From: a virus | Taxonomy: Duplodnaviria; Heunggongvirae; Uroviricota; Caudoviricetes | Virus record (IMG/VR): IMGVR_UViG_3300028584_001242 | Direction: 5' to 3' (one strand) | DNA: 64,000 nt | Part shown: positions 1 through 64,000 of the stretch, in pieces | Layout: every line of letters begins with the position of its first letter | How positions within the stretch are numbered: the stretch's first letter is position 1 | Position numbers and translations under genes: made by a program | The notes under the pieces: generated by a model | Database searches by the model: none | The model's input: only the letters and a program-made list of their open reading frames with translations | Told to the model about the DNA's origin: nothing

Positions 1-1214
1 TTGAGTTTTCACCAACAGGTGAAATAATAACAGCCAATGAGAAGTTTTTAAATTTAATGGGATACTCCCTAAATGAAATAGTAGGGAAAAAACATTCTAT
101 ATTGTGTGACAAACTATATGCAAACAGTGCTGATTACAAAAAGTTTTGGAATAAGTTAGAAGCGGGTGAATATATATCTGATATGTTTAAAAGACTTGAT
201 TCAAAACAAAAAGAAATATGGCTAGAAGCTTCTTACAATCCTATATTTGATAATAACAACAAAGTAGTAAAAGTAATAAAATTTGCAAACGATATTACTA
301 GATATGTAGAGGAAAAAAATGAAGATAAAAGTAAATTAGATGCCCTTAATTCATCTATGGCTGTTATTGAGTTTACACCTGAAGGTATTATTTTAAATGC
401 AAACAATAACTTTTTATCAACAACTGGTTATACATTAAAAGAAATAGTGGGTAAACATCATAATATATTTTGCGAAAAAGCGTATAGTCTTCATTCAGAA
501 TATAAAAGGTTTTGGCAAGATTTAAAAAATGGGCAATTTTTTAATGGTCAATTTAAAAGATTAAATAAACAAGGTAATGATATATGGCTTGAAGCAACTT
601 ATAATCCAATAAGAGACGAAAATGGAAACGTAGTTAAAATTGTTAAATTTGCAAGTGACACCACAAAATTAGTTAACCAATTAGATGCTCAAAAGAAAAG
701 TGCAGAACTTGCATTTTCAATATCAAATAATAATAAAGAAACAGCACAAATCTCAGTAACTACAATAAATGAAACAAATAATGAAATGACAAACATTATA
801 AAATCAGTCAGTGCCACAGAGATTCATTTAAAGTCATTAGAAAAACAATCTGAAAAGATTAAAATGATATTAAATGCTATATATAAGATTGCAACACAAA
901 CTAATTTGTTAGCGTTAAATGCTGCAATTGAAGCCGCCAGAGCTGGAGATGCTGGAAGAGGTTTTGCAGTAGTGGCTAAGGAAGTAAAAGAATTATCAGG
1001 CAATACAAGTGACTTAGTTAAAAGTATTTCTGAAATAATAGAGGAAATTAATAAAGAAACAGAATGTGCGGTTAAACAAATGGAAAGTGTAACTCAGAAC
1101 ACAGAAAGAAGTGTAACATTAATGATTGAAGTCGAGCAGTTAGTGACTGAAATAAGTATCGGCTCTGATAAAATATTATCAGCTATTGCCCAATTATCAA
1201 AAGAGTTAAGTTAA
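1..1214 (+). CDS. methyl-accepting chemotaxis protein with tandem PAS domains (aerotaxis-like), 5'-partial
   Basis: The reading frame is open from nt 3, upstream of the listed ATG at 57. Repeated PAS blocks ([43 protein letters not shown]) precede a C-terminal MCP signalling motif [32 protein letters not shown] terminator follows. Confidence 0.8.
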
Positions 1215-1215
1215 T

Positions 1216-1240
1216 AAAAAACCAGCCGAAGCTGGTTTGG
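1216..1240 (+). terminator. rho-independent terminator (ccagc-cgaa-gctgg plus T-run)
   Basis: GC hairpin then TTT directly after the MCP stop codon. Confidence 0.6.
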
Positions 1241-1246
1241 GGTTGT

Positions 1247-1269
1247 CTTGCATGAATTAATCATGCAAG
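1247..1269. repeat. perfect 23-nt palindrome cttgcatga-attaa-tcatgcaag between convergent genes
   Basis: 9-bp stem with a 5-nt loop, read directly from the sequence. Confidence 0.5.
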
Positions 1270-1287
1270 TACAAACTGGTAAGTCAT

Positions 1288-1461
1288 TTATTTAGTTTTG
1301 ACACGGTACTCAAGGCTGTTACGAAATTCAACTTCATCACGGTCGAGAGTAATCCAACCGACAACAGTTTCGCTGTTGACTTGAAGTTCACCACCAGCAT
1401 TAACTGCTGCCATGAAATCAGGGGACATTACGCCATCTTCTTTGCAAATTTCTTTCAACAT
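1288..1461 (-). CDS. hypothetical 57 aa protein
   Basis: Hand-translated: MLKEICKEDGVMSPDFMAAVNAGGELQVNSETVVGWITLDRDEVEFRNSLEYRVKTK. A weak AAGGT RBS is present. It is below the cutoff of the ORF track. Confidence 0.3.
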   Translation of the reverse strand: MLKEICKEDGVMSPDFMAAVNAGGELQVNSETVVGWITLDRDEVEFRNSLEYRVKTK

Positions 1462-1565
1462 TTTAAGTTACCTTGTTCTGTTTGGGAAGGTGTCCATTAT
1501 ATCAAAAAATGAACACATTATCAATCTTTTTTAAATTTAAGTACACATTCAAAATTAAGAATTTT

Positions 1566-1598
1566 AGACAACAAAAAAAAGATCCGAAGATCTATTTT
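1566..1598 (-). terminator. terminator hairpin agatc-CGAA-gatct flanked by A and T runs
   Basis: Inverted repeat, with a T-run when read on the minus strand. Confidence 0.45.
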
Positions 1599-1739
1599 TG
1601 TTATTGCTTCCCTTTGGGTAGATACAGCGTTTCGATTCCACTGTATGCCCACTGGAATTGTTACGAAGGTCAACATCACCTACTAAAGCCCGAGAAGGAC
1701 GCTAATAATATAACAATAAGGCCGAGATGTCAACACATT

Positions 1740-1997
1740 TTAGATATTTTGAGGGACTGGCTTACGTTCAACAAAACCAATAATCAAGCCATCTTCGTTG
1801 GTCATATGGACATGAATAGAAGAATACACCCAGAAGGCTTTTACTCGGAAGGCAGTAGACCACTTGTTCGATTCTATAAAATCAAAAAGGGCACCCATTT
1901 GATCAACACATTTAACAGCATTTCGTTCAAGCAGTTTGACCAACTCTTCTTTGCTAGATACCGTTGATTCAAAAGCAGGTTGCTGAGCGTTATTCAT
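1740..1997 (-). CDS. hypothetical protein, 85 aa
   Basis: A TATACT -10 box lies about 35 nt upstream on the minus strand (plus-strand 2030s). The overlapping plus-strand ORF 1473..1967 has no such signals. Confidence 0.4.
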   Translation of the reverse strand: MNNAQQPAFESTVSSKEELVKLLERNAVKCVDQMGALFDFIESNKWSTAFRVKAFWVYSSIHVHMTNEDGLIIGFVERKPVPQNI

Positions 1998-2079
1998 GAT
2001 GTTTACTCGTTTTGGTTAAGTGACTGCAGTATAGCAAAATACTGAGCCACTTGCCAATGATTTATGTAAAAACTAGTTT

Positions 2080-2433
2080 TTATTGATGTTTCAAATAAAT
2101 TCTATACAAGTCAACAAAATTGATGTCAAAAGTGTACTCTGGATAATGGGTTTCATAAAAATCTTGAACCTCATCCAGACATGATTGTCCCTTAGCATAA
2201 ATTTCCTTTGCAAAATCAATCATATCTTTTGCAGAAGCATCAGGAAACAAGATAAAGGCGATTTCATAATGTGGAGGTTCGGCAACAACCTCATCTGAAA
2301 TACAGGAACCTGTTGAAGTTACGACAAAAGATTTTTTATCGCTGCTGGCTCGATAATTGAACAAAGCTTTAAATGCTAAAAAGTCTGCTGACTTTTCATC
2401 CACTTCAATTTCTTTTACTTTTTTCTTGGTCAT
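2080..2433 (-). CDS. hypothetical protein, about 118 aa
   Basis: Internal start MGMTKKK preceded by an AGGAGA RBS. The listed 225 aa ORF runs through the next gene and is a run-on. Confidence 0.5.
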   Translation of the reverse strand: MTKKKVKEIEVDEKSADFLAFKALFNYRASSDKKSFVVTSTGSCISDEVVAEPPHYEIAFILFPDASAKDMIDFAKEIYAKGQSCLDEVQDFYETHYPEYTFDINFVDLYRIYLKHQ

Positions 2434-2458
2434 GCCCATTTCTCCTGTTTTAATGAAA

Positions 2459-2839
2459 CTAATCTGCAATAACGGCATACAATATGATTTGTCGGCCTTC
2501 AACCTTAAACGTATGATCACAAGCACACGTTTTTTTATAAGTCCAAACCCATTCATGTTCGGATTCATCCCGAGCCATATAGCCGCGATTGCATTTAGGG
2601 CAAAATACATCAGCTTCTGACGGTGCAATAACACCAGCATGTTTTTCTTTGATATAGAGTTGAGCCTCATCAACAGAATCAAAAAAATGAAACCCATTGA
2701 TATTATCAGCAACTTTCTGCCACGAAAACCCCGTTGATGGATCAAGAAGAGAACCATAAAACTTACCTTCGGCGTTCAGTTCGTAAATTTTACGTTCTTC
2801 TTTACCAAAGCTTGGTTGAAAAACAATAACATTTTTCAT
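2459..2839 (-). CDS. Cys-rich zinc-ribbon protein, 126 aa
   Basis: CPKC and CAC motifs. RBS AAAGGTGA upstream. Confidence 0.55.
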   Translation of the reverse strand: MKNVIVFQPSFGKEERKIYELNAEGKFYGSLLDPSTGFSWQKVADNINGFHFFDSVDEAQLYIKEKHAGVIAPSEADVFCPKCNRGYMARDESEHEWVWTYKKTCACDHTFKVEGRQIILYAVIAD

Positions 2840-2915
2840 AAGTCACCTTTTCTAATTGATGTGACAGTATAACAAAAAACAGATTTTAAAGCAATCTATT
2901 TTTATAATGGAAACA

Positions 2916-2947
2916 AAAAAGGCACCCTCTCGGATGCCTTTTTTACA
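2916..2947. terminator. bidirectional terminator-like hairpin aaaaaaGGCACCCTCTCGGATGCCtttttt
   Basis: Hairpin flanked by A and T runs, downstream of small basic peptide copy 1. Confidence 0.45.
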
Positions 2948-2952
2948 GGATT

Positions 2953-3087
2953 TTACTCTGCGTCTTGATGGCGATTCCGGCGACGCTTCCGAAACTCGCT
3001 ATCTTTTTTGTGATACTTCGCTTGTTCGTTGTCTTTTTTCTTGCCACCGCGAAAACGTTCTACTGCGTCACCGAAAGAGCCTTGCAT
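2953..3087 (-). CDS. small highly basic peptide, paralog 1 (44 aa, MQGSFGDAVERFRGGKKKD...RRRNRHQDAE)
   Basis: Hand-translated. AGGAGA RBS. It lies directly behind promoter-leader module A. Two paralogs are at 9019..9153 and 49687..49818. Confidence 0.5.
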   Translation of the reverse strand: MQGSFGDAVERFRGGKKKDNEQAKYHKKDSEFRKRRRNRHQDAE

Positions 3088-3140
3088 TTTGTATCTCCTA
3101 ACATTTTAGTTTGTTTGTGTTGTTTCGTTTTGATGGGATA

Positions 3141-3169
3141 AGTATATCAAGAAGCGGTTTATCGGTCAA
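3141..3169 (-). promoter_or_regulatory. sigma70-type promoter module A: TTGACC-N17-TATACT plus conserved leader TATCCCATCAAAACGAAAC
   Basis: Minus strand: -35 box at plus 3164-3169, -10 box at plus 3141-3146, 17-nt spacer. Confidence 0.6.
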
Positions 3170-3336
3170 TCATTTTTTTTCAAAAACCTTACAAACAATT
3201 TAACCTACTGTTCGTTCATATTTAACATGATATTCAATCATCGAAGCCAACATGAAAAGAATCATGCACAAGCCGAAAGAGCCAACAAGCCATAATGGAA
3301 AAGCTTCAACTGAGAACCACTCAAAAGGTTTGCACA

Positions 3337-3525
3337 TTAGAGGTCACCATCAGTGCAAAGAGAAGGTTCATCCTTTTCCATCAACGATTCTATTTCGGCT
3401 TTACTTTCCCATTTGGCGTAACCATCTGAGTTCACCAACCGCACTTTATCATCAGTTTGGTCAATAATTCGAAACCATGCACCAAGTCCATTAACGTAAA
3501 TCTGAGCATGTGGTGTAAAAATCAT
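3337..3525 (-). CDS. hypothetical protein, 62 aa
   Basis: GGAGGG RBS. Confidence 0.45.
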   Translation of the reverse strand: MIFTPHAQIYVNGLGAWFRIIDQTDDKVRLVNSDGYAKWESKAEIESLMEKDEPSLCTDGDL

Positions 3526-3633
3526 GATTAACCCTCCGATTGTGGAAATTGATTATACCATAAAACTGAATTTAGAAGCAATAAAAACCGTCACTAGGAA
3601 GGTAATTTGTGTAACATGTTATATGATTAATGA

Positions 3634-4242
3634 TTAAATTGCATACATCTTTAAAAGTTCAATATGAGCACTGTCTGTTTTTAAAAAATGTTTAAACTGT
3701 GAAAAGTAGTTGTCTTCTGGCAAAATATCTTTTAATTGAGTATTTTTCATCAAGTAGTTAAAAACATAAAAATTGGCACTATTACTATCATTCAAATTAA
3801 ATTGATCACTAATGGCAGTAGAATATAAGATGTAATTAACCTCGCTCGAACCATCTGAGCAAACAGATTGATTAAGTGTTATTTTATCAAGATTATTATC
3901 AATAAACTGAAACCACAAGTTATTTTTATAGAGATTTTTATGATTCAACTTGATTGAACTATTGATTGTATTCAAATCAATAGAATAAGGAATTCTTTTT
4001 TTACCTTCCTTTATAGAAGTTGGAATGCGATGATGCACAATATTATGAACAGATGAATAACTATCAAAATATCGTTCTTGACCATTAGGCATGGTAATAA
4101 TACAATAACAGCCTATATCATCACTAAACATAGTCATTGGTTTAAAAACAGCACTCAAATAACCTTGGAAAAAAAATGTTTCTTTTTCCAAAAGGGTTTT
4201 TGCAGACGCCAACACATGCTCAGGAATAATGAGATCGGCCAT
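3634..4242 (-). CDS. hypothetical protein, 202 aa
   Basis: GAGGTG RBS. Confidence 0.55.
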   Translation of the reverse strand: MADLIIPEHVLASAKTLLEKETFFFQGYLSAVFKPMTMFSDDIGCYCIITMPNGQERYFDSYSSVHNIVHHRIPTSIKEGKKRIPYSIDLNTINSSIKLNHKNLYKNNLWFQFIDNNLDKITLNQSVCSDGSSEVNYILYSTAISDQFNLNDSNSANFYVFNYLMKNTQLKDILPEDNYFSQFKHFLKTDSAHIELLKMYAI

Positions 4243-4345
4243 GATAACACCTCTAAAATTATTCTTAGATTATAGCACATGTCTTCAAACTAAAGCAAAA
4301 AATCCGACAACTAGGTCGGATTATTGTTAGCTACTTTTGAATATG

Positions 4346-4816
4346 TTATTGTTCTATTTTGTAGACATTATAAGGTTCAAACGATCTGAAAGAGCCTTGC
4401 TGTTTAAAGAACTTAAAATATTTTACGGCAATTTTATTGCTTGCTTTATTACTTTCATGAACAATGTAAATAAGGTTTTTGTGAATTTTAAGAAAATGTT
4501 CAACCACCTGACTGGCATAGCCATTACCCCGTTCTTTTTTCGCAATATAAATCATGCCAAGGTTGAAATACTCATGCTCTAAATCCAATCTCTTTCTAAG
4601 CGAAAAGTGAACTTCAGTGACGTTAACCACCCCAACAATTCTATCACCGTCTTTGATGACAGTAACAGGGTGAGTGGTGATAATCGACCGAACTTCTTTA
4701 AAAGTCAATCCAGCAGGGTCTGAATCAGCCGTGTATTTGTTACGCATGCATTGAAACACCAGTTTTACAATTTCTGGGTTTTCGGCTGGATTGGGATAAA
4801 GCTCGATAGAAATCAT
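4346..4816 (-). CDS. GNAT family N-acetyltransferase, about 157 aa
   Basis: Motif RIVGVVNV...AKKERGNGYASQVV (acetyl-CoA binding Q/RxxGxG/A). Start MISIELYP chosen by RBS. Confidence 0.6.
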   Translation of the reverse strand: MISIELYPNPAENPEIVKLVFQCMRNKYTADSDPAGLTFKEVRSIITTHPVTVIKDGDRIVGVVNVTEVHFSLRKRLDLEHEYFNLGMIYIAKKERGNGYASQVVEHFLKIHKNLIYIVHESNKASNKIAVKYFKFFKQQGSFRSFEPYNVYKIEQ

Positions 4817-4917
4817 GATAAACCTGTCATTTGGTTGATGAACTATTATAGCAAAAAACAAACGAATTGGCAATAAAAAACCGCCAAAATGGCGGCTTAA
4901 TAACAACAACAAACAGA

Positions 4918-5094
4918 TTAATCATTAGCGTCTTTTGCGTCTTCAAAGGATTCGTAATAGCCATCAGCCTCAAAAAAATAACAGGCTTGAAGGAAACGAT
5001 CCTGATCGGGATAGTTGTAACTACTGATCTCAGCATAGCCCATACTACCATCAGCACGCTTACGGTAATAAGTCTTACGGATTTCTTCATGCAT
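4918..5094 (-). CDS. hypothetical acidic protein, about 58 aa
   Basis: AAGAGG RBS before MHEEIRK. Confidence 0.35.
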   Translation of the reverse strand: MHEEIRKTYYRKRADGSMGYAEISSYNYPDQDRFLQACYFFEADGYYESFEDAKDAND

Positions 5095-5126
5095 GGAAAT
5101 ATAGCCTCTTAAATGGTTGACTAGAA

Positions 5127-5456
5127 TTAGCAACAAGCAAACAAATGTTTGTCGTTTTTAAGTTCGTGCAAGATAAAAAAACGATACTGACTGTCAATAC
5201 AATTGAAGAATTCAAGCAAGTTGCGACGGCACTCAATCACAAATTTTTCAGCTAAATGCTCTCCAAGTTGTTCACCAAACAAATAAACCAACAAGTTTCC
5301 ATTCATTTTATTAGAAAGTTGAATAAGTTCAACCACTTGGTCAGAATATTGAAAAGAACCATCACCTTTCAACTTCTTCTCATAATCTGAAAAATTGCCT
5401 ACTGCACGGTCTACAAATGTTTGATACCGAGACGACAATTCAACATTATTGGTCAT
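5127..5456 (-). CDS. hypothetical protein, 109 aa
   Basis: AAGGAA RBS. Confidence 0.5.
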   Translation of the reverse strand: MTNNVELSSRYQTFVDRAVGNFSDYEKKLKGDGSFQYSDQVVELIQLSNKMNGNLLVYLFGEQLGEHLAEKFVIECRRNLLEFFNCIDSQYRFFILHELKNDKHLFACC

Positions 5457-5535
5457 AGAAATATTCCTTTTTTGAATGCTGTTATGATAACAAAAAAAGC
5501 AATTAATGTAAAGATATTATATTGTAGAAACAAAA

Positions 5536-5558
5536 AACCCCTACTATGAGGGGTTTTT
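5536..5558. terminator. bidirectional terminator aaaaaCCCCtactatgaGGGGttttt
   Basis: Hairpin with A-run and T-run. It ends the tRNA transcription unit on the minus strand. Confidence 0.6.
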
Positions 5559-5666
5559 ATATCATCTTAATTAAATTCTCTGATTTAGGTTAAGGTTATA
5601 GCTGCATCGGTAGTTCACCTCGGGCACTCGATTAAATGATCTAGTGGTTAATGTTATTTTTCAATC

Positions 5667-5743
5667 TGGTGGGACTTGCAGGACTTGAACCTGCGACCTA
5701 CCGATTATGAGTCGGTTGCTCTAACCAACTGAGCTAAAGTCCC
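5667..5743 (-). tRNA. tRNA with CAU anticodon (Ile2/LAU-type or elongator Met), 77 nt, CCA encoded
   Basis: Full cloverleaf: acceptor GGGACTT/AAGTCCC, D-stem GCTC/GAGC, anticodon stem ACCGA/TCGGT with loop CTCATAA, T-loop TTCAAGT. The anticodon loop and T-stem are close to E. coli ileX as recalled from memory. Confidence 0.85.
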
Positions 5744-6033
5744 GTGGTTGGTGGCTTAGAAACGTGTCTAAACCACCCAGTATCCTCAATTATATATTCT
5801 CTATTATATTAAGAAGTAAATACCTAGCAATCTATTTCAAGCGACTTCTAATCTCTTTATCGAAGTCCCTACTTTGGATTTATTTGTATACCAAAGGTCT
5901 TAGGTTCTGCCTGAATCCGAAGGATGCCAACCTACGGAAATTTCTGTTAATCCTCTTTCTGGTTCTAGTTAAGAAGGCTCTATTTTAAGCCATCTCATCG
6001 TATTTTGCAACTATTTTTTCGTTTCTTTCAATT

Positions 6034-6118
6034 TGGTGCCCGGTGCCAGACTCGAACTGGCACTCCTTGCGGAAAGGGATTTTAAGTCCCTCGTGTCTAC
6101 CAATTTCACCAACCGGGC
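6034..6118 (-). tRNA. tRNA-Leu(UAA), 85 nt with long variable arm, CCA encoded
   Basis: Acceptor GCCCGGT/ACCGGGC. Anticodon stem AGGGA/TCCCT with loop CTTAAAA. Variable arm TTCCGCAAGGAGTG. T-arm GCCAG-TTCGAGT-CTGGC. Confidence 0.85.
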
Positions 6119-6280
6119 TTAATATGATATGGCCTACTCTATTTATATCTGCACCGAGTAGTTTTCCATACTTACAAGCTATATTGGCAACCGAAGTTGT
6201 TGTTCCAAAACAAGCCACTTGTAAGAAGTGCTAGTTCATTGTTGCAAGATTTTGTTTCTCCGTTTCGTCTTGATGGGATA

Positions 6281-6309
6281 ATTATAGAGAAAATCGGTGT
6301 AGTGGTCAA
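6281..6309 (-). promoter_or_regulatory. consensus sigma70 promoter module B: TTGACC-N17-TATAAT plus leader TATCCCATCAAGACGAAAC, driving the tRNA-Leu/tRNA-CAU unit
   Basis: Minus strand: -35 box at plus 6304-6309, -10 box at plus 6281-6286. The roughly 140-nt leader contains a C(UUCG)G hairpin (plus 6188-6199). Confidence 0.65.
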
Positions 6310-6411
6310 GCACTTTTTTCTATTATTTTACCTTTATTTTCAATAAGTTGCGTAAAAAACAGTTGACAAATTAATGAAAAGACCTACACATGCAGGTCTT
6401 GGTAACGTTCA

Positions 6412-7332
6412 TTAATGGTAGACCAATTCACCGATAGATTTCTTGACAAATCGGGCATTTTTTGGGTTACCGTGAATATGAACACCGCCAATACCAGTAG
6501 AAGATCCGACAATGGATTCGGTAGCCGTCAATTTAATACTACCAACACCAGAGGTATTCAACGTGACATTCGCTGCTTTAAAATTAACTGCTTTGATACT
6601 ACCGACACCAGAAGTTTTTAAATCAAAGGTATCGCAAGAACCTTTGAGTGATGAACTACCAACAGCGGCATTAATCATTTTAATGAACTTTGAATGCTGA
6701 CCTGAGTAATCAAACGACCCTGTACCATCAATATTGAACGTTGCTTCATTAAAGCCACCAGTCAAAATACAATCACCTGAGCTTATTTTATTGATAGTAG
6801 CGGTATCAGCAGTCACATCGGCCTGAAAGGTTCCGGTTCCCAAGACATCTAATGACAGGGTTTCGAAAACACCCTTGAACGTGCAATCACCAGCACCTGA
6901 CTTGATGACTTTCATTGTTGACTGCTTGAACTCTTTGATATCTAACTTGCCAACACCTTTATAATCGATCAAATCCAATTGTGGGGCGGTAATAATTAAA
7001 TTCAATACAGGATTAATAAGGACATTTTTTTCAATTTTAACGTCCAACATGTTATTAACGGTACTCACCTTCAAAAAAGGAATCAATTTCTCATTGATTT
7101 CAAGGGTTACATCGTGAGTATCACCTTGCTGGATAATGGTGTTGAAGGGGCCAGAAATTTTAAGCGATGAAAATGCTTTAAAGTCAATAGGATGATTAAC
7201 CACTTGACCATAATCTTCTTTTTTCATACCTTTTGCATGGATACTGCCAGAAACATTAACACCATCAATAGTGATATTGATGTCACCATGCTCTTTTTTT
7301 GCAAAAAAGTTGTTGAGAAAGTCTTTAAGCAT
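6412..7332 (-). CDS. beta-repeat protein resembling DUF2807/DUF4097 (GIN-domain putative adhesin), 306 aa
   Basis: Reiterated SG.G/TG.G blocks (VSGSIHAKG, SGAGDCTFKG, SSGDCILTGG, TSGVGSIKAVNFKAANVTLNTSGVGSIKL, GIGGVHIHGNP). GAGGAT RBS. Confidence 0.5.
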   Translation of the reverse strand: MLKDFLNNFFAKKEHGDINITIDGVNVSGSIHAKGMKKEDYGQVVNHPIDFKAFSSLKISGPFNTIIQQGDTHDVTLEINEKLIPFLKVSTVNNMLDVKIEKNVLINPVLNLIITAPQLDLIDYKGVGKLDIKEFKQSTMKVIKSGAGDCTFKGVFETLSLDVLGTGTFQADVTADTATINKISSGDCILTGGFNEATFNIDGTGSFDYSGQHSKFIKMINAAVGSSSLKGSCDTFDLKTSGVGSIKAVNFKAANVTLNTSGVGSIKLTATESIVGSSTGIGGVHIHGNPKNARFVKKSIGELVYH

Positions 7333-7393
7333 GGAAATAATCCTCTAGTTAAGTCATGGGATTATACCAAACTATTAAATTAAATACAATAAT

Positions 7394-7618
7394 TCACACC
7401 TGCCAATTAAGGATTTTAGGGGCAAATTCATTGTAAAGATGGTCACTAACAACAATAACAGGCTCACCATACTTATCAGCGGCACTCAGTTCAACAGTAA
7501 AAGTGCGAATGTCGAGTATTTTTGAAAAACCACCAAGCACACTAATAAGATTGCCAGCAGCGTCAATCTCATCAATTTTCTCAAGAAGTTCAAAAGCAGA
7601 TGCTTTGCTAATGTCCAT
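7394..7618 (-). CDS. hypothetical protein, 74 aa
   Basis: GGAG RBS. Confidence 0.45.
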   Translation of the reverse strand: MDISKASAFELLEKIDEIDAAGNLISVLGGFSKILDIRTFTVELSAADKYGEPVIVVSDHLYNEFAPKILNWQV

Positions 7619-7647
7619 TAAAAGTCTCCAAATTTATTATCAAGATG

Positions 7648-7815
7648 TCAGATGATGTCAATTTCTTCATAATCAACATGATTAAATTTCTTACTATCTT
7701 CCAATTCTTTAACCAAAGCTTTGGCATCATCTTCATTCAAACGAATGCCTTTAACCTGCTCGCAAGCGACTGCTGGATAGTAGTCATTCCACGCATATAC
7801 CATATAACCTTTCAT
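7648..7815 (-). CDS. hypothetical protein, 55 aa (MKGYMVYAWNDYYPAVACEQVKG...)
   Basis: Hand-translated. GGAG RBS. Below the ORF-track cutoff. Confidence 0.4.
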   Translation of the reverse strand: MKGYMVYAWNDYYPAVACEQVKGIRLNEDDAKALVKELEDSKKFNHVDYEEIDII

Positions 7816-7845
7816 AATATAAACTCCAAAATTACTTTTTTATGG

Positions 7846-8127
7846 TTAAACTGCAGAAAAAGTTACTTGAAACACAGAGTAAGGAACCACAAGAGTTTCA
7901 CCGTCTTTCAAGACAACAAAGTCACCATCTTCAATACGTTGCCAACCCGCAGTGGTTTTTACACCGAAAAATGCATTTTTAGGCGTGCCCATCATGTCAC
8001 CGGGAACCTTGACAACTTTGTTTTCATAACCCATATAGCATTGATGAACATGTTCTGCAGCTTCTGGGTCAGTGCCATATTGAGCTGCTTGGCAGGTGAT
8101 GTTTTCGTTACTGATATACGTTTTCAT
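7846..8127 (-). CDS. hypothetical protein, 93 aa
   Basis: Listed ORF with a weak RBS. Confidence 0.5.
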   Translation of the reverse strand: MKTYISNENITCQAAQYGTDPEAAEHVHQCYMGYENKVVKVPGDMMGTPKNAFFGVKTTAGWQRIEDGDFVVLKDGETLVVPYSVFQVTFSAV

Positions 8128-8145
8128 AAATTTTAATTCCTATTG

Positions 8146-8535
8146 TTAACCAATGGTGAAAATACAAGCCAATTTTTTATCTGGTTCGATTTCGTTGTCC
8201 CAAATGTTTTCATTGTCAAAATGTTTGACATTTTTCTTTTTCAACAAAGCATGAAGTTCTGTAAAATTGAACTGATAAGGCTTATCGAGTTCTGGTTCAA
8301 CACAAAACTGTTCACCATCCAAATGATAGATGAAGAAATAACCGGGCAAAACAGCCACAAAGGTAATCGTCCAAACCCGCTCATCACCCATAGGTTCATC
8401 ACAATGAGGATCAACCTCAGACATGTAGGCATACTCGACGCCATTCACCGTCAGGCGTTCTGTGTAAGCAGAAGCCTTACGCTCTTTGCAACGTTCTACA
8501 ATGGCATTAACGATTTTCTGATTGTTGGTCTTCAT
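8146..8535 (-). CDS. hypothetical protein, 129 aa
   Basis: A TTTACT-N17-TATAAT promoter with extended TG lies upstream at plus 8556-8590. Confidence 0.55.
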   Translation of the reverse strand: MKTNNQKIVNAIVERCKERKASAYTERLTVNGVEYAYMSEVDPHCDEPMGDERVWTITFVAVLPGYFFIYHLDGEQFCVEPELDKPYQFNFTELHALLKKKNVKHFDNENIWDNEIEPDKKLACIFTIG

Positions 8536-8700
8536 GATGAGACACCAAGGCTAACTGATTTGTGTGCATTATATCAAGTTCGCCTTGTCGAGTAAAGTAA
8601 AAACTCATTTTTGATGACTTAAATCACCTGTCGGATCATAGACCAGAAGAATACGTGTTCCGGGTGGAATTTTAAAAATAAAATTCCTCAAATAATTGGC

Positions 8701-8949
8701 TTAATCGCTGATAAGGTCGTTAACATTATCCAACGTCTTAAACAGTTGAACAATAGCATTACAGTAGCATACGACGAAAGCCTCAACCACCACAACAACA
8801 CTCAAAGCAACGGCCATAAGGTGAGTGCCCAACCAAATTTGATAAACAACACCAGCCGAAGTGGACAGAATCAAGATGCTTGCCAAAACGGTCAAGGCAA
8901 GTTTAAGGTATTTCTGATTGCCGGGAACGCTTTCCGATTGATTTTTCAT
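8701..8949 (-). CDS. small membrane protein, 82 aa (2 TM)
   Basis: Hydrophobic segments. GAGG RBS. Confidence 0.5.
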   Translation of the reverse strand: MKNQSESVPGNQKYLKLALTVLASILILSTSAGVVYQIWLGTHLMAVALSVVVVVEAFVVCYCNAIVQLFKTLDNVNDLISD

Positions 8950-9018
8950 GATGACAAACCTCGTTAAAGAAAGACTTAAGCAAGACAGCAGTAGACTGGC
9001 TACTGCTTGGCTGGTTTA

Positions 9019-9153
9019 TTACTCGGCGTCTTGATGACGATTACGGCGTTTTTTACGAAAATCGTTATCTTTTTTGTGATATTTTGCCTGTTCAGTGTCT
9101 TTTTTCTTGCCGCCACGAAAACGTTCTACTGCGTCACCGAAAGAACCTTGCAT
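9019..9153 (-). CDS. small highly basic peptide, paralog 2 (44 aa, MQGSFGDAVERFRGGKKKDTEQAKYHKKDNDFRKKRRNRHQDAE)
   Basis: Hand-translated. AAAGGAT RBS. It sits behind the promoter-leader module at 9195..9275. Confidence 0.5.
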   Translation of the reverse strand: MQGSFGDAVERFRGGKKKDTEQAKYHKKDNDFRKKRRNRHQDAE

Positions 9154-9194
9154 GTTTTGTATCCTTTTAACTGGTTATGATAAGTAAGCATTAA

Positions 9195-9275
9195 CAAGGG
9201 TAAAGACTTACTGGGTTGCTCGCCCCTTGCCGCTTCAACATGGTTATTATATCAAAGTAAATCGTCAAAAACAAT
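9195..9275 (-). promoter_or_regulatory. repeated promoter-leader module (TGaTATAAT extended -10, leader hairpin CAAGGG...CCCTTG); copy of 39608..39690
   Basis: The -10 box is at plus 9246-9251 on the minus strand. The hairpin spans 9195-9229. The block matches 39620-39672 across about 45 nt. Confidence 0.5.
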
Positions 9276-9296
9276 CTTTTTATAGCAAAATACCAT

Positions 9297-9905
9297 TTAT
9301 ATTTCAGCCAAACCAGTTTTAAAGTAATTCGAAATAAGCAAAATGCGATACAAGTCTTTGACCTGACCAGTAGGATATTTTTGAATTTCTTCCTTGATCG
9401 GTGAATAATCAAATTCATAAAATCCCATAGGTTCTTTGGACATAATAACTTTAATCCAACGATAAGCCTTTTGAGCGTCACGATCAGAAAGAAACAACAT
9501 AAGTTCATTGTCTTTGTTAAGGATCGCGTCTTTCACTTCATATTTATAAAGCTTTGAGATATCAGCCAGCGAATTTTCAGCAGCCGCATACAAACCATCA
9601 AGACCAATCATGACGCGAAGTTCTTCAAGATGACAAGCATTTTCCAGAAAAGTCTTATCATGATCCGTAAATTCAGTGTGATGTGAAATAATCGTGGTTA
9701 ATGCCGCCACTTTATTGAGCATTCCGCCCATAATAAGGATGCTAAGTTCACCTTTTATGGATTCAATACAATTGCTGAAAAAACTATTTTTGAGTGGCCG
9801 AGTAAAGAATCCATTTTTTTCAAGGATTTTCCGTGCTTCACCAATATCCATGCCAAGTTTTATGCCGTAAGAAGAGTATTGAGTCATGATATAAAAAGTT
9901 CTCAT
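9297..9905 (-). CDS. hypothetical protein, 202 aa
   Basis: Listed ORF. A -10 box (GTTATAAT) lies only about 13 nt upstream, so the mRNA may be nearly leaderless. Confidence 0.45.
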   Translation of the reverse strand: MRTFYIMTQYSSYGIKLGMDIGEARKILEKNGFFTRPLKNSFFSNCIESIKGELSILIMGGMLNKVAALTTIISHHTEFTDHDKTFLENACHLEELRVMIGLDGLYAAAENSLADISKLYKYEVKDAILNKDNELMLFLSDRDAQKAYRWIKVIMSKEPMGFYEFDYSPIKEEIQKYPTGQVKDLYRILLISNYFKTGLAEI

Positions 9906-9966
9906 TGAAAAATATGCTTGATTATAACATTATTTTTGATAAAAGAAAAGCCCATGAATGGGCTTT

Positions 9967-10533
9967 TTAATTACGATATAAATCTGTTGGTGGCTGGTAA
10001 GTTGCCTCAATGACTACAAATAAATTATAGCTGTTCATTGGGGCTTGAACTTCGACCACCACATCACCTTTTTTGTATTTAGCCCCTGATGGTTTTGTTA
10101 AGTCTTCATACCCTGCAGCAAGAAGTTCACTTTTCGCTTTGTCATAAACTGATAGAGCATTTTTATAAAGTTCTGCTTTGTCAGCTAAATAAAGATCCTC
10201 TGAACGGACTACATCACTAAATGTATAAGTGATTTTACCACTTCTTACGATACCATTAATATACTCATATTCGACTTCTGGGTTAATACGTTCGCCTTTT
10301 TCTACGACAAGTGTTTTCGACAAGATACTGTCAGTATTTGTAGAGACATCAGTAACGGTAATTTGCTTTCCATCTTCTGATGAACGGTAGACTTTGAAAG
10401 ATGGATATTTACCCACCTGTGAAGCCATCTGTGAGCCATTGACAGGGTAGTTAACAGACGCCGGGGCTTCGGCATACACTTGCGAACAAAGTGCGAATGA
10501 CAGGCCAATGAAAGCCAATAAACGATTAATCAT
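9967..10533 (-). CDS. secreted protein with signal peptide, 188 aa
   Basis: N-terminus MINRLLAFIGLSFALCSQVYA. AGGAG RBS. Confidence 0.6.
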   Translation of the reverse strand: MINRLLAFIGLSFALCSQVYAEAPASVNYPVNGSQMASQVGKYPSFKVYRSSEDGKQITVTDVSTNTDSILSKTLVVEKGERINPEVEYEYINGIVRSGKITYTFSDVVRSEDLYLADKAELYKNALSVYDKAKSELLAAGYEDLTKPSGAKYKKGDVVVEVQAPMNSYNLFVVIEATYQPPTDLYRN

Positions 10534-10566
10534 AAAAAAACACTCCTATAAGAAAATAAAATTTAG

Positions 10567-10597
10567 AAACAAAAAAGCCCCATCGCTGGGGCTTTAT
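10567..10597 (-). terminator. terminator AGCCCCA-tcgc-TGGGGCT
   Basis: Hairpin with a T-run on the minus strand. Confidence 0.55.
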
Positions 10598-10598
10598 A

Positions 10599-10865
10599 TT
10601 ACGAACTTTTTACAGTAAAAGAGTCCGATGTCACTTCTGAACCATCAAGAGAAAGTGCGATTCGATAACCAGAGTAATCGTAATCATAGTAATCTGAGCA
10701 ACTAAGCTCAAACGACACATCTTCTTTGACAATGGACACAACAGCAGCCCTCAACTCAACATCAGCTTCCATCATACCAATAATGGAATCTTTCAACAGT
10801 TCGGTAACAGCCGAACGCACATCAACATCAGTTTGTAGCAAGTGAATCAGTTCTGTTTTGGTCAT
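10599..10865 (-). CDS. acidic hypothetical protein, 88 aa
   Basis: GAGGAT RBS. Confidence 0.5.
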   Translation of the reverse strand: MTKTELIHLLQTDVDVRSAVTELLKDSIIGMMEADVELRAAVVSIVKEDVSFELSCSDYYDYDYSGYRIALSLDGSEVTSDSFTVKSS

Positions 10866-10996
10866 AATAGTATCCTCAGTAGACTATCTAAACGAAAGCT
10901 TGAGGTATTCGACTACAGAACGTTAACGGTATTGATATTAGCAAAGAAATGAAAAAACGTCAAGCTCTTTCAGTTTCTTGCTATATCAATTTCCTA

Positions 10997-11188
10997 TCAT
11001 TCGGATTTTTGTTTGTCGAGAGCTTCTTTTGCATCCATTTCTTCCGCCATACGATCATAGACATCCGCATCCTGATCGCCACAACGGCAAATACAATAGA
11101 TCACTTCATGAGCCTCGATCTGAGTGTTACAGCCGGGGCAGATACCAAATACTTCTTCAACTGGATTAGGGTTCGGGGCGAGTGGCAT
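10997..11188 (-). CDS. zinc-ribbon protein, 63 aa (CPGC...CICRCG)
   Basis: GGAGAA RBS. Four-Cys motif. Confidence 0.5.
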   Translation of the reverse strand: MPLAPNPNPVEEVFGICPGCNTQIEAHEVIYCICRCGDQDADVYDRMAEEMDAKEALDKQKSE

Positions 11189-11340
11189 AATGTTAGTTCT
11201 CCGTTATTTGATGTTTCTATTATAGCACTTTCAGCCAAATTAGACAATAAAAACTTTCAAAAATCAGCCACTTGCAATCAAAAATAACAGGAGTATACTT
11301 ATAAATTAGATAGCAAGCTAACAATATAAAAGGTGATAAA

Positions 11341-11499
11341 ATGAAGAAAGAAAACGTGAAAAAAGAAATGACTGGATTAGTTTTAAGTGTGTTTATGGGA
11401 TTATTTGGCACTGGTGTTATGGCCGAAGATAACTCAAAAACAAGTGATATAAAAAGCGAAGCGACCACCCAGATAGATTCTAAAAAGCTTCAAAAGTAA
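11341..11499 (+). CDS. small secreted peptide, 52 aa, with signal peptide
   Basis: Hand-translated MKKENVKKEMTGLVLSVFMGLFGTGVMAEDNSK... AAGGTGA RBS. Plus-strand island. Confidence 0.4.
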   Translation: MKKENVKKEMTGLVLSVFMGLFGTGVMAEDNSKTSDIKSEATTQIDSKKLQK

Positions 11500-11509
11500 T
11501 AGAAAAATC

Positions 11510-11538
11510 TTGTTTTTGCTTTAAGTATTAGGTATAAT
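11510..11538 (+). promoter_or_regulatory. sigma70-like promoter TTGTTT-N17-TATAAT
   Basis: Upstream of the plus-strand gene 11569..11778. Confidence 0.45.
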
Positions 11539-11568
11539 AGCCACACAAACCAAAGAGGCTTTAATATC

Positions 11569-11778
11569 ATGGCAAAGAATCAACTGAACGAACATCCGGT
11601 AACAGAACAGATGTTGGAAGGTTTTGAAGTAGGCCAACCGATTGCCCGCTATTGCTTTTTCGTCAACCTGACATTTAAAGGCATTGAAGACGGTAATGTC
11701 GTCATTGCCGACTGCAATGGTGATACCAAGAAACATCCAAAATGGCTCTTTTTGAAGCACGCCCGAGTGGCTAAGTAG
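11569..11778 (+). CDS. hypothetical protein, 69 aa
   Basis: AAAGAGG RBS, followed by a plus-strand terminator. Confidence 0.5.
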   Translation: MAKNQLNEHPVTEQMLEGFEVGQPIARYCFFVNLTFKGIEDGNVVIADCNGDTKKHPKWLFLKHARVAK

Positions 11779-11800
11779 TTTTTCCAACAGTAATAAAAAA

Positions 11801-11824
11801 GGCCCGCAGAAGCGGGCTTTTTGT
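11801..11824 (+). terminator. terminator GCCCGC-agaa-GCGGGC plus T6
   Basis: Hairpin with T-run. Confidence 0.6.
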
Positions 11825-11871
11825 TATCTATAATATTAGTAGTGAAAAGTGATTATTATTCAAAATTAAGA

Positions 11872-11898
11872 AAACAAAAAACCGCCAAGAAGGCGGTT
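11872..11898 (-). terminator. terminator ACCGCC-UUCUU-GGCGGU plus U-run (minus strand)
   Basis: It ends the tRNA-like transcription unit. Confidence 0.55.
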
Positions 11899-11917
11899 CG
11901 TTTGTATCTTAAATTAG

Positions 11918-11990
11918 GAGGACCGACTGGGACTCGAACCCAGAATTCATCCGGTTAAGGACGCTTGTTCCCGTTAAACACCACCGGCCC
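11918..11990 (-). tRNA. tRNA-like gene with a contracted 6-nt anticodon loop (possible non-canonical tRNA or pseudo-tRNA)
   Basis: Acceptor GGGCCGG/TCGGTCC with two G-U pairs, D-arm TGTT-TAACGGG-AACA, canonical T-arm CTGGG-TTCGAGT-CCCAG. The anticodon arm folds only as CGTCC-TTAACC-GGATG. It has its own consensus promoter and terminator. Confidence 0.5.
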
Positions 11991-12036
11991 ATATATTACA
12001 TGTATCAAGATTTAGTTGCTTCGTCTTGATGTGATT

Positions 12037-12065
12037 ATTATATAGAAAACAGGCGTAGCTGTCAA
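12037..12065 (-). promoter_or_regulatory. consensus sigma70 promoter module C: TTGACA-N17-TATAAT plus leader AATCACATCAAGACGAAGC
   Basis: The -35 box is at plus 12060-12065 and the -10 box at plus 12037-12042. It drives the tRNA-like gene. Confidence 0.65.
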
Positions 12066-12121
12066 CAAGATCATCAATTATTTTGAAAAGAAAATAGTCT
12101 TTTTATGATGATAAAAAGGTT

Positions 12122-12150
12122 GCATTTAACTGACAAATTTGATAGTATAG
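12122..12150 (+). promoter_or_regulatory. sigma70-like promoter TTGCAT-N17-TAGTAT, divergent from module C
   Basis: Read from the sequence. Confidence 0.4.
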
Positions 12151-12156
12151 CTTTGG

Positions 12157-12331
12157 AGATGCGGGATGAGAAGAAACTCATCTTTCAGGGTTGTTGTTTA
12201 GCATCCGATGACCATTCAGAGGCTCTGCCGACATGGTAGCTCGTCATACGCTGGTGATGTATGATGGAAAACCGCACCGCATAAAAGGAGTCCAATCTTC
12301 TTTTTGGGAGAGGCTAAATGCCTCTTTTTTT
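12157..12331 (+). ncRNA. candidate small RNA N1 (about 170 nt, GC-rich island between promoter and terminator)
   Basis: No ORF longer than 26 aa. Terminator GAGAGGC-taaat-GCCTCTT plus T8. Contains GCATCCGATGACC and UUUUUGGGAGAGG motifs shared with N2 and N3. Confidence 0.4.
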
Positions 12332-12384
12332 TCGTCTATGAAAAACTAATAAGCATAAAAAAGCCACCGAAGTAGCTTTAATCA

Positions 12385-13158
12385 TTATGGTAAAGGCGTG
12401 TAATAGCGATCTGGATGAATCATATCGATCAAAAAGATGAACTCTTTCTTATTTGCAGACTCACTAGCTTTGAACTCAACCAGTAAGGCGTTATAGAAAG
12501 ATTTATAGTCAGCCAACGAAACAAAACCACCTGTATCACTCAACATCTTTTTAAAAGATCCTACTGATTGTGGAAGTGGAAGTAGATCGACAATCTCAAT
12601 GATCTTAGTCGATTTGAAATCCATTAACTTTAAGGCATCCAAGTTATTGGAGATTTCTTTCAATGTTGAATAATCATGAGTTGCGAGAGCTTTTGAGAAT
12701 TTAACGCCAATAGGTGACTGTGCAAAATTTGGGTTTGCTTTTACTGAACTATCATAAAGACGACTAATAGGAGCATACATGAACTCATCAGTGCTTTGGT
12801 ATTGGTAAGCAATCATTCCAACTGGAATAAGTGAAACCACTGTATATAAAATAGATCTTGACCAGCTTATTCTATTTATCCAAGAAAAAATCGTATATAA
12901 AATAAGAAAACAATATAAAATACCAAACATCATCATAATATAAAAGAAAGACTGATCTACACTAAATGGGGCAACTTTCGCATATTGATAATCACTAGTT
13001 AAAGCCACTTTATGATTGATTAACGCCACTACTGTACTGGTGGATGTATATAATAAAAACATTGTTACAAGAACAAAAACAGCTCCTGTCATATAAATTT
13101 GAAAATTAGAATGTTTTCGTTCAATAGTGGTTTTATCAACTTCTTTTGAATTATCCAT
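12385..13158 (-). CDS. polytopic membrane protein, 257 aa
   Basis: Multiple hydrophobic helices. AGGAG RBS. AT-rich. Confidence 0.6.
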   Translation of the reverse strand: MDNSKEVDKTTIERKHSNFQIYMTGAVFVLVTMFLLYTSTSTVVALINHKVALTSDYQYAKVAPFSVDQSFFYIMMMFGILYCFLILYTIFSWINRISWSRSILYTVVSLIPVGMIAYQYQSTDEFMYAPISRLYDSSVKANPNFAQSPIGVKFSKALATHDYSTLKEISNNLDALKLMDFKSTKIIEIVDLLPLPQSVGSFKKMLSDTGGFVSLADYKSFYNALLVEFKASESANKKEFIFLIDMIHPDRYYTPLP

Positions 13159-13263
13159 GATTATGCTCCTATTTTAGTTCTTTAAATACTCGCATGAAAT
13201 AGAAAAAAGTCAAATAATAGACAACAAAAAACCCGCCGAAGCGGGTCTATTTAAGTGTTATTA

Positions 13264-13605
13264 TTAGCAACGACGCCCATTACGATGGTCTTTGCCATAA
13301 GGCTGTGTAAACTTGTGGTAGTAGCGTGCTGCTGGGTTTGGTTTTGCCCGAAGGTCGAAAGCATGACGTTGATAAGCTTCCATTTCAAGGCATTCATGAA
13401 TAAGAATGCTGTTGATTTCATCAATTTTCATTGGTCTGCAAAGTTCAGCAAAAAAATCACCAACAGGGCATGCATGCTCATCAACCAATAAGATTTGCTT
13501 ATGAGCTTCACGCTCAGTCACAGCAACAATTTTATGATCGGGTAGGCGTTCCTGCAGAACACGAATAACATCAATATCACCACCAACAACAAGAATTTTA
13601 CGCAT
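13264..13605 (-). CDS. hypothetical protein, about 113 aa
   Basis: Start MRKILVVGG... after a GGAG RBS. TGTTATAAT -10 box upstream. Confidence 0.5.
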   Translation of the reverse strand: MRKILVVGGDIDVIRVLQERLPDHKIVAVTEREAHKQILLVDEHACPVGDFFAELCRPMKIDEINSILIHECLEMEAYQRHAFDLRAKPNPAARYYHKFTQPYGKDHRNGRRC

Positions 13606-13702
13606 TTTTAAAGCTCCGTTCGATGATTTGTTGAAGTAATTATAACACAATGAGAATCAAAAAAAAAGCCTATCAAGCGATAGGCTGTAAAAAATGTTCA
13701 TT

Positions 13703-13927
13703 TTAAACCGAAGCGGAAAGCTCAGCGATATGCAAATCAAGAGCTTTCTTGGCCTTATTGAAGTCGTCCCACAAGATCGCCAACTTTTGAGCTTCTGGTG
13801 TGTCTACCAACAGATCTTTGGTGGGATAAGCAGGATCGATATGCAGCAAACCACCGGCTTCATGAAGACGCAAAACTTTCGCAATGCTCATTTTGTCAGG
13901 AACGTTAGTGTGAACAGGCTGGCTCAT
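13703..13927 (-). CDS. hypothetical protein, 74 aa
   Basis: AGGAG RBS. Confidence 0.5.
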   Translation of the reverse strand: MSQPVHTNVPDKMSIAKVLRLHEAGGLLHIDPAYPTKDLLVDTPEAQKLAILWDDFNKAKKALDLHIAELSASV

Positions 13928-13992
13928 GGTGCAAACTCCTACAAGGTGGGAAGGTCTTCATTATACAACAAAGACCTTGATATTGAAAGCTT

Positions 13993-14595
13993 TTATTCTG
14001 CTGGCACCAAACCTTTTGCAATTGCCATCGAAACGCCGATGATGGCACTGCAAGTGCGGATTTCACCACTTTCAATCATCTTCATGGTGTCTTCACGACT
14101 GATTTTGATAATTTGAATGTCTTCATCATCAATACCATGCGAACGGGTCAGATCAAAAGAAGAAGAGTCCACATAGGCGAAGTAGGTATGGTGCATTTCG
14201 TTGGAGATACCCGCACTGGTGTAGCCTTTGCACAGGTAGCGAATATCTTCCATCTTAATCAGCATATTGGTTTCTTCTTGGCCTTCACGCTGAGCCGCTA
14301 CCATCGGATCTTCTTTTGGATCGATGTGACCAGCTACAGGCTCAATAACCCAAGCGTCAGTTTCATCAGGATGTTTGAAAGCACCCATGCGGAATTGTTT
14401 AACAAAAATAAACTCATCAGTCGCTTTATCATACAGGGTCAGGCAAATAGCCGACGCCTTGCAAACAACAAAATGATTGATATCCTTGGTGCCACCAAAA
14501 ACACTTTCATACGAACCTTTCACTTGTTCAAGCCGAAGGAAAGAACGCTCAAAGTGAGAGATGATGTCAGTAGTGTTAAAAACTGGAATGGTCAT
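13993..14595 (-). CDS. Nudix hydrolase (ADP-ribose pyrophosphatase-like)
   Basis: Nudix box GHIDPKEDPMVAAQREGQEETN. AAGGAG RBS. Confidence 0.85.
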   Translation of the reverse strand: MTIPVFNTTDIISHFERSFLRLEQVKGSYESVFGGTKDINHFVVCKASAICLTLYDKATDEFIFVKQFRMGAFKHPDETDAWVIEPVAGHIDPKEDPMVAAQREGQEETNMLIKMEDIRYLCKGYTSAGISNEMHHTYFAYVDSSSFDLTRSHGIDDEDIQIIKISREDTMKMIESGEIRTCSAIIGVSMAIAKGLVPAE

Positions 14596-14653
14596 AAAGT
14601 TGTAACTCCTTGGTCATTTTATGTCTTGCGAACAGCGTTATTATAAATGAATC

Positions 14654-14857
14654 TTACTGACAAAAGAAGACTCTTTGTTCTTCTTTAAATTCTCGTTGAA
14701 CGGGCATTAAAAATGGTTCATCATCAACATGCCCGCCAAAACCACCACGCGGAAAATCAAAATGAAGATCGCTCGAAACAGAAAACTTAACAGGAGCAAT
14801 TTTGCCATCTGGGGTGATATGGACAACACCTTCACGTTTAATTGTTTTATTGGTCAT
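14654..14857 (-). CDS. hypothetical protein, 67 aa
   Basis: AGGAG RBS. Confidence 0.45.
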   Translation of the reverse strand: MTNKTIKREGVVHITPDGKIAPVKFSVSSDLHFDFPRGGFGGHVDDEPFLMPVQREFKEEQRVFFCQ

Positions 14858-14927
14858 ACGATATAACTCCTGATTGATAATCTATTATACACCAAAAAAT
14901 CATGTTTTAGCAATAATTTTCTATGAT

Positions 14928-15734
14928 TTAGATCTCAATCATGTCTAAAAGAAGCTTGTCACGCTGAGTTGGAATGGTGGCAGGTTTCACGCCAGTCATA
15001 AAACCAATCAAATCGACAGTCAGATTTTTAAAAAGTTCATCTTTGGAAACAAACTTAAAAACATTCATAATTTTATCAACTTTCATCGGAGAGATATTAA
15101 AAATAATACCATCCTCTCTTGGTTGATAGTTGTAGTACAGATGGTTCTTATCATACCCAATAAAAACGTTAACGACCTCGTTCTCATAAATAGAAGAGAC
15201 TTTTACTCGACTGATAAATATGTCGTCATGGCCTTCTCGTTTCAGAATATAAGTGGAATGTTCAAAACGACTGTTTTTATATTGACTATTCCTTATGAAC
15301 TCATACTCATTGTGCAATGTGCCTTTTTTACCTTGAATCAAACCAATTGAAGCATTCAACATCCCCAGCTCATTTTTAGGGGCTGGGTAATAATAGGAAG
15401 CCATGTAAGCCACTTGCAAAACGTGATTGCTCAAATCCAAAAATTGTTCAGGAATATGGATGTTCAGGCTTTCAATATAGGAGCTATTGAACAACATGAT
15501 GCCTTTATTGTCGTCGGCAAGAATACCAATATCTTCGCCAGCATAACGAAGAAGATCATAATCACTATCAACGAAAAAACGATTCCACGTTTTTCGGTCA
15601 GGTGTGGCTTTCATCATATCTCGCATAAACCAAGCCAAACGATTATTCACAGGACAGAGAGCATTGATATAGAAACTATCAATCTTGTCTGAAAAGTATT
15701 TTCGCGTTGCGGTAATGGGATTGCTGATAGCCAT
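14928..15734 (-). CDS. hypothetical protein, about 268 aa
   Basis: Internal start MAISNPI with a perfect AGGAGGA RBS. The listed 382 aa ORF is a run-on. Confidence 0.55.
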   Translation of the reverse strand: MAISNPITATRKYFSDKIDSFYINALCPVNNRLAWFMRDMMKATPDRKTWNRFFVDSDYDLLRYAGEDIGILADDNKGIMLFNSSYIESLNIHIPEQFLDLSNHVLQVAYMASYYYPAPKNELGMLNASIGLIQGKKGTLHNEYEFIRNSQYKNSRFEHSTYILKREGHDDIFISRVKVSSIYENEVVNVFIGYDKNHLYYNYQPREDGIIFNISPMKVDKIMNVFKFVSKDELFKNLTVDLIGFMTGVKPATIPTQRDKLLLDMIEI

Positions 15735-15822
15735 AAATCCTCCTAATTTGGCGTAATTATAGCACAAAATTAAGTTTAATGGAACAAAAAACCGCCAAGA
15801 AGGCGGCTTTTGATAGTATTTT

Positions 15823-16317
15823 TTAAGCAGCTTCGGCAACCATTTCGCGTTTTTTCTTCCGTTCTTCTCTTTTTCTTGCAATGACAACAGGATCTCGACG
15901 TTCACGTTTTTTTTGCTTTTTGGCTTCCATCCTTGCCTCAAAATCGAGCATTTGGACAGCAAGTTCATCCAATGTGATAACCTGATGACCTTTTGTAGTA
16001 TTGCAGTGACAGCACATCGGCTGAAGGTTTTCAAGTTCATTGCTACCGCCATTTTTCTTAGCAGTAATATGGTCAATAGTCATCAAAACCATATCGTCAG
16101 TAAACAAGTCCCAATGCCCACCACCTTGGCTATCTCGGGAGAAAATCAACCGATTTCCGACATTCTGGCAGTTGGGCGTTACACATGCCAAGCCTTTATG
16201 GAAAAAGACACGAAGTCGTCGGTGATTTTCGAAAGCATGAATACCATTGGCTGAACGTTCACGAATAAACTTATAATTACAGCTCTGAATGTTATCACCT
16301 TTCTTGAAAGTCTTCAT
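15823..16317 (-). CDS. HNH endonuclease (homing-endonuclease-like), 164 aa
   Basis: Motif DHITAKKNGGSNELENLQPMCCHCN. Basic C-terminal tail. Confidence 0.8.
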   Translation of the reverse strand: MKTFKKGDNIQSCNYKFIRERSANGIHAFENHRRLRVFFHKGLACVTPNCQNVGNRLIFSRDSQGGGHWDLFTDDMVLMTIDHITAKKNGGSNELENLQPMCCHCNTTKGHQVITLDELAVQMLDFEARMEAKKQKKRERRDPVVIARKREERKKKREMVAEAA

Positions 16318-16329
16318 ATTCTGAATTCC

Positions 16330-16806
16330 TTAGACGGTTTCTGGAACTTCGGATTGCTGACGACGTTCAGCACGACGGTCTTCTTTGGCTTGTTTCTTGG
16401 CAATTCTTCTAGCTTCTTTGTTTTTTTTGTTCTCGACTACCAACAAGGCAAGTTCATCCAGTGTAATGTTCTGATTTTTTTTGAATGACTTGCAAACAAT
16501 ACACATTGGTTGCAAGTTGGAAAGTTCATCGTTGCCGCCATTGAATTTAGGAACAATATGATCAACAGCCATCAAAATAGCATCATCAGTGTAAACATCC
16601 CAATGCTTACCACCTTGGGGGTCAAGAGAAAAAATAAGTCGAGTGCCAACATGATTGCAATTAGGAGTTACACACGCAACACCTTTATTGACAAAGACTT
16701 TGAGACGACGATGATCTTCAAACATCTGCAAAGCAACCAAGTTACCTTCATAGACATAAGAAAAATTACAACCGGGGATTTTGTCGTCTTTTTGAAAGGT
16801 TTTCAT
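16330..16806 (-). CDS. HNH endonuclease paralog, 158 aa
   Basis: Motif DHIVPKFNGGNDELSNLQPMCIVCK. Paralog of 15823..16317. Confidence 0.8.
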   Translation of the reverse strand: MKTFQKDDKIPGCNFSYVYEGNLVALQMFEDHRRLKVFVNKGVACVTPNCNHVGTRLIFSLDPQGGKHWDVYTDDAILMAVDHIVPKFNGGNDELSNLQPMCIVCKSFKKNQNITLDELALLVVENKKNKEARRIAKKQAKEDRRAERRQQSEVPETV

Positions 16807-16859
16807 CGAAATTGCCTTGTTCTATTGAAGTTGAGTCTATTGTAACAGAAAAAAGAGGT

Positions 16860-17285
16860 TCAATCCACACATAAATCAGTTTTTTGAGTAAAAAGATAAG
16901 GCTCTGCTGTGATTTTAATGATGGTTGAATTCACCAAAAATTTTGCCGTCACTAATGAATGACGATGAACCACCACCCCTGAAATGATGGTGCCACGGTA
17001 ATTGAAGTCAACCTTTGAGCCTTTTTTCAATGTCGAAAACTCTTGTGCATAACAGGCTTTAAAATCATCTGGCATGTTATTCAATTGGCGTTTTTTAAAC
17101 TGCTGTTCATCAATACGAGTGGCATGAATAGATTCTGCTAATGGAGCACAATATTTTAAGTAATATTTACTATATGCTGTTGCCGGTTTAAAAAGAACAA
17201 TACGTTCATCTTTAGCGACAAAAGCAAGGTATGAATCACTAAATTGGTGATACTCGAAAATATCACCCACCTGCAAAAAAGTCAT
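16860..17285 (-). CDS. hypothetical protein, 141 aa
   Basis: ATGA start/stop overlap with the upstream gene. Confidence 0.5.
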   Translation of the reverse strand: MTFLQVGDIFEYHQFSDSYLAFVAKDERIVLFKPATAYSKYYLKYCAPLAESIHATRIDEQQFKKRQLNNMPDDFKACYAQEFSTLKKGSKVDFNYRGTIISGVVVHRHSLVTAKFLVNSTIIKITAEPYLFTQKTDLCVD

Positions 17286-17725
17286 TCGGACACCAGAACA
17301 GGCCGTTCAAATATTTTTCCAAACCAAAGAGCATTTTTCATGCCGGTATCAACCGATTTCATACGGCCACAAGGGCGATACATTTCACGGTTATTGAAAG
17401 TTGGACGTTTCTCATGCCAGCTCCAAAAACCATCAAGGCTACCCGTCAAGAAATTAGCCCATTCCGGGGCCGATTCCCAACTTGGACGTTGAGTGACCAT
17501 AAAGAACAATTCTGGATCAAGGTCGAAATACAAGTTGGGGTTGTTGAGTATTTTGGATGTAAACACCAAATCATTGTCGAGACAATCACGCTTAGAGCTA
17601 TGAATCAATTCATTGGTGATATCCTGATGAGGGTAATCTTCAGCCGAAACACGTTCACGCACCAGTTTTGCAATTTTGCTAATGTTGCATTCAATTTCGG
17701 AAGCGGAAATAGTAGGCTTGCACAT
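17282..17725 (-). CDS. hypothetical protein, about 147 aa
   Basis: Start MCKPTISASE after a GAGG RBS. Confidence 0.5.
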   Translation of the reverse strand: MCKPTISASEIECNISKIAKLVRERVSAEDYPHQDITNELIHSSKRDCLDNDLVFTSKILNNPNLYFDLDPELFFMVTQRPSWESAPEWANFLTGSLDGFWSWHEKRPTFNNREMYRPCGRMKSVDTGMKNALWFGKIFERPVLVSE

Positions 17726-17803
17726 GAGATTAACCTCTGTAAGTAATGACGTAATTATAACAGAATTACTGCATGTTTTCAACATCTACTCGTTTTTTAA
17801 AGA

Positions 17804-17832
17804 TTGTTTTTTGTGTTTAATTGTATTATAAT
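17804..17832 (+). promoter_or_regulatory. sigma70-like promoter TTGTTT-N17-TATAAT
   Basis: Upstream of plus-strand gene 17866..18123. Confidence 0.45.
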
Positions 17833-17865
17833 AGGTGTCCAAAACCACTTAATGGAATCTTAACA

Positions 17866-18123
17866 ATGAACACACCTGTACAAGAAATTCCTTGGCATGA
17901 AGCTCCTGCTGGTACCACACACTACGCTCCTGAAAGTGAAGACTTTCAATATGCGGAAAGCTGGTATCGTTTTGAAAACGGTGAGTGGTATTGTGTCAAC
18001 ACGTATAATGCTTGGCGTGTAGTGAATCGTGGAATTAAAGCATGGCATCATATTGGCAAGACACTCAAACGCCCAATGACTGATTTGGTTGATCGTGTTG
18101 CGTCTGTTGAATCGACAAGCTAA
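17866..18123 (+). CDS. hypothetical Trp-rich protein, about 85 aa
   Basis: Start MNTPVQEIPW downstream of the promoter. Plus-strand terminator follows. Confidence 0.5.
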   Translation: MNTPVQEIPWHEAPAGTTHYAPESEDFQYAESWYRFENGEWYCVNTYNAWRVVNRGIKAWHHIGKTLKRPMTDLVDRVASVESTS

Positions 18124-18140
18124 ATACATCAGAAATGAAA

Positions 18141-18166
18141 AGCCGGTTAATTCCGGTTTTTTTTAT
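18141..18166 (+). terminator. terminator AGCCGG-ttaatt-CCGGTT plus T8
   Basis: Hairpin with T-run. Confidence 0.55.
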
Positions 18167-18212
18167 GCCTGAAAATAGTTGGGTGTAGCCTGATTTATTG
18201 ATATATAAAAAA

Positions 18213-18245
18213 AGGCACTCCATCGCTGAAATGCCCTTTCATACC
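18213..18245. repeat. hairpin element aaaaaGGCACTCCATCGCTGAAATGCC, near-repeat of 18979..19013
   Basis: Two similar elements of about 33 nt bracket gene 18254..18901. Confidence 0.45.
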
Positions 18246-18253
18246 TGAGTGTC

Positions 18254-18901
18254 TTATTCTTTGCGAGCTTCCATTACCTGAAACAGCCCACGACCATGAA
18301 GCGGATTGGTATTGATCACACTGTTTTGGATGTAGTTCAACAACGTTGGGTATTTTTTCTGCAGATTCCTTGGCAGTTCTGCAAACAATAAATCCTTCAA
18401 GGTATTGAAGTGCCAATTATTTGGATTGTAATACACAGTATCATTTTGAGCTTTGATGGTGTAGTTACGGAAACCCAATTCACGGTATGCGGCAATTAGA
18501 GCTTCATAATCTTCCGGGTCAATGGTTTTCTTGTTGATGATCAAGGCCGCTCCCAAATCGATCTCAGGGACACGTACAGCGGCCAAAAACTCTTGGGTCA
18601 GCTTATCAACAGCGTCGTGAATACGAGCATTATTGTTTGATGTCGCAACCACTTTTTCATTGATGAGTTTCGTAAAGGTTTCCAGATCGGTGACAAGCTG
18701 CTGGTGCATTGCCAGTGCTTCCGGTGGCATCGCATGGGTTCGCAATTCCCGAACAATATCCGCAACGCTATGACTGCGATCATATTCATCGTCATAAAAA
18801 TCCGGGGTTTCTGGAACGTCTTGCAGGTTGGCCCGCAAGGCGTCTTTTGCAACAGTAAAGTCGGCCAACAAATTTTTGATTTGTTCGATAGTGAGTGTCA
18901 T
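18254..18901 (-). CDS. hypothetical protein, 215 aa; member of a 3-copy paralog family
   Basis: Shares the YxELGF.NY.I / YYNPN block with 41670..42302 and 42709..43341. Confidence 0.55.
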   Translation of the reverse strand: MTLTIEQIKNLLADFTVAKDALRANLQDVPETPDFYDDEYDRSHSVADIVRELRTHAMPPEALAMHQQLVTDLETFTKLINEKVVATSNNNARIHDAVDKLTQEFLAAVRVPEIDLGAALIINKKTIDPEDYEALIAAYRELGFRNYTIKAQNDTVYYNPNNWHFNTLKDLLFAELPRNLQKKYPTLLNYIQNSVINTNPLHGRGLFQVMEARKE

Positions 18902-18978
18902 TATTATACCTTTAAGTAAGATCGAATGTAGGAATGGAGTATACCATTAAAAAGTTTTAAAAACAAGATTAATGACAA

Positions 18979-19013
18979 AAAAGGCACCCCATCGCTGGAA
19001 TGCCTCTTGTCCA
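18979..19013. repeat. hairpin element aaaaaaGGCACCCCATCGCTGGAATGCC, near-repeat of 18213..18245
   Basis: See 18213..18245. Confidence 0.45.
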
Positions 19014-19023
19014 TCAATCGAAG

Positions 19024-19425
19024 TTAGCGAACCCAGCTATTTGCCTCGAATACCGCCATGTGCAGGGCTTGGATTTTGGCTTGGAACGAACGAACAACCA
19101 TGTCGGATTCGCCCATTTGGCAGAAGTAGGCCATCGACTTATCGAGTTCAGCGATTTGTTCAAGAACCGCCCGGTTAACGCTATGCATCTGCATCGGGTC
19201 AAGACGAACAGAACGCTCACCAGACAGTTGAGCCGAACGCATATCACAAACAAGGCCATCAAGACGATTTACAACGACTTTATGCTTAGCAAGAAGATTT
19301 TCGTTAGCCTCCTGATCCTGAGTTGCAAAATCAGTCACGCTGTCCAGAACGTGCATGTTTTTTTCGAGGCCATGAACTGCCGCAGTTACAGCACCGATGA
19401 GCAGAGCGAGAGTCGAAGTTTTCAT
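19024..19425 (-). CDS. secreted protein with signal peptide, 133 aa
   Basis: N-terminus MKTSTLALLIGAVTAAVHG. AAGGAA RBS. TCGTTGTTATAAT promoter upstream. Confidence 0.55.
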   Translation of the reverse strand: MKTSTLALLIGAVTAAVHGLEKNMHVLDSVTDFATQDQEANENLLAKHKVVVNRLDGLVCDMRSAQLSGERSVRLDPMQMHSVNRAVLEQIAELDKSMAYFCQMGESDMVVRSFQAKIQALHMAVFEANSWVR

Positions 19426-19602
19426 GTTTTTGTTTCCTTGATTGGGTTAAGTGGGATTATTATAACAACGAATAGCTTATGAAACAAGCATTTTTTTCGA
19501 ATAAAACTGAGATTTATTGTGTTTTTAATGCTTGACAGAGAAGGTTTATTTGAAGAAATAAAAAACCCGGAACCAAGTCCGGGTCTTTCTTGAGCCGTTT
19601 GG

Positions 19603-19962
19603 TTATGCGGCCATCTTTTTCAGTTGCTCAATAAAGGCTTCCGATTCGAAGCGGTCGATGTCAGCGAAGTTGTTCTGACCACCAGAATAGTCTTTCATGC
19701 CTTTGCAAGTGCGGAACAGAACCTGCAGACCACGGCCCGAAGAAGAGTCGGAGATTTGAACATAAAGGCTTTCGCTGTGCAAGGTAACTTCGCCCGACAC
19801 TGCAATGCCACCTTTGTTACTGCGAACTTCAAAACCACCTGCTGGAAGGTTAAGCTTCACAGCCAGTTCTTTCAGTGCTTTTTTACCGGCACGGTGAAAT
19901 TGATCTTTGTTGGTTTCGTTGTAGGACATTTCTTTGTTTTTCAACTGTTGAAGAGTAGCCAT
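19603..19962 (-). CDS. hypothetical protein, 119 aa
   Basis: AAGAGG RBS. Terminator downstream. Confidence 0.5.
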   Translation of the reverse strand: MATLQQLKNKEMSYNETNKDQFHRAGKKALKELAVKLNLPAGGFEVRSNKGGIAVSGEVTLHSESLYVQISDSSSGRGLQVLFRTCKGMKDYSGGQNNFADIDRFESEAFIEQLKKMAA

Positions 19963-20033
19963 GTTGATAACCTCTTAGGTATCTGTTTGTGTGAGGTAAT
20001 TATACCAATCAAAAAACACATTTACAAGGTATT

Positions 20034-20309
20034 TTAGGATTTAATCGCCAGTTTTTGATTAATGACACGAATTGTTTCGCGGGCACGGTCTGCATCACGA
20101 TCACCTTCATCGTTATCAGAATAGCGAAGGCGTTGCAAAAGTTCACGATGTTCTTTGGCGATAATTTCAAAAAACGCCAACTTTTCACGGATATCGAGCA
20201 CGTCACTTGCCAGCATAACAATAGTGGAAGTCGAAGGCATTGTTTTCTGATCAGTAATCAGTTCCAAAGCCTCTTTGGGCACAATGTATCGATCAGCCAT
20301 GATGGTCAC
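20034..20309 (-). CDS. hypothetical protein, 91 aa
   Basis: AGGTGA RBS. Confidence 0.5.
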   Translation of the reverse strand: MTIMADRYIVPKEALELITDQKTMPSTSTIVMLASDVLDIREKLAFFEIIAKEHRELLQRLRYSDNDEGDRDADRARETIRVINQKLAIKS

Positions 20310-20380
20310 CTATTTGATTAATGGGGCAAGTATACCCCATTTTTACAAGGATGTCATTTATTTCTTATGAAAACTATTTT

Positions 20381-20854
20381 TTAAGCGTCTTCAAAAGCCG
20401 TCTTAAACTTGCTGAAATAAGGCATAGGGAACATGTCTTCTGGAATGCCGATATACGCATACGCATCATCAACATAGAAGAAATAATCATGGCGTTTAGC
20501 CCATTCTTCAACCAGTTCAGTGGTTGAAGGATCAAAGCTGTGCGGATTTTTTTCATCATACAAATAATTGGGGAAATAAGCAAAACGGAAACCTTTTTTT
20601 GGAAGGTTGTTGTATCCCGTCTGCTCTGGAACGAATTGAAAGGATTCAATATTCCTGATTTCACGAATGACTTCTTGCACATTGAATAAATCATTACGAC
20701 TAAAAAATTCTTGCAAATTGAGTGAACCAAAATGGTCAAAAAAAGCAACTGCCATTTCTTCTGGGGTAGGCTCTTGTTTTGCAACAACAGGCATTGTCTT
20801 TTTTACCGACATGGGACGTTTTGGTGGGGCGGCGTTCGATTCTTCAAGATACAT
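20381..20854 (-). CDS. hypothetical protein, 157 aa
   Basis: GAGGAA RBS. Confidence 0.5.
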   Translation of the reverse strand: MYLEESNAAPPKRPMSVKKTMPVVAKQEPTPEEMAVAFFDHFGSLNLQEFFSRNDLFNVQEVIREIRNIESFQFVPEQTGYNNLPKKGFRFAYFPNYLYDEKNPHSFDPSTTELVEEWAKRHDYFFYVDDAYAYIGIPEDMFPMPYFSKFKTAFEDA

Positions 20855-20918
20855 GATGATTCCTCAACTGTAATGAATTAATGAGATATTGAATTATACC
20901 TCAAAAATTAGATTTTAA

Positions 20919-21701
20919 TCAAGCAGCTTTTGACCGATTCGCAAAAAAATTGTAAACCGACATTTTTTTCATAAATCGTTTGATTTTAAGAGAGCTTCGA
21001 TTAGCAGATGTCTCAAGCTGACCCTCAGTAATACCCAAAAGTTCATAGGTGGCTTCATAGCTGCTAGTCAATGGCGATTGTTCCAGAATGCTAACAAAGT
21101 GCCGGATACGTTTCACCATATCCATTGGGCCAAAATCGAAATATTTGTCCTGTGTTTCATTCAAACTCAAAGTAGACAAATTATACTCAGGAATTTCAAG
21201 CGATTTCAGCCAGTGAAGAATAGTGTATTTGAAAATACCAAAATCATACTCATAATTCAGAGAAAACAATAGATATTTGTAAACGGCTGGGTGTAGACCA
21301 AAGAAAACAGACATTGGGAAAAATTCATTATGAAAAGTTTCTGCTTCTTTTTGAGTAGTCGCGGCTGGTGCATAGGTCAGCTTATAAAAAGTTTTAAAGT
21401 GTGGATAAGGTTTGAGAACAAAATCACGATCATGTTTACTTTCTTTCGAAGTAATCCAAAGGCCAAGAGCATTGAATTCAGGAGTTTGTGCTGCCCATTC
21501 AACGACACTGCAGATTTCGAGACTTTCTTTACGATCCGTAGTATCATCAAAGGTTTTATGTGCTTTTTTAAAAGCCAAAGTGCCCAAGTTTTTTTCAATA
21601 AATTCTGCAAGCATATTCAGGCGAAGAATAGTTTCGCTCAAAGGAATATAATCAGCCTTGTAAAACATATCATAAATAGTTTTGGGGTTGATAGCAGACA
21701 T
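20919..21701 (-). CDS. hypothetical protein, 260 aa
   Basis: Listed ORF with RBS. Confidence 0.55.
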   Translation of the reverse strand: MSAINPKTIYDMFYKADYIPLSETILRLNMLAEFIEKNLGTLAFKKAHKTFDDTTDRKESLEICSVVEWAAQTPEFNALGLWITSKESKHDRDFVLKPYPHFKTFYKLTYAPAATTQKEAETFHNEFFPMSVFFGLHPAVYKYLLFSLNYEYDFGIFKYTILHWLKSLEIPEYNLSTLSLNETQDKYFDFGPMDMVKRIRHFVSILEQSPLTSSYEATYELLGITEGQLETSANRSSLKIKRFMKKMSVYNFFANRSKAA

Positions 21702-21720
21702 GTCATGGCACCTGTGTTAA

Positions 21721-22152
21721 TTAGGATTGAAAAAGTTTAGATTTGAGTTTGCTCGCAATTGCCTGTAATCGCAAGCTAAATTCACTGTATTCGTAAACAG
21801 TGATCAGTTCAGAAACACAATGAAACTCTTTCTGAAACAAATCCACTCGGAGTTTCTGAAAATTCACTGGAACAAACAAAGGTTTACTAGGGTAGCCACG
21901 TTTGAACGTAAACGGCTCACTCACAAATTGAGTAATTCCACCAACTTGTCGAATGACAGTTGGATTATGAAAAGCACCATCACGATAAATAAACTGGTCG
22001 AGTGTGTAGTAGACAACATTATCGGTTACGTCAAGAACCATGAATGACTGCCCTGTAATGTTCATGAATTTAAATTCTTCAACATAATCCCACAACTGAC
22101 CAACTGCTGGCATAGGATGGGAAGGGGCTTGGTGAGTTTTCATAAAATACAC
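21721..22152 (-). CDS. hypothetical protein, 143 aa
   Basis: Listed ORF. Confidence 0.5.
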   Translation of the reverse strand: MYFMKTHQAPSHPMPAVGQLWDYVEEFKFMNITGQSFMVLDVTDNVVYYTLDQFIYRDGAFHNPTVIRQVGGITQFVSEPFTFKRGYPSKPLFVPVNFQKLRVDLFQKEFHCVSELITVYEYSEFSLRLQAIASKLKSKLFQS

Positions 22153-22257
22153 TCTATGTAATAGGTGAGTAGTTTATCAAAAAATATAGGTTTTGTCTAT
22201 TGTTTGACAGCAAAAATATTGAAAATTTAAAATCTTCCCATATCATAATAAAACAAA

Positions 22258-22283
22258 AAAAGACCTATCTCTAAGTCTTTTTT
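22258..22283. repeat. terminator hairpin aaaAGACCTATCTCTAAGTCTtttttt; direct repeat of 22908..22933
   Basis: Near-identical 26-nt elements flank gene 22329..22826. Confidence 0.55.
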
Positions 22284-22328
22284 ATTAAATTTTAAATAAT
22301 TGTCTTTTGTAAACTTCTAAATTTTTAC

Positions 22329-22826
22329 TTAGCTTTTGGTATAGAAATCTTTCAATTCAGTTATAGAAGGCTCCACAATACGAATATCTTTATGCAAAGT
22401 CACACTTCTATGAACTTTTTTGAAAAACTCGTATTCAGACGCAGACTCTTTTTTAAGTTGTTCTAATACAATCAATTGAATGTCTATTGTAAAATTACTG
22501 CAATTATATAAATGAACGCTGTATGAATCAACAGTTTCTACATAGTTTTTTTCGTCATCGCTCAATGACAAAATCTTATTTTCTTTCAAAAAGCAATCGA
22601 GCTTTTCTGTATTATCAAATAATATGCTGTTGGTTCCAAAATACGCCATATCACCAGACGTATTATAACCTGAAATATCTGTTGAGCTATATTTAATTTT
22701 GTTATTATGCTTATCCTGAATGACAAATTGAGCAGTATATTGATCATTTTTATAAAGAACTAGTGAGGGCAAGCCACCGTCAGCACCTTGGCTTCTTGTT
22801 CTTATCCATTCATATTTATCGTTCAT
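22329..22826 (-). CDS. hypothetical protein, 165 aa (AT-rich cassette)
   Basis: AAAGGAT RBS. Bracketed by repeated hairpins. Confidence 0.55.
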   Translation of the reverse strand: MNDKYEWIRTRSQGADGGLPSLVLYKNDQYTAQFVIQDKHNNKIKYSSTDISGYNTSGDMAYFGTNSILFDNTEKLDCFLKENKILSLSDDEKNYVETVDSYSVHLYNCSNFTIDIQLIVLEQLKKESASEYEFFKKVHRSVTLHKDIRIVEPSITELKDFYTKS

Positions 22827-22907
22827 GGAAAAATCCTTTAAATTAGAAAAATAATGTGGAAAAAATGTAGTAATTATAGCAAAAAAATAACAATTTTAAT
22901 ACATTTA

Positions 22908-22933
22908 AAAGACCTATCACTAGGTCTTTTTTA
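22908..22933. repeat. terminator hairpin aaaAGACCTATCACTAGGTCTtttttt
   Basis: See 22258..22283. Confidence 0.55.
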
Positions 22934-22946
22934 ATGTGCTGACTGA

Positions 22947-23819
22947 TTAAACAGTCATAACCATCGGCATTTCAGCAACAACCTTCTTGTATTCATCCGT
23001 GCCATATTTCAAGAAGTAGGCTTTGCGAGTGCTACCTTTGATTTTACTAGTCACAGTTTCAACCAGAACAGCACCAGTCAAGCTGCCTTGCACTTTGTAA
23101 AGACCATCTTCAAAGCTATCCACGTCATGGCTGAACACATTACGGTCATCACGCTCAACACTGGCCGAGAACATGGTTTGTCCTTTGGGTGCCTTGTGTG
23201 GCTGGAAAGCAAACAGCTTGTGTTCGTTCACATTGACAACTTTGAACGCTGGCAGCTTGGCTTTCACTTCAAAGTATTCGTCACCGATACGAACAACATC
23301 CACAGTAGACAGTGCAGATTGGTCGCCTTTGACGTAATACAAGGCTTCTGTCTGGCTTTGGAAGTAATGAACGCCATCAATGTCTTCGGTCGTAAAAACA
23401 CTGAATACCGGGCCTTGGCTGATACGTTTTTCTGGAACGATGAAGTCAGGATTCATACTTGCTTCAAAGTTGGTATTTTTTTGCTTTGGCGGTTCCAACA
23501 ACATCTCTTTCGGAATGATATAGACATTCAACAGAGCTTCATTTTTGGAAGCTGTTTTGGTGATGTTGAACAACGTGTAGTTACCTTCACTTTTGTAGGT
23601 ATCTTCAACCGACTTCCATTCCACACGGTTGACAGTGTTCAATTTAGACAGTGCCTGTGCGAAAACCTTTTTGTCCAACAACATCGAAGCACGACTGTTG
23701 TTAACATCACGGAAATAGGTGTTTACGAAATAAACCACATCATTGAAGGTCTTACCATGATGAATGATCGCAATCGAAGCAACAGCATTAGGGCGACGGT
23801 TTCCGTTAGTGTGGAACAT
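22947..23819 (-). CDS. hypothetical protein, about 290 aa
   Basis: Start MFHTNGN after a GAGGAT RBS. Confidence 0.55.
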   Translation of the reverse strand: MFHTNGNRRPNAVASIAIIHHGKTFNDVVYFVNTYFRDVNNSRASMLLDKKVFAQALSKLNTVNRVEWKSVEDTYKSEGNYTLFNITKTASKNEALLNVYIIPKEMLLEPPKQKNTNFEASMNPDFIVPEKRISQGPVFSVFTTEDIDGVHYFQSQTEALYYVKGDQSALSTVDVVRIGDEYFEVKAKLPAFKVVNVNEHKLFAFQPHKAPKGQTMFSASVERDDRNVFSHDVDSFEDGLYKVQGSLTGAVLVETVTSKIKGSTRKAYFLKYGTDEYKKVVAEMPMVMTV

Positions 23820-23948
23820 TTTAAAATCCTCATTCGTTTTAAGATGCGATAAGTATATCAAAAATAGGTTTTAAAGGCAACAAAAAATTGATTTTTGAAT
23901 AAAAAAGCCCCTGAACTAGTCAAGGGCTTCTTGTGCTACTTCGAAGTG

Positions 23949-24569
23949 TTAGGCAGTCACTACCGAACCTTCCAGAGCGGTGGTCATGTCGGCTTCGAAG
24001 GCTTCCATTTCGCGTGGTGCAAAAGCGTCAGCAACCACTTTCACTTCGGCGTTGATGAAGGCACGAACTGCTTTGATGTTGTCGGCTACCAGAAATTTGT
24101 TGTCAAGGGTGGCAACATAGAGCTGAGTGTGGTTGATGTAGTTACGAACAGCGACCAGTTCCAGCGAGCTACCCAGCAAGAAGTCAACCGGAACGTTACC
24201 GCCGTTGCTCAGCGAGAAGCCTACAAACGAGTCGCCATTTTCGACAGTGCGTTCTTCAAGGTCAACCACCACAACTTTGCTGGCTTTCAGCGAAGTGATT
24301 GGGGTCGATTTGTTCAGGAAAATCGTGCTAGCCTTGGCACCCTTCGGTTTGGCGTAGCTGATGACGGCAAAACGGTTGTCGATGATGGTAACCGATTGAG
24401 TTTCACCGTTTTTCATGGTGAGAGTCATGACGTTTGGAGCGTCGGTTTTCGACAGTGTGAATTCTTGGGTCAGCATTTTCGAAACAGCCTTCATGTCTTT
24501 GTTGGCGGTGAAGATGCTACGCAGTTTAGCGGACATTGCGGAGTGGTTGAGAACAGTAGTCTTAGTCAT
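23949..24569 (-). CDS. hypothetical protein, 206 aa
   Basis: GAAGGAA RBS. Confidence 0.55.
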   Translation of the reverse strand: MTKTTVLNHSAMSAKLRSIFTANKDMKAVSKMLTQEFTLSKTDAPNVMTLTMKNGETQSVTIIDNRFAVISYAKPKGAKASTIFLNKSTPITSLKASKVVVVDLEERTVENGDSFVGFSLSNGGNVPVDFLLGSSLELVAVRNYINHTQLYVATLDNKFLVADNIKAVRAFINAEVKVVADAFAPREMEAFEADMTTALEGSVVTA

Positions 24570-24641
24570 TTTTGATTTCCTTCACTTCGTTGATTTGATG
24601 GGTGTAGTATACCGAAAAACTCTTATTTGGACAAGCTTTTT

Positions 24642-25217
24642 TTACAGTTTAATCAAAAGATTTTCATCTTTATCTACTGAGAAAAGGCTCGAATTTTCGA
24701 TAACGTCTTTCAAGTGTGCCAATTCAGCTTGAACACGCACTTCTGGATTTTCTGGAAGGCGGGTGACGACAATCGAAACAACATCAGTCAAATTCGACCA
24801 TGCGTTAAGGTGTTCTTGGCCGGGTTGTGCTGGCTTGATGATATGTTTTGCACGAAAACGAACATCACTGCCTTTAATAGTCAACACATCCGACTTCATG
24901 CCGTTCAGTCGGTCAGCCAACGAAACAGATTCCAGCTCAACCAGCAGATTGACCTTTTGGAAGTCAGCCAGTTCCAGTTTTTTAAGCTGTTGGCCCAAGT
25001 CGAAGGTGCCTTTGGAAAGTTCTTCCGTGTTAGGAACAACGGTGAAAATTTTGTGACCCATGCGGAAAGTGAACATGTATTCTTGTGGAACAACCACTGC
25101 AGTCTTTTCCAACTGACTCACGGCCATTTTGATGCCAGACTTGATTTGTTCAAGCTTACGTTTCAATACGACACTGGATTTGATTTCAGAGAGGTTACCA
25201 ACATTGATAGTAGACAT
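24642..25217 (-). CDS. hypothetical protein, about 192 aa
   Basis: Start MSTINVGN. Confidence 0.5.
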   Translation of the reverse strand: MSTINVGNLSEIKSSVVLKRKLEQIKSGIKMAVSQLEKTAVVVPQEYMFTFRMGHKIFTVVPNTEELSKGTFDLGQQLKKLELADFQKVNLLVELESVSLADRLNGMKSDVLTIKGSDVRFRAKHIIKPAQPGQEHLNAWSNLTDVVSIVVTRLPENPEVRVQAELAHLKDVIENSSLFSVDKDENLLIKL

Positions 25218-25323
25218 TTTTGATTTACCTGTTCGAGTTAAGATGCGGCTATTATAAAACAAAAAAGATATTTTAGCAATAAAAAACCTTTCGAAAACGG
25301 CATTTTAATGATTTGAACTGTTT

Positions 25324-26001
25324 TTATTTGGGATTGACAACCGAATCCCACATGGCCGATATATCGAGAACTGCTCGATTAGACACAGGTGGTGAAAGCT
25401 GTTCACGAACATTATGAAACTTTTCATACATGCTGGCCCAATAACCCATCCGCCAGTTTTCAGCTTTCAACGGGTCGTTTTTTTCACCGTTAAGACTTTT
25501 CGAAATAAATTTTTCATTCTTCAATGCCAAGATAACAGCCTCAACCACTTCCAGAGCCGCTTTTTTCCAACTGGCTTCAACATTGTCAGGGATATTGAAA
25601 ATGAGTGGATTACTGGCATTGGCAGTCAATACTTCTGCTTTCAATCCGGGTTGATGGGACAAGTTCTTTTTGGCATAGATATCAATGTTCTTTTCCATGA
25701 AGGAATATTGCATAATTTCAAGTTCACGCTCTACCAATCTAGCCTCATAGTAATCAGGCATCATTTCCTGAATTTCCTTGTCAATGACAAGTGGTTTCAC
25801 CAAATGATCCGGCATCGACATGACTGCTTTTCGAGGGTTCGTTTCTTTAATTTTATAAACATGAATCCGACCATCTTCACCCCAATGAGCATCAGGGTCA
25901 CGAAGAAAAATTTGCGAAAGCACAGACAAACGACTCTTTGACGTAAGCGGGCTAATCAACATGATGCGTTTAACAATGATTTCGGCGTGAGTCAGTTTCA
26001 T
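25324..26001 (-). CDS. hypothetical protein, 225 aa
   Basis: GAGG RBS. Confidence 0.55.
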   Translation of the reverse strand: MKLTHAEIIVKRIMLISPLTSKSRLSVLSQIFLRDPDAHWGEDGRIHVYKIKETNPRKAVMSMPDHLVKPLVIDKEIQEMMPDYYEARLVERELEIMQYSFMEKNIDIYAKKNLSHQPGLKAEVLTANASNPLIFNIPDNVEASWKKAALEVVEAVILALKNEKFISKSLNGEKNDPLKAENWRMGYWASMYEKFHNVREQLSPPVSNRAVLDISAMWDSVVNPK

Positions 26002-26097
26002 TTGCGTAGCCTCATGGATTTATCTATACGCCATTATACAGATTTATCAAGAGTTAGACAACAAAAAACCGCTCGAAAGCGGCTTTTTTTAAATAGG

Positions 26098-26394
26098 TTA
26101 TGCTTTGTGAGGTCGCCACATACATTGAGAAATAGGCAAACCAATTTTTTCGTGGGTGTCATTTTCATAAACATCAAGAACGGTGGAGTTAATCTGAATC
26201 TCTTTATAGATAACAACGTTTTTGTGTTCATAAGTCACCAACGATCCAGAATGGCAAATAATATCTTGTGGCCCGTAGTCACGGCTAGAAGATATAACAC
26301 GATTTTTAGGATCTTTCGCATTTGGTTGCTGACGATCAAAACCACAACCGGAGAGTGCCAATGAAATAGCTAATCCAACTAATATTTTTTTCAT
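26098..26394 (-). CDS. lipoprotein, 98 aa
   Basis: Lipobox LALSGC. GGAG RBS. Confidence 0.55.
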   Translation of the reverse strand: MKKILVGLAISLALSGCGFDRQQPNAKDPKNRVISSSRDYGPQDIICHSGSLVTYEHKNVVIYKEIQINSTVLDVYENDTHEKIGLPISQCMWRPHKA

Positions 26395-26407
26395 GAAGAC
26401 TCCAATA

Positions 26408-26695
26408 TTATTTAAGTTTATGAATGGGTGCTGGCAGTCTGGCGTTTTTGGGTGTAATCAAATCAAATTGAACACGACCTTTAACAAAACCAAACACATC
26501 AAGATCATATTGAGAAGCACGCGGATCATCAACCGTCAAATGTTCCAAGTGATCGACAAAATCATTAAACTCTTTTACAGTTTGAAAAGCTACTTCTGCT
26601 GTTTTTGGACCACCCATGTAGTAATGGCCGTGGCTGGATTTGCAGAAAGCATGGGCATAACCATGACGGTTGACAACACTGGCAATGAATGGCAT
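26408..26695 (-). CDS. hypothetical His-rich protein, about 95 aa
   Basis: Start MPFIASVV with a perfect AAGGAG RBS. Confidence 0.5.
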   Translation of the reverse strand: MPFIASVVNRHGYAHAFCKSSHGHYYMGGPKTAEVAFQTVKEFNDFVDHLEHLTVDDPRASQYDLDVFGFVKGRVQFDLITPKNARLPAPIHKLK

Positions 26696-26815
26696 TTGCA
26701 GCTCCTTAATAGAATGTTTCAATAGGTGAAGTATATCAAAAAACACAATCTTCGTAAAGTTATTTTAGCTAAAAAAAAGCCCTAGAAGACTAGGGCAATT
26801 TTATCAAACGGTGAA

Positions 26816-27937
26816 TTACTCGGGAATATCGACTTGTTTACGAGCAAACACCATGATAGCGGCTTGCTTGTAATCAATTTCATTGCCCGAATACTTACTG
26901 ATCAAGACATGCAGCAACAATGGAGCCACTTCTTTGGCTTTACGAGCGTAATCGCCACGTTCCAAACCTTTGTGTTCTTCATAGAAACTTTCAACGGTGC
27001 GAACAAGGTAGTGGTAGCTTTTACGGGCGTAGTCTTCTACTTCATCCAAGCGAGCCAGAATTTCAGCCAGTGGGAAGTTATCGCTGTGCGTCCGGTAATG
27101 ATACAGCGAACGAATTTCGTCCAAAATTTCGTGAAGAGTTGCTTCATAAATAACCTGACGCTCTTTCGACCGATCCTGAATATTGACCACTGCCGACATT
27201 TTCAGGTAAGGGATTGTTTTGACCTTATACATATCAGGGCCAAATTCAACTACATAACCCTCAATTTCAGGGTCATTAACGTTGAGTTCATTGATAGGGA
27301 TACGTTTCACCAAATGGGCCGCAATAACCGGGTATTTGGCAGCAAATTCAGCAGAACGAATATCGACATAAGCACCAGTGCTCATATCACGGGCTTTCAG
27401 GATATGAACAGAATAATCAGTGTATTCAATGAACACGCGGTTCTTGGGCGTGGTCAATTCCAAGTCAACCGAAACACCAGTGCGGGTCAACCGTTCAATA
27501 TCAGCATGCAACTCAGGGCTGATAGATTTTTCAACAAGGTCATAATTGGCAAAAGTTGGCTTCTTTTTGCTCTTGTAGTAAAGCGTATCGTTAACTGGCG
27601 AGATATAGCTGGTCAGCAGGGAACCATCTGGCTTCAAGTAAGCATGATCCGCTTCTTCGGGCTTGATCTTCTGAGTTTCTGGAGTTTCACCGAGCGAGAA
27701 GAATTTCTGCATTGGCAATGCCACCAGCACTGGCTCATCACCGCCCATGTAGAACATGACCCCACGGCAATCTTTAGCACCCGGAAGTTTGAATTCAGAG
27801 TGCTTTGGAATGTCATAGTTGAAGACACGGTAAGTCCCGCCGTCTACTGCTGAGGTTTCATCCCCGTATTTAAAAGACCCCGGATTAGTAACCAACAGGT
27901 TCATCAGTTGGGCATACAGTTCTTGTTGATAAGTCAT
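26816..27937 (-). CDS. RNA ligase, Rnl1 family (T4 gene 63-like), about 373 aa
   Basis: Motif I KPDGSLL. The N-terminal block YRVFNYDIP...CRGVMFYMGGDEP...QKFFSLGE is colinear with T4 Rnl1 as recalled from memory. Confidence 0.8.
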   Translation of the reverse strand: MTYQQELYAQLMNLLVTNPGSFKYGDETSAVDGGTYRVFNYDIPKHSEFKLPGAKDCRGVMFYMGGDEPVLVALPMQKFFSLGETPETQKIKPEEADHAYLKPDGSLLTSYISPVNDTLYYKSKKKPTFANYDLVEKSISPELHADIERLTRTGVSVDLELTTPKNRVFIEYTDYSVHILKARDMSTGAYVDIRSAEFAAKYPVIAAHLVKRIPINELNVNDPEIEGYVVEFGPDMYKVKTIPYLKMSAVVNIQDRSKERQVIYEATLHEILDEIRSLYHYRTHSDNFPLAEILARLDEVEDYARKSYHYLVRTVESFYEEHKGLERGDYARKAKEVAPLLLHVLISKYSGNEIDYKQAAIMVFARKQVDIPE

Positions 27938-27994
27938 GTGAATCTCCACAATTAAATTTGTCTGAATGTATTATATCAAAAACTGATTTTTAAT

Positions 27995-28312
27995 TCAAAC
28001 TTTTCTTCGTGCTTGCATGATTTTTCCAAGCATATTGCCTTGAATGTCGCCCTGTTTAGGCCAAGCCGACATTTCAAATTTGTTATCCATTGTGACATCA
28101 GAACCATCAAAAACAAAAACAACATCGTCAAAGCTGATTTTCTTTTCAGCAGCAGCCAAGCGGAATGCAGTGATAACACTGGCCGTCGCAGTGGTGTAAC
28201 TCACATCACCAAACTGACGAAGAGAAATAAGCTCGTCAACAAGAGACACACAAAAGCCATCTGGGGTTGCAACACCATTTTCTGGGTCATAAACAATTCG
28301 AAATTTAGTCAT
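27995..28312 (-). CDS. hypothetical protein, about 105 aa
   Basis: Start MTKFRIVYD. GAGG RBS. Confidence 0.5.
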   Translation of the reverse strand: MTKFRIVYDPENGVATPDGFCVSLVDELISLRQFGDVSYTTATASVITAFRLAAAEKKISFDDVVFVFDGSDVTMDNKFEMSAWPKQGDIQGNMLGKIMQARRKV

Positions 28313-28403
28313 AGAAACCTCTGTGTTAATCAGTTGATTATACATGAAATATTGTTTTCAAACAACGAAAAAGACAGTCAAAGACTGCCTTTTATTGTGT
28401 TCG

Positions 28404-28787
28404 TTACGATTTTGCGTCCATCGCTTCTTTCTGTTCAAGATAGAAGACATACAGGCGAGTGTATTCAATGGCTGCAGAAAAACGAGAATAGTTACGTTCA
28501 GGCTCAGAATATGCTTCTGGTTCTTCGGTTATCCACCAAGAGTTGAAAAGGCTACGCAGTTTTTGAGCCAGATCCATCATAACAACAGCAGAAACGTCTG
28601 GAAACATCATAGCAACCAGTTGAAAGTTCGGTGGACAAGCAATGGTTTCCTCAATGCCACAAGAACCATCTTCGACCAAAGACCAACAAACAACAGACGT
28701 ATCTCCTTTACGGAAACGTGCGATGAAGTTCAAAAAATCTTTGTTTGTAATATCTACATCGGCTGCTTTTTCACGAATAGTTTTCAT
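28404..28787 (-). CDS. hypothetical protein, 127 aa
   Basis: GAGG RBS. TGTATAAT -10 box upstream. Confidence 0.5.
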   Translation of the reverse strand: MKTIREKAADVDITNKDFLNFIARFRKGDTSVVCWSLVEDGSCGIEETIACPPNFQLVAMMFPDVSAVVMMDLAQKLRSLFNSWWITEEPEAYSEPERNYSRFSAAIEYTRLYVFYLEQKEAMDAKS

Positions 28788-28906
28788 TGAGTAAACCTCT
28801 GTTTTGAATGGATTGATTATACATCAAACACTCAACATTAACAACTAAAAAATAGATTATTATAAAAAAAGCCCCGCAAATGCAGGGCTTCTTTGTTCAT
28901 GCTGAG

Positions 28907-30028
28907 TTAAACGGGCGGGGACAAGTCGCCAAGCTCAATTTGTTCCAACGACCAATCCACCAGATGGTTTTTAGAGTAGTGATACAAGTAGTCGTTTTTG
29001 TGACCACGAATCGCCCCCATAACAAAACCAAAGTGTTTATGGCCTTTGAGCTGAATTGCAGCAGCTTTCACGTCAACACCTTTGAATTCAGCAGCAATAT
29101 TATCAACTTCTTTCGACAACGCTTCAATCGAAGCTTTGATAGCGTCATTGATTCGATAAATCTCACTCAAATCAGCCGTTGGCGAATTCAGCGACAAATA
29201 AGCGATGTAATCATCAAGTTTTTCTTCAACCACCAACCGAGCAATATCACGCTCCCGAACAAAGCTAACCGCATGATGGAGGTTCATATACCATTTGGTT
29301 TTGATTTTGATCATGTTACCGTTAACGAATTGAATAACATAGCCTTCAATCCCTTCAACAGTGTTCAGCGACTTCAACAGGGAAGCCAAATCAAATTCTT
29401 CACCAAACAGAGGCTTGTTAACAGGAATATCAAACAACAACGCCAGTTGGTCTTTTTCAGCAGGCATTAAGTAATCGCCTGTGATGTTGTGACGAACATG
29501 AAGCAATGTCATGTTGTCTTCGTCATAACGCAAAACGATACGATGTTTTGGCGAAGTAAATTCAAAAATAGGGGTCAGTTGGGCCTGAGAGCAATATTTA
29601 GTGAACTCGTAGTATTTCTGGTTGCGAGACACAAAGCCTTCTGCCGAAACAGCCACATCCGATTTGAACGACTTCTTGGATTTAGCAAAGAATTCGCCTT
29701 TGAACAGCCCTGTGGTAATCATGGAGCCATCCATTTTATCAAACCCGGCTACCATCGTGCTCCAATCCAAAACGGCTGGCTGGACTTCTGCCCGCTCTGC
29801 CAAGTTAAAGAATTTGTGCAATGGACGCGACAGGATTTTACCATTGTCGTCAAAAGTAATACCGCGAGCTTCTTTTTCAACCGGAGTGTTGAAAGAGTCA
29901 CCGTTGCTGATGTTGTAGCAAACGATATCGGCACCGTTATCCTGTTTATTAACAGAAATATAGGCACGGTCTTTGATATGAGGAATCATATCATCAAGGG
30001 TTTCAATACGCGGGAAGATGCTGGACAT
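28907..30028 (-). CDS. RNA ligase, Rnl1 family, second paralog, 373 aa
   Basis: Motif I KMDGSMI, block ARGITFDDNGKILSRPLHKFFNLAE. Same architecture as 26816..27937. Confidence 0.75.
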   Translation of the reverse strand: MSSIFPRIETLDDMIPHIKDRAYISVNKQDNGADIVCYNISNGDSFNTPVEKEARGITFDDNGKILSRPLHKFFNLAERAEVQPAVLDWSTMVAGFDKMDGSMITTGLFKGEFFAKSKKSFKSDVAVSAEGFVSRNQKYYEFTKYCSQAQLTPIFEFTSPKHRIVLRYDEDNMTLLHVRHNITGDYLMPAEKDQLALLFDIPVNKPLFGEEFDLASLLKSLNTVEGIEGYVIQFVNGNMIKIKTKWYMNLHHAVSFVRERDIARLVVEEKLDDYIAYLSLNSPTADLSEIYRINDAIKASIEALSKEVDNIAAEFKGVDVKAAAIQLKGHKHFGFVMGAIRGHKNDYLYHYSKNHLVDWSLEQIELGDLSPPV

Positions 30029-30155
30029 AGTTCAAATCTCTACTGGTTTGAGTTGGGCTATTATATCGAAATACAGCAGTGAAGACAAGTCAAAAATGAT
30101 ATTTTTCAAATAAAAAGCAGCCCAAAAGGACTGCTGATTAATAACCTTGTTGAGC

Positions 30156-30434
30156 CTACGCCGTAATCGTCAAATCCGAATATTTAACTTCGCGGCAATC
30201 TACGCTAACCGAAAGGTGGGAACCATCGAAAAGGGTTGGCAGTTTACTTTCGTCCACTGCACTGTGCAAGTAGAGTTCGGCAACACACACTTTACGCTCT
30301 TTATCAAAGCTCAGCACCTGAAACTCATAAACATTCTTGTGATAAATTTCAGCATCCAAGTGAAAAAAGTCGTAAGTGTCGTCACGAAGAACAGTATCCA
30401 ATTTGAAAGTGATGGTTACAGTAGTGATGGACAT
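30156..30434 (-). CDS. hypothetical protein, 92 aa
   Basis: TCGTTGTTATAAT promoter upstream. Confidence 0.5.
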   Translation of the reverse strand: MSITTVTITFKLDTVLRDDTYDFFHLDAEIYHKNVYEFQVLSFDKERKVCVAELYLHSAVDESKLPTLFDGSHLSVSVDCREVKYSDLTITA

Positions 30435-30560
30435 GATGGTAAACCCCTTTGGTTTTGATGAGCCATTATAACAACGATTGAAAACAAAAACAACATTTAT
30501 CTTATTTTAAGTCAAAAAAAAGCAGACTCGAAAGCCTGCTTTTCTAATCGTCACTACTGC

Positions 30561-30815
30561 TTAAATCTGGCGACGAAGGTTCTTCACTTCGTTATCACGG
30601 CTACCCAAAGTCAACTGATTGTCAATAGCATCCAGCAAAACAGCTTTGGCAACGACTTTACCAAGGGCAATGTGTGTCGAGGTATCTTCGGTGATGTTCA
30701 AGGCACCACATTCAACAGCTTTCAGCAATTTAGCCCGAGCGTCAGCCAGAACACGGTCGATCATGTCGGTAGCTTCTTCGATCACGCTTTCTTTTGGAGT
30801 TTGAACGGTAGTCAT
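30561..30815 (-). CDS. hypothetical protein, about 84 aa
   Basis: Start MTTVQTPKE. GAGGA RBS. Confidence 0.45.
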   Translation of the reverse strand: MTTVQTPKESVIEEATDMIDRVLADARAKLLKAVECGALNITEDTSTHIALGKVVAKAVLLDAIDNQLTLGSRDNEVKNLRRQI

Positions 30816-30872
30816 GATAAATCCTCTACATAAGTGTGGCTTGATTATACAACAAAATCTGTTAAATGGCAA

Positions 30873-31448
30873 TCAAGTTGGATAAAAACCAAAGAAAATG
30901 AACAAGCTTTGCTTTTGTTTAACCGTTTTGAAGGCCGGTTCCATTTTGAAAACATTCGCCAAGGTTGGATCGCTCAACTTCTTCGCAATATCCAGAGAGA
31001 CGGAAAAACCCAGCAAGGCTTTTTCTTTGGCAAAATCGTTAGCCGCTTGTTTGGTCGTGAAGTCTTTAGATTCTTGATTACCTTCAAAAATCTTTCGATA
31101 GGTTACGGTGAAAACGTTCACCCATTTTTTGGCACCTGTCTTGGTGTTTTTTACGGTTTTAACACCACCAATCACCGATACATTTTTAACAACTGCATTA
31201 GGGAGTTCAACATAGAACATATTTCCCCATTTATCACCATAAGCAGCCTGTTCCAGCAATTTATCAACATGATCAAAAGCCGCCGCTTCAGTCTTAACAC
31301 TAGCGGGGAGTGAAACACGGGTCAGCCCACCTTTATTGTGCAACGCATGTGGATGCAGCCCTTGATATACAGAGTCATCACTGGCTTCTTTGTAAGCTTT
31401 CTGAGCATTAAGACCATGCCAAGCTTTTTGGTAAACCTGAGCACCCAT
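30873..31448 (-). CDS. hypothetical protein, 191 aa
   Basis: GGGAGAA RBS. Confidence 0.5.
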   Translation of the reverse strand: MGAQVYQKAWHGLNAQKAYKEASDDSVYQGLHPHALHNKGGLTRVSLPASVKTEAAAFDHVDKLLEQAAYGDKWGNMFYVELPNAVVKNVSVIGGVKTVKNTKTGAKKWVNVFTVTYRKIFEGNQESKDFTTKQAANDFAKEKALLGFSVSLDIAKKLSDPTLANVFKMEPAFKTVKQKQSLFIFFGFYPT

Positions 31449-31568
31449 GACAATTCTCCCAATATTTTCGATAGGCCATTATACAACAATCTAACAGTTA
31501 TCGCAACAAAATTTAGTTTTTTAGAATAAAAAAAAAGGCCAACTAGTGGCCTTTTTCTTTGTGTTGCT

Positions 31569-32417
31569 TTACTGCTTTGGTTGAACTACGGGTTGCGGGA
31601 CTGTTACCCCTTGCGGGAGCGAACCACCCACTACGACCAGCATATTAACATTGTCTTTCTTTTTGACCACTTCAACAATTTCTTTCTGAATTTCGATTTC
31701 TCGACTTTTCAGATATTGTTCCGGTGACATGTTCATTTTAGTCATGTATTCATTGTCAGCGAGGGCTTTGTTGGTTTCAGCCTGCTTACGCTTTGTCTCG
31801 GCGTCTGCACGGGAATCTTCAGTCAAAGCTCGTTGAATTTGTGCTTCTGTTCGTGCCGTTTCAGCCAGCACTTCATCAGGAGGCATGATAGCACCGATAG
31901 TCACCGCAAGAATACGAACCGGAATGCCTTTTGCAACCACAATGTCAACCATTCGCTTGTAAACAGCATCTTCACCAGAGTCAGTAACTTCTTGTTTCGT
32001 GGTCAACTCTTTAACTGTATGTTGTCGAGCAAAGTCTCGCAGCATGTTTTGAAAGTCTTTTTTCAGGTTGTTTTCATACATGGAATCACCAAACTTCTCA
32101 TGATAGATATAAGCCTGTTCAGGGATGAGTTCATAACGAACAATCGCTTTAAAGTCTACCGGAGTCGAGTTAATGGTTGCCAAATCATTAAACGATTCTT
32201 CTTTTTGAGCAGGTTTAATGTCGTAGATATGCATTGTTGAAGTTGGTGCAATATAGTAACGATCACCACCTTTATACACTTCTTTATCAACACCACCTGT
32301 GGTAAAAATAGGGTGTTTTTCCAGAACGCCAACGAAACCAGCATCTACGGATTCAGAACACCCACTGAGGGCAACTGATGCCAGAAGAACAAGAGAAGCA
32401 AAAATCTTTTTAATCAT
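31569..32417 (-). CDS. SPFH/band-7 family lipoprotein, 282 aa
   Basis: Lipobox LSGC. Coiled-coil region TEAQIQRALTEDSRADAETKRKQAE typical of prohibitin/HflK-like proteins. Confidence 0.65.
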   Translation of the reverse strand: MIKKIFASLVLLASVALSGCSESVDAGFVGVLEKHPIFTTGGVDKEVYKGGDRYYIAPTSTMHIYDIKPAQKEESFNDLATINSTPVDFKAIVRYELIPEQAYIYHEKFGDSMYENNLKKDFQNMLRDFARQHTVKELTTKQEVTDSGEDAVYKRMVDIVVAKGIPVRILAVTIGAIMPPDEVLAETARTEAQIQRALTEDSRADAETKRKQAETNKALADNEYMTKMNMSPEQYLKSREIEIQKEIVEVVKKKDNVNMLVVVGGSLPQGVTVPQPVVQPKQ

Positions 32418-32495
32418 TGATGTGTATCCTTATTTAGTTTAAGTTAGTGAAAAAAGAGTGTAGCAAATATTACCTTTTAAAACAAGCTTTATTTG

Positions 32496-32729
32496 TTAAT
32501 AAAGCGGCGTTTGTTCATACTCATCAAGCGTCTGGTTAGCCAGATCGAGGTCAGCTTTCAGTTGTTCACTGATTTCTTTACCTTCGGTATCGGCAGTAAT
32601 GCTTTCGACAAGGCAACCCAACAGGGAAGTAAGACGCTCATTGCGAGCCATCAGCATAGCAACCGCTTTTGCTTCAACAGTGTTGTTCGATTGCGATTCG
32701 GCTTGGTCTTCTTGAAGTTGACTTTTCAT
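32496..32729 (-). CDS. acidic hypothetical protein, 77 aa
   Basis: AAGAGGTG RBS. Confidence 0.45.
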   Translation of the reverse strand: MKSQLQEDQAESQSNNTVEAKAVAMLMARNERLTSLLGCLVESITADTEGKEISEQLKADLDLANQTLDEYEQTPLY

Positions 32730-32793
32730 GGTGACACCTCTTAAATTGAAAATTGATTATAGCATTGTTTATGATACATAACAAACATTTCTG

Positions 32794-33366
32794 TTATTTA
32801 AAAGCTTTTTGAAGCTGGACAAAATCAGTCAAGAATTTGTCATAAAATTCTTCCAAGAAAACACTGTGTTCAGCAATGTTTTTGGCAACTTCCTTGAAAA
32901 ATTCTTTAAACTCTTTTTGATACATTTCGTTGCCTTCAGCACCAGTACCCATTTTGAAAGTTTGATCCAACTGGTGTTTAGCTGTGTTGGCGGCTTCGTA
33001 GATATTGATGACCGTTACCATTTTCGCATGGTTAAAGGCGAAAAGTTTATCATTTTCAACCTTTGTAGCAACAATCATCGCCATATCAAGAATGGTAGGA
33101 ACATTGTAATGATCCCACAAATCAAGAACACGGTCATAAATGCCACGTTGGTTGTCACCATAAGAATCATTCAGGTAATCATTCTCACTGTAACCAGCCC
33201 GATCAAGTTCGGTATAACCGGAATAGCCATACGAATCGTAACCCTGATTATCAAATTGAGATTCAGGCATAAGCCCATTACCAAAGCCACCACCGTTTTT
33301 CTCAAACCAGTCTTTGTCTTGACTGTAAGAGCGGCTAACAGTTGGGGAATATTTTCCAACGCCCAT
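32794..33366 (-). CDS. hypothetical protein, 190 aa (paralog pair with 33476..33913)
   Basis: Shared N-terminus MGVGKYSPTVS..W.EKNGGGFGNG..PES. Confidence 0.55.
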   Translation of the reverse strand: MGVGKYSPTVSRSYSQDKDWFEKNGGGFGNGLMPESQFDNQGYDSYGYSGYTELDRAGYSENDYLNDSYGDNQRGIYDRVLDLWDHYNVPTILDMAMIVATKVENDKLFAFNHAKMVTVINIYEAANTAKHQLDQTFKMGTGAEGNEMYQKEFKEFFKEVAKNIAEHSVFLEEFYDKFLTDFVQLQKAFK

Positions 33367-33475
33367 GTGTGTATCCTCTTTAATTAGAAGTCTATACTAT
33401 CAAAAAACTGAAAAATAAGCAACCATTAAAACAAAAAACCTAGCCGAAGCTAGGTCTTTAATCGTATTAACAAAA

Positions 33476-33913
33476 TCAATCAAGATGAAGGTCAGGATAA
33501 GCCTTGGTAATAGCGGCTTTCAAACCACGCTCAATCTCAGCAGACTTTCTGAGAATGTCTTGAACTTCTGCAAGTTGACGGAAGGCTTCTTGCATTTCTG
33601 GATTAGCAGCAGCTTCTTCACGGGCTTTACGCATAGCAAGAATACAACGCCCACCCCATTCAGATTGAACAGATTCATGCAGTGGATAATATTCAACCCC
33701 ATCATCCCAATGAAAACTAGCAGGGTAGTCATTCTCATGATGACCAGCTCGATCACGATCATCAGCGTTATAGCCATATGCATCGAAGCCATCATCATCG
33801 TAATCAGATTCAGGGTTTTTACCATTGCCAAAACCACCGCCATTCTTTTCATACCAATTTTGATCTTTACGGTATGAAGTGCTGACTGTTGGAGAATATT
33901 TACCAATACCCAT
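33476..33913 (-). CDS. hypothetical protein, about 145 aa (paralog of 32794..33366)
   Basis: Start MGIGKYSPTVS after a GAGG RBS. Confidence 0.55.
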   Translation of the reverse strand: MGIGKYSPTVSTSYRKDQNWYEKNGGGFGNGKNPESDYDDDGFDAYGYNADDRDRAGHHENDYPASFHWDDGVEYYPLHESVQSEWGGRCILAMRKAREEAAANPEMQEAFRQLAEVQDILRKSAEIERGLKAAITKAYPDLHLD

Positions 33914-33974
33914 GATGTGTAACCTCTGTAATGTAGAGAGACATTGTATCAAAAAACTGAAAAATACGCAACAT

Positions 33975-34005
33975 TAAAACAAAAGACCTAGCCGAAGCTA
34001 GGTCT
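33975..34005 (-). terminator. terminator CCUAGC-UUCG-GCUAGG plus U-run (minus strand)
   Basis: Identical stem to the terminator at 33425..33452. Confidence 0.55.
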
Positions 34006-34009
34006 TTTT

Positions 34010-34597
34010 TCAATCTTCGATGTAAAGACGTTTTAAGTAAGGTCGCACATTTTGGAAAATAACGTCAGCTTCTTCTACTGAAAAGCCTTTTTCACGAACA
34101 ACACTTTCGAGTTTTTCAATACCCTTGTTATAGACATAAAGCGGTGTGTGCAAATGATTGAAAGCGACTTTCCAGTCAAGTTCTGCAGCGTCTGGATGTT
34201 CTTGTGTGTAATTTCGTGCGAATTCAATTTCAAGGATTTCGTAAAAACGATGAAAATACTGTTTGGATTGCTCCATAATATCGTCAACGGTAAAAACAGC
34301 AACAGGCAACGATTCTGGTGAATTACTGACCAGTAGATTCCATTCAGTGAGTGCTGCAGCGGCTGTGATAGCTTGCAAAGAGGCATAGTTCAGTGGATTA
34401 GCCCTCAAATAGATAAATAACTTACTTGACGCCATTTCAGCCACGACACTACCATGCGTCTGCCAAGAGAACAAGAACGACTGATATTTAGTGTTTTGAT
34501 GGTCTTTGAACATACTGCGAGCCACCGCAATACCGACTTCTTGAGCCAATTGTTCATCTTTCGTCTTCAAAACTGAATGTTCGTTCATGGTAGGCAT
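34010..34597 (-). CDS. hypothetical protein, 195 aa
   Basis: AAAGGATG RBS. Confidence 0.55.
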   Translation of the reverse strand: MPTMNEHSVLKTKDEQLAQEVGIAVARSMFKDHQNTKYQSFLFSWQTHGSVVAEMASSKLFIYLRANPLNYASLQAITAAAALTEWNLLVSNSPESLPVAVFTVDDIMEQSKQYFHRFYEILEIEFARNYTQEHPDAAELDWKVAFNHLHTPLYVYNKGIEKLESVVREKGFSVEEADVIFQNVRPYLKRLYIED

Positions 34598-34701
34598 CCT
34601 TTAAATTTTCTCGATTATAACATAACAGAGCTTTTTTAGGAATTTATTTTTTGCAAAAAAAAGCAACCTATTGCTAGATTGCTGTCTTTAAAAAGATATG
34701 A

Positions 34702-35100
34702 TTAATCTTCTGAGTAGTTCCACTTTCCATGATAACGGCTCAGTTTTGAGGCCAGTTCTTTGAGAATAAAACCTTCACCTTCACCTTTGTAGTTAACGAG
34801 CCAAACATAGGTTGAAACCTTTGCCATTGCTTCTGCTTGCTCACGGCTCATGCCTTCATGGATGATTTCCAAATCAGGGCTGTCAGGTGAGTCAAAAAAC
34901 TCATCATCATCCAAAAACAATGGGTCAGCAGGTTCATGTTTGTAAACAGGTTCCATGTGGTAAGAAACCAGTTCATCAAGCATGTCTGGATATTGGGAGA
35001 GGGTGAATTCTTCTGCCTTATAGCTGGACGCATACACCTGTTCGGCGTAATCCATTGCAGCTTGTCCCATCGGGCTATTTAAAAATTCATTAGTAAACAT
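34702..35100 (-). CDS. acidic hypothetical protein, 132 aa
   Basis: Listed ORF. Confidence 0.5.
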   Translation of the reverse strand: MFTNEFLNSPMGQAAMDYAEQVYASSYKAEEFTLSQYPDMLDELVSYHMEPVYKHEPADPLFLDDDEFFDSPDSPDLEIIHEGMSREQAEAMAKVSTYVWLVNYKGEGEGFILKELASKLSRYHGKWNYSED

Positions 35101-35221
35101 TGTCGGTAATTCCTAATTGCGTTTGTTTATTTTAACAAAGAATGAGGTAAATTACAACAAAAAACTTAATTTTGAATCAAAAAACCTTAGTAATTACTCA
35201 CATCTTCTGAAAATTTTACAC

Positions 35222-35413
35222 TTAGTCAGCCGGTTCCTCGACTTTTGATCCCCATGCTTGAATGTCATAATAAGATGAGATTGGTTTTCGACTACCGACT
35301 TCAAGAACAAGCATTTCTTTGGACAGGTAAACAATATCTTTGCTGCCAGTCACAGCACGTTTAATCCAGTAATAACCGGGTTCTGATGGATATTCATCTT
35401 TCCATACACTCAT
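35222..35413 (-). CDS. hypothetical protein, 63 aa
   Basis: AGGAG RBS. Confidence 0.45.
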   Translation of the reverse strand: MSVWKDEYPSEPGYYWIKRAVTGSKDIVYLSKEMLVLEVGSRKPISSYYDIQAWGSKVEEPAD

Positions 35414-35469
35414 GGAAATACTCCTGTATGATAATCAAAAAACCATCCGAAGATGGTTTTTTTGATAGT

Positions 35470-35787
35470 TTAGTTGTTCTCAGCTTTCAGGAAGAAGTTT
35501 TTTTCTTCCCATTTGAATTTCATGATCATGTGCTGCATTGCAGGGACAAATTCAGCAGGAATTTCCCATGAAGAAGTCAAAGAACCATTAGAAGATTCTT
35601 CATCAACTCGGTCACGCCCGCCCCAGCAAGAAATGCAGTCCAACGCATAAAACTGAGAATTCAAAAGATCAGAGTTTTGCTTCTGGTGATATAGCATGTC
35701 TGGGGTGTATTTAACCCAAACACGTTTGGTGTTGGTCAGTGTGTCACCAACGAAAACCTGAGCTTTTTGTTGAAATTTAAAAGTCAT
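35470..35787 (-). CDS. hypothetical protein, 105 aa
   Basis: AAGGAT RBS. Confidence 0.5.
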   Translation of the reverse strand: MTFKFQQKAQVFVGDTLTNTKRVWVKYTPDMLYHQKQNSDLLNSQFYALDCISCWGGRDRVDEESSNGSLTSSWEIPAEFVPAMQHMIMKFKWEEKNFFLKAENN

Positions 35788-35890
35788 TTTTTAATCCTTG
35801 CTGATGAGTTTTGATGAACAGATTATAATGGAAAATATCATTTTTGACAACAACGTTTTTCATTAAAATGAAAAAACCGCCTAAGCGGTC

Positions 35891-36397
35891 TTATTCATTG
35901 GCCTTGACAACGGCGATAGCGTCAAAGAAACCATTGGTAGTCAGTTTTTGAAGAATGACTTCCCGCGAATCACGTTGTTCTTTCTGATCATCACGCACAA
36001 TTTGTGGTGTAGAATAACGATAAACCAGACTGGTAATTTCAGCCGGTGTCAGCTTCATGATGGCCTCAAAACGAGTATCGTTGTATTCCATCACAGCACC
36101 GAAAGGCATGACTTCTTCACCAGACACATAGTCTTTGATGACAAGATGTGGACGGTTGGCCTTGGAAATACCTTGAACAAAAAGACCAATGCCAATAACA
36201 GGATTAGACCAGTCATTGCCGACTGCAATAACAGGTTTACCCACCAATACTTCATACGCAACATGGTCAATAGCGTTTTCACGCTCACGTCGTTCTTGCT
36301 CAGCGGCCTTCACAGCAGCTTCTGACATCTTATACATCTCAGCAGGAAACAGTGCTTGAAAGGTCAGGAATACTTTTTCTTTGATTGTAGTCAGCAT
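35891..36397 (-). CDS. hypothetical protein, 168 aa
   Basis: GGAG RBS. Confidence 0.55.
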   Translation of the reverse strand: MLTTIKEKVFLTFQALFPAEMYKMSEAAVKAAEQERRERENAIDHVAYEVLVGKPVIAVGNDWSNPVIGIGLFVQGISKANRPHLVIKDYVSGEEVMPFGAVMEYNDTRFEAIMKLTPAEITSLVYRYSTPQIVRDDQKEQRDSREVILQKLTTNGFFDAIAVVKANE

Positions 36398-36461
36398 GGT
36401 AGAACTCCAAAATTTGAATGGATATTTTAACTAAAAATCATGTTTAAGTCAATCTAAATGG

Positions 36462-36632
36462 TTAATCAAACAGACCAAACATACCGCAAGAAGCAATTAA
36501 AAGGGCAATGACAAACAACCAAACCCCAAATTTTTCTTGAATATAAACAGCACCTTTCAGGGCGTACATGGTGTTCTCACACACAGTATTCTTGTCAGTA
36601 CCACCACATTTAACACATTTGCAACTAGCCAT
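36462..36632 (-). CDS. small Cys-rich membrane protein, about 56 aa (MASCKCVKCGG...)
   Basis: GAAGGT RBS. C-terminal TM segment. Confidence 0.4.
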   Translation of the reverse strand: MASCKCVKCGGTDKNTVCENTMYALKGAVYIQEKFGVWLFVIALLIASCGMFGLFD

Positions 36633-36744
36633 GATAACGACCTTCACTTGATGATTTCAGCTATTATAGCAAAGAACTGCCAAGATAAAAAGAAGTTTTT
36701 TTGCAAAAATAAATCAAAAAACGCTTTTCAAAGTATTAAAATAC

Positions 36745-36753
36745 TGGTATAAT
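36745..36753 (+). promoter_or_regulatory. extended -10 promoter TGgTATAAT
   Basis: Upstream of plus-strand gene 36800..36922. Confidence 0.4.
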
Positions 36754-36799
36754 AGCCTCACTTAAACAAGATAACCAAACTTATTATTGAGGTGACACC

Positions 36800-36922
36800 A
36801 TGAAAGTTCAAAACTTCGTAGCAAAACACATGAACACCGTCAATAAAGCGGCTACTCATGTTGACAAGAAACGCAAAGACAAAAACAAACGCGATAAGCG
36901 TGCTTACCTCAAGGAGATGTGA
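36800..36922 (+). CDS. small basic peptide, 40 aa (MKVQNFVAKHMNTVNKAATHVDKKRKDKNKRDKRAYLKEM)
   Basis: GAGGTGA RBS, own promoter and terminator. Plus-strand island. Confidence 0.4.
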   Translation: MKVQNFVAKHMNTVNKAATHVDKKRKDKNKRDKRAYLKEM

Positions 36923-36946
36923 TTCCTCCGGTAAGTTGAAAAAAGA

Positions 36947-36975
36947 AAAGGTGTCTTAGGACACCTTTTTTTGTG
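36947..36975 (+). terminator. terminator AAGGTGTC-ttag-GACACCTT plus T7
   Basis: Hairpin with T-run. Confidence 0.6.
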
Positions 36976-36990
36976 CTTGCCTTTTAATCA

Positions 36991-37557
36991 TTAGAACAGG
37001 CTAAAAAGACCTGCAACGGTGCCAGCAGTCCCGATAACATCCCAAAGGTCTATCGAACAAGATTTATCACCAGATTGGGTTCTGGTGTATTGTGTTCTAT
37101 TTGGAACTCGATATCCTAATTTACTTGGAGACAAAACAATCGCCATCCAAAGTTCTCTACCTTCTTGTTTAGGATCTTTCGATTTCCCCAAAATTACCAT
37201 GTCTCCAGCAGAATCCATTGCTCCATTAAGCAACTGAAAATCATCATCAACAGAAAACTTAGATTTAAAGTGTTCTGGCATAGGCTTCAATCCTAGTTTA
37301 AAAAAGAATTCAAGGTATTTGACATAGATGTCATTAATTTTTCCCGCTTCGAAGGATTCGCTATAAACAAACATAGCCGTTTGATTAAGGTTATTAGATC
37401 CTACCAGAATACGTTCATTATCTTTTTTTAGACTAAAAAAATTATAAAACAATCTATTCTGTGGAAGTTTCTCATAGGTGTAATTTTGATCTGTTTTTGC
37501 CCGATATATGGCTTGAACATCATCACCAAGACCTATTTTTCGAATAATAATACACAT
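36991..37557 (-). CDS. hypothetical protein, 188 aa (AT-rich)
   Basis: GGAG RBS. Confidence 0.55.
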   Translation of the reverse strand: MCIIIRKIGLGDDVQAIYRAKTDQNYTYEKLPQNRLFYNFFSLKKDNERILVGSNNLNQTAMFVYSESFEAGKINDIYVKYLEFFFKLGLKPMPEHFKSKFSVDDDFQLLNGAMDSAGDMVILGKSKDPKQEGRELWMAIVLSPSKLGYRVPNRTQYTRTQSGDKSCSIDLWDVIGTAGTVAGLFSLF

Positions 37558-37721
37558 ATTTTAAAGTCTCCAATTTTCCAAATTATACAATAAATACAGA
37601 AAAAAAACAACAGATTTTTTAAAATTAGCATAATTGCTTTCTAACATAAATTCTGTAATTATATTTTATTTAGGCGAAAAAAAGACCGAACTAGTCGGCC
37701 TTTATTGTTTTCTTATAATGT

Positions 37722-38279
37722 TTAGACGACAGTCAGAATACCTTCTTCGTCAATTGTGTAACCCAATTTTGCCACCGCATCAAAAGCTTCTTTCAGTTGA
37801 CGTTGACGAAACTCCTTGTGATCTTCATCAGTCAGTTCTAGTCGGGTCACGATGATTTGAACGGATTCTGGCAATGTCAACCAAGGATTGTGCGATGTGC
37901 GACTGGGTTTTACTTTGTAACGGATTTTAGAACCGTTGACGATCAGCTTGCCATCACGCATTTTTTCTTCAATGAGATAATCCAGCACACCATCAGTGAG
38001 TTCAGCATAAGAACCATCTTCAGCAAGCTCCATAACACCAGCCGCTTTGAGGCGAGAACCAATGTCCATGCCTTCGGTAGAAATATCATGACTACTCACG
38101 ACAATCGAATTGCCAACCGGGCCAACCATGTAATTGATGAGATATTTAAAATCAGGGGTTGCGTTGGTATGCTGCAGTGCAGCCACAATTTTTTCCAGTT
38201 TCAACTTAATAGACAGCACAGCATTCACTGCATACTGAGCATCAATTGCTTTTTTCAGGTCAATTTTAACTTGGGTCAT
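37722..38279 (-). CDS. hypothetical protein, 185 aa
   Basis: Listed ORF. Confidence 0.55.
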   Translation of the reverse strand: MTQVKIDLKKAIDAQYAVNAVLSIKLKLEKIVAALQHTNATPDFKYLINYMVGPVGNSIVVSSHDISTEGMDIGSRLKAAGVMELAEDGSYAELTDGVLDYLIEEKMRDGKLIVNGSKIRYKVKPSRTSHNPWLTLPESVQIIVTRLELTDEDHKEFRQRQLKEAFDAVAKLGYTIDEEGILTVV

Positions 38280-38340
38280 GACGTTATCCTATTTCGTTTA
38301 TGATGGGGTGATTTTACCAAGAAACTGCATTATAGTCTAG

Positions 38341-38751
38341 TTATTTCTTCGATTCATCCAAAACCCATTGTTCCCACTTCTGAACACGGGGAATGCATGA
38401 AGAAAGGGATTCTCGATAATCTTTATGAATCAATTCTTGATCGAGTCTAACATGAGCCAGATGATTTAACTCAATCACGTCTTTTTGAACGATGTTAAGA
38501 TCGATGATGTCACAACCACTGACAGTGAAAACATGCTCTTGATTGCCCACTAAACGGCCACCGAACAGGCTGCGAGCGAGCAAAGCAGCAAACTTGCAGC
38601 TACCCGACCGATCACCCGTATAATTAATCCCATGCTCGGCACAACGTTCTGCCCACATAAAATCCAATGCAATATTGGCACGAATCATGTTATGTTCGGT
38701 GTAGGCTATTTTGGCTGGGTAAACACTGCGAATATCTTTAACGGTAAGCAT
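38341..38751 (-). CDS. hypothetical protein, 136 aa
   Basis: GAAGG RBS. Confidence 0.5.
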   Translation of the reverse strand: MLTVKDIRSVYPAKIAYTEHNMIRANIALDFMWAERCAEHGINYTGDRSGSCKFAALLARSLFGGRLVGNQEHVFTVSGCDIIDLNIVQKDVIELNHLAHVRLDQELIHKDYRESLSSCIPRVQKWEQWVLDESKK

Positions 38752-38830
38752 TGCAAATCGCCTTCAACTCAATTAATGAATGAATTATACACGTTATCTC
38801 ATTAAAAGACAATAAAAACCTTAAAAATGA

Positions 38831-39130
38831 TTATGAATGAACATCCAAAATGGTTTCGCAATCTTTAACCATCAACGCCATGTCAGCCTTAATGCTTTCA
38901 ATTTTGGCGAGATCCTTTTCTTTCACTTTATCAATCCAGATTTCAAAGCTATTTCGATAACTTTTCTTCAAGCTTTCAAAACCATTCACCAGTTGAGCCA
39001 GAGAAAGACCTTTGCGATAAAGGAACAGGCGACCACTCCACTCATAAGCGGTATAACCATTAGCTTCAAAAACCAGTTTATAGGATTCATGAATAACGGC
39101 TTTGGTGGGTGCTGCAGTATGATAAGGCAT
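38831..39130 (-). CDS. hypothetical protein, 99 aa
   Basis: GGAGG RBS. Confidence 0.5.
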   Translation of the reverse strand: MPYHTAAPTKAVIHESYKLVFEANGYTAYEWSGRLFLYRKGLSLAQLVNGFESLKKSYRNSFEIWIDKVKEKDLAKIESIKADMALMVKDCETILDVHS

Positions 39131-39225
39131 GATAGACCTCCAAAATTTGTTAAATTATAACATAAAACTTAAAAAAGATAAACAAAAAACCCGCACGAAG
39201 CGGGCTTTTTTTAAGCTGTCTACTG

Positions 39226-39564
39226 TTAATAGTAGCTACGGTTATACAGGCGGTTAGTCGTGCGACGAAGCTGTTCTTCAAACACCCGACGCTGACCACT
39301 GGACAAGCAACGGTCTTTACTGGTTTCGATGCTAGCGATACGTTTCTGGAACATTTGATTGGCTCGCTGGGCTTCTTTTTGGGATTCAGCAAACCGAACA
39401 TCAGTTGCACGGCGAATATAGGCATTTTGAGCTTGCTTGTCAGCATTCACGATGCATTTGCGTTCAATTTGACGTTCTTTGTAGGAGCCATATTGAGCGG
39501 TTGACATGCAGCCGGTCATCATTACAAGGGCAAGAGCAGCAAAAACAATTTTCATTACTTTCAT
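39226..39564 (-). CDS. lipoprotein, 112 aa
   Basis: Lipobox MMTGC. Behind the repeated promoter-leader module. Confidence 0.55.
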   Translation of the reverse strand: MKVMKIVFAALALVMMTGCMSTAQYGSYKERQIERKCIVNADKQAQNAYIRRATDVRFAESQKEAQRANQMFQKRIASIETSKDRCLSSGQRRVFEEQLRRTTNRLYNRSYY

Positions 39565-39607
39565 GGTCGTATCCTTCTCGTTTCAATTAAGGTCGAATGA
39601 GCAATTA

Positions 39608-39690
39608 CAAGGGGAAAGGCTTATTTGATTGCTCGCCCCTTGCTGCTTCGATGGAGTAATTATATCAATATCGAACTAGATAATCAATGT
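39608..39690 (-). promoter_or_regulatory. repeated promoter-leader module (TGaTATAAT, leader hairpin CAAGGGG...CCCCTTG); copy of 9195..9275
   Basis: The -10 box is at plus 39659-39664. The hairpin spans 39608-39642. Confidence 0.5.
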
Positions 39691-40050
39691 TTTTGGTGAA
39701 TTTCTTCTGATAAGTTCGCAAAAGAAAGTGGTCATAAATTTGAGCTTCTTCCAAAAACCTTTTGGAGAAAATTGAGAACTATGATAGGTATACAAAGTAT
39801 TTCCTTTCCAATGATCAATCACCATACTACCGCGAAAAATCATCAGAGTAACGGAGTTATAATCATACTTATAGTAAGTTATTTTGCCAGAAACAGGATG
39901 AATAACTGGCTCACTGGTTGATTTGCTAAACTTAATTCTAGCTCCGACTCTGTTAAATTTGTCCTTACTAAAATATTCAACGGGCAAAGAATAACCAATA
40001 TTCATGCCAACCAGAAATCGCATCAACAAAATTTGAAAGAAGATTATCAT
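39676..40050 (-). CDS. hypothetical protein, 124 aa
   Basis: AAGGAA RBS. The listed extent overlaps the promoter module, so the true start may lie downstream. Confidence 0.4.
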   Translation of the reverse strand: MIIFFQILLMRFLVGMNIGYSLPVEYFSKDKFNRVGARIKFSKSTSEPVIHPVSGKITYYKYDYNSVTLMIFRGSMVIDHWKGNTLYTYHSSQFSPKGFWKKLKFMTTFFCELIRRNSPKTLII

Positions 40051-40053
40051 ATT

Positions 40054-40425
40054 TTATTCCTTAATGTAGCAACGTTTAACAATTTTAAGGGCTTTTTTAA
40101 CTTCTTTTTCCCATTCTTTATCACTGACCTCAATGAATGTTCTCACAAAGTCCAGAGCTTTGGTTTCGTCCAAACCTAACATAAGGGCTTCATCACTTTC
40201 ATCAAGTGCTACGATAGGCGGATAAGCTCCATCAATGTCGATTTGACAACCATCGAGAGACAGCCACGCATGTTCGATATTTCTTATCGACAAATCATCT
40301 TCTGTGCGAATTTGAATTTCACCGCCAAATGTTCGCCACAAAGCGACCGCCAGAAAAATAGATTTTGCAGACAGGTATTCTTCTGAGATTTCATTAGGCA
40401 CGCTATCTTTAATTTGCTTAATCAT
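40054..40425 (-). CDS. acidic hypothetical protein, 123 aa
   Basis: GGAG RBS. Confidence 0.5.
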   Translation of the reverse strand: MIKQIKDSVPNEISEEYLSAKSIFLAVALWRTFGGEIQIRTEDDLSIRNIEHAWLSLDGCQIDIDGAYPPIVALDESDEALMLGLDETKALDFVRTFIEVSDKEWEKEVKKALKIVKRCYIKE

Positions 40426-40473
40426 GGGAACACTCCAAGTAGGCTTTGATTATAGCAAAACATTAGAAATAAA

Positions 40474-40938
40474 TCAATCTTGAACATAGTTTTTGAAGGG
40501 TTTTAGCCTATCTTTTTGGTAATGTTTGAACTTCCCAATAGTAATATGGCCTTGGTCTGTCCCCAACACGTTATAGTATTCACGAATTTTAAAAAACTCG
40601 GCTGAATAACAGTTTATCCAAACATGGGAATCATTCCAGAACAATTCATGGGTGTAATGCAGTTCAACAGGTTGTTGGTCAAGCCAACCCCACGGCTTAG
40701 AAGTATCTGTATTGGTATACCCTTTCAACACCGAGCAATGAACATCCCAGTTAGGCTTATCCAAATCTATACCATACCGCTGATAAAACTGATGGCGATA
40801 GTAAGCCGCGATATCCGGTTCAATCGTGATAACAGCCCAATGTTCAATGTTTTTCTTCATGGTGCCACGGTCGGGATCGTAAACAATAGTCCCTTCCGTT
40901 TCAAACTGAAGACAACGGTGTCTAAGTTGTAAGTTCAT
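40474..40938 (-). CDS. putative 2H-phosphoesterase-family protein (two HxS/T motifs), 154 aa
   Basis: Motifs VHCSVLKG and GHITIGK lie about 70 aa apart. Confidence 0.45.
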   Translation of the reverse strand: MNLQLRHRCLQFETEGTIVYDPDRGTMKKNIEHWAVITIEPDIAAYYRHQFYQRYGIDLDKPNWDVHCSVLKGYTNTDTSKPWGWLDQQPVELHYTHELFWNDSHVWINCYSAEFFKIREYYNVLGTDQGHITIGKFKHYQKDRLKPFKNYVQD

Positions 40939-40949
40939 AATTTTATCTC

Positions 40950-40980
40950 AAAAAAAAGGAGATCCGAAGATCTCCCTTAT
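40950..40980 (-). terminator. terminator GGAGAUC-UUCG-GAUCUCC plus U-run (minus strand)
   Basis: Hairpin with A8 and T runs. Confidence 0.6.
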
Positions 40981-41010
40981 TATATAGATTTTTTACAAAA
41001 GCGTCAACCG

Positions 41011-41532
41011 TTAATCTGGCTGGCCGAAGAAGACAGCACTAACATCAAGGGTCAAACCTTTACGTTCTTTGTTAAGGTTGATGTCAACAAAATTTTCAAG
41101 CCATGCTTTGTTACAACGAGATTTTTGCTCTTGACTTGTATCAACCAAACGAGTAACCACCAATCGCATACCCAAGAAATGGGTGCAGATATAAACATTA
41201 TCAGCCGTTGCCAGTTCTCGACAGAAAATATCGTAGGCTTCTGCATAAACGGCTGGGTCAATCTTGTTGCCAACACTAGCCGCCAGCTTAACCAATTTAG
41301 GCAGCGATTTAGGCAGGTCGATTTCATCAACTTCAATAGCTGATGATTTTTCGTCTTTAATCGCCGTCAACAGATATTTACTGAGGTTGTTGGCCTTATA
41401 AGCTTGCTCGTTAATCAAAAAGCTCAAGCCTTTGATTTTGTTCGTAGCACCTGCAAACAGATCATTGAGTTCATCAACAGTGATGTTCTTGTCTTCAATG
41501 AGCAATGTTGCCTTGATTGTTTTATTAGACAT
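41011..41532 (-). CDS. hypothetical protein, about 173 aa
   Basis: Start MSNKTIKAT. GGAG RBS. Confidence 0.5.
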   Translation of the reverse strand: MSNKTIKATLLIEDKNITVDELNDLFAGATNKIKGLSFLINEQAYKANNLSKYLLTAIKDEKSSAIEVDEIDLPKSLPKLVKLAASVGNKIDPAVYAEAYDIFCRELATADNVYICTHFLGMRLVVTRLVDTSQEQKSRCNKAWLENFVDINLNKERKGLTLDVSAVFFGQPD

Positions 41533-41669
41533 GTAAAACTCCAAAAAATGTGTTTATAAGAAAGAAACCTGATTATACACCAACTACACAAAATTATCAA
41601 CAAAAACTATGTTATATTGCGGAAAAATGCAAAAAGGAGCCGAAGCCCCTTCTATAAATGGTGGTGAAC

Positions 41670-42302
41670 TTATTTCTTCAATCGAACCACATACATCAAA
41701 GCGTCTACTTGATCAATGCGAGAGTTATCACATTGCACATGAAGGCTGATCGATGGATACTTATTGCCAGTGAGGCGATGAAACTCTCTCAGGAACGATT
41801 GACGAATTTCACCCACATTTGGGTCAAAGTAGATATAGTCTGTGCGTGGGCTGATTTCACAATATTTGAAGCCAAGATTGTCATAGGCTTCTTGCAAAAA
41901 GTGAAGATCGGTTTCTTCAATGATCTTTTTACCCACCCGCATTTTTCGCGTCAACAAGCTTTCTGGAACATCACGGATGTTGTCTAACAGAGTGGCTGTC
42001 AAGCTACCAACTTCCAGATCAATCTTTTGATTGTGCAAGGCAACTTTTGCCTTTTCTGCCTCAACAAGCGTATTCATCTCGTTCATGGAAGCAATAATAG
42101 ACTTTTTCAGTTCTTCAACTCGTTTCGGAAGGTTCTGAGTATTGAACTGTGTAAATGCACACAGGATTTCTGCTGGCCCAATAACAAAACCATCTTCGGC
42201 GTAAATATCCAAAACTTCAACAACCGGAAGCCGACTCTCTTGAAGGTTGTCAATTTTAACTGCGGTGTCTTTGGCAAGTTGTTGAGCTTTTTGGGCATTC
42301 AT
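41670..42302 (-). CDS. hypothetical protein, 210 aa; paralog family member
   Basis: Block LQEAYDNLGFKYCEI...YIYFDPNVGEIRQSFLREF matches 42709..43341 and 18254..18901. Confidence 0.55.
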   Translation of the reverse strand: MNAQKAQQLAKDTAVKIDNLQESRLPVVEVLDIYAEDGFVIGPAEILCAFTQFNTQNLPKRVEELKKSIIASMNEMNTLVEAEKAKVALHNQKIDLEVGSLTATLLDNIRDVPESLLTRKMRVGKKIIEETDLHFLQEAYDNLGFKYCEISPRTDYIYFDPNVGEIRQSFLREFHRLTGNKYPSISLHVQCDNSRIDQVDALMYVVRLKK

Positions 42303-42376
42303 TTGGAAAATCCTGTTTATATTTAAGTGAAGCTATTATAGCACAAAAAATTGATTTTTAAAAATCTTTTTTCAAA

Positions 42377-42622
42377 TTACAAATTTGGAAGATCCAACTC
42401 AACTTTTTTAAACAAACCATAACCACCTCTGTCATCAGGAAAAAAGAACTGACCAGCAATCACATGCATGATGCCATTTGAAATTTTATGGATATGCAAA
42501 ATTGAAAGTTCTGCTTTAAAGTTTGGGTCGTCTTTTTTAAATGAAATATCGCCATAGAAGTAATATGAACCGACTTCTTGTGGAACAACTTCTGTCCAAC
42601 CATTAATTGTGTTATCTGACAT
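42377..42622 (-). CDS. hypothetical protein, 81 aa
   Basis: GGGAGA RBS. Confidence 0.45.
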   Translation of the reverse strand: MSDNTINGWTEVVPQEVGSYYFYGDISFKKDDPNFKAELSILHIHKISNGIMHVIAGQFFFPDDRGGYGLFKKVELDLPNL

Positions 42623-42708
42623 ACATATCTCCCATTAAGACGTGTAATATACCATAAATAAAAAATAAAAAAAAGGGCAGAAGCCCTTTAATTGATAAGT
42701 GTATTCTT

Positions 42709-43341
42709 TTATTTAACAGCGGCCTTCTGAATACGCTGCAGGTGGTTAATGAAGTCAACCGAAGTGACATTCATATAACCTTTTGGATTTACATAGTCAG
42801 GGAAACGCACCAAGAAGCGTTCGGCAATGAGATCTCGCAGATTAGGGCTTACTTTTGGGTCGAAGTAGACGACATCACGGAGTTCTTCCTTCAAGAAGTG
42901 AGTAACACCAAGTTCCAAATAAATTTCACGGAACGCCTTCATGTGTTCATCTGTAAATTTGAGGGTATTAATTTCCACTTTCCGGCTCAATACTTTCTCA
43001 GGTGCAGTTTCCACAATTTTTTCCATGTTCAACACTTCAAGATGTTCTTTGCCATGAATAGCGACATTATAAGTGCGATTTTCTTTAACACATTCTTCCA
43101 CTTCATCATTGTAAGCCTTCAACAAAGCGACAATCTCATCACGCATGTCAACAGCTTTGTCAGACAAACCAGAATCATCCGAACAACTCAGTGCTTCTGC
43201 AATTGCCAGCAAAGAAATAGTGGTATCTTCATCATCAAAGAACAACTTCTGAGCATCAGATACTGGCAGCAAATGAGAACGGATTTCTTGTTGAGTTTTC
43301 TGAGATACCTGAACAGCTTCAATGATTTGAGTAAGCGACAT
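42709..43341 (-). CDS. hypothetical protein, 210 aa; paralog family member
   Basis: Block FREIYLELGVTHF...VVYFDPKVSPNLRDLIAERF. Confidence 0.55.
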   Translation of the reverse strand: MSLTQIIEAVQVSQKTQQEIRSHLLPVSDAQKLFFDDEDTTISLLAIAEALSCSDDSGLSDKAVDMRDEIVALLKAYNDEVEECVKENRTYNVAIHGKEHLEVLNMEKIVETAPEKVLSRKVEINTLKFTDEHMKAFREIYLELGVTHFLKEELRDVVYFDPKVSPNLRDLIAERFLVRFPDYVNPKGYMNVTSVDFINHLQRIQKAAVK

Positions 43342-43436
43342 GAATGTTTTCCTTAATAAGTTTTGATAACGAAAGTATAGCAGTATTAGAGACGAAAAAA
43401 AAGCCCATTTCTGAGCTTTTGATTTTATTTTACAAA

Positions 43437-43664
43437 TCAGTCGTCTTCGCAGCCGTAAATCAAGTCCATGCCATCATTAGCCCACATGAGATCTTCACAC
43501 TCACGGCGTTCGATTTCAAGATATTCGTCTTCATCGAACCATTTAATATCGTGAGATTCAACCACTGCAATACTGACAGTTTCATCTTCTTCGATAACAC
43601 GATAAGCACCGACTGGCAGTTCGTTGCGTGCTTTATAGAATTCAAAGGAAGTCAATTCTTTCAT
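43437..43664 (-). CDS. acidic hypothetical protein, about 75 aa
   Basis: Start MKELTSFEF after an AAGGAT RBS. Confidence 0.45.
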   Translation of the reverse strand: MKELTSFEFYKARNELPVGAYRVIEEDETVSIAVVESHDIKWFDEDEYLEIERRECEDLMWANDGMDLIYGCEDD

Positions 43665-43692
43665 GGTCTTGTATCCTTGGTAGATTTCGTTT

Positions 43693-43712
43693 AAGTGAGA
43701 CAATTATAACAC
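43693..43712 (-). promoter_or_regulatory. promoter ACAGTGTTATAATTGTCTCAC, duplicated at 44368..44387
   Basis: An identical block of about 22 nt lies upstream of two neighbouring genes. Confidence 0.45.
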
Positions 43713-43809
43713 TGTTACACATCATAAACAAGTTTTTTTCTAAAAAAACTAATAATTTCGCCAAGCAGTTTCAACAACTTTAAACAAGCTGGTGATAGTT
43801 TTATTTCAT

Positions 43810-44325
43810 TTATTTTTCAATCAAATCGTCAAGTTTTATAACACGTTTATTGGATTCAATAATCATATTGAGCAATGTGATAACCATATCACTTCCCACA
43901 AAAGAAAATTCTTCAATTTTATTAATAACTGATTTCAAATCACCACTTTTACTTGCATAGTGAGACGATTCAATGGCACGCTCAAAAGAACTCGTCCAAC
44001 GGTCAGCACGAGTAAAAGCAGAAATAACAACGGTAGCCAGAGCGGCTTGTTTCTCATGCTCAACACAGATCATCACTTTCAAGAGATCTCGTTCAATTTT
44101 ATCAAACATTTGCATAATGTCTGGTTTTTTTTCAAATCGTTCAAGCGAAGCTTTCAATTCAATAATGTCATCATAAACTGCTTTGAATTCTTCTGCGGCA
44201 ATGAATGCACGCCATTTAGCAGTTTCCAGAAAGAAACCTTTGAGGCTAACGCCCTGAATGAGTTCAACAACATTGATGAGTGTCAGAATTTGATCGACAT
44301 GCTGTTGAGTTTCTTTATTAATCAT
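43810..44325 (-). CDS. hypothetical protein, about 171 aa
   Basis: Start MINKETQQ. GAGGTG RBS. Confidence 0.5.
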   Translation of the reverse strand: MINKETQQHVDQILTLINVVELIQGVSLKGFFLETAKWRAFIAAEEFKAVYDDIIELKASLERFEKKPDIMQMFDKIERDLLKVMICVEHEKQAALATVVISAFTRADRWTSSFERAIESSHYASKSGDLKSVINKIEEFSFVGSDMVITLLNMIIESNKRVIKLDDLIEK

Positions 44326-44367
44326 GAGAACACCTCTAAGGATTTTATTGGCGAAAGCTAAACAAGT

Positions 44368-44387
44368 GAGACAATTATAACACTGTC
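44368..44387 (-). promoter_or_regulatory. promoter ACAGTGTTATAATTGTCTCAC (second copy)
   Basis: See 43693..43712. Confidence 0.45.
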
Positions 44388-44421
44388 TCACTTTCTTAAC
44401 AAGTGTTTTTAAAAGCCTTTG

Positions 44422-44706
44422 TTACATATACTCGCTGTTATCTGCCAAGTCTTCGTCTTTTAGCATGTATTGACGCATATCAACAAAGTGCAGACGAATT
44501 TTGTTAGCGGCGGCTTCAAGATCTTCGATGACCAGTTTGTCAGCATAATCAGGAACAGTCTTGTCAACGGTATTCAATACCAACTGGCGAATATCTACCA
44601 TGATTTGTTGAGTATCCGACATTTCATGGAATTGTTCGCTGGAAACCTTGATAGATTTCAGTTTGGTTTGGTCAGCGTTTTCTTTGAACTTGATAGTGGT
44701 TTGCAT
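44422..44706 (-). CDS. hypothetical protein, 94 aa
   Basis: Listed ORF. Confidence 0.5.
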   Translation of the reverse strand: MQTTIKFKENADQTKLKSIKVSSEQFHEMSDTQQIMVDIRQLVLNTVDKTVPDYADKLVIEDLEAAANKIRLHFVDMRQYMLKDEDLADNSEYM

Positions 44707-44836
44707 AGTCTTTATTCCGTTTTAGTTAATGTATGAATTATATCGACAAACAATCGGATGAACAACACTTATTTTAAATATTTTGATGGTTTAGATGAAA
44801 AAAAACGCCTCGAAAGGCGTCTTCTAACCAATTAAA

Positions 44837-45241
44837 TTACAAACCGAAGTGTTCAGGGAACTTGGAAACCAGTTCTTCTGCCCACTGGTAGTCTTTGTTC
44901 GAAGGCCAAGGCGTTTCTGGGCGAGCGTCGATAACTGTGAAGCCTTCTGTCAAGTCGGCGTCATAACGTGTAGGAGCCTGTTCGGTTGGACGAACACCAT
45001 AAATATCGACAGCTTTCCCTTCTGGGTTGACCACGTAGCAATGAACAACATCACCATCAATCATTTTAGCCTTAATAGGCCACTGTGTTTTGTAGTGGAG
45101 TGCCAAAGCAAGCATGAAGCAATTGCCGCACGTAAATTCGGTTTTAACGAAGTCATCAACCCCGTTGCTGGAAACCCAAGACTCATAGTCATCAGAAACG
45201 TTGCCGTGATCTTTAATGAGTTGGGCGTCTACTGGATGCAT
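44837..45241 (-). CDS. hypothetical protein, 134 aa
   Basis: AAGGAG RBS. Confidence 0.55.
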   Translation of the reverse strand: MHPVDAQLIKDHGNVSDDYESWVSSNGVDDFVKTEFTCGNCFMLALALHYKTQWPIKAKMIDGDVVHCYVVNPEGKAVDIYGVRPTEQAPTRYDADLTEGFTVIDARPETPWPSNKDYQWAEELVSKFPEHFGL

Positions 45242-45307
45242 GGTTGTAACTCCTTAATTTGATGTCGCTATTTTAGCAAAAAGATGATTTATGAGCAAGT
45301 CTTTTTA

Positions 45308-45808
45308 TTAAGGATGAGTTCGAATGACTTGATAGATTTTATTGTAAAATGTTTTGACGACTGAGCCATCTTTCAATGTAATGAAAACGGCTTGTTCAGT
45401 TTTGTGGCCGATCAATTTTTCCCAAAAGTTTTTAGGAATGTATTTGACTTCAACAGAATCTACGACACCAACCTTCACAAAACTAGTATTGTTGACTTCA
45501 TCGAAACGATCATTCACTGCAGCCACAAAATCACCAGAATGACCAAAATAATTGCCAGATTTTAGATTTTGACTAAACTGATTACGAACAACAACAGTTG
45601 AAGGCATCAGCGAGGTCGAATTAAACAACCGTTGACTACCACCATATTGCTCATTCTCTGTCACCAAGCGTTCTGCAATCAAATCTTTAAGGACTTGAAT
45701 GGTAACAGGATACGCCCGAACGCTGGGCTGTGTGTAGTAACCTTTCCGGCGAAGATGGCTGAGCACATCGCTACGGATTTTCTGATATTCGACTGTGTTT
45801 TCTGTCAT
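45308..45808 (-). CDS. hypothetical protein, about 166 aa
   Basis: Start MTENTVEY. Confidence 0.5.
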   Translation of the reverse strand: MTENTVEYQKIRSDVLSHLRRKGYYTQPSVRAYPVTIQVLKDLIAERLVTENEQYGGSQRLFNSTSLMPSTVVVRNQFSQNLKSGNYFGHSGDFVAAVNDRFDEVNNTSFVKVGVVDSVEVKYIPKNFWEKLIGHKTEQAVFITLKDGSVVKTFYNKIYQVIRTHP

Positions 45809-45935
45809 GTTAATATTCCGTTTTAAAAGTATGCCTTTCGGCAATATTTATAGTGGATTTCAATAAGATGATTATACCTAAAAAGCATATTTTAAGCAAG
45901 AAAAAAGAAGCCGAAGCTTCTTTTTGTTTTTTCAA

Positions 45936-46604
45936 TTATGGTGCAACTGGTTCTCTGCAGACTTCATAATAATAATAGTATGAACGCAGAACGTCATAAT
46001 GTAAAGATTTTACTTTAAATGCACCGCGAGTATAAGTATAACCACCACTCACAAAAGTTGTTGCTTTAGGGTAAGTCTTAGTGGTGTTTGTTGTATCAAT
46101 TTTAGTAGAACCATCCCATTGTAACCCCATACCATAAGTTGTTGTGTATCCATCATAAGTAGCAATATCATACCATCTGTAAGCATGTCCACTAGTAGCT
46201 GAATACCCACATTCTTTAACTATTTTAGTACCAATAGAGCTAACATTATAAGTGGCATCACTTAACACCTGTGTTTCTTTGGAAGTAACTTGATTACGAA
46301 CAGCCCCAGAAACAGTGTGTCTTTCAGAAGTGGTTACAGTACGTTCTTGCGATTGTTGACAACCAGAGAATGTCTTTGTATACGTCAATCCAAGTGGTTG
46401 TGTGTTTTCAAGTGGCGAAGCACTTTGACAATCATGTGGAGTGCCTACATTAATCCAAGTAGAAATTACAGGATCAGCGGAAACCCACTGACCAAGATCT
46501 TTAAATGTGACAGGAACATCTGGATATTGTATTTGATATTCTGCGAAAGAATTCATTCCTAACAATGAAAGTACAGGAACTAAGAGTATTTTTTTAATGG
46601 ACAT
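45936..46604 (-). CDS. secreted protein with signal peptide, 222 aa
   Basis: N-terminus MSIKKILLVPVLSLLGMNSFA. Tyr-rich C-terminus. Its N-terminus resembles that of 52788..53816. Confidence 0.55.
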   Translation of the reverse strand: MSIKKILLVPVLSLLGMNSFAEYQIQYPDVPVTFKDLGQWVSADPVISTWINVGTPHDCQSASPLENTQPLGLTYTKTFSGCQQSQERTVTTSERHTVSGAVRNQVTSKETQVLSDATYNVSSIGTKIVKECGYSATSGHAYRWYDIATYDGYTTTYGMGLQWDGSTKIDTTNTTKTYPKATTFVSGGYTYTRGAFKVKSLHYDVLRSYYYYYEVCREPVAP

Positions 46605-46726
46605 GATTTTTATTATTATTGTTAATACTATAATACAAGTAATTTCATAAGTGTCAATTCAATGACGTAATACAATATACAAAAAAAAGAAGCTGAAGCT
46701 TCTCTTTTTTTATAATAACTGTCAAA

Positions 46727-47125
46727 TTAATAGCGATGAAGCCATGCTTTGATCCCTTTGATGGTTTTGCCCACTTTAACACCCTGATTACGAATGTCGA
46801 TGCACTTGTTCACAAACGTCAATTCATCACGGTTCATAGGGCGTCCAAAAAGCATTTTAGCATTATGAGCACTTTGAACATCAGAAGTGACTTTATCACC
46901 ATAGTTGGTGTTGAAAGAGTTCAAGCCTTGGACGGTCAGAGAAGCAATACCATCAACCATGATAGTCACCATGCCTTTGCGTTTCAAGTTGAGCAGAACA
47001 GCATTCACTTGTGCTTTTTGGATGATGTCAGAAATGGTGTGAATTTCCGAGGTTTTGACCGAACGATAACCCAGTTTGGCAATACTGGAGATAACTTCGC
47101 GTTCGAGCTGAGTAACTTGGTTCAT
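46727..47125 (-). CDS. hypothetical protein, 132 aa
   Basis: AAGGAT RBS. Confidence 0.5.
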   Translation of the reverse strand: MNQVTQLEREVISSIAKLGYRSVKTSEIHTISDIIQKAQVNAVLLNLKRKGMVTIMVDGIASLTVQGLNSFNTNYGDKVTSDVQSAHNAKMLFGRPMNRDELTFVNKCIDIRNQGVKVGKTIKGIKAWLHRY

Positions 47126-47177
47126 TGTAATCCTTAAAAGAGATGTGGGAGTTTAAAACTCCCAAAGAAGTAGTAGT

Positions 47178-47501
47178 TTACGCTGTTTCGAGATGAGCTT
47201 CAAGCTGCATTTTTTCGAGCAGTGGTGTGCTAGGTGTTGAGTAGTATTCTTGCCAAAACTTCATGTTCACAGTGCCTTTATCTTTAAAGACATGATTGTA
47301 AACTTTTTCAGTGACGTTAGAAGCTGTCGCCTCATCCAGCAGTTGACTGGTATGGCGGAAAATAAAGCCACCACGAACAAGGATAGTGCAGAAGAAGCGA
47401 ACAGCAACTTCTTGCTCACCATTTTTTCCATCAACCACGAACTTAGCTGAGTCGTAGTCAACAGTGATGACATCGGCAGTGACGATTGATTGAGGGAACA
47501 T
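47178..47501 (-). CDS. hypothetical protein, 107 aa
   Basis: AAGGAT RBS. Confidence 0.5.
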   Translation of the reverse strand: MFPQSIVTADVITVDYDSAKFVVDGKNGEQEVAVRFFCTILVRGGFIFRHTSQLLDEATASNVTEKVYNHVFKDKGTVNMKFWQEYYSTPSTPLLEKMQLEAHLETA

Positions 47502-47600
47502 AATTTATATCCTTGCTCTTGCTGATTGTGTAGATGTATTATAACAGAGTTTTATGAGTGTGGCTACCATTTTTACGTGAAAACCACACTAAAAAACAGT

Positions 47601-47834
47601 TTACACCTCGTAAATGTCGATATATTCACCGTAATGCTTTTCGAGCGTAGCAACAAGGTGCTCATAGTCGCTAGAAGTCATTTCTGCAGTGATAGCTTGA
47701 ATTTCTTCTGGCGTCTTTTTCAGTTGCTTACCAATGTTGGCAGCAATCCCCAGCAAGCAATGGGCATTACCCTGCTCACCGGCCAAATCAATCTGAATTT
47801 TTTTAGCTTTTTCACTACGAGAACGAATAGTCAT
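47601..47834 (-). CDS. hypothetical protein, 77 aa
   Basis: GAAGGT RBS. Confidence 0.45.
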   Translation of the reverse strand: MTIRSRSEKAKKIQIDLAGEQGNAHCLLGIAANIGKQLKKTPEEIQAITAEMTSSDYEHLVATLEKHYGEYIDIYEV

Positions 47835-47929
47835 AACAATTACCTTCTAGGTTTTGATGAGGCTATTCTAGCAAGAATATGCTTTTGGAGCAAGCAATAT
47901 CGTATTTTTTTTAATTAAGTGGAGAAATG

Positions 47930-48211
47930 TTACACAAGAGTTGTTAGAACTTTAAAGAAAAGAATAGGCAATATTAAAATCATATAAAAACACTGATAAA
48001 TACCTAACCCTAATGAAATAGCAGGATCTTTTTTCTTTAATTTCTCGTATAAAGTAACAAAGATTCTACCTTTCATAATTAATATCATCATGATAAGATT
48101 AACAGCAACCAAATAAAATGAAGCATAATAGTCATAATAAACGATACTTAATATAAAACTTCCTATTAAATAGAGTGTTAAAAATATAGAAAGAAACAAC
48201 GAAAGAAACAT
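47930..48211 (-). CDS. small membrane protein, 93 aa (AT-rich)
   Basis: GGAG RBS. Three hydrophobic segments. Confidence 0.45.
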   Translation of the reverse strand: MFLSLFLSIFLTLYLIGSFILSIVYYDYYASFYLVAVNLIMMILIMKGRIFVTLYEKLKKKDPAISLGLGIYQCFYMILILPILFFKVLTTLV

Positions 48212-48268
48212 AATACTCCAAAATGTTATTAAATATAGCTTAATTTAATTTGTTAAAAAGTCAATAAA

Positions 48269-48724
48269 TTAACGTTTTTCCTTAATGATAAATCCAAAAT
48301 GTTGGTTAATCCAAGAAACATCCAGTGTCCACTGATATTTTGATCGGTCATTAAACAAGTTGAAGGCTTTTTCAATGTAGCGTTCTGTTTGTCGCATAGG
48401 GACTTTATTGATAGCCGAAAAATGAGATTTAGCATGATTGTAACGACCAGTCACCATCGCCATGCCGATATGTTTAACTTGATGACAAGAAGGACAAAGG
48501 GCAATCGTTCTAACCAGACGCTGTACCTTATTGTTATCGTCATAAGCCCAAACCTCATGGCATTCAACCGGCCATTTGTCACCAACACCCTGACAGATTT
48601 CACAACGATTACCTGCAGCTTTAAACGTGCTGAGTTTGACTTCTTTCCATTGAGCGTCTGTAAGGTGGTCCCTCAAATTAGAAAACCAGCAAGATTTAGG
48701 TACAAGTTCGATAGTTAAAATCAT
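48269..48724 (-). CDS. HNH-like zinc-finger nuclease, 151 aa
   Basis: Motifs CEICQ...ECHEVWAYDDNN...LCPSCHQVKH (CxxC / H-N / CxxCH..H). No clear SD. Confidence 0.5.
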   Translation of the reverse strand: MILTIELVPKSCWFSNLRDHLTDAQWKEVKLSTFKAAGNRCEICQGVGDKWPVECHEVWAYDDNNKVQRLVRTIALCPSCHQVKHIGMAMVTGRYNHAKSHFSAINKVPMRQTERYIEKAFNLFNDRSKYQWTLDVSWINQHFGFIIKEKR

Positions 48725-48903
48725 TAGACAGCCACATGTTGATTTAAAAATATTTTAGCCCAAAAGGTTCAATAACGCAACTTCAGACAAAAAAATAAGA
48801 GATTTGGCGAAAATGCCTTATTCAAAATGGTTGAGAATTCAAGATCTCAATCATTTTGGTTGTTGTTTCAGACAACACTTTTTCAAATTTGTCAAGCTTT
48901 TTC

Positions 48904-49048
48904 TTACCACTGTGGTGTAAACTGACAACCATTACTAGACTTTGGTGGCGTGTACCATGAAGGCCATTTTGTTTTTGCGTCATACAAAATATTTGTTAAA
49001 TCGACATTATTAAAAAATGAATTAGTAAGGTCTGCTCCAATAATATTA
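48904..49048 (-). pseudogene. pentapeptide-repeat-like gene remnant (no start codon)
   Basis: Hand-translated C-terminal fragment GANIIGADLTNSFFNNVDLTNILYDAKTKWPSWYTPPK..., preceded in frame by a stop codon. It lies in a 370-nt gap. Confidence 0.25.
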
Positions 49049-49094
49049 GCACCTTGTTAAATTTGCATTAACAAAAAGTTAAGTGATTAACATT

Positions 49095-49406
49095 TTAAAA
49101 ACCTACCTGATCACCCATAGCCTCTTTTTTCTCGGCCATAATAATTTCAAATGTATCTTTTTGATCATCATTCAAGACTTCTTTAATTTCAGTCGTAAGA
49201 CCTTCATCGGTTGTTCTGATTTTTCTAACAATGGTGGTGTATTGTTCGGGAGTCAAGTTCAAACGAGACACATCAGAGTAAAATGAATCTTTAACCAATG
49301 TGGCTAATTGATCATTTCGTTCTTTAATAACATCAGTGGTATTAGCAATGACTGCAATAGATGTTAATGGGACTGCAAGTAAACATGCAAACATAATCTT
49401 TTTCAT
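49095..49406 (-). CDS. secreted protein with signal peptide, 103 aa
   Basis: N-terminus MKKIMFACLLAVPLTSIAVIA. AGGAGA RBS. Confidence 0.5.
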   Translation of the reverse strand: MKKIMFACLLAVPLTSIAVIANTTDVIKERNDQLATLVKDSFYSDVSRLNLTPEQYTTIVRKIRTTDEGLTTEIKEVLNDDQKDTFEIIMAEKKEAMGDQVGF

Positions 49407-49562
49407 TATCGTATTCTCCTAATATTTAGTTGTTAACAACACAATCTAGATTGCATTAGTTGCTTTAATTATAATGACATAAAGTATTAATAATTTACCA
49501 CAGTGATGTAAAAAGTCAATAAATAATGAGAATAGTTATCATTACACCACAAAAAATAGTAT

Positions 49563-49590
49563 AAAAAAACCACTCGAAAGTGGTCTTAGT
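49563..49590 (-). terminator. terminator ACCACU-UUCG-AGUGGU plus U7 (minus strand)
   Basis: It ends the unit formed by basic peptide 3 and the tRNA-like gene. Confidence 0.6.
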
Positions 49591-49597
49591 GTATAAA

Positions 49598-49670
49598 GGC
49601 TGTATGATGGGACTCGAACCCACGACTACCGTTTTTCGACGGAGTTCTGCCGACTGAACTACAAACAGCC
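49598..49670 (-). tRNA. tRNA-like gene with a contracted 6-nt anticodon loop, CCA not encoded
   Basis: D-arm GTTC-AGTCGGCA-GAAC (A14, G18/G19), T-arm GTGGG-TTCGAGT-CCCAT, 6/7-bp acceptor. The anticodon arm folds only as CCGT-CGAAAA-ACGG. It lies immediately downstream of basic-peptide gene 3. Confidence 0.45.
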
Positions 49671-49686
49671 AAAACTGTAAAATTCT

Positions 49687-49818
49687 TTATTCGTTAATGT
49701 GACGATCACGACGCTTCTTTCGCCAGTTCTTGTCTTGCTCATGAGTTTTTGCTTTTTCTGTGTCACGTTTTTTACCACCACGGAAACGTTCTGTTGCGTC
49801 ACCAAATGAACCTTGCAT
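49687..49818 (-). CDS. small highly basic peptide, paralog 3 (43 aa, MQGSFGDATERFRGGKKRDTEKAKTHEQDKNWRKKRRDRHINE)
   Basis: In-frame internal ATG of listed ORF 49687..49869. A TGTATAAT -10 box lies about 30 nt upstream. Confidence 0.5.
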   Translation of the reverse strand: MQGSFGDATERFRGGKKRDTEKAKTHEQDKNWRKKRRDRHINE

Positions 49819-49928
49819 AATATAAATACCTTTGTTTATTAGACTTTTATTATACATCAAAAAGCACATTAAGTAAATAGCAAAAATGATATTTTTTAAA
49901 AACTTTTTAATGGTCTAAAAATATCCCA

Positions 49929-50219
49929 CTATTTCATGTATTTTTCAAGCTCATGGCACATTGCCACACCTTTATCAGTCAAGTCAATAGACGGTGTAAA
50001 TTCGGTACCATCTGGCATCGGATCTTCAATGGTTTCATAGCACAGATCTTTCTTGATCAGCTTATTGAAAATACTACGACCGGGAATGATGGTGTTCATG
50101 CAATCAACATACGATTTGGCCTCAATCTTGTCGATAGAGATGGACTGTTTTTGACGCAGAATGCACATTGCGTTGTATTCAGATTCGGTCAACAGTGGGA
50201 ATTCGTATACTTGGCTCAT
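49929..50219 (-). CDS. hypothetical protein, 96 aa
   Basis: AGGTGA RBS. Confidence 0.5.
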   Translation of the reverse strand: MSQVYEFPLLTESEYNAMCILRQKQSISIDKIEAKSYVDCMNTIIPGRSIFNKLIKKDLCYETIEDPMPDGTEFTPSIDLTDKGVAMCHELEKYMK

Positions 50220-50329
50220 AAGTCACCTATCGGGTTGATGGACTATTATACCAAAATTAATCATTAAAAACAACATTTTTAAGAAACAAAAAAGGCCACC
50301 GAAGTGACCTTTTTAGAAAATTGACTTAA

Positions 50330-50782
50330 TTACATGAATTTTACTCGAAGTGCAGCTTCAAAAGCAGCAGTTGCAGCTTTAATAGCAGCATCATTACCCT
50401 TCATTTGATGATTAACCCGTGAAGTGCTCAGTTCAGTTTCGCGGGGATAGTCATCATCCAGAAAAGTATCTGCAGCATACTGAGCCAGTTTGTTGAGTTC
50501 AGTGGATTCAAGAGCCACTTTATCAAAAATGATTACATGGTCAATTTCCATGATGAATTCAATCAGGTTTTGCAAATGTTCTTTGCAAGGGTCAGAGATA
50601 TAGGCTTCCGATACTTCTTCAAGATCAGCCTTAATTAAGTCTTCACCCGTATCTGGCAGCAAAGAAGTCAAGCGTTCAATAAAGCCTTCGGGGCTTTCTT
50701 CCAATGCTCGTTTCAGTTTGTTGACGTTTACAATGCAAGCATAGACGTTGGTAGCAGTAATCAGATTTTGATGTTCTTTCAT
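50330..50782 (-). CDS. acidic hypothetical protein, 150 aa
   Basis: AAGAGG RBS. Confidence 0.5.
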   Translation of the reverse strand: MKEHQNLITATNVYACIVNVNKLKRALEESPEGFIERLTSLLPDTGEDLIKADLEEVSEAYISDPCKEHLQNLIEFIMEIDHVIIFDKVALESTELNKLAQYAADTFLDDDYPRETELSTSRVNHQMKGNDAAIKAATAAFEAALRVKFM

Positions 50783-50906
50783 GGGTAAAGCCTCTTTAAA
50801 TTATGAAATAAGTATAACACAAAATGTTTTCAAACAAAAAGGATTTAATTCATCTGACTAAAAAAACCTCCGAAGAGGTTTCTAAATATAGCCTATTACT
50901 GTGCTT

Positions 50907-51494
50907 CTACTTCACAAAAAAGAACTCTTCATAGATTTTGTATTCGGCAATTGACTCTTTAATATCTTCAAGTCCACGGTGTTTTTCTTGCTTCTTAACC
51001 ATCATGCCCACTTCTGGTTTCACCCGCCATACGATTTCCTTGATGGTGCTTACGTCAATAATACGGTAATGCAAGATGCTGGCAAAGGTTGGCATTTGGG
51101 CCATGATAAAGTTGCGATCCAGCGAAACACTGTTACCACAAATAGGGCTAGAGCCGGGAGCAATGTTGAATTGAGCGATATACGCCAAAATCATTTTTTC
51201 TGCTTCGGTCAACGAAAAAGGCGAAGCCTCAACACGATCCCACAACCCACTGGTGATGTGCATGTTACGAACGTAATCATTAGCCAGTGCTTTGGCTTCT
51301 TCAACGTCATGATGAATAACCACTTCAAAGCCTTCATCAATGATATTGAATTTCGAATCGGTAATGTGAATACCGATTTCAAGGATTTTGTGATACTGAG
51401 CACCCGACAACTTGTCAGCAATATCCAAGCCAGTTGTTTCAAGATCCACCCAAATAAGGAGATCTTTCCGTAGTTCAATAGCCGTCATAGTCAT
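50907..51494 (-). CDS. orn: oligoribonuclease (DEDDh 3'-5' exoribonuclease)
   Basis: Motifs LIWVDLETTGLD, PICGNSVSLDRNF, HYRIIDVSTIKE and H.GLEDIKESI are colinear with E. coli Orn as recalled from memory. AGGAGTGA RBS. Confidence 0.85.
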   Translation of the reverse strand: MTMTAIELRKDLLIWVDLETTGLDIADKLSGAQYHKILEIGIHITDSKFNIIDEGFEVVIHHDVEEAKALANDYVRNMHITSGLWDRVEASPFSLTEAEKMILAYIAQFNIAPGSSPICGNSVSLDRNFIMAQMPTFASILHYRIIDVSTIKEIVWRVKPEVGMMVKKQEKHRGLEDIKESIAEYKIYEEFFFVK

Positions 51495-51550
51495 TACCTG
51501 TCACTCCTAATTAGATTTAAGAAACCCCAATCAAGGGGTTTTTTCCGTTA

Positions 51551-52312
51551 TCACTTTACCAAACTGAGGTTGCACAATGGTTTGATATGACTGATGAACT
51601 CTGCAATACCGTTTTCAGTGCCTGCATTGAATTCAAACACAAAGTCATTCAAGCCAGCTTCTTTAGCAGCGTCAAAGTATTCATACATTTGTGGCACGTT
51701 GGTGCCAGTGGTGTATACATGAACAATCGAACCGCCATTTTCTTTGAATTCAGTAAACACCTTGATCAAATCGTCTTTACTGAACTTGTGAAGGTTCAAG
51801 ATATAAGAGTAATTCGGATCTCGTTCACCCAAATATTGGCGTGTGCGTTCTTCCAGTTCTGGATCATTTTCCAGATTGATATATTGAGTGTTTTCGTTGA
51901 CAGTATAAGTCAACTGAAAGCCTGTTTCAAAGGTTTCTTCGGACAGAATGGAAATATCTTCTGTCATGTAGCAATAGCCGCCCAATGGGTTGACCAGAAG
52001 CTTTTTGCCTTGGGAAATATTATTAGCCATGTTCAAAAACTTTTGCTGAATGATTCCATCCATTTCAATCAATGGGCTTTTGCCGTGAGCTTGGCAATAG
52101 ATGATGGAAGCTGCCAAGATACTACCTTCTGGTGTGCGAGTAATCATGTGATCCCAACGCTCAGGGCTGACCTTGCTTCTCAACAGGCGAGTGATTTGTT
52201 CAACCACACGGCCCGAAGTGAACTCCATGTATTCAGTCAACTCATTGAATGATTCCAAAAGCAGCCAAGTGCCTTCAATGTATCTGCCCTGAATGGTTAC
52301 GTTACGAAGCAT
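51551..52312 (-). CDS. hypothetical protein, 253 aa
   Basis: AGGAGA RBS. Confidence 0.55.
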   Translation of the reverse strand: MLRNVTIQGRYIEGTWLLLESFNELTEYMEFTSGRVVEQITRLLRSKVSPERWDHMITRTPEGSILAASIIYCQAHGKSPLIEMDGIIQQKFLNMANNISQGKKLLVNPLGGYCYMTEDISILSEETFETGFQLTYTVNENTQYINLENDPELEERTRQYLGERDPNYSYILNLHKFSKDDLIKVFTEFKENGGSIVHVYTTGTNVPQMYEYFDAAKEAGLNDFVFEFNAGTENGIAEFISHIKPLCNLSLVK

Positions 52313-52341
52313 GATAAGTCTCCTAATAAAATGATTACTGA

Positions 52342-52644
52342 TTAGCTCGGGTTATGATTACTCAACCAGTTGTTGATGTTGACGATGGCTGACTCGACGC
52401 TATCGAATTCTTTAACAATGTCACTGTTACCATTGCTACCGATAACCAAAACATGGTTCTGCTGAATGGGCTTATTATACCCGATAGTGGAGAACGAAAT
52501 CAAGTGTCCACGGTAAATGAAGCTAGCGTTAGCTTCAACAAAACCGGCGTTGTCACAAATGCTGTAGTGTTGACTGTTTTGAAAAGCGTCTTCTGATGTG
52601 CGGGGCATTTTGCTGTATCCTGTGTTTTTTAGTCGGTTAATCAT
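52342..52644 (-). CDS. hypothetical protein, 100 aa (start uncertain; alternative MPRTSED at 52608)
   Basis: No SD at the first ATG. A CAGGAT RBS precedes the internal ATG. Confidence 0.4.
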   Translation of the reverse strand: MINRLKNTGYSKMPRTSEDAFQNSQHYSICDNAGFVEANASFIYRGHLISFSTIGYNKPIQQNHVLVIGSNGNSDIVKEFDSVESAIVNINNWLSNHNPS

Positions 52645-52787
52645 ATCAAAAAACAGATTTTATGTAAAGTTATTTTTTTATTTTTTCCTCAATATTAAAG
52701 AAAATAAATAAATATATATACTATAATACTTGAAATGTTTCGTTAAAAATATTAAGATATGTATAAATAATAAAATAAAAGACTAAT

Positions 52788-53816
52788 ATGAATATAACAA
52801 ACAAGAAGGTAAAAATATTATCAATGGCTTCACTTGCTCTTTTCTGTGGATTATCCTATGCAAAATACGAAGTGATAATGGGTACAGTAGAAGTAAAATT
52901 CAAACAAGTTGAGTGGTTGGAAATTGATCCTAAATCATTAGGTTTAGTTGATTTGCCAAAAGACGATCCATTATATAGATATGGCTGTACAAACTGGGCA
53001 CCATTGCCAGCAGATGAGTTGATCAACACTACGTACACTCAGACAGCAACAAACTGTAAGGGTATGCAATATGAAAGTTATATTAAACAAGAGAAGAATG
53101 CTGTAACAGGTGAAGTTCGTGATAAAGGTGTTGCTTATAATGATGAAGCTTCTGGTAAAGAGATGAGTAATTTGACCAATACACAAGAAGCTGTGGGAAC
53201 ATCTACAAGTTATCTAATGATTGTTAATCCAGTCGCTGGACAAAGTGGTATTTATGATATTACTGATGGTTTAGGTAACAAAGCTAAGGCTTATGTTGAT
53301 ATGAACACTGCAGGAGGTAACTGGATATTGGTAGGTCGTTGGACACAATTACCAGCCGGTTCGGCTAAACGTAACTTCCAAGATGTGGCAATGAAAACGG
53401 GTAAAATACTCAGTTATTCAAACGACACAACAACTTATCCAGTAATACCAAGTGGTTCTGTGAATATAAGTTCTGCGATGATGGTTAAGAGTTCTAACGC
53501 AACATGGACTAGTATGTTTGGAGCATGGCAAACATTCAGCACCTTTAACAAAGGTCAAAACATTGGGGGTGGGTTCACAGTCAATACCCCTATTGGGTCT
53601 AAAAAAATCTATCCAGAAGCCGCTGGTTGGCCGGGACAAAGAGCAACAGACATGACGGATACGTTTGGATTATGGCCTGTATACGGTGCTGGTGGGCCTT
53701 GTGGTGGTGCTGGTATAGCTGGCTCAAATAGAATTTGCCCAAGCTTCTCTTATGCAACCGCTCCACACTTCGATGTGAGCAGTTTGAAAGAAATTTATGT
53801 GAAGTCAAAAAACTAA
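52788..53816 (+). CDS. secreted protein, 342 aa, signal peptide, Gly-rich C-terminus
   Basis: N-terminus MNITNKKVKILSMASLALFCGLSYA. Plus-strand gene after a very AT-rich 140-nt spacer. The motif AGGNWILVGRW faintly recalls fibrinogen-related domains, but this is unsupported. Confidence 0.55.
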   Translation: MNITNKKVKILSMASLALFCGLSYAKYEVIMGTVEVKFKQVEWLEIDPKSLGLVDLPKDDPLYRYGCTNWAPLPADELINTTYTQTATNCKGMQYESYIKQEKNAVTGEVRDKGVAYNDEASGKEMSNLTNTQEAVGTSTSYLMIVNPVAGQSGIYDITDGLGNKAKAYVDMNTAGGNWILVGRWTQLPAGSAKRNFQDVAMKTGKILSYSNDTTTYPVIPSGSVNISSAMMVKSSNATWTSMFGAWQTFSTFNKGQNIGGGFTVNTPIGSKKIYPEAAGWPGQRATDMTDTFGLWPVYGAGGPCGGAGIAGSNRICPSFSYATAPHFDVSSLKEIYVKSKN

Positions 53817-53828
53817 AAGATTAAAACA

Positions 53829-53858
53829 ACAAAACCAGCATAAGCTGGTTTTTTTACA
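53829..53858 (+). terminator. terminator ACCAGC-ataa-GCTGGT plus T7
   Basis: Hairpin with T-run. Confidence 0.6.
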
Positions 53859-53867
53859 ACTGGACTA

Positions 53868-54182
53868 TCATTCGCCATCTGTAAACATAAACTCATATTT
53901 AGGATTGATTTTGCTCAATTTAAAACGAGCCTCATTGCGTTTACTGCAAACCCGAGGCATCATTTCTTTGCCTTTGTTTCGGAGTTTGTGACTAAAATTC
54001 AGCCAACGATCTTTCTTTTCAGCCGCTGCAGTAATCATGGCAAGTTCATTAAGAAACGACTCCATTTCTTCGGCGGTAATGCTACCAGAACGATCAATAT
54101 CAATTAAGACACCGGGTTTTGACAACAATGAAGACAATGCCGACTTGTCTTCTAATTCTAAAATTTCGGTCAACTGAGTCAT
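53868..54182 (-). CDS. EF-hand-motif protein, about 104 aa
   Basis: Start MTQLTEIL after a GGAGTG RBS. Canonical 12-residue Ca-binding loop DIDRSGSITAEE. Confidence 0.5.
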   Translation of the reverse strand: MTQLTEILELEDKSALSSLLSKPGVLIDIDRSGSITAEEMESFLNELAMITAAAEKKDRWLNFSHKLRNKGKEMMPRVCSKRNEARFKLSKINPKYEFMFTDGE

Positions 54183-54230
54183 GTTTGAACACTCCACTTT
54201 TTTGAATGTAATGTAGTATAACACAAGCAC

Positions 54231-54480
54231 TGTTTAAGAACAATGATTGTTAAAAATTTTACCCATCGACCTGATTCCGCAGGTGCGTTTAACTGGCGGG
54301 ACGCCAGAGCCATTTGTCTCAACAGAGTTACACAAGGCGTATTGTCCTTGTGACATATCATTGGGATTCGATACCCAACTCCCAACTCCCTTCACAGTAG
54401 TCCTCGGCCAACGAGGTGGAATTTCGCCACCACTTCGAAAAATTACTTCTCAATAAGTTTTCGAAGAAGTGTTGAAATAC
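54231..54480 (-). ncRNA. candidate structured RNA N2 / roughly 300-nt 5' leader of the EF-hand gene (GC-rich island)
   Basis: Starts about 7 nt downstream of the consensus promoter. No credible ORF. Contains hairpin GGUGGCGAAAUUCCACC, tandem GGGAGUUGGGAGUUGGG and AUCGAAUCC. Confidence 0.35.
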
Positions 54481-54486
54481 ATGATG

Positions 54487-54515
54487 AGTATAGCTTAAAA
54501 ATAGACGTATGCAAA
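54487..54515 (-). promoter_or_regulatory. sigma70 promoter TTTGCA-N17-TATACT
   Basis: The -35 box is at plus 54510-54515 and the -10 box at plus 54487-54492. Confidence 0.5.
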
Positions 54516-54549
54516 CAAAAATATGCCCACATACGTCATGAATGAAAGC

Positions 54550-54858
54550 CTAAACGACCAGCAAAGGCTCCTGATCAACACGTTCAAGCATTAATTCATC
54601 ACGGGCACACATTTCAACAATACGGCCATTCTTAAATTTAATAGCAATAGGTTGATCACTGTCAAGACAACCTTGAAGTGATTGTGAAGTTGACAAAAAA
54701 GCCGTCATACCTTCACTGTATTTGATGAAAGCCTCATTGTCGCCATCATCTTCTTTGTTGAAACAAAGGTAGGCTTCTTCAACGATATCACCAAAAACAG
54801 ATTTTGCACGCTGAGTGAGTTCTTCATTTACAAACAAGTGACGAATAATTGCAGCCAT
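54550..54858 (-). CDS. hypothetical protein, about 102 aa
   Basis: Start MAAIIRHLF after an AAGAGGA RBS. A TTGTGG-N17-TATAAT promoter lies about 40 nt upstream. Confidence 0.5.
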   Translation of the reverse strand: MAAIIRHLFVNEELTQRAKSVFGDIVEEAYLCFNKEDDGDNEAFIKYSEGMTAFLSTSQSLQGCLDSDQPIAIKFKNGRIVEMCARDELMLERVDQEPLLVV

Positions 54859-54946
54859 TTCTGTAATCCTCTTGATTTGAGCCATGATTATACCATCAAT
54901 GAAAACCAACCACAATTAAAAACTGTGATTAGTTATTCCATTTCTG

Positions 54947-56188
54947 TCAAACAGCCATCATTTTAAAAACTTCAATCTGTCGAGCGGTTAGCTCATCAGG
55001 GGTAGTAGCAATCGTCTCTGTAATAACTGTTCTGATTTCATTTAAAACAGTATTGTAAACGAAATCAATATTGTTAGTAAAGTATTGAACCAACTTAGTG
55101 TCAACATCGTTTTTATTACCAATATAACTTTTAAATTGATATTGGTAACCATTTTCGCTTTCGCCATCAACACACTGTTCATAGAGAGAGTCAATATTAT
55201 CGTTTGGCTTTAATTGATTACCAAGAGTAAGTAGCAACGATCCACCAAATAACGCAAAATGACAATATTCTGAATTAATTCCAGATGAAGGAGCTAACTC
55301 ATGTTTTCCATAATTTTTGAAGCTGATTGAAACGTCATGTGTCGTTGAACGTAAATCAGCATAAAAAGACATAAGGTTAATAAACTGCTTAAATTTCGTT
55401 TCAGAATCTTTATCTTTCGAAAGCTGCTTGATGATTTTAGGCAAAAGTGCTGTCATGTGATGAGGTATTTTCACATGTTTATGCGGCTCTTTAACCTCTT
55501 TGTTGTGTTCCAAAAGATCATCAACGTGAATAACTAATTCAGCACATGCTTTTGCAATTAAATCGTCTTTATGAATATAGTTAAAATCAAATTTTTCAAA
55601 ATGTTCAACAAGCAAATCCTGAGTTGATTTATTCATGAACGTAATAACTTCTTCTGAATGTTCAGTGTATCCATCAAAACCAAGAATATTTAATACCTTT
55701 GGGTTTACAAGAGACAGTGCTTCATTAAGTTTTTGTTCAAAGTCATCACTCAATGAATAGTCAACACTCACAGTATTCCCGTATAGCCAAGAAACCCGAA
55801 TCTCAGTGGCTGTTAATTTAATTCGAAGAGATGGTAGACAATCACCAAAAATAGTAAAGTCAATATTTTGTTCTTTTTCATAGTTAACTTTTAAACATTT
55901 TTGCTTACGATCATCAGGAATAGCATAAACGCCATAGAGAAATGATCGAATATTCTCTATTTTCATCATGGTTTCAGCAGTTAAATCAAAATGTTTTTCA
56001 AATAAGTTAACATCATCATGTGAAACAAGATATATAAAAGAGTTCTTCAGCGTAGCAAATAAACATTGGTTTTCATCTTCCAAAGAAAGTCCGCTGTGTG
56101 TGTTTGGCGATAGGATCGTCATATTTTTAGAGTCGGCAAACGCCAAAATAGATTTCTGAAGCTCATAAAAACGGTCAGTTAAATTCAA
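54947..56188 (-). CDS. hypothetical protein, 413 aa, TTG start, very AT-rich; tandem paralog of 56215..57441
   Basis: GAGGAA RBS 5 nt before TTG. Shared C-terminal block NIDFVYNTVLNEIRTVI...FKMMAV. Confidence 0.55.
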   Translation of the reverse strand: MNLTDRFYELQKSILAFADSKNMTILSPNTHSGLSLEDENQCLFATLKNSFIYLVSHDDVNLFEKHFDLTAETMMKIENIRSFLYGVYAIPDDRKQKCLKVNYEKEQNIDFTIFGDCLPSLRIKLTATEIRVSWLYGNTVSVDYSLSDDFEQKLNEALSLVNPKVLNILGFDGYTEHSEEVITFMNKSTQDLLVEHFEKFDFNYIHKDDLIAKACAELVIHVDDLLEHNKEVKEPHKHVKIPHHMTALLPKIIKQLSKDKDSETKFKQFINLMSFYADLRSTTHDVSISFKNYGKHELAPSSGINSEYCHFALFGGSLLLTLGNQLKPNDNIDSLYEQCVDGESENGYQYQFKSYIGNKNDVDTKLVQYFTNNIDFVYNTVLNEIRTVITETIATTPDELTARQIEVFKMMAV

Positions 56189-56214
56189 AATAAATTCCTC
56201 GTTATGGTATGTGT

Positions 56215-57441
56215 TTAAAATACAGCCATGTTATAGACTTCAAGATCTTTGAAGCTAATACCATCATCATCATCTTTATGCAACACTTTCTTAACAATAT
56301 TGCAAAGGTCAGTTAAAACTTCATTATAAACGTAATCAATATCATTGGTAACATATTCTTTATACTCATAGGTATCTATATTTTTTAAATAGATAAATGA
56401 AAAAAACTTATTGTCATCATTAGGCTGGACATACACAGCATCATCCTTTGCATTTGGCATGATGTTGTGGCCTATTTTAATGATTAATGTATCACTAATA
56501 TTAAGCCGATAAAAAGATCTGTCACTTGACTGGCCCTTAAAGAAATCTCGTTTTTTCACAGGCATGAAAGATACAGAAAATTTCGTTTTTTTATGGGTGA
56601 TTAAATTATAAAGAACAATAAGACTAATCAACTGATCAATTTTTGATTTAATTCCATCTTTTTTAACAATATGTTGAGCCATTGAAGATATCATGGTTGT
56701 CAAATTGTTTGGAATGTGAAGATTCGAAAAGGTGTCATTATTTTTAGCATTCAAAGCTTTAAGCACAACATTGACATTCAACTTTAAATCAGTGCAAACC
56801 AAATGAACAAGTTCAAGGGGCTGTAAATAGTTAAAAATCGGATTAACACCTTTTTCGAAAAACATTTCATCTGCAGTCTTTTTAATAAAATCAACAACCT
56901 CTGGTGAGTTTTGGTCTGTTGATTTAAATCCATTATAATTCAAAAAAGAGGGGATAACTTGATGGGTAGCCCTATTAACAATACTATCAATATCATCATA
57001 ACAATCAATCAGGTGTGACTCACTTTTAAATTTTTGATCAGCAACAGTCACATAAAGATGGGAGTTGTTGATAACAATCCTAAAACTAGAAAGACCACTA
57101 CCAATAATAGAGAATTCAATCTCTTCTGGTTTTATTTTTACCTTATGCAATGCATGTGGGATTATCATTTCTTCTGGATCAATGTTTGAAATTAATGTCC
57201 GAGTATTTTCAATATTTTGAAGAGTCTCTGGTGAGAGTTTTAGAAAGTCATAGATCACCCTAACATCTTTATGAGCAAGTAAATAAAGACTGACTGGGCC
57301 AATATGCGAATAATTAAATTGATTGTCACTCTCCAACTTAACATTGCGGTTTAAAAATATGTCCAATGGTGCCAAGTTTAAAAGTTCAGCCGACTGTAAG
57401 ACTAGTTTTTTTAAGTCACCTGCGAGTGTATCAATGTCCAA
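56215..57441 (-). CDS. hypothetical protein, about 408 aa, probable TTG start, very AT-rich; tandem paralog
   Basis: No in-frame ATG near the 5' end. AGAGGAT plus 7 nt then TTG (LDIDTLAG...). C-terminus DIDYVYNEVLTDLCNIV...VYNMAVF. Confidence 0.5.
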   Translation of the reverse strand: MDIDTLAGDLKKLVLQSAELLNLAPLDIFLNRNVKLESDNQFNYSHIGPVSLYLLAHKDVRVIYDFLKLSPETLQNIENTRTLISNIDPEEMIIPHALHKVKIKPEEIEFSIIGSGLSSFRIVINNSHLYVTVADQKFKSESHLIDCYDDIDSIVNRATHQVIPSFLNYNGFKSTDQNSPEVVDFIKKTADEMFFEKGVNPIFNYLQPLELVHLVCTDLKLNVNVVLKALNAKNNDTFSNLHIPNNLTTMISSMAQHIVKKDGIKSKIDQLISLIVLYNLITHKKTKFSVSFMPVKKRDFFKGQSSDRSFYRLNISDTLIIKIGHNIMPNAKDDAVYVQPNDDNKFFSFIYLKNIDTYEYKEYVTNDIDYVYNEVLTDLCNIVKKVLHKDDDDGISFKDLEVYNMAVF

Positions 57442-57559
57442 AAAAAAATCCTCTAAATGTTTGGGGCATGATATCACAAATTCAAAATAAATGACAGGTC
57501 TATTTTAATACAGGAACAAAAAAAAGGGCCGAAGCCCTTTTCTATGTAGTTCGCAATTA

Positions 57560-57913
57560 TTACTGAATGCCTGTCCAGCGAATGGTCTTGCCTTCAAGTT
57601 CAAACACATTGCCGCGAGCAAAGTTTTTGGCTGGGCCAAGGCGACCAGCAGACTTCAACAAATCACCAAATGCAAACTTTTTGTTATCACGTTCAATGCA
57701 AATCCACCCGGCACAGCTCCCACTTTTGCTTTTGCCATCGGTATGAATAAGGCGAATGTATTTTTGGCGGAATTCAAACTCAACATTATAACCAAGTGTG
57801 AAACCATCACGGTTGTAATCATTCACCATCATTTGGCGAAGAGTTTCAAGAGCATTGGTCAGATCTTCGGTAGTACGTTCGGTGTTTGCAACAGCTACTT
57901 GTGAAGTGGTCAT
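57560..57913 (-). CDS. hypothetical protein, about 117 aa
   Basis: Start MTTSQVAVA. GGAG RBS. TCGTTGTTATAAT promoter. Confidence 0.5.
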   Translation of the reverse strand: MTTSQVAVANTERTTEDLTNALETLRQMMVNDYNRDGFTLGYNVEFEFRQKYIRLIHTDGKSKSGSCAGWICIERDNKKFAFGDLLKSAGRLGPAKNFARGNVFELEGKTIRWTGIQ

Positions 57914-58111
57914 CTTGTGAAGCTCCGTCTCTGTTTGTGTGGGGTAATTATAACAACGAAACACCTCAATGACAACACTTTATTCAATCATTTTTAAGTT
58001 TTTTCAAAAAACGCTACGAATAAATATTGATCCTTAATTATCTCACAAAATTCAAAGCTTGTAAATCCACCAGAATAGGGTTTTAGTTATTTTTGATGAA
58101 AAAAGAGTAAT

Positions 58112-58144
58112 AAAAAACCCTAATGGCTCTCACCAAAAGGGTTT
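58112..58144. terminator. bidirectional terminator AAACCC-N18-GGGTTT with flanking A and T runs
   Basis: It ends candidate RNA N3 on the minus strand. Confidence 0.5.
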
Positions 58145-58433
58145 ATGTTTTTTTAGAATTAATGAAATTGCATTAAAGAAAACTTCATTGAAGGATTTCT
58201 CTAATACAATCTGATCAAGTCAGATTGCAGAGCAGTCGCTACCTAACTCAAGTGCCGAAGTCTTGCGATCCTTTCTGCTAAGAAAGTTAACGGCGTTTTC
58301 CCCTTGCAGTCCCCAATGGTCGAGGCCAATCCCATCAGAATGAGTGTCCGCACAAAGACCTCCCAATGCTCCCAATGTCAAAAATATGACAACAGTTGTG
58401 CCTTACGAGAACATAAATGGATCTCGTATCGGA
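58145..58433 (-). ncRNA. candidate small RNA N3 (about 320 nt including terminator, GC-rich island)
   Basis: Between the perfect consensus promoter and the terminator. The longest ORF has no SD. Contains GCAUCCGAUAC, CAUUGGGAGCAUUGGGAGG, and hairpin CAAUCUGA-ucaag-UCAGAUUG. Confidence 0.45.
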
Positions 58434-58440
58434 TGCCACA

Positions 58441-58469
58441 ATTATACGACAAAATGAGAAAGGTGTCAA
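58441..58469 (-). promoter_or_regulatory. perfect consensus sigma70 promoter TTGACA-N17-TATAAT
   Basis: The -35 box is at plus 58464-58469 and the -10 box at plus 58441-58446. Confidence 0.65.
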
Positions 58470-58482
58470 AGCTTTTCAACAA

Positions 58483-58506
58483 AAAAGGAGCCGAAGCTCC
58501 TTGATA
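58483..58506 (-). terminator. terminator GGAGC-UUCG-GCUCC plus U6 (minus strand)
   Basis: It ends gene 58528..59016. Confidence 0.6.
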
Positions 58507-58527
58507 ACGAGTGTTTGTTGCTAGATG

Positions 58528-59016
58528 TCAGAGTTTCAATTGAGCCATAACAGCCTTCACGCATTCGTCATGGTGTTCACGAACGGTTTGTTTCGAAGTC
58601 AATGGACGCTTACCAGCATACAGGTCATTCAATTTCTGTTGAAGTGCTGCAATTTGATCTTCGAGATCATCAATGGCTTCTTTATCGTCCGCTTTGAGCT
58701 TGTGATAACCTGCGTCAAAACAGGCATTCACACGGTAAAGAATACTTTCTGGGTGTTTGGTCAGGTTATAGCGAAAAGATCCTGAGTCACCAAGGCAACG
58801 ACCATCGGCTTGACGAAAAATTCGTTGGGCGTCCATGCTTTTATCCGAAACATGGCTATCAAGAGATTGTGTCTTGTCAGTGGTAAACAGATCATCACTG
58901 GCCGAAGTAACGGTTTCTCGCATCAACGAAATAAAACGCTTGGAATGATAAGTGTTGTTCCAAAGATGAAGGTCATTCAAATTAACAACAATATCACCGA
59001 CTTCGAAATTTGGCAT
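58528..59016 (-). CDS. hypothetical protein, about 162 aa
   Basis: Start MPNFEVGD after a GAGGGA RBS. Confidence 0.5.
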   Translation of the reverse strand: MPNFEVGDIVVNLNDLHLWNNTYHSKRFISLMRETVTSASDDLFTTDKTQSLDSHVSDKSMDAQRIFRQADGRCLGDSGSFRYNLTKHPESILYRVNACFDAGYHKLKADDKEAIDDLEDQIAALQQKLNDLYAGKRPLTSKQTVREHHDECVKAVMAQLKL

Positions 59017-59087
59017 GTCTGTATCCCTCAATAATTTGAACAAGTATACCATTAAAAATGATATTTATCTATTTTTTTTACTGAAAG

Positions 59088-59537
59088 CTAGAAGTAGTTC
59101 GACAAAGATTCTTCTTTAATTTTCGTCGCAAGACTTTTATTGAACAAGATTTGTTTGCGACCAAACCGAACTTCATCGCGTGGAACTTTATAGGTAACAA
59201 GCTTAACACCTTTTGAATCAAAAGCCCGACGCCAGTAAGGATTGAACAACCAATTGCGGTATTGTTCCAAATTGGCAAATCCACAAAAAAGTTCCTGCCA
59301 GTAGTCAAGTTCAATTCCGAATTCTTGACAAGGGTTCGGATGCACTGATGAATCCTGAAAGTTATTCGTGACTTGGCACCAAAGGGATTCCTCAGTTGTC
59401 GTCATGTTCAAACAAAACGCTGATGAGTTCTTGGGGTTGCTCTTATAGATACCACACCCATCAACAGTTTCCAAACGAAGAACTTCAACGCTTGGTGGTT
59501 CTGGAAGTGTAAACTTCGGTTTAGTCTTCTTAGCCAT
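59088..59537 (-). CDS. hypothetical protein, 149 aa
   Basis: Listed ORF. Weak RBS. Confidence 0.45.
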   Translation of the reverse strand: MAKKTKPKFTLPEPPSVEVLRLETVDGCGIYKSNPKNSSAFCLNMTTTEESLWCQVTNNFQDSSVHPNPCQEFGIELDYWQELFCGFANLEQYRNWLFNPYWRRAFDSKGVKLVTYKVPRDEVRFGRKQILFNKSLATKIKEESLSNYF

Positions 59538-59559
59538 GTTTGATAATCACTACTGAGGT

Positions 59560-59814
59560 TTAGTAAGGTGCTTTGATGGCCGCATGTTTGCTATATTCAT
59601 TAGCATAATGAGCAGCCAATTTAATCATAGCGTCAGCTTCACTGGAACAAGCTACGATTTCATCTTCAATATCAATAGAAGGAGTGAGGCAAGTATCACC
59701 GAGTTCTTCGCTATCCTGCCAAGCAGTGTCAATCACCGTGAGATCATAAAATTTTGCAATCTGCAGAAACCATTTACCATCATTGTTACGATAGATTTGA
59801 GCGAAACGAATCAT
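59560..59814 (-). CDS. hypothetical protein, 84 aa
   Basis: AAGGAA RBS. Confidence 0.45.
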   Translation of the reverse strand: MIRFAQIYRNNDGKWFLQIAKFYDLTVIDTAWQDSEELGDTCLTPSIDIEDEIVACSSEADAMIKLAAHYANEYSKHAAIKAPY

Positions 59815-59962
59815 GTGTATATTCCTTTTCTTTGTTTATGGTGCCAATTATACACAAAAATAAGATTTTAGACAACTCTTTTCTAGACTGTCAAAATAAA
59901 AAAGACAATTTTTAGAAATAAAAAGCCCCACATCTGTGAGGCTCATTTTAAAGCATTTTGGA

Positions 59963-60409
59963 TCAAGTGATTACATAATCACCTTTGACCTTGAAAGCCG
60001 TCTCAATCGGCTCAAAAGCGGCCTTCTTTTCGATGACAACAGCTTCTGGCACGTTGTGGGTGTTGGCGAAATCGTTTTCCATTTCGAAAATTCGAATATC
60101 AATACCCAGTTCTTTGGCGAAAGAAACCAGCGAATCCATTTCAACCACTTTGGTAAAAGTGTTACTCACTACTACCGAATCACCATCCAGCAAAGCTTGA
60201 ACCGCTTTCTTGACACACTCGTCTTTGGCAACCTGATGGAAAGCGAAGTCGAATTTGTAAACGCCATCTTGACCAACAAAGAAACTATCGTTTTCAAAAT
60301 GCTTGTAGCCGAAAGGAACAAAAGAACCCGCGAAAGTGGATTTGCCACTGCCCGAGTGACCACGTACCAAAACCAGTTCTTGATTGGTTGCTACTTTGAT
60401 AGTTTGCAT
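59963..60409 (-). CDS. P-loop NTPase, polynucleotide 5'-kinase-like (kinase-only module), 148 aa
   Basis: Walker A motif VRGHSGSGKSTFA followed by ENDSFFVGQDG, which resembles the T4 Pnk kinase-domain N-terminus as recalled from memory. No phosphatase domain. Confidence 0.6.
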   Translation of the reverse strand: MQTIKVATNQELVLVRGHSGSGKSTFAGSFVPFGYKHFENDSFFVGQDGVYKFDFAFHQVAKDECVKKAVQALLDGDSVVVSNTFTKVVEMDSLVSFAKELGIDIRIFEMENDFANTHNVPEAVVIEKKAAFEPIETAFKVKGDYVIT

Positions 60410-60435
60410 GATTAAGAGAGCCTTTTCAAAAGTGG

Positions 60436-60918
60436 TTATAGGTCAACTGTTAAGAATTTTACCAACTTTTCGGTCGCAAGTCTAGCAAAATATGCCTGAA
60501 TTGCTGTTCTTTCTTCCAAATGGGTGCATGACATAAAGAAGCTGTGCAATTTGCGATCTTGGCGTGAGTAGATGGCGAAATAAGCATGGACCATTCCTTT
60601 CGAGTTGTCTTTATCCACATAACCCGTGGTCGCAACACCATAATCAGTATCAAAAAGCTCAACAACGCCTTTCGCCATTTCAATGGCTGTTTGTTCACTG
60701 ACGCAATCGCATGTTTCAGCGTTCGCTCGATCAACATTCAAAAACTTGACTTTCATGTCGATGTTGTAGGCAGTAATACCACCTGCGAAATACTTTGAAG
60801 ATCCTGCAACTGCGGACATATGAGCCTGCAGATAGCCACTGGTGAGGCTTTCAGCAACCGAGATGGTTTCACCTCGTTTCAACATAAATTCTTTAATTAC
60901 TGATGCCAATTCTTGCAT
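60436..60918 (-). CDS. CinA C-terminal domain protein / NMN deamidase PncC-like, 160 aa
   Basis: Motifs TISVAESLTSGYLQAHMSAVAGSSKYFAGGITAYNIDMK and AKGV..LF.TDYGVATTG. AGGAG RBS. Confidence 0.8.
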   Translation of the reverse strand: MQELASVIKEFMLKRGETISVAESLTSGYLQAHMSAVAGSSKYFAGGITAYNIDMKVKFLNVDRANAETCDCVSEQTAIEMAKGVVELFDTDYGVATTGYVDKDNSKGMVHAYFAIYSRQDRKLHSFFMSCTHLEERTAIQAYFARLATEKLVKFLTVDL

Positions 60919-60977
60919 TTTATACTCCTAATGTGTTCGACAATTATAGATCAAAATGTTGTTTTCGTCAATGGCGA

Positions 60978-61793
60978 CTACATTTTAATTGCGTCCATAA
61001 GTTGAACCGTAGACCACAAATCAATGCCATCCAGTTGAATATCATCATCATAATATCGGTCAAATTGCTTTTTGAAATTGGAATAAAAGACCCGATGCCT
61101 ATACCGTTCATGAATGAGTTTATAGATATCAGCTTGTGCCTGTTCACCTTCAAAAACAAACGTTTCATTCTCTGGGTGTTGAACTTCTTTTGATTCTTTC
61201 GGTACCGAGAGGTAGAACCTTTGATTCAGCTCGTAAAGCATAATATCAAAGGGCTTATAACGAGTAGGCACTGTAAATTTTGCTTGAACAAAAGAACCTT
61301 CACGGCATACACCCAATTCAAAATTCAAATGCATACTCAGCATTCGTTTACGTTTCTCATGCTCTTGAATGCGAAGAAGCCCATAATGCTTGACTGCAAA
61401 ATCATAGCAAGACTTCATACCTGAAAAAAATGAATCTTTCATCGTCAAATAACTTTTAAACTGATGATCACCTTCCGAAAATATGCAGCATTCAATCCCC
61501 GAGGTAATCAACACATCTAGAACATTTTGAATGTTCGAAAAATCTGTTTTTTGAATGTCTTTGAAAAGCTGAATAGCAGGCAAATAAAGTTCAGTGCGAT
61601 TCAGATAAGCCACAGGGGTGATGGCACTGAATTCATTCTCAAGACAAGGATGACTAACGCGAGTTGAGTTATAGAACATGGTGTCAGCATTAATATTACG
61701 CATACGACGAAGCTCTACCACAGCGGCAGAGCTATTCAAGTCTTCACCAAACGCACGATAGGCTTCCGTAAGTGATTTATGATTTGCAATCAT
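60978..61793 (-). CDS. hypothetical protein, 271 aa
   Basis: Listed ORF. Confidence 0.55.
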   Translation of the reverse strand: MIANHKSLTEAYRAFGEDLNSSAAVVELRRMRNINADTMFYNSTRVSHPCLENEFSAITPVAYLNRTELYLPAIQLFKDIQKTDFSNIQNVLDVLITSGIECCIFSEGDHQFKSYLTMKDSFFSGMKSCYDFAVKHYGLLRIQEHEKRKRMLSMHLNFELGVCREGSFVQAKFTVPTRYKPFDIMLYELNQRFYLSVPKESKEVQHPENETFVFEGEQAQADIYKLIHERYRHRVFYSNFKKQFDRYYDDDIQLDGIDLWSTVQLMDAIKM

Positions 61794-61794
61794 A

Positions 61795-61995
61795 TCAGCT
61801 CAAAGACTCTGGAAGATTCACTAATTCTTTCAATTCTGATGTGAAAACATGATGTTCACGACCATCAACAACAATGAGAGACAAGTGAGTATCAAGGGGT
61901 TGGCGACTTGAAATAGACATGACATTCACATCGAAATTAGCATCCTTGAAATTGTCAGGATCAACGGTTCGTAGAAAATTAGGTTTTAAACGCAT
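61795..61995 (-). CDS. hypothetical protein, 66 aa
   Basis: AGGAG RBS. Confidence 0.4.
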   Translation of the reverse strand: MRLKPNFLRTVDPDNFKDANFDVNVMSISSRQPLDTHLSLIVVDGREHHVFTSELKELVNLPESLS

Positions 61996-62010
61996 AGTAA
62001 AGATTAACTC

Positions 62011-62169
62011 CTATTTTTTAAGTTTGGAACGGAGTTCACTGACCATTGAATTAACCCGAGTCAGATACTCAGGATTTTCCGAAAGCCAAATAGCATGGGC
62101 CGGATCGTTGAGTTGTTCTTGCAAAGATTTCAACAAGGACACGGCTTCAGCATGTGTAGAAATGGGCAT
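62011..62169 (-). CDS. hypothetical protein, 52 aa
   Basis: Hand-translated MPISTHAEAVSLLKSLQEQLNDPAHAIWLSENPEYL... Weak RBS. Confidence 0.3.
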   Translation of the reverse strand: MPISTHAEAVSLLKSLQEQLNDPAHAIWLSENPEYLTRVNSMVSELRSKLKK

Positions 62170-62175
62170 CAATGA

Positions 62176-62292
62176 TTACTCGAAATAATTTTGGCTGAAT
62201 TTGTAGCTACTGTCTTGGACAGGGGTGAGAGCTTTTTTGACCGACTTACAGGTTTTAACAAGACGAACAATCGTTGCGTTAAGATTTTTCAT
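62176..62292 (-). CDS. small basic peptide, about 38 aa (MKNLNATIVRLVKTCKSVKK...); alternative longer ORF to 62394
   Basis: GAGGTG RBS before the internal ATG. Confidence 0.3.
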   Translation of the reverse strand: MKNLNATIVRLVKTCKSVKKALTPVQDSSYKFSQNYFE

Positions 62293-62408
62293 GTTACACC
62301 TCATCGTTGGTTTGTGAGGTATATTATACCAAACAATGCGGAAAGTGTAAAGAAAAAAGCCCAAAACCAAGATGGAATTAGGCTGTAAAAACATCCTTTT
62401 ATCGGATT

Positions 62409-62930
62409 TTAATAGCTTGGTGTAGGAGTCATATCAACCACACGCAATTCTTCCCGATGAACAGCGTTGTAATTGATACGGTCATGCCTCACCCAACCAT
62501 CAGCCATTGGTAGCCCTTTAAAAATAACAGGCACTGCAACAGCGATATAGTGACGTTCCATCCAGAATCCAAGACTAATACGTTCTGCTTGTGCCTTAGC
62601 CTCTTCTGCTGTGGCATACAAACCCACTTGCCCCGCCACAAAGCTATCGGGCTGAATGTGGTTAGGTCGCTCTACGTTCATAAAACGAACAATACACCCT
62701 TCTGGAACAGTGTATCCTTCTGGGATTGTATAAACCGTTTCATCATAATCCGCCGTCCACTCAACTTGAATGCAATCATGCATCAGCCGCCCTTCTTTCA
62801 TGCCATTAATAGCCATATTAATAGACTTTTCTGCTGTCTCATGCAGATGGGGCTGACTAATAGCATAAACATCGCCACCCATATAGGCTGGATGATAGAT
62901 GTGGACAAAGCGGACTGTTTTTTCGGTCAT
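62409..62930 (-). CDS. hypothetical protein, 173 aa
   Basis: GAGG RBS. Confidence 0.55.
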   Translation of the reverse strand: MTEKTVRFVHIYHPAYMGGDVYAISQPHLHETAEKSINMAINGMKEGRLMHDCIQVEWTADYDETVYTIPEGYTVPEGCIVRFMNVERPNHIQPDSFVAGQVGLYATAEEAKAQAERISLGFWMERHYIAVAVPVIFKGLPMADGWVRHDRINYNAVHREELRVVDMTPTPSY

Positions 62931-62980
62931 GGCGAAAACCTCAATTTTGATGAAGCATTATACCACAAAAGCTTCTGGAA

Positions 62981-63388
62981 TTAAAGTCCTTTGACCTTAA
63001 CGACATGACTGTCAAAATAAATTTCTGTGCCAACGAGCGATTGAAGGTTTTCGACCAACTCTGGTGACGAAGATTTCAACAGGGTGATGTGCGGGAAATG
63101 CGGCAAGTCCTCAATAGCCCCTTTGGATTTGAAATGAGCATTCAGCACCGTGCTCCAACCACAATCCGACAACTCAGCAATAACATAAACACCATAAGGG
63201 GTTAAACGTTCAGTGATTTTGGAGATAACTGCCGACTTATAAACAATATCAATGTTGTCAGAGGGCTTGATCGTGGCTGTGGTGTCGAAGCAAGTGGTCA
63301 TGTGGAGTTTACCTTTTTCCACACCAAGATCTTCGAAAAGTTTATTCGAACCGTGAGAGAGATAAGCGGCTGAGTAGGCGAATGCCAT
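62981..63388 (-). CDS. 2H-phosphoesterase superfamily protein (LigT/cyclic-phosphodiesterase or Acb1-like), about 135 aa
   Basis: Two H-x-T-x motifs (LHMTTCF and PHITLL) about 70 aa apart. GAGGAA RBS before MAFAYSAAYL. Confidence 0.55.
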   Translation of the reverse strand: MAFAYSAAYLSHGSNKLFEDLGVEKGKLHMTTCFDTTATIKPSDNIDIVYKSAVISKITERLTPYGVYVIAELSDCGWSTVLNAHFKSKGAIEDLPHFPHITLLKSSSPELVENLQSLVGTEIYFDSHVVKVKGL

Positions 63389-63622
63389 AAATAAATTCCT
63401 CAATACATGTATGGATTAGATTAAAGCTATTATACAACAAATGGAAAAAACTCACAATTGACTTCTCAAATTTTAGGCACAAAAAACCCCTTAGAGCGTC
63501 CAATAAGGGGTAAGGTGTTTGAAGCATAATGGATACACCGTCAATGATTAACATCATCATGATAGGATGTAACGCTGTTGAGACTATGTTAATGCAAACA
63601 ACAAGAATTGTCAACGCATTTT

Positions 63623-63805
63623 TTAATATTCATCACCGAATCGATCACCGCTACGCAAACCAATCCACACAGCCAAGATCAGACAGGCAATCAAAGCCGG
63701 AGCATAGCCCATCACAAAGGCAACAAACAGAGAAACTGCCTGAGCTGTCCACAATGTCCATCCAATACGACGATGTTTTTTGATGTCAGCAGTGTTAGTA
63801 ATCAT
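63623..63805 (-). CDS. small membrane protein, 60 aa
   Basis: GGAG RBS. Two hydrophobic helices. Confidence 0.45.
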   Translation of the reverse strand: MITNTADIKKHRRIGWTLWTAQAVSLFVAFVMGYAPALIACLILAVWIGLRSGDRFGDEY

Positions 63806-63830
63806 CTAAAAATCTCCAAGTTATACTGGA

Positions 63831-64000
63831 TTATGCAAAAGAAAAATATTCATCCTCGCCACGCAACAGGAATATATCGTTATCTAGAACCCGGCCAGCA
63901 ATGAGAATACGACCATCATTGATGAGTTCATAATCAACTGGTTTGACTGTATACTTGCCTGTTTCCGAGAACTTTGACGCTACAGTTTTCTGACGACGAT
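63831..64000 (-). CDS. hypothetical protein, 3'-terminal part (continues beyond the window)
   Basis: Open frame to the window edge, ending ...LLRGEDEYFSFA*. Confidence 0.4.
   Translation of the reverse strand, partial: RRQKTVASKFSETGKYTVKPVDYELINDGRILIAGRVLDNDIFLLRGEDEYFSFA

What the first reader, a model, noticed from the sequence alone, without database searches (positions are those of the whole stretch)
9195..9275. Second promoter-leader repeat family with a CAAGGGG...CCCCTTG leader hairpin (9195..9275 and 39608..39690)
The two copies are identical at about 80% over about 45 nt: GCTCGCCCCTTGC(C/T)GCTTC(A/G)A..G...ATTATATCAA on the plus strand. On the minus strand each gives an extended -10 box TGATATAAT followed by a leader that begins ..CATCGAAGC.GCAAGGGGCGAGCAA and folds into a 6-7 bp GC stem. 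One precedes basic peptide 2 and the other a lipoprotein gene. This is a possible attenuator or protein-binding site shared by two unrelated genes.
Basis: seen in the sequence. Interest (0 to 1): 0.5.

Follow-up and report, generated by a model that had tools for sequence, protein, structure and literature searches.

The report
Conserved hairpin in phage mRNA leaders
Two genes in this large phage-like genome begin their messenger RNAs with the same roughly 50-base folded hairpin, placed just after a standard promoter; the hairpin is conserved and base-pair-compensated in distant relatives, so it is a real and apparently undescribed regulatory RNA element whose exact job is still unknown.

Summary
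Window 9185-9241 and 39598-39654 (minus strand) are two copies of a 57-nt element, 44/57 identical. Each starts 7-8 nt after an extended -10 promoter (TGATATAAT, with a TTG -35 at 17 nt).

I found 10 further distinct copies in related metagenomic contigs. All sit at the same distance from a -10 box, ahead of at least five unrelated genes. Every lipoprotein ortholog examined has one.

Across 12 distinct sequences:
- The predicted hairpin is 97% paired.
- 8 of 16 pairs show compensatory changes; 0 of 500 shuffles reach this.
- The apex CGAGCAW-N4-5-TAAGYCUUU is invariant.
- The element is 68-91% identical between relatives, against 60-76% for the adjacent coding sequence.

It is not a terminator: there is no U-tract, the apex is large, and one relative has a separate canonical terminator upstream. 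It matches no Rfam family.

It is modular. In one relative it appears as a 60-nt insertion into a hairpin-less leader, and a strain-level recombination junction falls inside it.

The most likely function, which is inferred, is an operator hairpin bound by a trans-acting factor that controls translation or stability of a small set of early mRNAs. Rivals are a plain 5' stabiliser and an RNase III-type processing site.

The closest known relatives are the PeSL cassettes of T4-type phages, but their terminator criterion is not met.

The parts
9269..9274 (-). Site 1: -35-like hexamer TTGTTT, 17 nt upstream of the -10
   Evidence: Read. It aligns with the TTGATT of site 2. Only 3 of 6 positions match the consensus, so the scan does not list it.
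9246..9254 (-). Site 1: extended -10, TGATATAAT
9185..9241 (-). Site 1: 57-nt leader element. The predicted transcription start is near 9239 (inferred). The hairpin spans 9187-9234: P1 AAGCG/UGCUU, a 3-nt bulge, P2 GCAAGGG/CCCUUGU, and the apex CGAGCAACCCAGUAAGUCUUU.
   Evidence: Covariance-model hits of 75.3 bits, E 1.4e-19 and 68.6 bits. Fold.
9162..9166 (-). Site 1: Shine-Dalgarno AAGGA
9019..9153 (-). Gene downstream of site 1: a 44-aa basic peptide. It is one of three paralogs in the window; the other two have different, hairpin-less leaders.
   Evidence: (family D2). No Pfam or NCBIfam family.
39682..39687 (-). Site 2: -35 hexamer TTGATT
   Evidence: TTGATT-17-TATAAT, TG present, 10 of 12 matches
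39659..39667 (-). Site 2: extended -10, TGATATAAT
39598..39654 (-). Site 2: 57-nt leader element. The predicted transcription start is near 39652 (inferred). The hairpin spans 39600-39647. An extra outer UCGA/UCGA stem reaches position +2.
   Evidence: Covariance-model hits of 86.1 bits, E 9e-23 and 82.5 bits. Fold z-score -3.1. Full-leader fold.
39572..39576 (-). Site 2: Shine-Dalgarno AAGGA
39226..39564 (-). Gene downstream of site 2: a 112-aa lipoprotein. All orthologs examined in relatives carry the same leader hairpin.
39184..39210 (-). Canonical intrinsic terminator closing the site-2 cassette. It shows what real terminators look like in this genome.
   Evidence: 11-bp stem, 5-nt loop, U-run

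Best explanation
SHOWN.
- Each site is a sigma-70-type promoter with an extended -10. A 57-nt module follows directly after it.
- On the gene (minus) strand the module folds into an irregular hairpin that starts about 5 nt from the predicted 5' end of the mRNA.
- The hairpin has these parts, from the base up:
  - P1, 4-5 bp with an invariant GC/GC core.
  - A 3-nt bulge on the 3' strand.
  - P2, 8 bp, which covaries freely.
  - A C/U mismatch.
  - An invariant apex, CGAGCAW-N4-5-UAAGYCUUU. This may form a short P3 capped by a 9-10-nt A-rich loop.
- The start codon follows 15-35 nt later, behind an accessible AAGGA Shine-Dalgarno.
- The module is conserved more strongly than the adjacent coding sequence.
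- It is found ahead of unrelated genes, and always ahead of one lipoprotein gene.
- It behaves as a cassette that can be inserted into, or recombined at, ordinary hairpin-less promoter-leaders.

INFERRED (the mechanism I commit to).
- The hairpin is an RNA operator. P2 presents the invariant apex to a sequence-specific trans-acting factor.
- That factor is most likely a protein encoded by the element or its host.
- Binding next to the 5' end and the ribosome-binding site sets the translation and/or lifetime of a small regulon of early transcripts.
- The logic resembles the T4 gp43 operator hairpin or an iron-responsive element.
For: Copies and structure:
- Two copies in the window, both on the gene strand, E 1e-18 to 1e-22.
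- Ten more distinct copies in relatives, all 7-8 nt after a TATAAT or TATACT -10.
- Across 12 distinct sequences, 97.4% of cells are paired, against 43-54% when the partners are slid.
- 8 of 16 pairs have changes on both sides; 0 of 500 shuffles reach any of the measures.
- RNAalifold predicts the same structure independently.

Apex:
- C20-A25, U32-G35 and C37-U40 are invariant, while P2 changes completely. An example is CUAGAAGU/ACUUCUAG in L097.

Conservation and strand:
- The element is 68-91% identical between lipoprotein orthologs. The promoter is 48-76%, the spacer 38-77%, the coding DNA 60-76% and the protein 43-75%.
- 30 G-U cells would be A-C mismatches on the other strand (derived).

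Ribosome-binding site and precedent:
- The Shine-Dalgarno region is mostly unpaired in the full-leader folds, so the hairpin does not itself occlude the ribosome-binding site.
- Precedent for a conserved-apex operator hairpin upstream of a ribosome-binding site in phage: T4 and RB69 gp43 (PMC3014915).
Against: - No binding factor has been identified. Pfam and PHROGs scans of 93 window ORFs show no recognisable RNA-binding regulator.
- The invariant apex could instead reflect a tertiary fold or a nuclease recognition site.
- The upper P3 pairs never vary, so they are unproven.
- Minimum free energies of the sense and antisense strands are similar (-14.5 vs -13.3 kcal/mol on average). Site 1 alone folds no better than shuffles (z -0.9).
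- The transcription start is inferred from the promoter geometry only.
- The alignment used for pair counts was fitted to the model, although it is essentially ungapped.
Confidence: 0.4

Rival explanations
1. A plain 5'-terminal stabiliser. The hairpin near the 5' end protects the mRNA from 5'-end-dependent decay (RppH/RNase E), as with the ompA-type 5' stem-loops. No specific binding partner is involved.
For: - The hairpin begins about 5 nt from the predicted 5' end.
- In the lipoprotein leaders of the window's closest relatives, an outer UCGA/UCGA stem pairs from position +2.
- The stem pairing is what covaries.
- The stabiliser mechanism itself is from my own knowledge of E. coli mRNA decay.
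Against: - A stabiliser needs only a stable stem. It does not explain about 17 invariant apex nucleotides kept between relatives whose proteins are 43-50% identical.
- Several copies leave 4-6 unpaired 5' nucleotides.
- Most upstream genes lack a terminator, so many transcripts would carry the hairpin internally.
Confidence: 0.2
2. An endonuclease processing site, RNase III-like as in the T7 intercistronic sites. A cut in or near the 3-nt bulge separates read-through transcripts from the upstream gene. The upstream RNA is left with a protective 3' hairpin, and the downstream gene gets a defined 5' end.
For: - An irregular three-part helix with an asymmetric bulge lies in an intergenic position.
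- 9 of 10 copies have no terminator between the upstream stop codon and the promoter, so read-through is expected (and the gene tables).
- Conserved sequence around the helix is typical of nuclease sites. The T7 analogy is from my own knowledge.
Against: - The helix has only 16-17 pairs including G-U, a mismatch and bulges. That is short for RNase III.
- The 9-10-nt apical loop and the invariant apex are not features of known RNase III sites.
- Nothing here tests cleavage.
Confidence: 0.15
3. Primarily a DNA-level recombination cassette of the PeSL kind. The conserved promoter plus stem-loop persists because it mediates shuffling of the flanking ORFans, not because the RNA does anything.
For: - L083 is 99% identical to the window except for a replaced segment of about 360-400 nt. 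Its right junction lies in the promoter / 5' arm of the site-2 hairpin.
- In L086 the hairpin is a 60-nt insertion into the leader of a gene whose window ortholog has a hairpin-less leader.
- The three basic-peptide paralogs have three different promoter-leaders.
- PeSL biology is described in PMC2839356.
Against: - Recombination homology does not require compensatory base changes or G-U-tolerant pairing.
- It also does not explain higher conservation than in coding DNA across deep divergence.
- The two roles are not mutually exclusive.
Confidence: 0.1
4. A terminator of the upstream gene or an attenuator.
For: - A G-tract/C-tract stem as in many PeSL stem-loops.
- No separate terminator upstream in 9 of 10 copies.
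Against: - No U-tract after the stem in 9 of 10 copies.
- 21-23 nt lie between the G and C arms.
- The terminator scan does not call it, while it does call the genome's many canonical terminators.
- L086 has a canonical terminator upstream of the promoter and still has the hairpin downstream.
- The hairpin lies downstream of its own promoter's start site, so it would also stop that promoter's transcripts.
Confidence: 0.05
5. A processive antitermination signal, like lambda nut boxB/boxA or HK022 put, that modifies RNA polymerase soon after initiation.
For: - Two copies per region, each just downstream of an early-type promoter.
- Some copies have a boxA-like UGCUCU/UGCUCA after the hairpin.
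Against: - The boxA-like stretch is not conserved across copies.
- The hairpin is unlike boxB (a 5-bp stem with a pentaloop) or the two-stem put RNA. Both comparisons are from my own knowledge.
- The window lipoprotein unit is monocistronic and ends at a strong terminator followed by a new promoter.
Confidence: 0.05

Closest known systems
PeSL (promoter-early stem-loop) cassettes of T4-type phages (Arbiol et al. 2010, PMC2839356; Comeau et al. 2014, PMC4122927)
   Same: - A strong sigma-70-like early promoter is coupled to a stem-loop with a G-tract followed by a C-tract.
- It lies upstream of small genes of unknown function.
- The same gene is found with different cassettes and the same cassette with different genes.
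- A recombination junction lies inside the motif.
   Different: - PeSL stem-loops sit from upstream of -35 to just before the start site and act as terminators.
- Here the stem-loop is transcribed (+6 to +55), has no U-tract, has a large invariant apex, and shows RNA-type covariation.
- This family has only 2 copies per 64 kb, against about 50 PeSLs per genome.
- The host genome is not demonstrably T4-type.
Phage translational operator hairpins, e.g. T4/RB69 gp43 (review PMC3014915)
   Same: - A hairpin upstream of the ribosome-binding site.
- Its apex nucleotides are conserved between diverged phages while the stem differs.
- It lies in early transcripts.
   Different: - The gp43 operator is autoregulatory, serves a single gene, is 16-18 nt, and extends over the ribosome-binding site.
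- This element is about 50 nt, sits at the 5' end, leaves the ribosome-binding site free, and serves several unrelated genes.
- No binding protein is known.
T7-type intercistronic RNase III processing sites
   Same: - Irregular hairpins with an asymmetric internal loop or bulge.
- They lie between genes and near promoters in early regions and are repeated within a genome.
- The T7 features are from my own knowledge.
   Different: A shorter helix, a large conserved apical loop, and no evidence of cleavage.
5' stabiliser stem-loops of bacterial mRNAs (ompA type)
   Same: A stem-loop within a few nucleotides of the 5' end, ahead of an accessible ribosome-binding site.
   Different: Stabilisers have no requirement for a conserved loop sequence.

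Membership tests
PeSL cassette | Sigma-70-like early promoter (-35, -10, AT-rich upstream region) | tested here: met
   Site 2: TTGATT-17-TATAAT with TG. Site 1: TTGTTT-17-TGATATAAT. The upstream regions are A-rich.
PeSL cassette | Adjacent stem-loop, often a G-tract followed by a C-tract | tested here: met
   CAAGGGG...CCCCTTG
PeSL cassette | The stem-loop lies between the upstream AT-rich region and the transcription start, and acts as a terminator for upstream transcription (PMC2839356) | tested here: not met
   - The hairpin spans about +6 to +55 of the predicted transcript.
- It has no U-tract and is not called by the terminator scan.
- L086 has a separate canonical terminator upstream.
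- Termination itself cannot be assayed here.
PeSL cassette | Serves as a crossover point for gene shuffling | tested here: inconclusive
   There is one strain-level replacement with a junction in the element and one insertion/deletion of the module. This is suggestive, but there are only two events.
Intrinsic (Rho-independent) terminator | GC-rich stem, 3-8-nt loop, followed by a U-tract | tested here: not met
   Searches do not list it. The 3' flanks lack a U-run, except in L097b.
Any Rfam family (riboswitches, small ribozymes, known phage RNAs) | Covariance-model match | tested here: not met
   No hit at gathering score. At E up to 10 on both sites there are only eukaryotic lncRNA and snoRNA noise hits.
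Lambda-type nut site | boxA consensus (CGCUCUUA / UGCUCUUUA) plus a boxB 5-bp stem with a pentaloop | tested here: not met
   The 3' flank is variable across copies (UGCUCAUUC, UGCUUACUU, UGCUAAAUA, UGCCUCUAU and others). The hairpin geometry is different.
RNase III substrate | About two turns of mostly regular double-stranded RNA, with cleavage in vitro or in vivo | not testable with these tools
   The helix has 16 predicted pairs, interrupted by a bulge, a mismatch and a bulged Y. Cleavage cannot be assayed here.
Conserved structured RNA motif (generic criteria) | Compensatory base changes in independent sequences, above controls | tested here: met
   8 of 16 pairs have changes on both sides and 97.4% of cells are paired. 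0 of 500 shuffles reach this, and the slid controls give 43-54%.

The most novel reading that the evidence does not exclude
The hairpin is the operator of a previously unknown post-transcriptional regulon in an uncultured clade of very large phage-like elements. These sit on contigs of 223-498 kb, and possibly over 1 Mb. A clade-specific RNA-binding protein would recognise the invariant CGAGCAW...UAAGYCUUU apex and switch a set of early cassettes (lipoprotein, basic peptide and others) on or off. The operator spreads to new genes as a 50-60-nt mobile leader module.
Probability: 0.3. Interest if true: 0.6.

Novelty: new variant of a known kind. Interest (0 to 1): 0.45.

Why it matters
Huge phages carry hundreds of genes of unknown function, and little is known about how they are timed and dosed.

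This is a compact, strongly conserved leader RNA with clear covariation. It is attached to a defined small set of early genes and moves between genes as a module. That gives a concrete handle:
- It defines a candidate regulon.
- It offers a bait for finding the regulator.
- It extends the PeSL idea of mobile regulatory cassettes from promoter/terminator DNA motifs to a transcribed, structured RNA part.

It is also a ready candidate for a new RNA family, with 12 distinct seed sequences.

Tried and rejected
Database searches that gave nothing:
- Megablast of the window region against phage records: no match.
- blastn of the leader against phage records: only a 21-nt chance hit.
- tblastn of the L086 gene against phage records: none.

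Pattern scans of public collections:
- Exact 15-mer scan of IMG/VR: 81 hits, all chance with no flanking similarity.
- The 19-base pattern: none in IMG/VR. In metagenomes there was 1 real hit (L086) and 2 chance hits. In GTDB genomes there were 2 chance hits in Treponema MAGs.
- Further IMG/VR scans: one chance hit (L091), one real hit (L125), and 34 chance hits including L137, L153 and L166.

Structural and mechanistic ideas tested:
- Rfam: nothing.
- A pseudoknot between GAGCAAU in the loop and AUUGCUC downstream at site 2. It is not conserved at site 1 or in relatives, and it competes with P1 (by eye).
- Anti-Shine-Dalgarno sequestration by CCUUU. It gives only 4-5 bp, is not conserved in L097, and the Shine-Dalgarno region is predicted to be open.
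- An antisense partner for the apex within the window: none.
- boxA-like and MotA-box-like readings of ...UGCU(U/C)A...: the spacing or the conservation is wrong.

Searches for partners and context:
- Pfam and NCBIfam on the downstream genes: no function.
- Exact-protein look-ups around site 1 failed or gave a contig that stops inside the peptide gene. The look-up for the left-end chemoreceptor also failed.

Full report
**1. The observation**

The window is a gene-dense region with about 38% G+C. Nearly all genes are on the minus strand. It is full of sigma-70-like promoters and canonical hairpin-plus-U terminators.

- It has no close relative among deposited phages.
- Its gene content is typical of a large phage accessory or early region. 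It holds two T4-type RNA ligases, a polynucleotide-kinase-like ATPase, NUDIX, many HNH genes, tRNAs, and mostly ORFans.
- The best RNA-ligase match is the Ralstonia jumbo phage RsoM2USA, at 42% amino-acid identity.

Read on the minus strand, both show this order:
- a TTG-type -35;
- a 17-nt spacer;
- TGATATAAT;
- 7-8 nt;
- a shared 57-nt block;
- an A-rich spacer;
- AAGGAUAC;
- the start codon.

The ungapped identity is 44/57 in the block and 57/74 from the -10 flank. That is P about 1e-9 after correcting for all pairs in the window.

The genes behind the two sites are a 44-aa basic peptide and a lipoprotein.

**2. Copies elsewhere**

Exact-word and degenerate-pattern scans of IMG/VR, JGI metagenomes and GTDB genomes gave mostly chance hits. 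I rejected those because nothing beyond the pattern matched. Two hits were real:
- L086, a 1.6-kb metagenome contig.
- L125, from a 290-kb IMG/VR viral contig.

Looking up contigs that encode homologs of two window proteins brought in more relatives. A covariance model found the element in L082-L085, L093, L097-L099 (two copies each) and L129-L133.

That makes 12 distinct sequences in all. Every one lies 7-8 nt downstream of a TATAAT or TATACT -10 box and 15-35 nt upstream of a start codon. With filters off, the window itself holds only the two copies.

**3. Structure**

RNAalifold and the single-sequence folds agree on one irregular hairpin:
- P1: columns 8-11 with 52-55.
- A 3-nt bulge on the 3' strand.
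- P2: columns 12-19 with 41-48.
- A C20/U40 mismatch.
- A possible P3: G-U, A-U, G-C, a bulged pyrimidine, then C-G.
- A 9-10-nt A-rich loop.

On the 12 distinct sequences:
- 97.4% of pair cells are standard pairs. Sliding the partners by 1-3 columns gives 43-54%.
- 8 of 16 pairs have changes on both sides. Examples of P2 are CAAGGGG/CCCCUUG, UAAGGGG/CUUCUUA, CAAGAGG/CCUCUUG, CAAUGGU/ACCAUUG and CUAGAAGU/ACUUCUAG.
- None of 500 column shuffles reaches any of the measures.

Caveats:
- The alignment was made by the model, though it contains a single one-base gap.
- The P3 pairs never vary, so they are not proven.

The apex is invariant: C20-A25, U32-G35 and C37-U40.

Thirty cells are G-U pairs that would be A-C mismatches on the other strand. 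This, together with the promoter and gene orientation, points to the sense RNA. By energy alone the two strands are nearly equal (-14.5 vs -13.3 kcal/mol), so the strand argument rests on G-U pairs and context.

**4. Selection**

Between lipoprotein orthologs:

| Region | Identity |
|---|---|
| Element | 68-91% |
| Promoter | 48-76% |
| Spacer to the start codon | 38-77% |
| Coding DNA | 60-76% |
| Protein | 43-75% |

L086 comes from a relative whose 206-aa protein is only about 40% identical to the window's ortholog. Even so, its hairpin apex is identical. The element is therefore under stronger constraint than the genes it precedes.

**5. Not a terminator, not a known RNA**

- No U-tract follows the stem in 9 of 10 contexts.
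- The terminator scan ignores it, while it does find the genome's many canonical terminators.
- In L086 a canonical terminator sits upstream of the promoter and the hairpin sits downstream.
- Rfam gives nothing, even at E = 10.
- Full-leader folds keep the hairpin and leave the Shine-Dalgarno region mostly open. The hairpin therefore does not mask the ribosome-binding site by itself.

**6. Modularity**

- The first bases of the block (CCAUCRAA) are also the start of hairpin-less leaders of the other promoter family, for example 3129-3136 and 24594-24601.
- The window ortholog of the L086 gene (23949-24569) has such a hairpin-less leader. Aligning the two shows homologous promoter and Shine-Dalgarno-proximal parts, with a clean 60-nt insertion carrying the hairpin in L086.
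- The three paralogs of the basic peptide have three different promoter-leaders, and only one has the hairpin.
- L083 is 99% identical to the window on both sides of a replaced segment of about 360-400 nt. The right junction of that segment falls in the promoter / 5' arm of the site-2 hairpin.
- In the near-identical strains L084 and L085, the two substitutions inside the element both keep pairing: G-C to G-U, and G-U to G-C.

**7. Mechanism**

What is shown is a selected, sense-strand, 5'-proximal RNA hairpin with a covarying stem and an invariant apex. It is shared by at least five unrelated genes and is obligatory for one lipoprotein gene.

A covarying stem that presents an invariant apex is the signature of sequence-specific recognition by a trans-acting factor. 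A phage precedent is the gp43 operator, whose top bases are conserved between T4 and RB69 (PMC3014915).

I therefore favour an operator hairpin that lets a factor control translation or stability of a small early regulon (confidence about 0.4).

Rivals:
- A plain 5' stabiliser (0.2). It fits the position but not the invariant apex.
- An RNase III-type processing or insulating site (0.15). It fits the irregular helix and the lack of upstream terminators in 9 of 10 contexts, but the helix is short.
- A DNA-level recombination cassette only (0.1). It does not explain the covariation.
- A terminator or attenuator (0.05).
- A nut/put-like antitermination signal (0.05).

No RNA-binding regulator is recognisable among the window's ORFs. 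No antisense partner for the apex exists in the window.

**8. Comparison with known systems**

The closest described system is the PeSL cassette of T4-type phages (PMC2839356 and PMC4122927). The promoter, the G/C stem-loop and the shuffling behaviour match.

The defining placement and terminator function of the PeSL stem-loop were tested and not met. I therefore do not file this as a PeSL. It works like a PeSL as a mobile regulatory module, but the stem-loop is a transcribed, structured leader.

It is a new RNA motif of a known general kind.

**9. Verdict**

The element is novel at the level of a new variant of a known kind. Interest is moderate (0.45): this is a well-supported new cis-regulatory RNA in an uncultured clade of very large phage-like elements, and its function is still to be determined.

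Noticed in passing
Loci L093, L096, L125, L129; protein clusters P0003, P0007, P0014, P0025, P0039, P0040, P0045: Orthologs of window genes lie on very long contigs.
- Retrieved contigs: 290 kb (an IMG/VR viral contig), 498 kb, 1.28 Mb and 1.54 Mb.
- Other clusters list longest contigs of 0.68, 0.83 and 1.84-1.92 Mb, from several independent assemblies.
- The largest published phage genome I found is 841 kb (bioRxiv 10.1101/2025.01.14.633092).
- These contigs could be a host chromosome with an integrated element, an assembly artefact, or an exceptionally large element.
   Followed up: partly
L097-L099, about 16100-20600: The 223-kb Logan contigs that carry two copies of the hairpin also encode an I-type conjugation / type IV secretion cluster. 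Its genes are PilS, DotD, TraI, a T2SSE ATPase, IcmT and TcpQ. The cluster lies about 6 kb from the phage-like gene block.
   Followed up: no
window 57-1214 (+): This is one of the few plus-strand genes. It is a PAS-domain methyl-accepting chemotaxis-type protein, which is unusual in a phage-like region. An exact-sequence look-up found no other contig.
   Followed up: partly
window 2955-3086, 9019-9153, 49686-49817 (all minus): There are three paralogs of a 44-aa highly basic peptide (MQGSFGDA..ERFRGGKK...RKKRRNRH). Each sits behind a different promoter-leader. No family match was found.
   Followed up: partly
window 11917-11990 (-) and 49598-49668 (-): ARAGORN reports two tRNA-like genes with an undetermined two-base 'aa' anticodon. 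The second is also an Rfam tRNA hit at 42.9 bits. They may be tRNAs with unusual anticodon loops.
   Followed up: no
window 3122-3179, 6262-6319, 12018-12075, 24587-24644 and others (family D1); also families D3 and D4: The window has several further families of repeated promoter-leaders. They follow the pattern TTGAC-17-TATACT/TATAAT and then CCCAUCAAA.... They have no hairpin and share the initial transcribed sequence with the hairpin family.
   Followed up: partly
window 39672-40030 vs L083:2486-2892: This is an allelic replacement of the 124-aa gene upstream of site 2 by a diverged 133-aa version. The two strains are otherwise 99% identical.
   Followed up: yes
window 26819-27937 (-) and 28907-30028 (-): There are two T4-type RNA ligase genes (Pfam RNA_lig_T4_1), plus an AAA_33/polynucleotide-kinase-like gene. 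Together they suggest an RNA-repair module.
   Followed up: no

Follow-up and report, generated by a model that had tools for sequence, protein, structure and literature searches.

The window (the whole stretch of DNA analysed here, 64 kb in length) carries on its minus strand a tRNA-shaped gene cassette, e1, in which promoter, leader, cloverleaf, trailer and intrinsic terminator follow one another in that order. We tentatively favour, as the most likely reading, that e1 is a tRNA mimic that is expressed but does not decode and that may serve as a decoy for an enzyme binding tRNA. The case for function is made most strongly not by e1 itself, but by a second element, e2, which has the same peculiarity and is better conserved, suggesting that this genome keeps short-armed RNAs on purpose.

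Organization of the e1 cassette

The cassette comprises the following features:

12060..12065, minus strand: -35 hexamer TTGACA (consensus scan; 12/12 consensus together with the -10 hexamer, 17-nt spacer)
12037..12042, minus strand: -10 hexamer TATAAT (consensus scan; TTGACA-N17-TATAAT)
11991..12030, minus strand: 5' leader with the hairpin AUCAAGA-N13-UCUUGAU (12030-12004; minimum-free-energy fold of the transcript)
11919..11990, minus strand: tRNA-derived cloverleaf, 72 nt (ARAGORN, Rfam, RNAfold)
11948..11963, minus strand: anticodon arm, 16 nt rather than 17, with a 5-bp CGUCC/GGAUG stem (sequence, ARAGORN, RNAfold)
11900..11918, minus strand: AU-rich 3' trailer CCUAAUUUAAGAUACAAAC, 19 nt (unpaired in the transcript fold)
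11871..11899, minus strand: intrinsic terminator GAACCGCC-UUCUU-GGCGGUUU with a U-tract (terminator scan)

The preliminary description of this DNA had proposed a self-contained unit of promoter, tRNA-shaped RNA and terminator, and all of these features were recovered on the minus strand at the coordinates listed above. The perfect sigma-70 promoter that it reported is also present (12/12 match), and there are only two such promoters in the 64-kb window, versus 0.07 expected by chance. Its distance from the tRNA-shaped gene, previously given as about 35 nt, is actually 46 nt from the end of the -10 hexamer to the start of the cloverleaf, or about 40 nt counted from the likely transcription start, which spacing alone would place at about 12030-12032. 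The base preceding the start of the cloverleaf is a U. By motif match, e1 fits a transcription unit with a sigma-70 promoter and an intrinsic terminator, and we infer its expression from these consensus motifs only. No site complementary to the trailer was found in the window at three mismatches or fewer.

Cloverleaf and anticodon arm of e1

The e1 cloverleaf has a 7-bp acceptor stem (GGGCCGG/UCGGUCC), a D-loop containing GGG and a T arm of the form CUGGG-UUCGAGU-CCCAG. The acceptor, D and T arms had all been described as canonical; this holds for the T arm, but the D arm is degenerate, with a U at position 14 and a G10-A25 mismatch, and RNAfold favours a different D hairpin. The core positions U8, the GG pair, the T loop and the T stem are present, whereas A14 and G10:C25 are absent, and position 37 is occupied by a C rather than a purine. 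The discriminator is a U, followed by CCU instead of CCA. The genuine tRNAs (Met, Leu and Arg) of the window and its relatives all encode CCA, unlike e1 and e2.

The anticodon arm has 16 nt, a length that restricts the loop to either 6 nt or 8 nt. The loop is UUAACC (11958-11953), identical in four assemblies, and both ARAGORN and RNAfold agree with the 6-nt loop originally reported for the CGUCC-UUAACC-GGAUG arm. ARAGORN, which had been suggested as a check, called positions 11917-11990 as tRNA-??? with a two-base anticodon, 'aa', which implies a 6-nt loop, and the RNAfold predictions for the whole transcript and for each allele contain the cloverleaf with its 6-nt loop. A 7-nt loop in another register was ruled out by inspection, the alternative being a 4-bp stem with an 8-nt loop. 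It had also been envisaged that homologs might display a normal 7-nt loop, but the two alleles found in the four assemblies both keep the 6-nt loop, and a sequencing indel can be ruled out as its source because four independent assemblies carry it.

The RF00005 family is characterized by a 17-nt anticodon arm (5-bp stem, 7-nt loop, U33, a three-base anticodon and R37), from which e1 and e2 both depart, the arm having 16 nt in all their alleles. The score of e1 against this Rfam tRNA model was 26.4 bits, below the 29-bit gathering score, and its score against the mascRNA model (RF01684) was 21.3 bits, below the gathering score of 42.5 bits. In a further 951 kb of DNA, the only tRNA-??? calls by ARAGORN were copies of e1 and e2.

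Divergence between the e1 alleles

The conservation of e1 was assessed from two alleles (that of the window and that of L022) in four assemblies. The two alleles differ at 9 of the 72 positions of the body. No significant covariation was detected between them, with no two-sided change, and the five stem substitutions (three of which keep pairing, the other two breaking terminal pairs) correspond approximately to the expectation for neutral transitions. The window allele has G3:U70, whereas the other allele has A3:U70, and no aminoacylation identity element is common to both. The L022 allele gave no Rfam tRNA match at E≤1 and was not called by ARAGORN.

Divergence is unevenly distributed along the cassette. 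The promoter (12065-12037) displays no substitution over 29 nt, with the same -35 hexamer in all four assemblies, and the trailer and terminator (11918-11871) are unchanged over 48 nt. The stem of the leader hairpin is kept, its loop varies, and the leader as a whole has diverged by 10.9%. The 5' half of the tRNA has diverged by 22%, as has the spacer past the terminator. From the anticodon arm, which has a single change (G43A), to the terminator, there are three changes in 93 nt, versus a divergence of 9.7% in the rest of the patch (Poisson P=0.02), and a 63-nt run stretching from the T loop through the whole terminator has no change at all. The expression signals, anticodon arm, T arm, trailer and terminator of e1 are conserved. 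Adenine-specific (diversity-generating) mutagenesis was rejected as the source of the divergence between the alleles; the substitutions are mostly G-to-A and pyrimidine transitions and are not specific to adenine.

Distribution and origin of e1

The e1 cassette is present in the closest relatives only. It is missing from the examined relatives in which the neighbouring protein is 52-83% identical, and its place is taken by unrelated sequence or by nothing, which shows the cassette to be a recent insertion. The possibility of poor conservation, raised initially as grounds for considering e1 a decaying gene, is borne out in part, by this absence and by the nine changes in the body, which show no significant covariation.

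Searches for e1 homologues in INPHARED (megablast and blastn) revealed only a likeness of the T arm to T5-like tRNA-Lys genes. Pattern scans of IMG/VR yielded chance matches in coding sequences, ordinary Ala, Leu and Lys tRNAs and unrelated terminator hairpins, and a protein-anchored IMG/VR search for the e1 locus gave no matches. In GTDB genomes and JGI metagenomes, the sole match was the long variable arm of a Roizmanbacteria tRNA. A derivation from the genome's own Met, Leu or Arg tRNAs was rejected, as e1 has no special similarity to any of them. T5-like tRNA-Lys genes share 86% identity with the 3' half of e1 over a stretch of 50 nt that contains the run UUAACCGGA, which is suggestive of descent from tRNA-Lys. 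Nevertheless, this descent is not established, because unrelated tRNA-Ala and tRNA-Leu genes share the same similarity in the T arm and acceptor.

The second element, e2

The e2 locus comprises the following features:

49598..49668, minus strand: e2, second tRNA-like element (ARAGORN tRNA-???; Rfam tRNA, 42.9 bits)
49687..49818, minus strand: 43-aa basic ORF (MQGSFGDATERFRGGKK...), just upstream of e2
49587-49566: terminator of the 43-aa ORF, past e2 (terminator scan)

The preliminary description had mentioned a second element of the same kind. Such an element exists and has a 16-nt anticodon arm with a 6-nt loop (CGAAAA in the window, CUAAAA in relatives), but it is not stand-alone, being placed between the stop codon of the 43-aa ORF and the terminator of this ORF. 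The 43-aa gene is called in most related loci; a 60-aa call at the same position in L113 and L114 is consistent with the use of an upstream alternative start, as in the window. No Pfam family was found for this ORF. The score of e2 against the Rfam tRNA model in relatives ranges from 34.3 to 44.3 bits and, as in the window, exceeds the 29-bit gathering score. The D and T arms are canonical, as are the core positions, with position 26 missing. The acceptor helix can be extended to 9 bp (49596-49670) and the 3' end, CCU or UCG with no CCA, lies within this extended helix. The extension covers the place expected for the discriminator and CCA, and a compensatory change supports the extended pairing. 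The central AA is the sole part that the loops of e1 and e2 have in common.

Conservation of e2 was observed in L100, L101, L104 and L111-L114, with divergence of the flanks. The 16-nt anticodon arm is retained in lineages in which the neighbouring protein is 73% identical, and in which the e2 body has diverged by 12%, the leader by 70% and the trailer by 50%. In the e2 alignment, pairing is intact in 92.5% of pair cells; one pair has changed in a compensatory manner, and three one-sided changes leave the pairing undisturbed. The pairing score was reached by 43 of 500 shuffles, with six sequences only. As judged from this pattern of divergence, e2 appears to be under purifying selection with the short arm in place, because this arm is kept across far deeper divergence while the flanks become unalignable. 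A one-base-short anticodon arm would thus be able to persist under purifying selection, which is unexpected for a tRNA-derived gene. Searches of IMG/VR and INPHARED for e2 homologues gave a single weak match, to a tRNA-Trp gene of a Vibrio phage (E 4e-3), and nothing else.

Neighbourhood and genome context

RNA-repair genes had been described as neighbours of e1. The window does encode two RnlA-type (T4 RnlA-family) RNA ligases, the best match being to a jumbo phage, with 42% identity, but they lie 15-18 kb from e1. A scan of the 93 ORFs of the window detected neither a polynucleotide kinase-phosphatase nor an anticodon nuclease nor any PADLOC defence gene, the sole PADLOC match being a DEDDh exonuclease. 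The window likewise yielded no homologue of RloC or PrrC.

A phage setting had been assumed, but the window belongs to a 1,851,360-bp contig with sister contigs of 1.84-1.92 Mb, and neither INPHARED nor IMG/VR contains relatives of it. Its location in a 1.85-Mb contig makes the phage context uncertain. In favour of a phage, the tRNA set of the window (Arg-UCU, Leu-UAA and Met/Ile-CAU) is typical of phages, 85 of the 93 ORFs had no NCBIfam match, and the window encodes, besides the two RnlA ligases, several HNH endonucleases and NUDIX and CinA genes. Against a phage, in addition to the size of the contigs, no virion genes were detected. The region has no similarity at the DNA level to anything in INPHARED, in which the 420-aa ORF also lacks homologues and only distant RNA-ligase matches were obtained, and no relative of the neighbouring protein was found in IMG/VR. 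The synteny also takes in a BdlA-like chemotaxis gene, the closest relatives of which are in Gammaproteobacteria (44-48% identity).

Proposed function and alternative explanations

It is most likely that e1 is not a working decoder and that it probably acts outside translation, because its anticodon arm is 1 nt short and A14, G10:C25, R37, an encoded CCA and a shared identity element are all missing. As a tRNA mimic, e1 would be transcribed from the sigma-70 promoter as an RNA of about 160 nt, from which RNase P and 3' trimming are predicted to generate a stable, L-shaped, tRNA-derived RNA. This RNA would retain the 'elbow' formed by the acceptor and T arm, which is recognised by tRNA-binding proteins, and would present an unreadable loop with no normal wobble position, which an anticodon nuclease may therefore fail to cut as usual. 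In this way, e1 could bind and titrate a tRNA-recognising enzyme, the leading candidate being an anticodon nuclease or some other protein that targets or processes tRNAs. The decoy and regulator roles raised in the preliminary description are thus conceivable. The loops of e1 (UU^AACC) and e2 (CU^AAAA) both resemble NAA-anticodon loops minus the wobble base, a shape that would be produced by a wobble-excising nuclease (RloC type) followed by ligation. A broader proposal, which we put forward as speculative and rather improbable, is that an uncultured, ORFan-rich genome of about 1.85 Mb, either gammaproteobacterial or belonging to a very large element in a gammaproteobacterial host, maintains a class of 'wobble-less' tRNA mimics, cloverleaf RNAs in which the elbow is intact, the anticodon arm is short by exactly one nucleotide and CCA is lacking. 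Such mimics would resist cleavage and act as decoys, or would inhibit by mimicking the reaction product, their targets being anticodon nucleases (RloC, PrrC or PARIS type) or a different defence or processing protein that binds tRNA.

The known viral answers to tRNA-cutting defences are two in number: tRNA repair, or a resistant working copy. If these interpretations are correct, a selected non-decoding tRNA look-alike would constitute a third, RNA-decoy strategy, a counter-defence based on RNA that differs from the 'replacement tRNA' strategy already described, and the 'tRNA-???' calls in large mobile genomes would not all be junk. If e1 is merely a decaying tRNA gene, then the finding is an ordinary one.

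Such decay is the close rival to the mimic, and we consider it possible, albeit somewhat doubtful: a tRNA gene that arrived as a small cassette, with its own promoter and terminator, would have lost one anticodon-loop nucleotide and would now be drifting, its promoter and terminator surviving because too little time has elapsed. The nine changes in 72 positions of the e1 body, with a 5' half as divergent (22%) as the adjoining spacer, are compatible with this scenario, as are the lack of significant covariation, the two helix-terminal pairs broken in one allele, the loss of several universal tRNA positions and the restriction of the cassette to a very narrow lineage. In addition, e1 does not reach the tRNA threshold, and ARAGORN and Rfam both fail to recognise the second allele. 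Even the absence of change at the 12 hexamer positions is unsurprising at a neutral divergence of about 10% (P about 0.3). However, drift does not readily account for an unchanged 63-nt run and a one-change anticodon arm with 22% divergence to either side of this block (P=0.02), nor for a 12/12 promoter, which is rare in the window, and e2 shows the short arm to be compatible, in the same genome, with what appears to be long-term purifying selection. It is unlikely, but conceivable, that the tRNA shape serves instead as an RNase P/3'-processing module, a scaffold for processing or stability, the active part of e1 being the co-transcribed trailer and terminator (as an Hfq-type small RNA, like the 3'-external-spacer RNAs of tRNAs) or the leader hairpin, with e2 defining or stabilising the 3' end of the mRNA of the 43-aa ORF. 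The location of e2 in an mRNA 3' region, between stop codon and terminator, would suit such a role, as would the single-stranded, AU-rich e1 trailer followed by a hairpin and U-tail; this trailer and the terminator are the most conserved part of e1 (0 changes in 48 nt), whereas the tRNA 5' half is variable. Nevertheless, the trailer has no complementary target in the window at up to three mismatches, the loop of the leader hairpin varies between alleles, and the trailer of e2 has diverged by 50% while its body is conserved. Moreover, a processing module leaves the short anticodon arm of both elements unexplained.

The preliminary description had also raised the possibility of a non-canonical decoding tRNA, which now seems highly improbable. 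After CCA addition and charging, such a tRNA would read a doublet (AA:UU), or a quadruplet through an 8-nt loop formed by opening of the closing pair, resulting in programmed frameshifting. The central AA of both loops and the even arm length, which permits a 6-nt or an 8-nt loop, could be accommodated in this way, and the window allele of e1 has the alanine identity pair G3:U70 and ends in UCC-U, one step off UCCA. The other allele, however, lacks G3:U70, and no identity element is conserved; e1 has no A14, G10:C25 or R37, neither element has an encoded CCA, unlike all the true tRNAs here, and in e2 the acceptor helix occupies the place of the discriminator and CCA, with a compensatory change, and the 3' tail is not conserved. 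A literature search on 6-nt anticodon loops yielded nothing relevant, and we know of no established natural decoder with a 6-nt loop.

Comparison with known systems

Phage tRNA genes and tRNA repair counter anticodon nucleases, and RloC excises the wobble base (PMC10264068, PMC11464382, PMC11555353, PMC2610378, PMC7824862). Among the phage tRNAs with altered anticodon loops, the tRNA-Lys of T5 evades AriB of the PARIS system, and T5 tRNAs evade PrrC and the retron PtuAB system (PMC10264068, PMC11464382, PMC11555353). Members of this nuclease-evading family are functional decoders with a 7-nt loop, in which substitutions block cleavage (PMC10264068, PMC11464382). Like them, e1 is tRNA-shaped, lies in a region with accessory genes of phage type and has its change concentrated in the anticodon loop. 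However, T5-type tRNAs have a 7-nt loop and a real anticodon and are charged and decoding, whereas the loop of e1 has 6 nt, its D arm is degenerate and it lacks CCA. With this loop and no usable anticodon, e1 is not a member of the nuclease-evading phage tRNAs.

The tRNA pseudogenes and 'tRNA-Undet/Other' genes of large phages resemble e1 in its abnormal anticodon loop, sub-threshold score and narrow distribution. They differ from it in that e1 has a dedicated 12/12 promoter, its own terminator and conserved 3' parts, and in that e2 appears to be selected. Other RNAs are tRNA-shaped and processed in a tRNA-like manner, but do not decode: mascRNA, the tRNA-like domain of YrlA, T4 RNAs C and D, and the tRNA-Other of Bacillus cereus. 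The bacterial Y RNAs have a Ro-binding stem in place of the anticodon arm. To our knowledge, none of these RNAs is defined by a 6-nt anticodon loop, and e1 belongs to none of them by sequence or model. The placement of e2 resembles that of mascRNA (RF01684), which is released by cleavage from the 3' end of a longer RNA. In e1, a conserved single-stranded trailer and a terminator hairpin come right after the tRNA-shaped module, as in 3'ETS-leuZ of E. coli; the latter, however, is associated with a functional tRNA, a known spacer target and Hfq binding, whereas no target for the e1 trailer was found in the window. The AcrIIIA1 protein-RNA anti-CRISPR was considered and rejected as a parallel to e1, as it concerns host tRNA fragments rather than an encoded mimic.

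The excision of the wobble base by RloC (PMC2610378) has been discussed for jumbo phages (PMC7824862). A wobble-excised tRNA is a damage intermediate rather than a gene, position 37 of e1 is a C, and RloC and PrrC homologues were not detected in the window. Nevertheless, after ligation, such a tRNA, short of exactly one nucleotide in the anticodon loop, would have a 6-nt loop, e1 (UU^AACC) and the CU^AAAA allele of e2 both correspond to Y-U-(missing 34)-A-A-N-N, and RnlA-type ligases are encoded in the same region. We regard the resemblance of e1 and e2 to a wobble-excised tRNA as a lead rather than a test.

Organization and structure of the e1 cassette

The e1 tRNA-like element had been described as a dedicated unit consisting of a promoter, a tRNA-shaped gene and a terminator, and all of these parts were located on the minus strand, confirming this observation:

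12065-12060, minus strand: -35 hexamer, TTGACA (consensus scan)
12042-12037, minus strand: -10 hexamer, TATAAT, preceded by a 17-nt spacer (consensus scan)
12030-11991, minus strand: leader of about 40 nt, with a hairpin (AUCAAGA-N13-UCUUGAU) at 12030-12004 in the fold
11990-11919, minus strand: tRNA-like body, 72 nt (ARAGORN)
11918-11900, minus strand: trailer, CCUAAUUUAAGAUACAAAC (transcript fold)
11899-11871, minus strand: terminator, GAACCGCC-UUCUU-GGCGGUUU plus U-tract (terminator scan)

The promoter matched the consensus at 12/12 positions (motif scan), and the 64-kb window contained two perfect consensus promoters, versus 0.07 expected from shuffles. Judged by its motifs, e1 is a dedicated transcription unit.

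ARAGORN called the e1 body “tRNA-???” and gave it an anticodon of two bases, which is how the program denotes a 6-nt loop; it made no other such call in 951 kb of other DNA, except for copies of e1 and of a second tRNA-like element (e2). RNAfold produced the same cloverleaf whether the isolated body or the entire transcript was folded. The acceptor stem has 7 bp (GGGCCGG/UCGGUCC, including G3:U70 and G7:U66), the T arm is canonical throughout (CUGGG-UUCGAGU-CCCAG), and the anticodon arm (CGUCC-UUAACC-GGAUG) has 16 nt, versus the usual 17. The two programs agree on the 6-nt anticodon loop reported in the preliminary description; a 7-nt loop is available in no register, the sole alternative being an 8-nt loop closed by a 4-bp stem. 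The D arm, initially considered canonical, is not: it has U rather than A at position 14 and G-A at 10:25, and another 5-bp D hairpin was preferred by RNAfold. The discriminator is U, followed by CCU rather than CCA, which every genuine tRNA in this genome and in its relatives encodes (Met-CAU, Leu-UAA, Leu-CAA and Arg-UCU). With the Rfam tRNA model, e1 scored 26.4 bits, under the gathering score of 29, and it was missing from the gathering-threshold scan; it also failed the mascRNA model. The e1 cloverleaf is tRNA-derived, and normal decoding is impossible for it.

An exact 15-mer from the e1 anticodon arm (CGTCCTTAACCGGAT) was also present in terminator hairpins (GCCCCGTCC-TTAACC-GGATGGGGC plus T-tract) at L031, L032, L037, L040 and about 15 further IMG/VR loci, mostly on contigs of 64-72 kb. 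This is probably a coincidence, because the number of matches is that predicted by chance for a 15-mer.

Two further candidate RNA units were noted in the window. Downstream of the only other perfect TTGACA-N17-TATAAT promoter (58469-58441, minus strand), GC-rich and apparently non-coding sequence extends for about 250 nt before the next ORF, making this region (58190-58469) a possible small-RNA gene as well. Divergently from e1, on the plus strand, a structured and conserved RNA-like unit is transcribed at 12119-12335; TTGCAT-17-TAGTAT is its promoter, and its terminator occupies 12306-12328. The identity of this unit is 76-86% in relatives with a flanking protein only 52-55% identical, and it has an invariant 40-nt core and one hairpin with five pairs displaying compensatory changes; no conserved ORF was found, and Rfam, IMG/VR and INPHARED contained nothing matching it.

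Allelic variation and distribution of e1

Three more contigs carrying the cassette were identified through exact matches to the 257-aa protein encoded next to it, one nearly identical to the window and two with a second allele. The loop was UUAACC in all four contigs, and a sequencing error was therefore rejected as the source of its short length. The alleles differed at 33 of 401 aligned positions, with flanking DNA 98-99% identical.

Differences between the e1 alleles by segment (differing/aligned positions)
Promoter: 0/29 (0%)
Leader: 5/46 (10.9%)
tRNA positions 1-26: 6/27 (22%)
Anticodon arm: 1/16 (6%)
Variable loop, T arm and 3' acceptor: 2/29 (7%)
Trailer and terminator: 0/48 (0%)
Spacer after the terminator: 10/45 (22%)

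In the block that starts with the anticodon arm and ends with the terminator, 3/93 nt had changed, versus 9.7% elsewhere (P=0.02); the expression signals and 3' half of e1 are conserved. Five of the nine substitutions in the body lie in stems: G3:U70 and G7:U66 each changed to A:U, and U13:A22 to U:G, with pairing kept, and the terminal pairs 27:43 and 49:65 were broken. Three kept and two broken pairs approximate the yield of neutral transitions; there was therefore no significant covariation in the stems between the two alleles. The second allele gave no ARAGORN call and no Rfam tRNA match at E≤1. The divergence between the alleles (12%), with nearly identical flanks, suggests cassette exchange with an unsampled pool or fast evolution.

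In relatives with a neighbouring protein 81-83% identical, about 100 nt of unrelated sequence replaces the 320 nt holding e1; at 71% protein identity, the entire intergenic region is missing, e1 included, and the cassette was not found in relatives at 52-55%. Given its absence from relatives at 52-83% protein identity, the cassette was, on these comparisons, inserted recently in a single sub-lineage. No homologues were revealed when IMG/VR, JGI metagenomes and GTDB genomes were scanned for its patterns.

The second element, e2

The e2 element (49598-49668, minus strand) passes the tRNA model (42.9 bits) and has canonical D and T arms. Like that of e1, its anticodon arm has 16 nt (UCCGU-CGAAAA-ACGGU), as expected for a second element of the same kind. 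However, e2 does not stand alone: a 43-aa basic ORF ends upstream of it, and the terminator of that ORF follows it. It lacks CCA, and its acceptor helix can be extended to 9 bp. Near relatives keep e2 with an equal arm length, and lineages with a neighbouring protein only 73% identical also have it, with the same arm length and loop CUAAAA. Between these lineages and the window, 9-10 of 73 positions differ in the body, versus 14-15 of 20 in the leader and 6-7 of 14 in the trailer. Pairing is found in 92.5% of pair cells; a two-sided change (G:C to A:U) affects one pair in the extended acceptor, and three pairs have a one-sided change with pairing kept. In a relative at 70% identity, e2 is absent and the ORF is joined directly to the terminator. 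We infer that e2 is an accessory insertion under purifying selection that has retained its short arm, because the body is far less diverged than the leader and trailer and pairing is kept at deep divergence. The best evidence that the short-arm oddity can be functional is thus provided by e2, which raises the prior for e1 without constituting proof.

In L104:56-346, an allele of window positions 49540-49830, an acceptor-helix U-U mismatch is replaced by C-C, both facing bases having changed to give a pair that is still non-standard. The very basic ORF directly upstream (49687-49818, minus strand; MQGSFGDATERFRGGKK...) has no Pfam family. All the related loci that span this position have an ORF call there, the locus without e2 among them (mostly 43 aa, 60 aa in two).

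Genomic context

The window is part of a 1,851,360-bp JGI contig, the sisters of which, 1.84-1.92 Mb long, were encountered repeatedly in other metagenomes. There was no NCBIfam match for 85 of the 93 window ORFs. Those annotated include ORFs typical of large phages: two T4 RnlA-family RNA ligases (26816-27949 and 28907-30028), an ADP-ribose-type NUDIX hydrolase, CinA/PncC and HNH endonucleases. An oligoribonuclease and a BdlA-like PAS chemotaxis protein were also matched, the closest cultured homologues of the latter being gammaproteobacterial (44-48% identity). Synteny, in which the chemotaxis gene is included, persists at protein identities as low as 52%. The best phage match for a ligase was in a Ralstonia jumbo phage (42% identity); INPHARED yielded only distant ligase matches, with no DNA similarity around e1 and no match to the 420-aa ORF, and IMG/VR contained no relative of the protein neighbouring e1. 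No virion genes were detected in the window, and PADLOC detected no defence gene other than a DEDDh exonuclease. In gene content, the window resembles an early or accessory region from a very large phage, a resemblance that does not extend to the size of the replicon. This replicon may be bacterial, with a large conserved island, or of some stranger kind.

The tRNA cluster (window 5667-6118; L106:13048-13297; L108:12642-13453) varies between relatives, with Met-CAU and Leu-UAA in the window and an additional Arg-UCU or Leu-CAA in relatives, all encoding CCA, a set typical of phage-carried tRNAs for AT-rich codons. Adjacent HNH endonuclease genes number one to three among close relatives (window 16330-16806; equivalents in L087-L091 and L106), suggesting active homing or turnover.

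Possible roles of e1

We tentatively favour the interpretation of e1 as a non-decoding tRNA mimic binding a tRNA-recognising protein. The RNA would be produced from its cassette, its transcript would be cut by RNase P (a U precedes the start, and the acceptor/T-arm helix is intact), and it would act through its tRNA shape. The e1 and e2 loops both read as NAA-anticodon loops without the wobble base, the base excised by the nuclease RloC (PMC2610378; PMC7824862), and a loop of this shape would be expected after RloC excision and ligase rejoining of the halves. This resemblance is a lead, a pointer to a possible decoy or product-mimic role rather than a test of it. The RNA-repair genes had been described as neighbouring, which overstates the link, because 15-18 kb separate e1 from the ligases, for which the window yielded no kinase-phosphatase partner.

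Decay of a pseudo-tRNA is a slightly more doubtful explanation, although the rapid divergence of the 5' half of e1 and its narrow distribution support it well. It is unlikely that the tRNA-like body is a processing scaffold, with the conserved trailer as the active part, and a role as a non-canonical decoder is very improbable.

Known phage tRNAs defeating anticodon nucleases retain a 7-nt loop and decode (PMC10264068, PMC11464382, PMC11555353), a definition from which e1 is excluded. As a non-decoding mimic, e1 would work most like the non-decoding tRNA-like RNAs, although it belongs to none of these groups.

Follow-up and report, generated by a model that had tools for sequence, protein, structure and literature searches.

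The locus described here lies in a window of 64 kb (the whole stretch of DNA that was analysed, 64,000 nucleotides), which resembles the early region of a very large phage. The window contains 111 short ORFs, most of them carried by one strand (the minus strand), and a Pfam domain was recognized in only approximately 12 of the 67 larger ORFs. Among the encoded proteins are 2 Rnl1-type RNA ligases, several HNH endonucleases, and a NUDIX hydrolase. The tRNA-Leu/Met genes of the window are approximately 87% identical to those of the jumbo phage PA5oct, and comparison of the window with 50,697 phage records did not produce a nucleotide match. At the edge of this otherwise phage-like region, a gene (57–1214, plus strand) encodes a methyl-accepting chemotaxis protein that contains PAS domains; this gene may represent either the boundary with host DNA or cargo. 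The transcription unit analyzed here, which we named N1, is placed 2 to 6 kb from the tRNA-Leu/Met clusters, between the genes of a 69-aa protein and a 257-aa membrane protein (Table 1). A tRNA-like gene is also present beside N1, and a second one is found at 49598–49668 on the minus strand. Both have shortened anticodon loops, and ARAGORN gives each of them a 2-base anticodon. The tRNA-like gene beside N1 scores 26.4 bits (the Rfam threshold is 29) and its T arm shows a compensatory change from C-G to A-U in L001/L002 (L numbers designate related loci in other metagenome contigs). These 2 genes may be decoys or unusual tRNAs.

Table 1. Features of the N1 locus (positions in the window; SEQ tokens stand for the corresponding sequences).
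Feature	Position	Strand	Description
52-aa gene and 69-aa gene		plus	upstream of N1; terminator of the 69-aa gene at 11797–11822
tRNA-like gene	11917–11990	minus	perfect TTGACA-N17-TATAAT promoter at 12065–12037
N1 unit as a whole	12120–12332	plus	promoter with extended -10, transcript of approximately 178 nt, terminator
N1 promoter	12113–12148	plus	A-tract 12113–12116; -35 TTGCAT 12120–12125; 17-nt spacer
N1 extended -10	12140–12148	plus	TG 12140–12141; -10 TAGTAT 12143–12148
Predicted N1 transcript	12155–12332	plus	178 nt; 3' end is the U-tract
P1 helix	12158–12205	plus	GAUGC (12158–12162) : GCAUC (12201–12205); encloses P2 and the joining strand
P2 hairpin	12163–12184	plus	GGGAUGAG (12163–12170) : CUCAUCUU (12177–12184); hexaloop AAGAAA (12171–12176)
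P2-P1 joining strand	12185–12200	plus	UCAGGGUUGUUGUUUA; conserved UUCAGRGUUG, 4 variable positions
P3 hairpin	12209–12239	plus	UGACCAU (12209–12215) : AUGGUAG (12233–12239)
P3 loop	12216–12232	plus	17 nt, UCAGAGGCUCUGCCGAC
P4 hairpin	12241–12267	plus	10 bp, 12241–12250 : 12258–12267; loop 12251–12257
Invariant ACC and purine	12276–12279	plus	ACCG in the window, ACCA in other lineages
A-rich linker and variable A/U hairpin P5	12280–12305	plus	P5 is 12283–12290 : 12297–12304
N1 intrinsic terminator	12306–12332	plus	GGGAGAGGC-UAAAU-GCCUCUUUU at 12306–12328; T-run to 12332
Terminator of the 257-aa gene	12379–12360	bidirectional	between N1 and the convergent gene
257-aa membrane-protein gene	12385–13158	minus	convergent with N1

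A preliminary description of this DNA had proposed a promoter of the form TTGCAT-N17-TAGTAT, a GC-rich transcript of approximately 170 nt, and a strong terminator followed by 8 U residues. The promoter is indeed present (12120–12148) and conserved in all 11 copies of N1 that were aligned. Judged alone, this promoter is at chance level: its hexamers match 7 of the 12 consensus positions, and a generic promoter scan left the site unlisted. The extended -10 pattern to which it belongs (TTGY-N16-TGnTAnnAT) occurs 19 times in the window versus 0.84 ± 0.83 expected, a number that the shuffled sequences never reach. All these sites except that of N1 are on the minus strand, and because 18 of the 19 are thus located on the strand with most ORFs, this class is the standard, sigma-70-type promoter of the element, which makes it useful to annotate its transcription units. 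In the upstream alignment of the 11 copies, the AAAA, TTG, TTTG, TA, and AT elements are invariant while the spacer is variable. The N1 promoter is therefore credible, since its class is overrepresented and its elements are invariant in every copy. From the position of the -10 and a GG that is invariant in the 11 copies, the 5' end of N1 is predicted at 12155. The predicted transcript has 178 nt, and the orthologues are 157 to 178 nt long with coinciding start and stop points. Its GC-rich character was also confirmed, the segment 12155–12280 having 51% G+C versus 32% to 43% in the window. At the 3' end, the terminator with its U8 tract is present and its stem core is the same in every one of the 11 copies, the loop being invariant in the orthologues and different by 1 base in a paralogue (see below), whereas the terminators of the neighbouring genes differ among lineages. 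A tail of U8 to U10 and a conserved A-rich stretch before the terminator were found in all 11 copies. These data suggest that N1 is transcribed from its own promoter and that transcription ends at the invariant terminator. N1 thus has 2 traits of Hfq-type sRNAs, namely a promoter of its own and an intrinsic terminator whose U tail counts at least 7 residues.

Copies of the locus were identified by exact-protein look-up of the 257-aa neighbour, through homologues of this protein (52% to 83% identity), and by exact-pattern scans. This recovered 9 distinct N1 orthologues and 1 tandem paralogue from at least 15 metagenome samples. L001–L003 are near-identical copies of the locus, and the remaining ones are found at growing distance in the order L004–7/L014, L023, L013, L020/22, L025, L011/15, and L017–19. 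This is a small sample of roughly 5 independent lineages and 1 paralogue, and because the independent lineages are few, several of the compensatory changes described below are common by descent. In IMG/VR, we found no relative of either flanking protein, no exact match to the N1 core, and no match to a degenerate pattern of its 3' module, and blastn with a word size of 11 did not find N1 homologues in public phage genomes. The relatives L004, L011, L014, and L023 lie deep within metagenome contigs of 678 kb, 1.07, 1.28, and 1.86 Mb, and their phage-like region is rich in genes without known relatives. Phage genomes of up to 841 kb have been reported (bioRxiv 10.1101/2025.02.27.640493), and the metagenome contigs in this study reach 1.86 Mb; they may carry the region as a chromosomal prophage or island, or may themselves represent a very large element.

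The position of N1 is constant: in every locus that carries it, N1 follows the terminator of the 69-aa gene and is convergent with the next gene, which in L013 is a different gene. A co-oriented gene downstream of N1 was found in 0 of 10 loci. The tRNA-like gene is present beside N1 only in the lineage of the window and is missing in all others. The earlier portrayal of N1 as divergent from the promoter of a tRNA-like gene thus holds for the window lineage but for none of the others, and this distribution indicates that N1 is independent of the tRNA-like gene. In L008/L009, N1 is absent and the 2 flanking genes are only 55 bp apart, so that the gene of the 69-aa protein persists in a lineage without N1. 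L025, by contrast, contains 2 tandem N1 units (1409–1886), each with promoter and terminator. The first (upstream) of these units is a divergent paralogue, scoring 58.6 bits versus approximately 150 bits for the orthologues, in which P2 (with a GNRA loop) and the P3 loop are new while the 3' scaffold and the terminator are unchanged. N1 is hence an accessory gene that one lineage has lost and another has duplicated in tandem. The N1 core of the window is 87%, 89%, 78%, and 78% identical to those of L004, L020, L011, and L017, respectively, and the flanking genes are 62% to 84% identical at the DNA level. Within the core, 41 of the 44 positions in alignment columns 45–88 are invariant across the 9 distinct orthologues.

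The RNA fold of N1 was analyzed by comparison of these relatives. The fold of the single sequence is modestly better than that of shuffled sequences (z = -2.1), and the strong structural evidence comes from the comparison and not from folding energy. This comparison supports a three-armed fold composed of P1-P2 (with P1 stacked on P2), P3, and P4. The structure (P1, P2, the central hairpin, P4, and a 2-bp closing helix) was scored on a MAFFT alignment of the core that had not been fitted to any structure (alignment A4), and in this alignment 98.9% of the cells were paired and 6 pairs had changed on both sides. The covariation score was reached by 0 of 500 shuffles, and in slid controls 29% to 48% of the cells were paired. 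When the paralogue was included, 11 pairs had changed on both sides and 97.4% of the cells were paired; this alignment had been fitted to the model, a bias in favour of the structure. When L011 and the paralogue were folded independently by minimum energy, P1 to P4 were again obtained. Moreover, the fold contains conserved G-U pairs that exist only on the plus strand and would be A-C on the minus strand, which identifies the plus strand as the N1 RNA, as the promoter and the U tail also indicate. We considered whether the core might be read as a tRNA-like RNA on the minus strand, and rejected this because it is lost in the paralogue and because the G-U pairs are specific for the plus strand.

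In P1, pair 6–49 is U-A, C-G, or U-G, pair 4–51 is G-C in the orthologues and A-U in the paralogue, and pair 3–52 is G-C or C-G in 4 of the 11 copies. The hairpin GAUGAG-AAGAAA-CUCAUC that had been singled out earlier is present at 12165–12182 and forms part of P2, a helix with 3 pairs changed on both sides and 100% of the cells paired; in the paralogue, P2 has an unrelated stem sequence and a GCGA tetraloop. The P3 stem changes from ACCAU/AUGGU in the orthologues to ACCAC/GUGGU in the paralogue, and the P3 pair U55-G85 becomes U-A in L011 (G85A). This compensation in the paralogue and the change in column 85 of L011 define P3 as the pairing of columns 55–61 with 79–85, and the same 2 observations ruled out a different hairpin proposed by RNAalifold in this region (CUGCC/GGUAG, columns 71–85). 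The only variation in the P3 loop among orthologues is G68A in L017/L019, within a proposed triloop, and the loop is different in the paralogue. P4 has 4 pairs changed on both sides and 98% of its cells paired, and the UGGU in its loop (12252–12255) is invariant. The ACC-purine sequence that follows can pair either with the 5' GG, forming a helix P0, or with the UGGU of the P4 loop, forming a pseudoknot, and both pairings are compatible with all 11 copies. The arms can thus be tied together through one of these pairings, for which covariation was not seen among the 11 copies (neither P0 nor the pseudoknot). P5 is dispensable because it is deleted in the L011/L017/L019 lineages.

The preliminary description had reported only ORFs of 11 to 26 codons in the transcript and had also suggested a leader peptide. 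The complete ORFs within the transcript have 11, 18, and 26 codons, as described, and a 44-codon ORF starts upstream of the N1 promoter. Two frames are kept in all orthologues with AUG and stop codon, one of 11 codons (MRRNSSFRVVV, generalized as MRxNSxFRVxx) and another of 13 codons (MTIQRLCRHGSSS). This persistence, together with a GGAG located 7 nt 5' of the first AUG in the window and with the fact that the 13-codon ORF has accumulated 3 synonymous and 2 amino-acid-changing substitutions, would be expected if N1 were a short mRNA or a dual-function RNA. However, the variable codons of the 11-codon ORF comprise 5 non-synonymous changes and 1 synonymous change, and its GGAG is replaced by GGGG or GGUG in other lineages. 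The AUG codons are located within P2 or beside P3 (that of the 11-codon ORF in the P2 stem, with the GGAG in P1), and one of its variable sites shows covariation with a base 5' of this AUG. In the 13-codon ORF, several "synonymous" sites belong to the P4 stem, and their partners outside the ORF change in step. The paralogue retains every helix, although its first ORF has shrunk to 3 codons and its second one specifies an unrelated peptide. The 3' part of N1 contains indels of 1, 3, and 19 nt. Conservation of the tiny ORF as a peptide, which the preliminary description had set against its own proposal of a small RNA, was therefore looked for and what was found is mostly non-synonymous change and loss in the paralogue. 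The ORFs persist because the nucleotides are conserved, N1 is not selected as a peptide as judged from these substitution patterns, and a short mRNA or dual-function RNA is highly improbable.

Even less credible, to the point of being hardly conceivable, is that N1 acts as a leader-peptide attenuator of the membrane-protein gene, the other function suggested in the preliminary description. N1 does contain a terminator and tiny ORFs, but the gene considered to be downstream runs towards N1 from the other strand and is equipped with its own terminator, and none of the loci has a co-oriented gene after N1, so that gene orientation by itself refutes an attenuator. Besides, the 11-codon ORF lacks a run of regulatory codons and its peptide varies at 5 of 11 positions. 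A non-exhaustive inspection did not reveal a conserved alternative to the terminator pairing, and the AGAGGC repeat in the P3 loop is missing in the paralogue. This P3-loop AGAGGC, which has the same sequence as the terminator's 5' arm, would also be relevant for a riboswitch-like sensor in which the terminator controls antisense read-through into the convergent membrane-protein gene. An aptamer-like junction directly followed by an intrinsic terminator, with a convergent gene immediately downstream in every locus, is in line with such a sensor. Against it, a second, bidirectional terminator precedes the convergent gene, which in L013 is a different one; the paralogue has the same terminator but lacks the AGAGGC of the P3 loop; the shortened linker of the L011 group leaves no candidate antiterminator; and Rfam riboswitches do not match N1. 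We thus consider a sensor of this type very unlikely.

To place N1 among known RNAs, its sequence was compared with the 4227 models of Rfam 15. At gathering thresholds N1 had no match, and in the window only 3 tRNAs passed. With E values of up to 10, the N1 core remained uncovered in the window, L013, and L025, the listed matches being either driven by the terminator or very low-scoring. N1 was not called as a tRNA by ARAGORN and did not match RF00005 at E up to 10, and it resembles tRNA-Thr over short segments, namely a UAGCUC stretch and a CUGGUAA loop. Independently of this, we observed that the second tRNA-like gene contains in its D-loop/D-stem the sequence GUCGGCAGA (49640–49648, minus strand), an exact 9-nt complement of the P3-loop segment UCUGCCGAC (12224–12232, plus strand); approximately 4 such 9-mer complements are expected by chance in the window, making this a lead only. 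Likeness of the CUGCC/GGUAG hairpin to a type I-F CRISPR repeat was rejected since the 3' handle of the repeat is absent and this hairpin is not the supported fold. A type I/III toxin-antitoxin RNA was likewise rejected, as N1 has no opposite-strand gene, no hydrophobic small ORF, and no repeats.

The preliminary description had also listed motifs common to N1 and another candidate of the same window (N3, which we took to be an orphan unit at 58108–58470 on the minus strand). Homology between them was not upheld: a second copy of N1 in the window was detected neither by blastn nor by 2 covariance models with filters off, and the 2 units have only a 9-mer in common, of which approximately 0.2 are expected by chance. 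The orphan unit has a perfect TTGACA-N17-TATAAT promoter (58468–58440), approximately 320 nt without a convincing ORF, and a terminator near 58150–58113; its fold has a z-score of -2.6, and Rfam gives no match.

Altogether, the preceding results indicate that N1 is very probably a genuine structured non-coding RNA gene. The sRNA reading given in the preliminary description is borne out by a conserved unit with its own promoter and terminator, compensatory changes, and the absence of a conserved peptide. With somewhat more reserve, we regard N1 as an independent structured non-coding RNA gene of approximately 160 to 180 nt that belongs to an uncultivated phage-like element. It probably acts in trans. 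That it is a riboregulator working by base-pairing is a tentative proposal, which we favour over the other modes because of the stand-alone layout, the U8–U10 tail and the A-rich stretch, and because of the near-invariant 17-nt P3 loop and a sibling in which P2 and the P3 loop have changed. In such a mechanism, the near-invariant P3 loop and the joining strands would recognize a target RNA, either in the element or in the host, and the A-rich linker and the long U tail would serve as a handle for a chaperone of the Hfq/ProQ type. The paralogue, which retains the 3' scaffold and differs in P2 and the P3 loop, would be consistent with another specificity. Candidate seeds in N1 are the joining strands and the P3 loop, in which a single position varies. 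Nowhere in the 64-kb window is there a stretch of 11 nt or longer that is complementary to the conserved core, and duplex energies with all translation-initiation regions of the window were no better than those of shuffled probes.

We also considered the 69-aa neighbour as an Hfq-like partner, and this idea was not supported. Foldseek gave nothing below E = 0.14, the hhalign probability was 1.8%, BLASTP produced no alignment, and there was no Pfam or PDB sequence match. The model of this protein is a generic small β-barrel, and its profile does not resemble that of Hfq.

With its junction fold, A-rich or GNRA loop, and 41 invariant nucleotides, N1 is more elaborate than the majority of base-pairing sRNAs, and these features would be just as fitting for an RNA that binds a protein or a ligand. 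N1 could accordingly be a compact RNA that binds a protein or a small ligand (as decoy, sponge, scaffold, or ribozyme) instead of an antisense RNA, a reading that we consider possible although rather doubtful and that includes a tRNA decoy or sensor, given that the UGGU loop is complementary to the 3' ACCA of tRNAs or to the ACCR of N1 itself. Several observations point in this direction: a junction of three arms that a short helix or a pseudoknot closes; a P2 apical loop that is A-rich throughout except in the paralogue, where it is GNRA, both being typical donors of tertiary contacts; a core in which 41 of 44 positions do not vary, some apparently paired ones among them; a terminator loop that is nearly invariant too; the presence in the neighbourhood of tRNA genes, 2 odd tRNA-like genes, and 2 Rnl1-type RNA ligases; and the failure to find an antisense target within the window. 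On the other hand, none of the riboswitch, ribozyme, T-box, and tRNA models of Rfam matched at E up to 10, a partner protein was not identifiable (the 69-aa β-barrel is generic and persists where N1 has been lost), and the UGGU/ACCR pairing lacks covariation. A more specific version, which we judge unlikely, is that N1 is a compact effector RNA of a giant phage-like element, with a fixed 3' scaffold (P3 stem, P4 UGGU, and ACCR) and exchangeable P2/P3-loop modules of the kind that the tandem paralogue displays. Such an effector would bind either a protein or tRNAs (at their ACCA ends or loops), and could, for instance, act as decoy or sensor in a tRNA cleavage-and-repair conflict, as hinted by the tRNA-like genes and the Rnl1 ligases.

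Known RNAs close to N1 include the trans-acting sRNAs of phages and prophages with Hfq-type terminators, such as DicF, IsrK, StxS, and Pas (see also bioRxiv 10.64898/2026.05.13.724894). Like them, N1 stands alone as a gene of a mobile element, has a sigma-70-type promoter and a terminator with at least 8 U residues, and is accessory (lost or duplicated), with sibling copies in which the recognition region has changed. In contrast to them, N1 resembles none of the Rfam sRNAs, whether by sequence or by covariance model, and its three-arm junction and long invariant core are much more elaborate. With riboswitch aptamers followed by a terminator, a comparison in which we also counted trans-acting terminated riboswitch transcripts, N1 shares the closing helix, the multi-helix junction, the GNRA/A-rich loop, and the intrinsic terminator directly 3', but unlike them it is not followed by a regulated gene, matches no Rfam model, and has neither a conserved antiterminator nor a known ligand. 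As small stable RNAs of unexplained function among the tRNA genes of a large phage, rnaC and rnaD of T4 are reminiscent of N1. These RNAs (species 1 and 2) are excised from a tRNA precursor transcript and have tRNA-like ends, whereas N1 has its own promoter and terminator, and the covariance model R2 (filters off) gave at most 6.8 bits on the T4 tRNA region and did not match rnaC/rnaD. The giant phage PA5oct also produces orphan non-coding transcripts without an explained function, ncRNA001–004, which are defined by RNA-seq only, are 236 to 619 nt long, and have no described structure (PMC7318152). Model R2 found nothing in ncRNA001 and ncRNA002, the 2 PA5oct RNAs to which it was applied. We regard N1 as the first member of a new RNA family, one whose general kind is already known.

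Conserved structured RNAs of large phages are rare and mostly unexplained, and we know of no explanation for rnaC and rnaD of T4 decades after their discovery. The evidence for N1 is clean and comparative, but nothing yet points to an unusual function, and if N1 is a simple riboregulator it would be a useful but ordinary addition to the catalogue. It is nevertheless a compact case, combining a well-supported fold and a clear transcription unit with natural variants in which the gene is lost or duplicated. The paralogue marks candidate specificity elements, and N1 is directly usable for experiments. In addition, N1 draws attention to phage-like contigs of very large size, whose lineage is little known.
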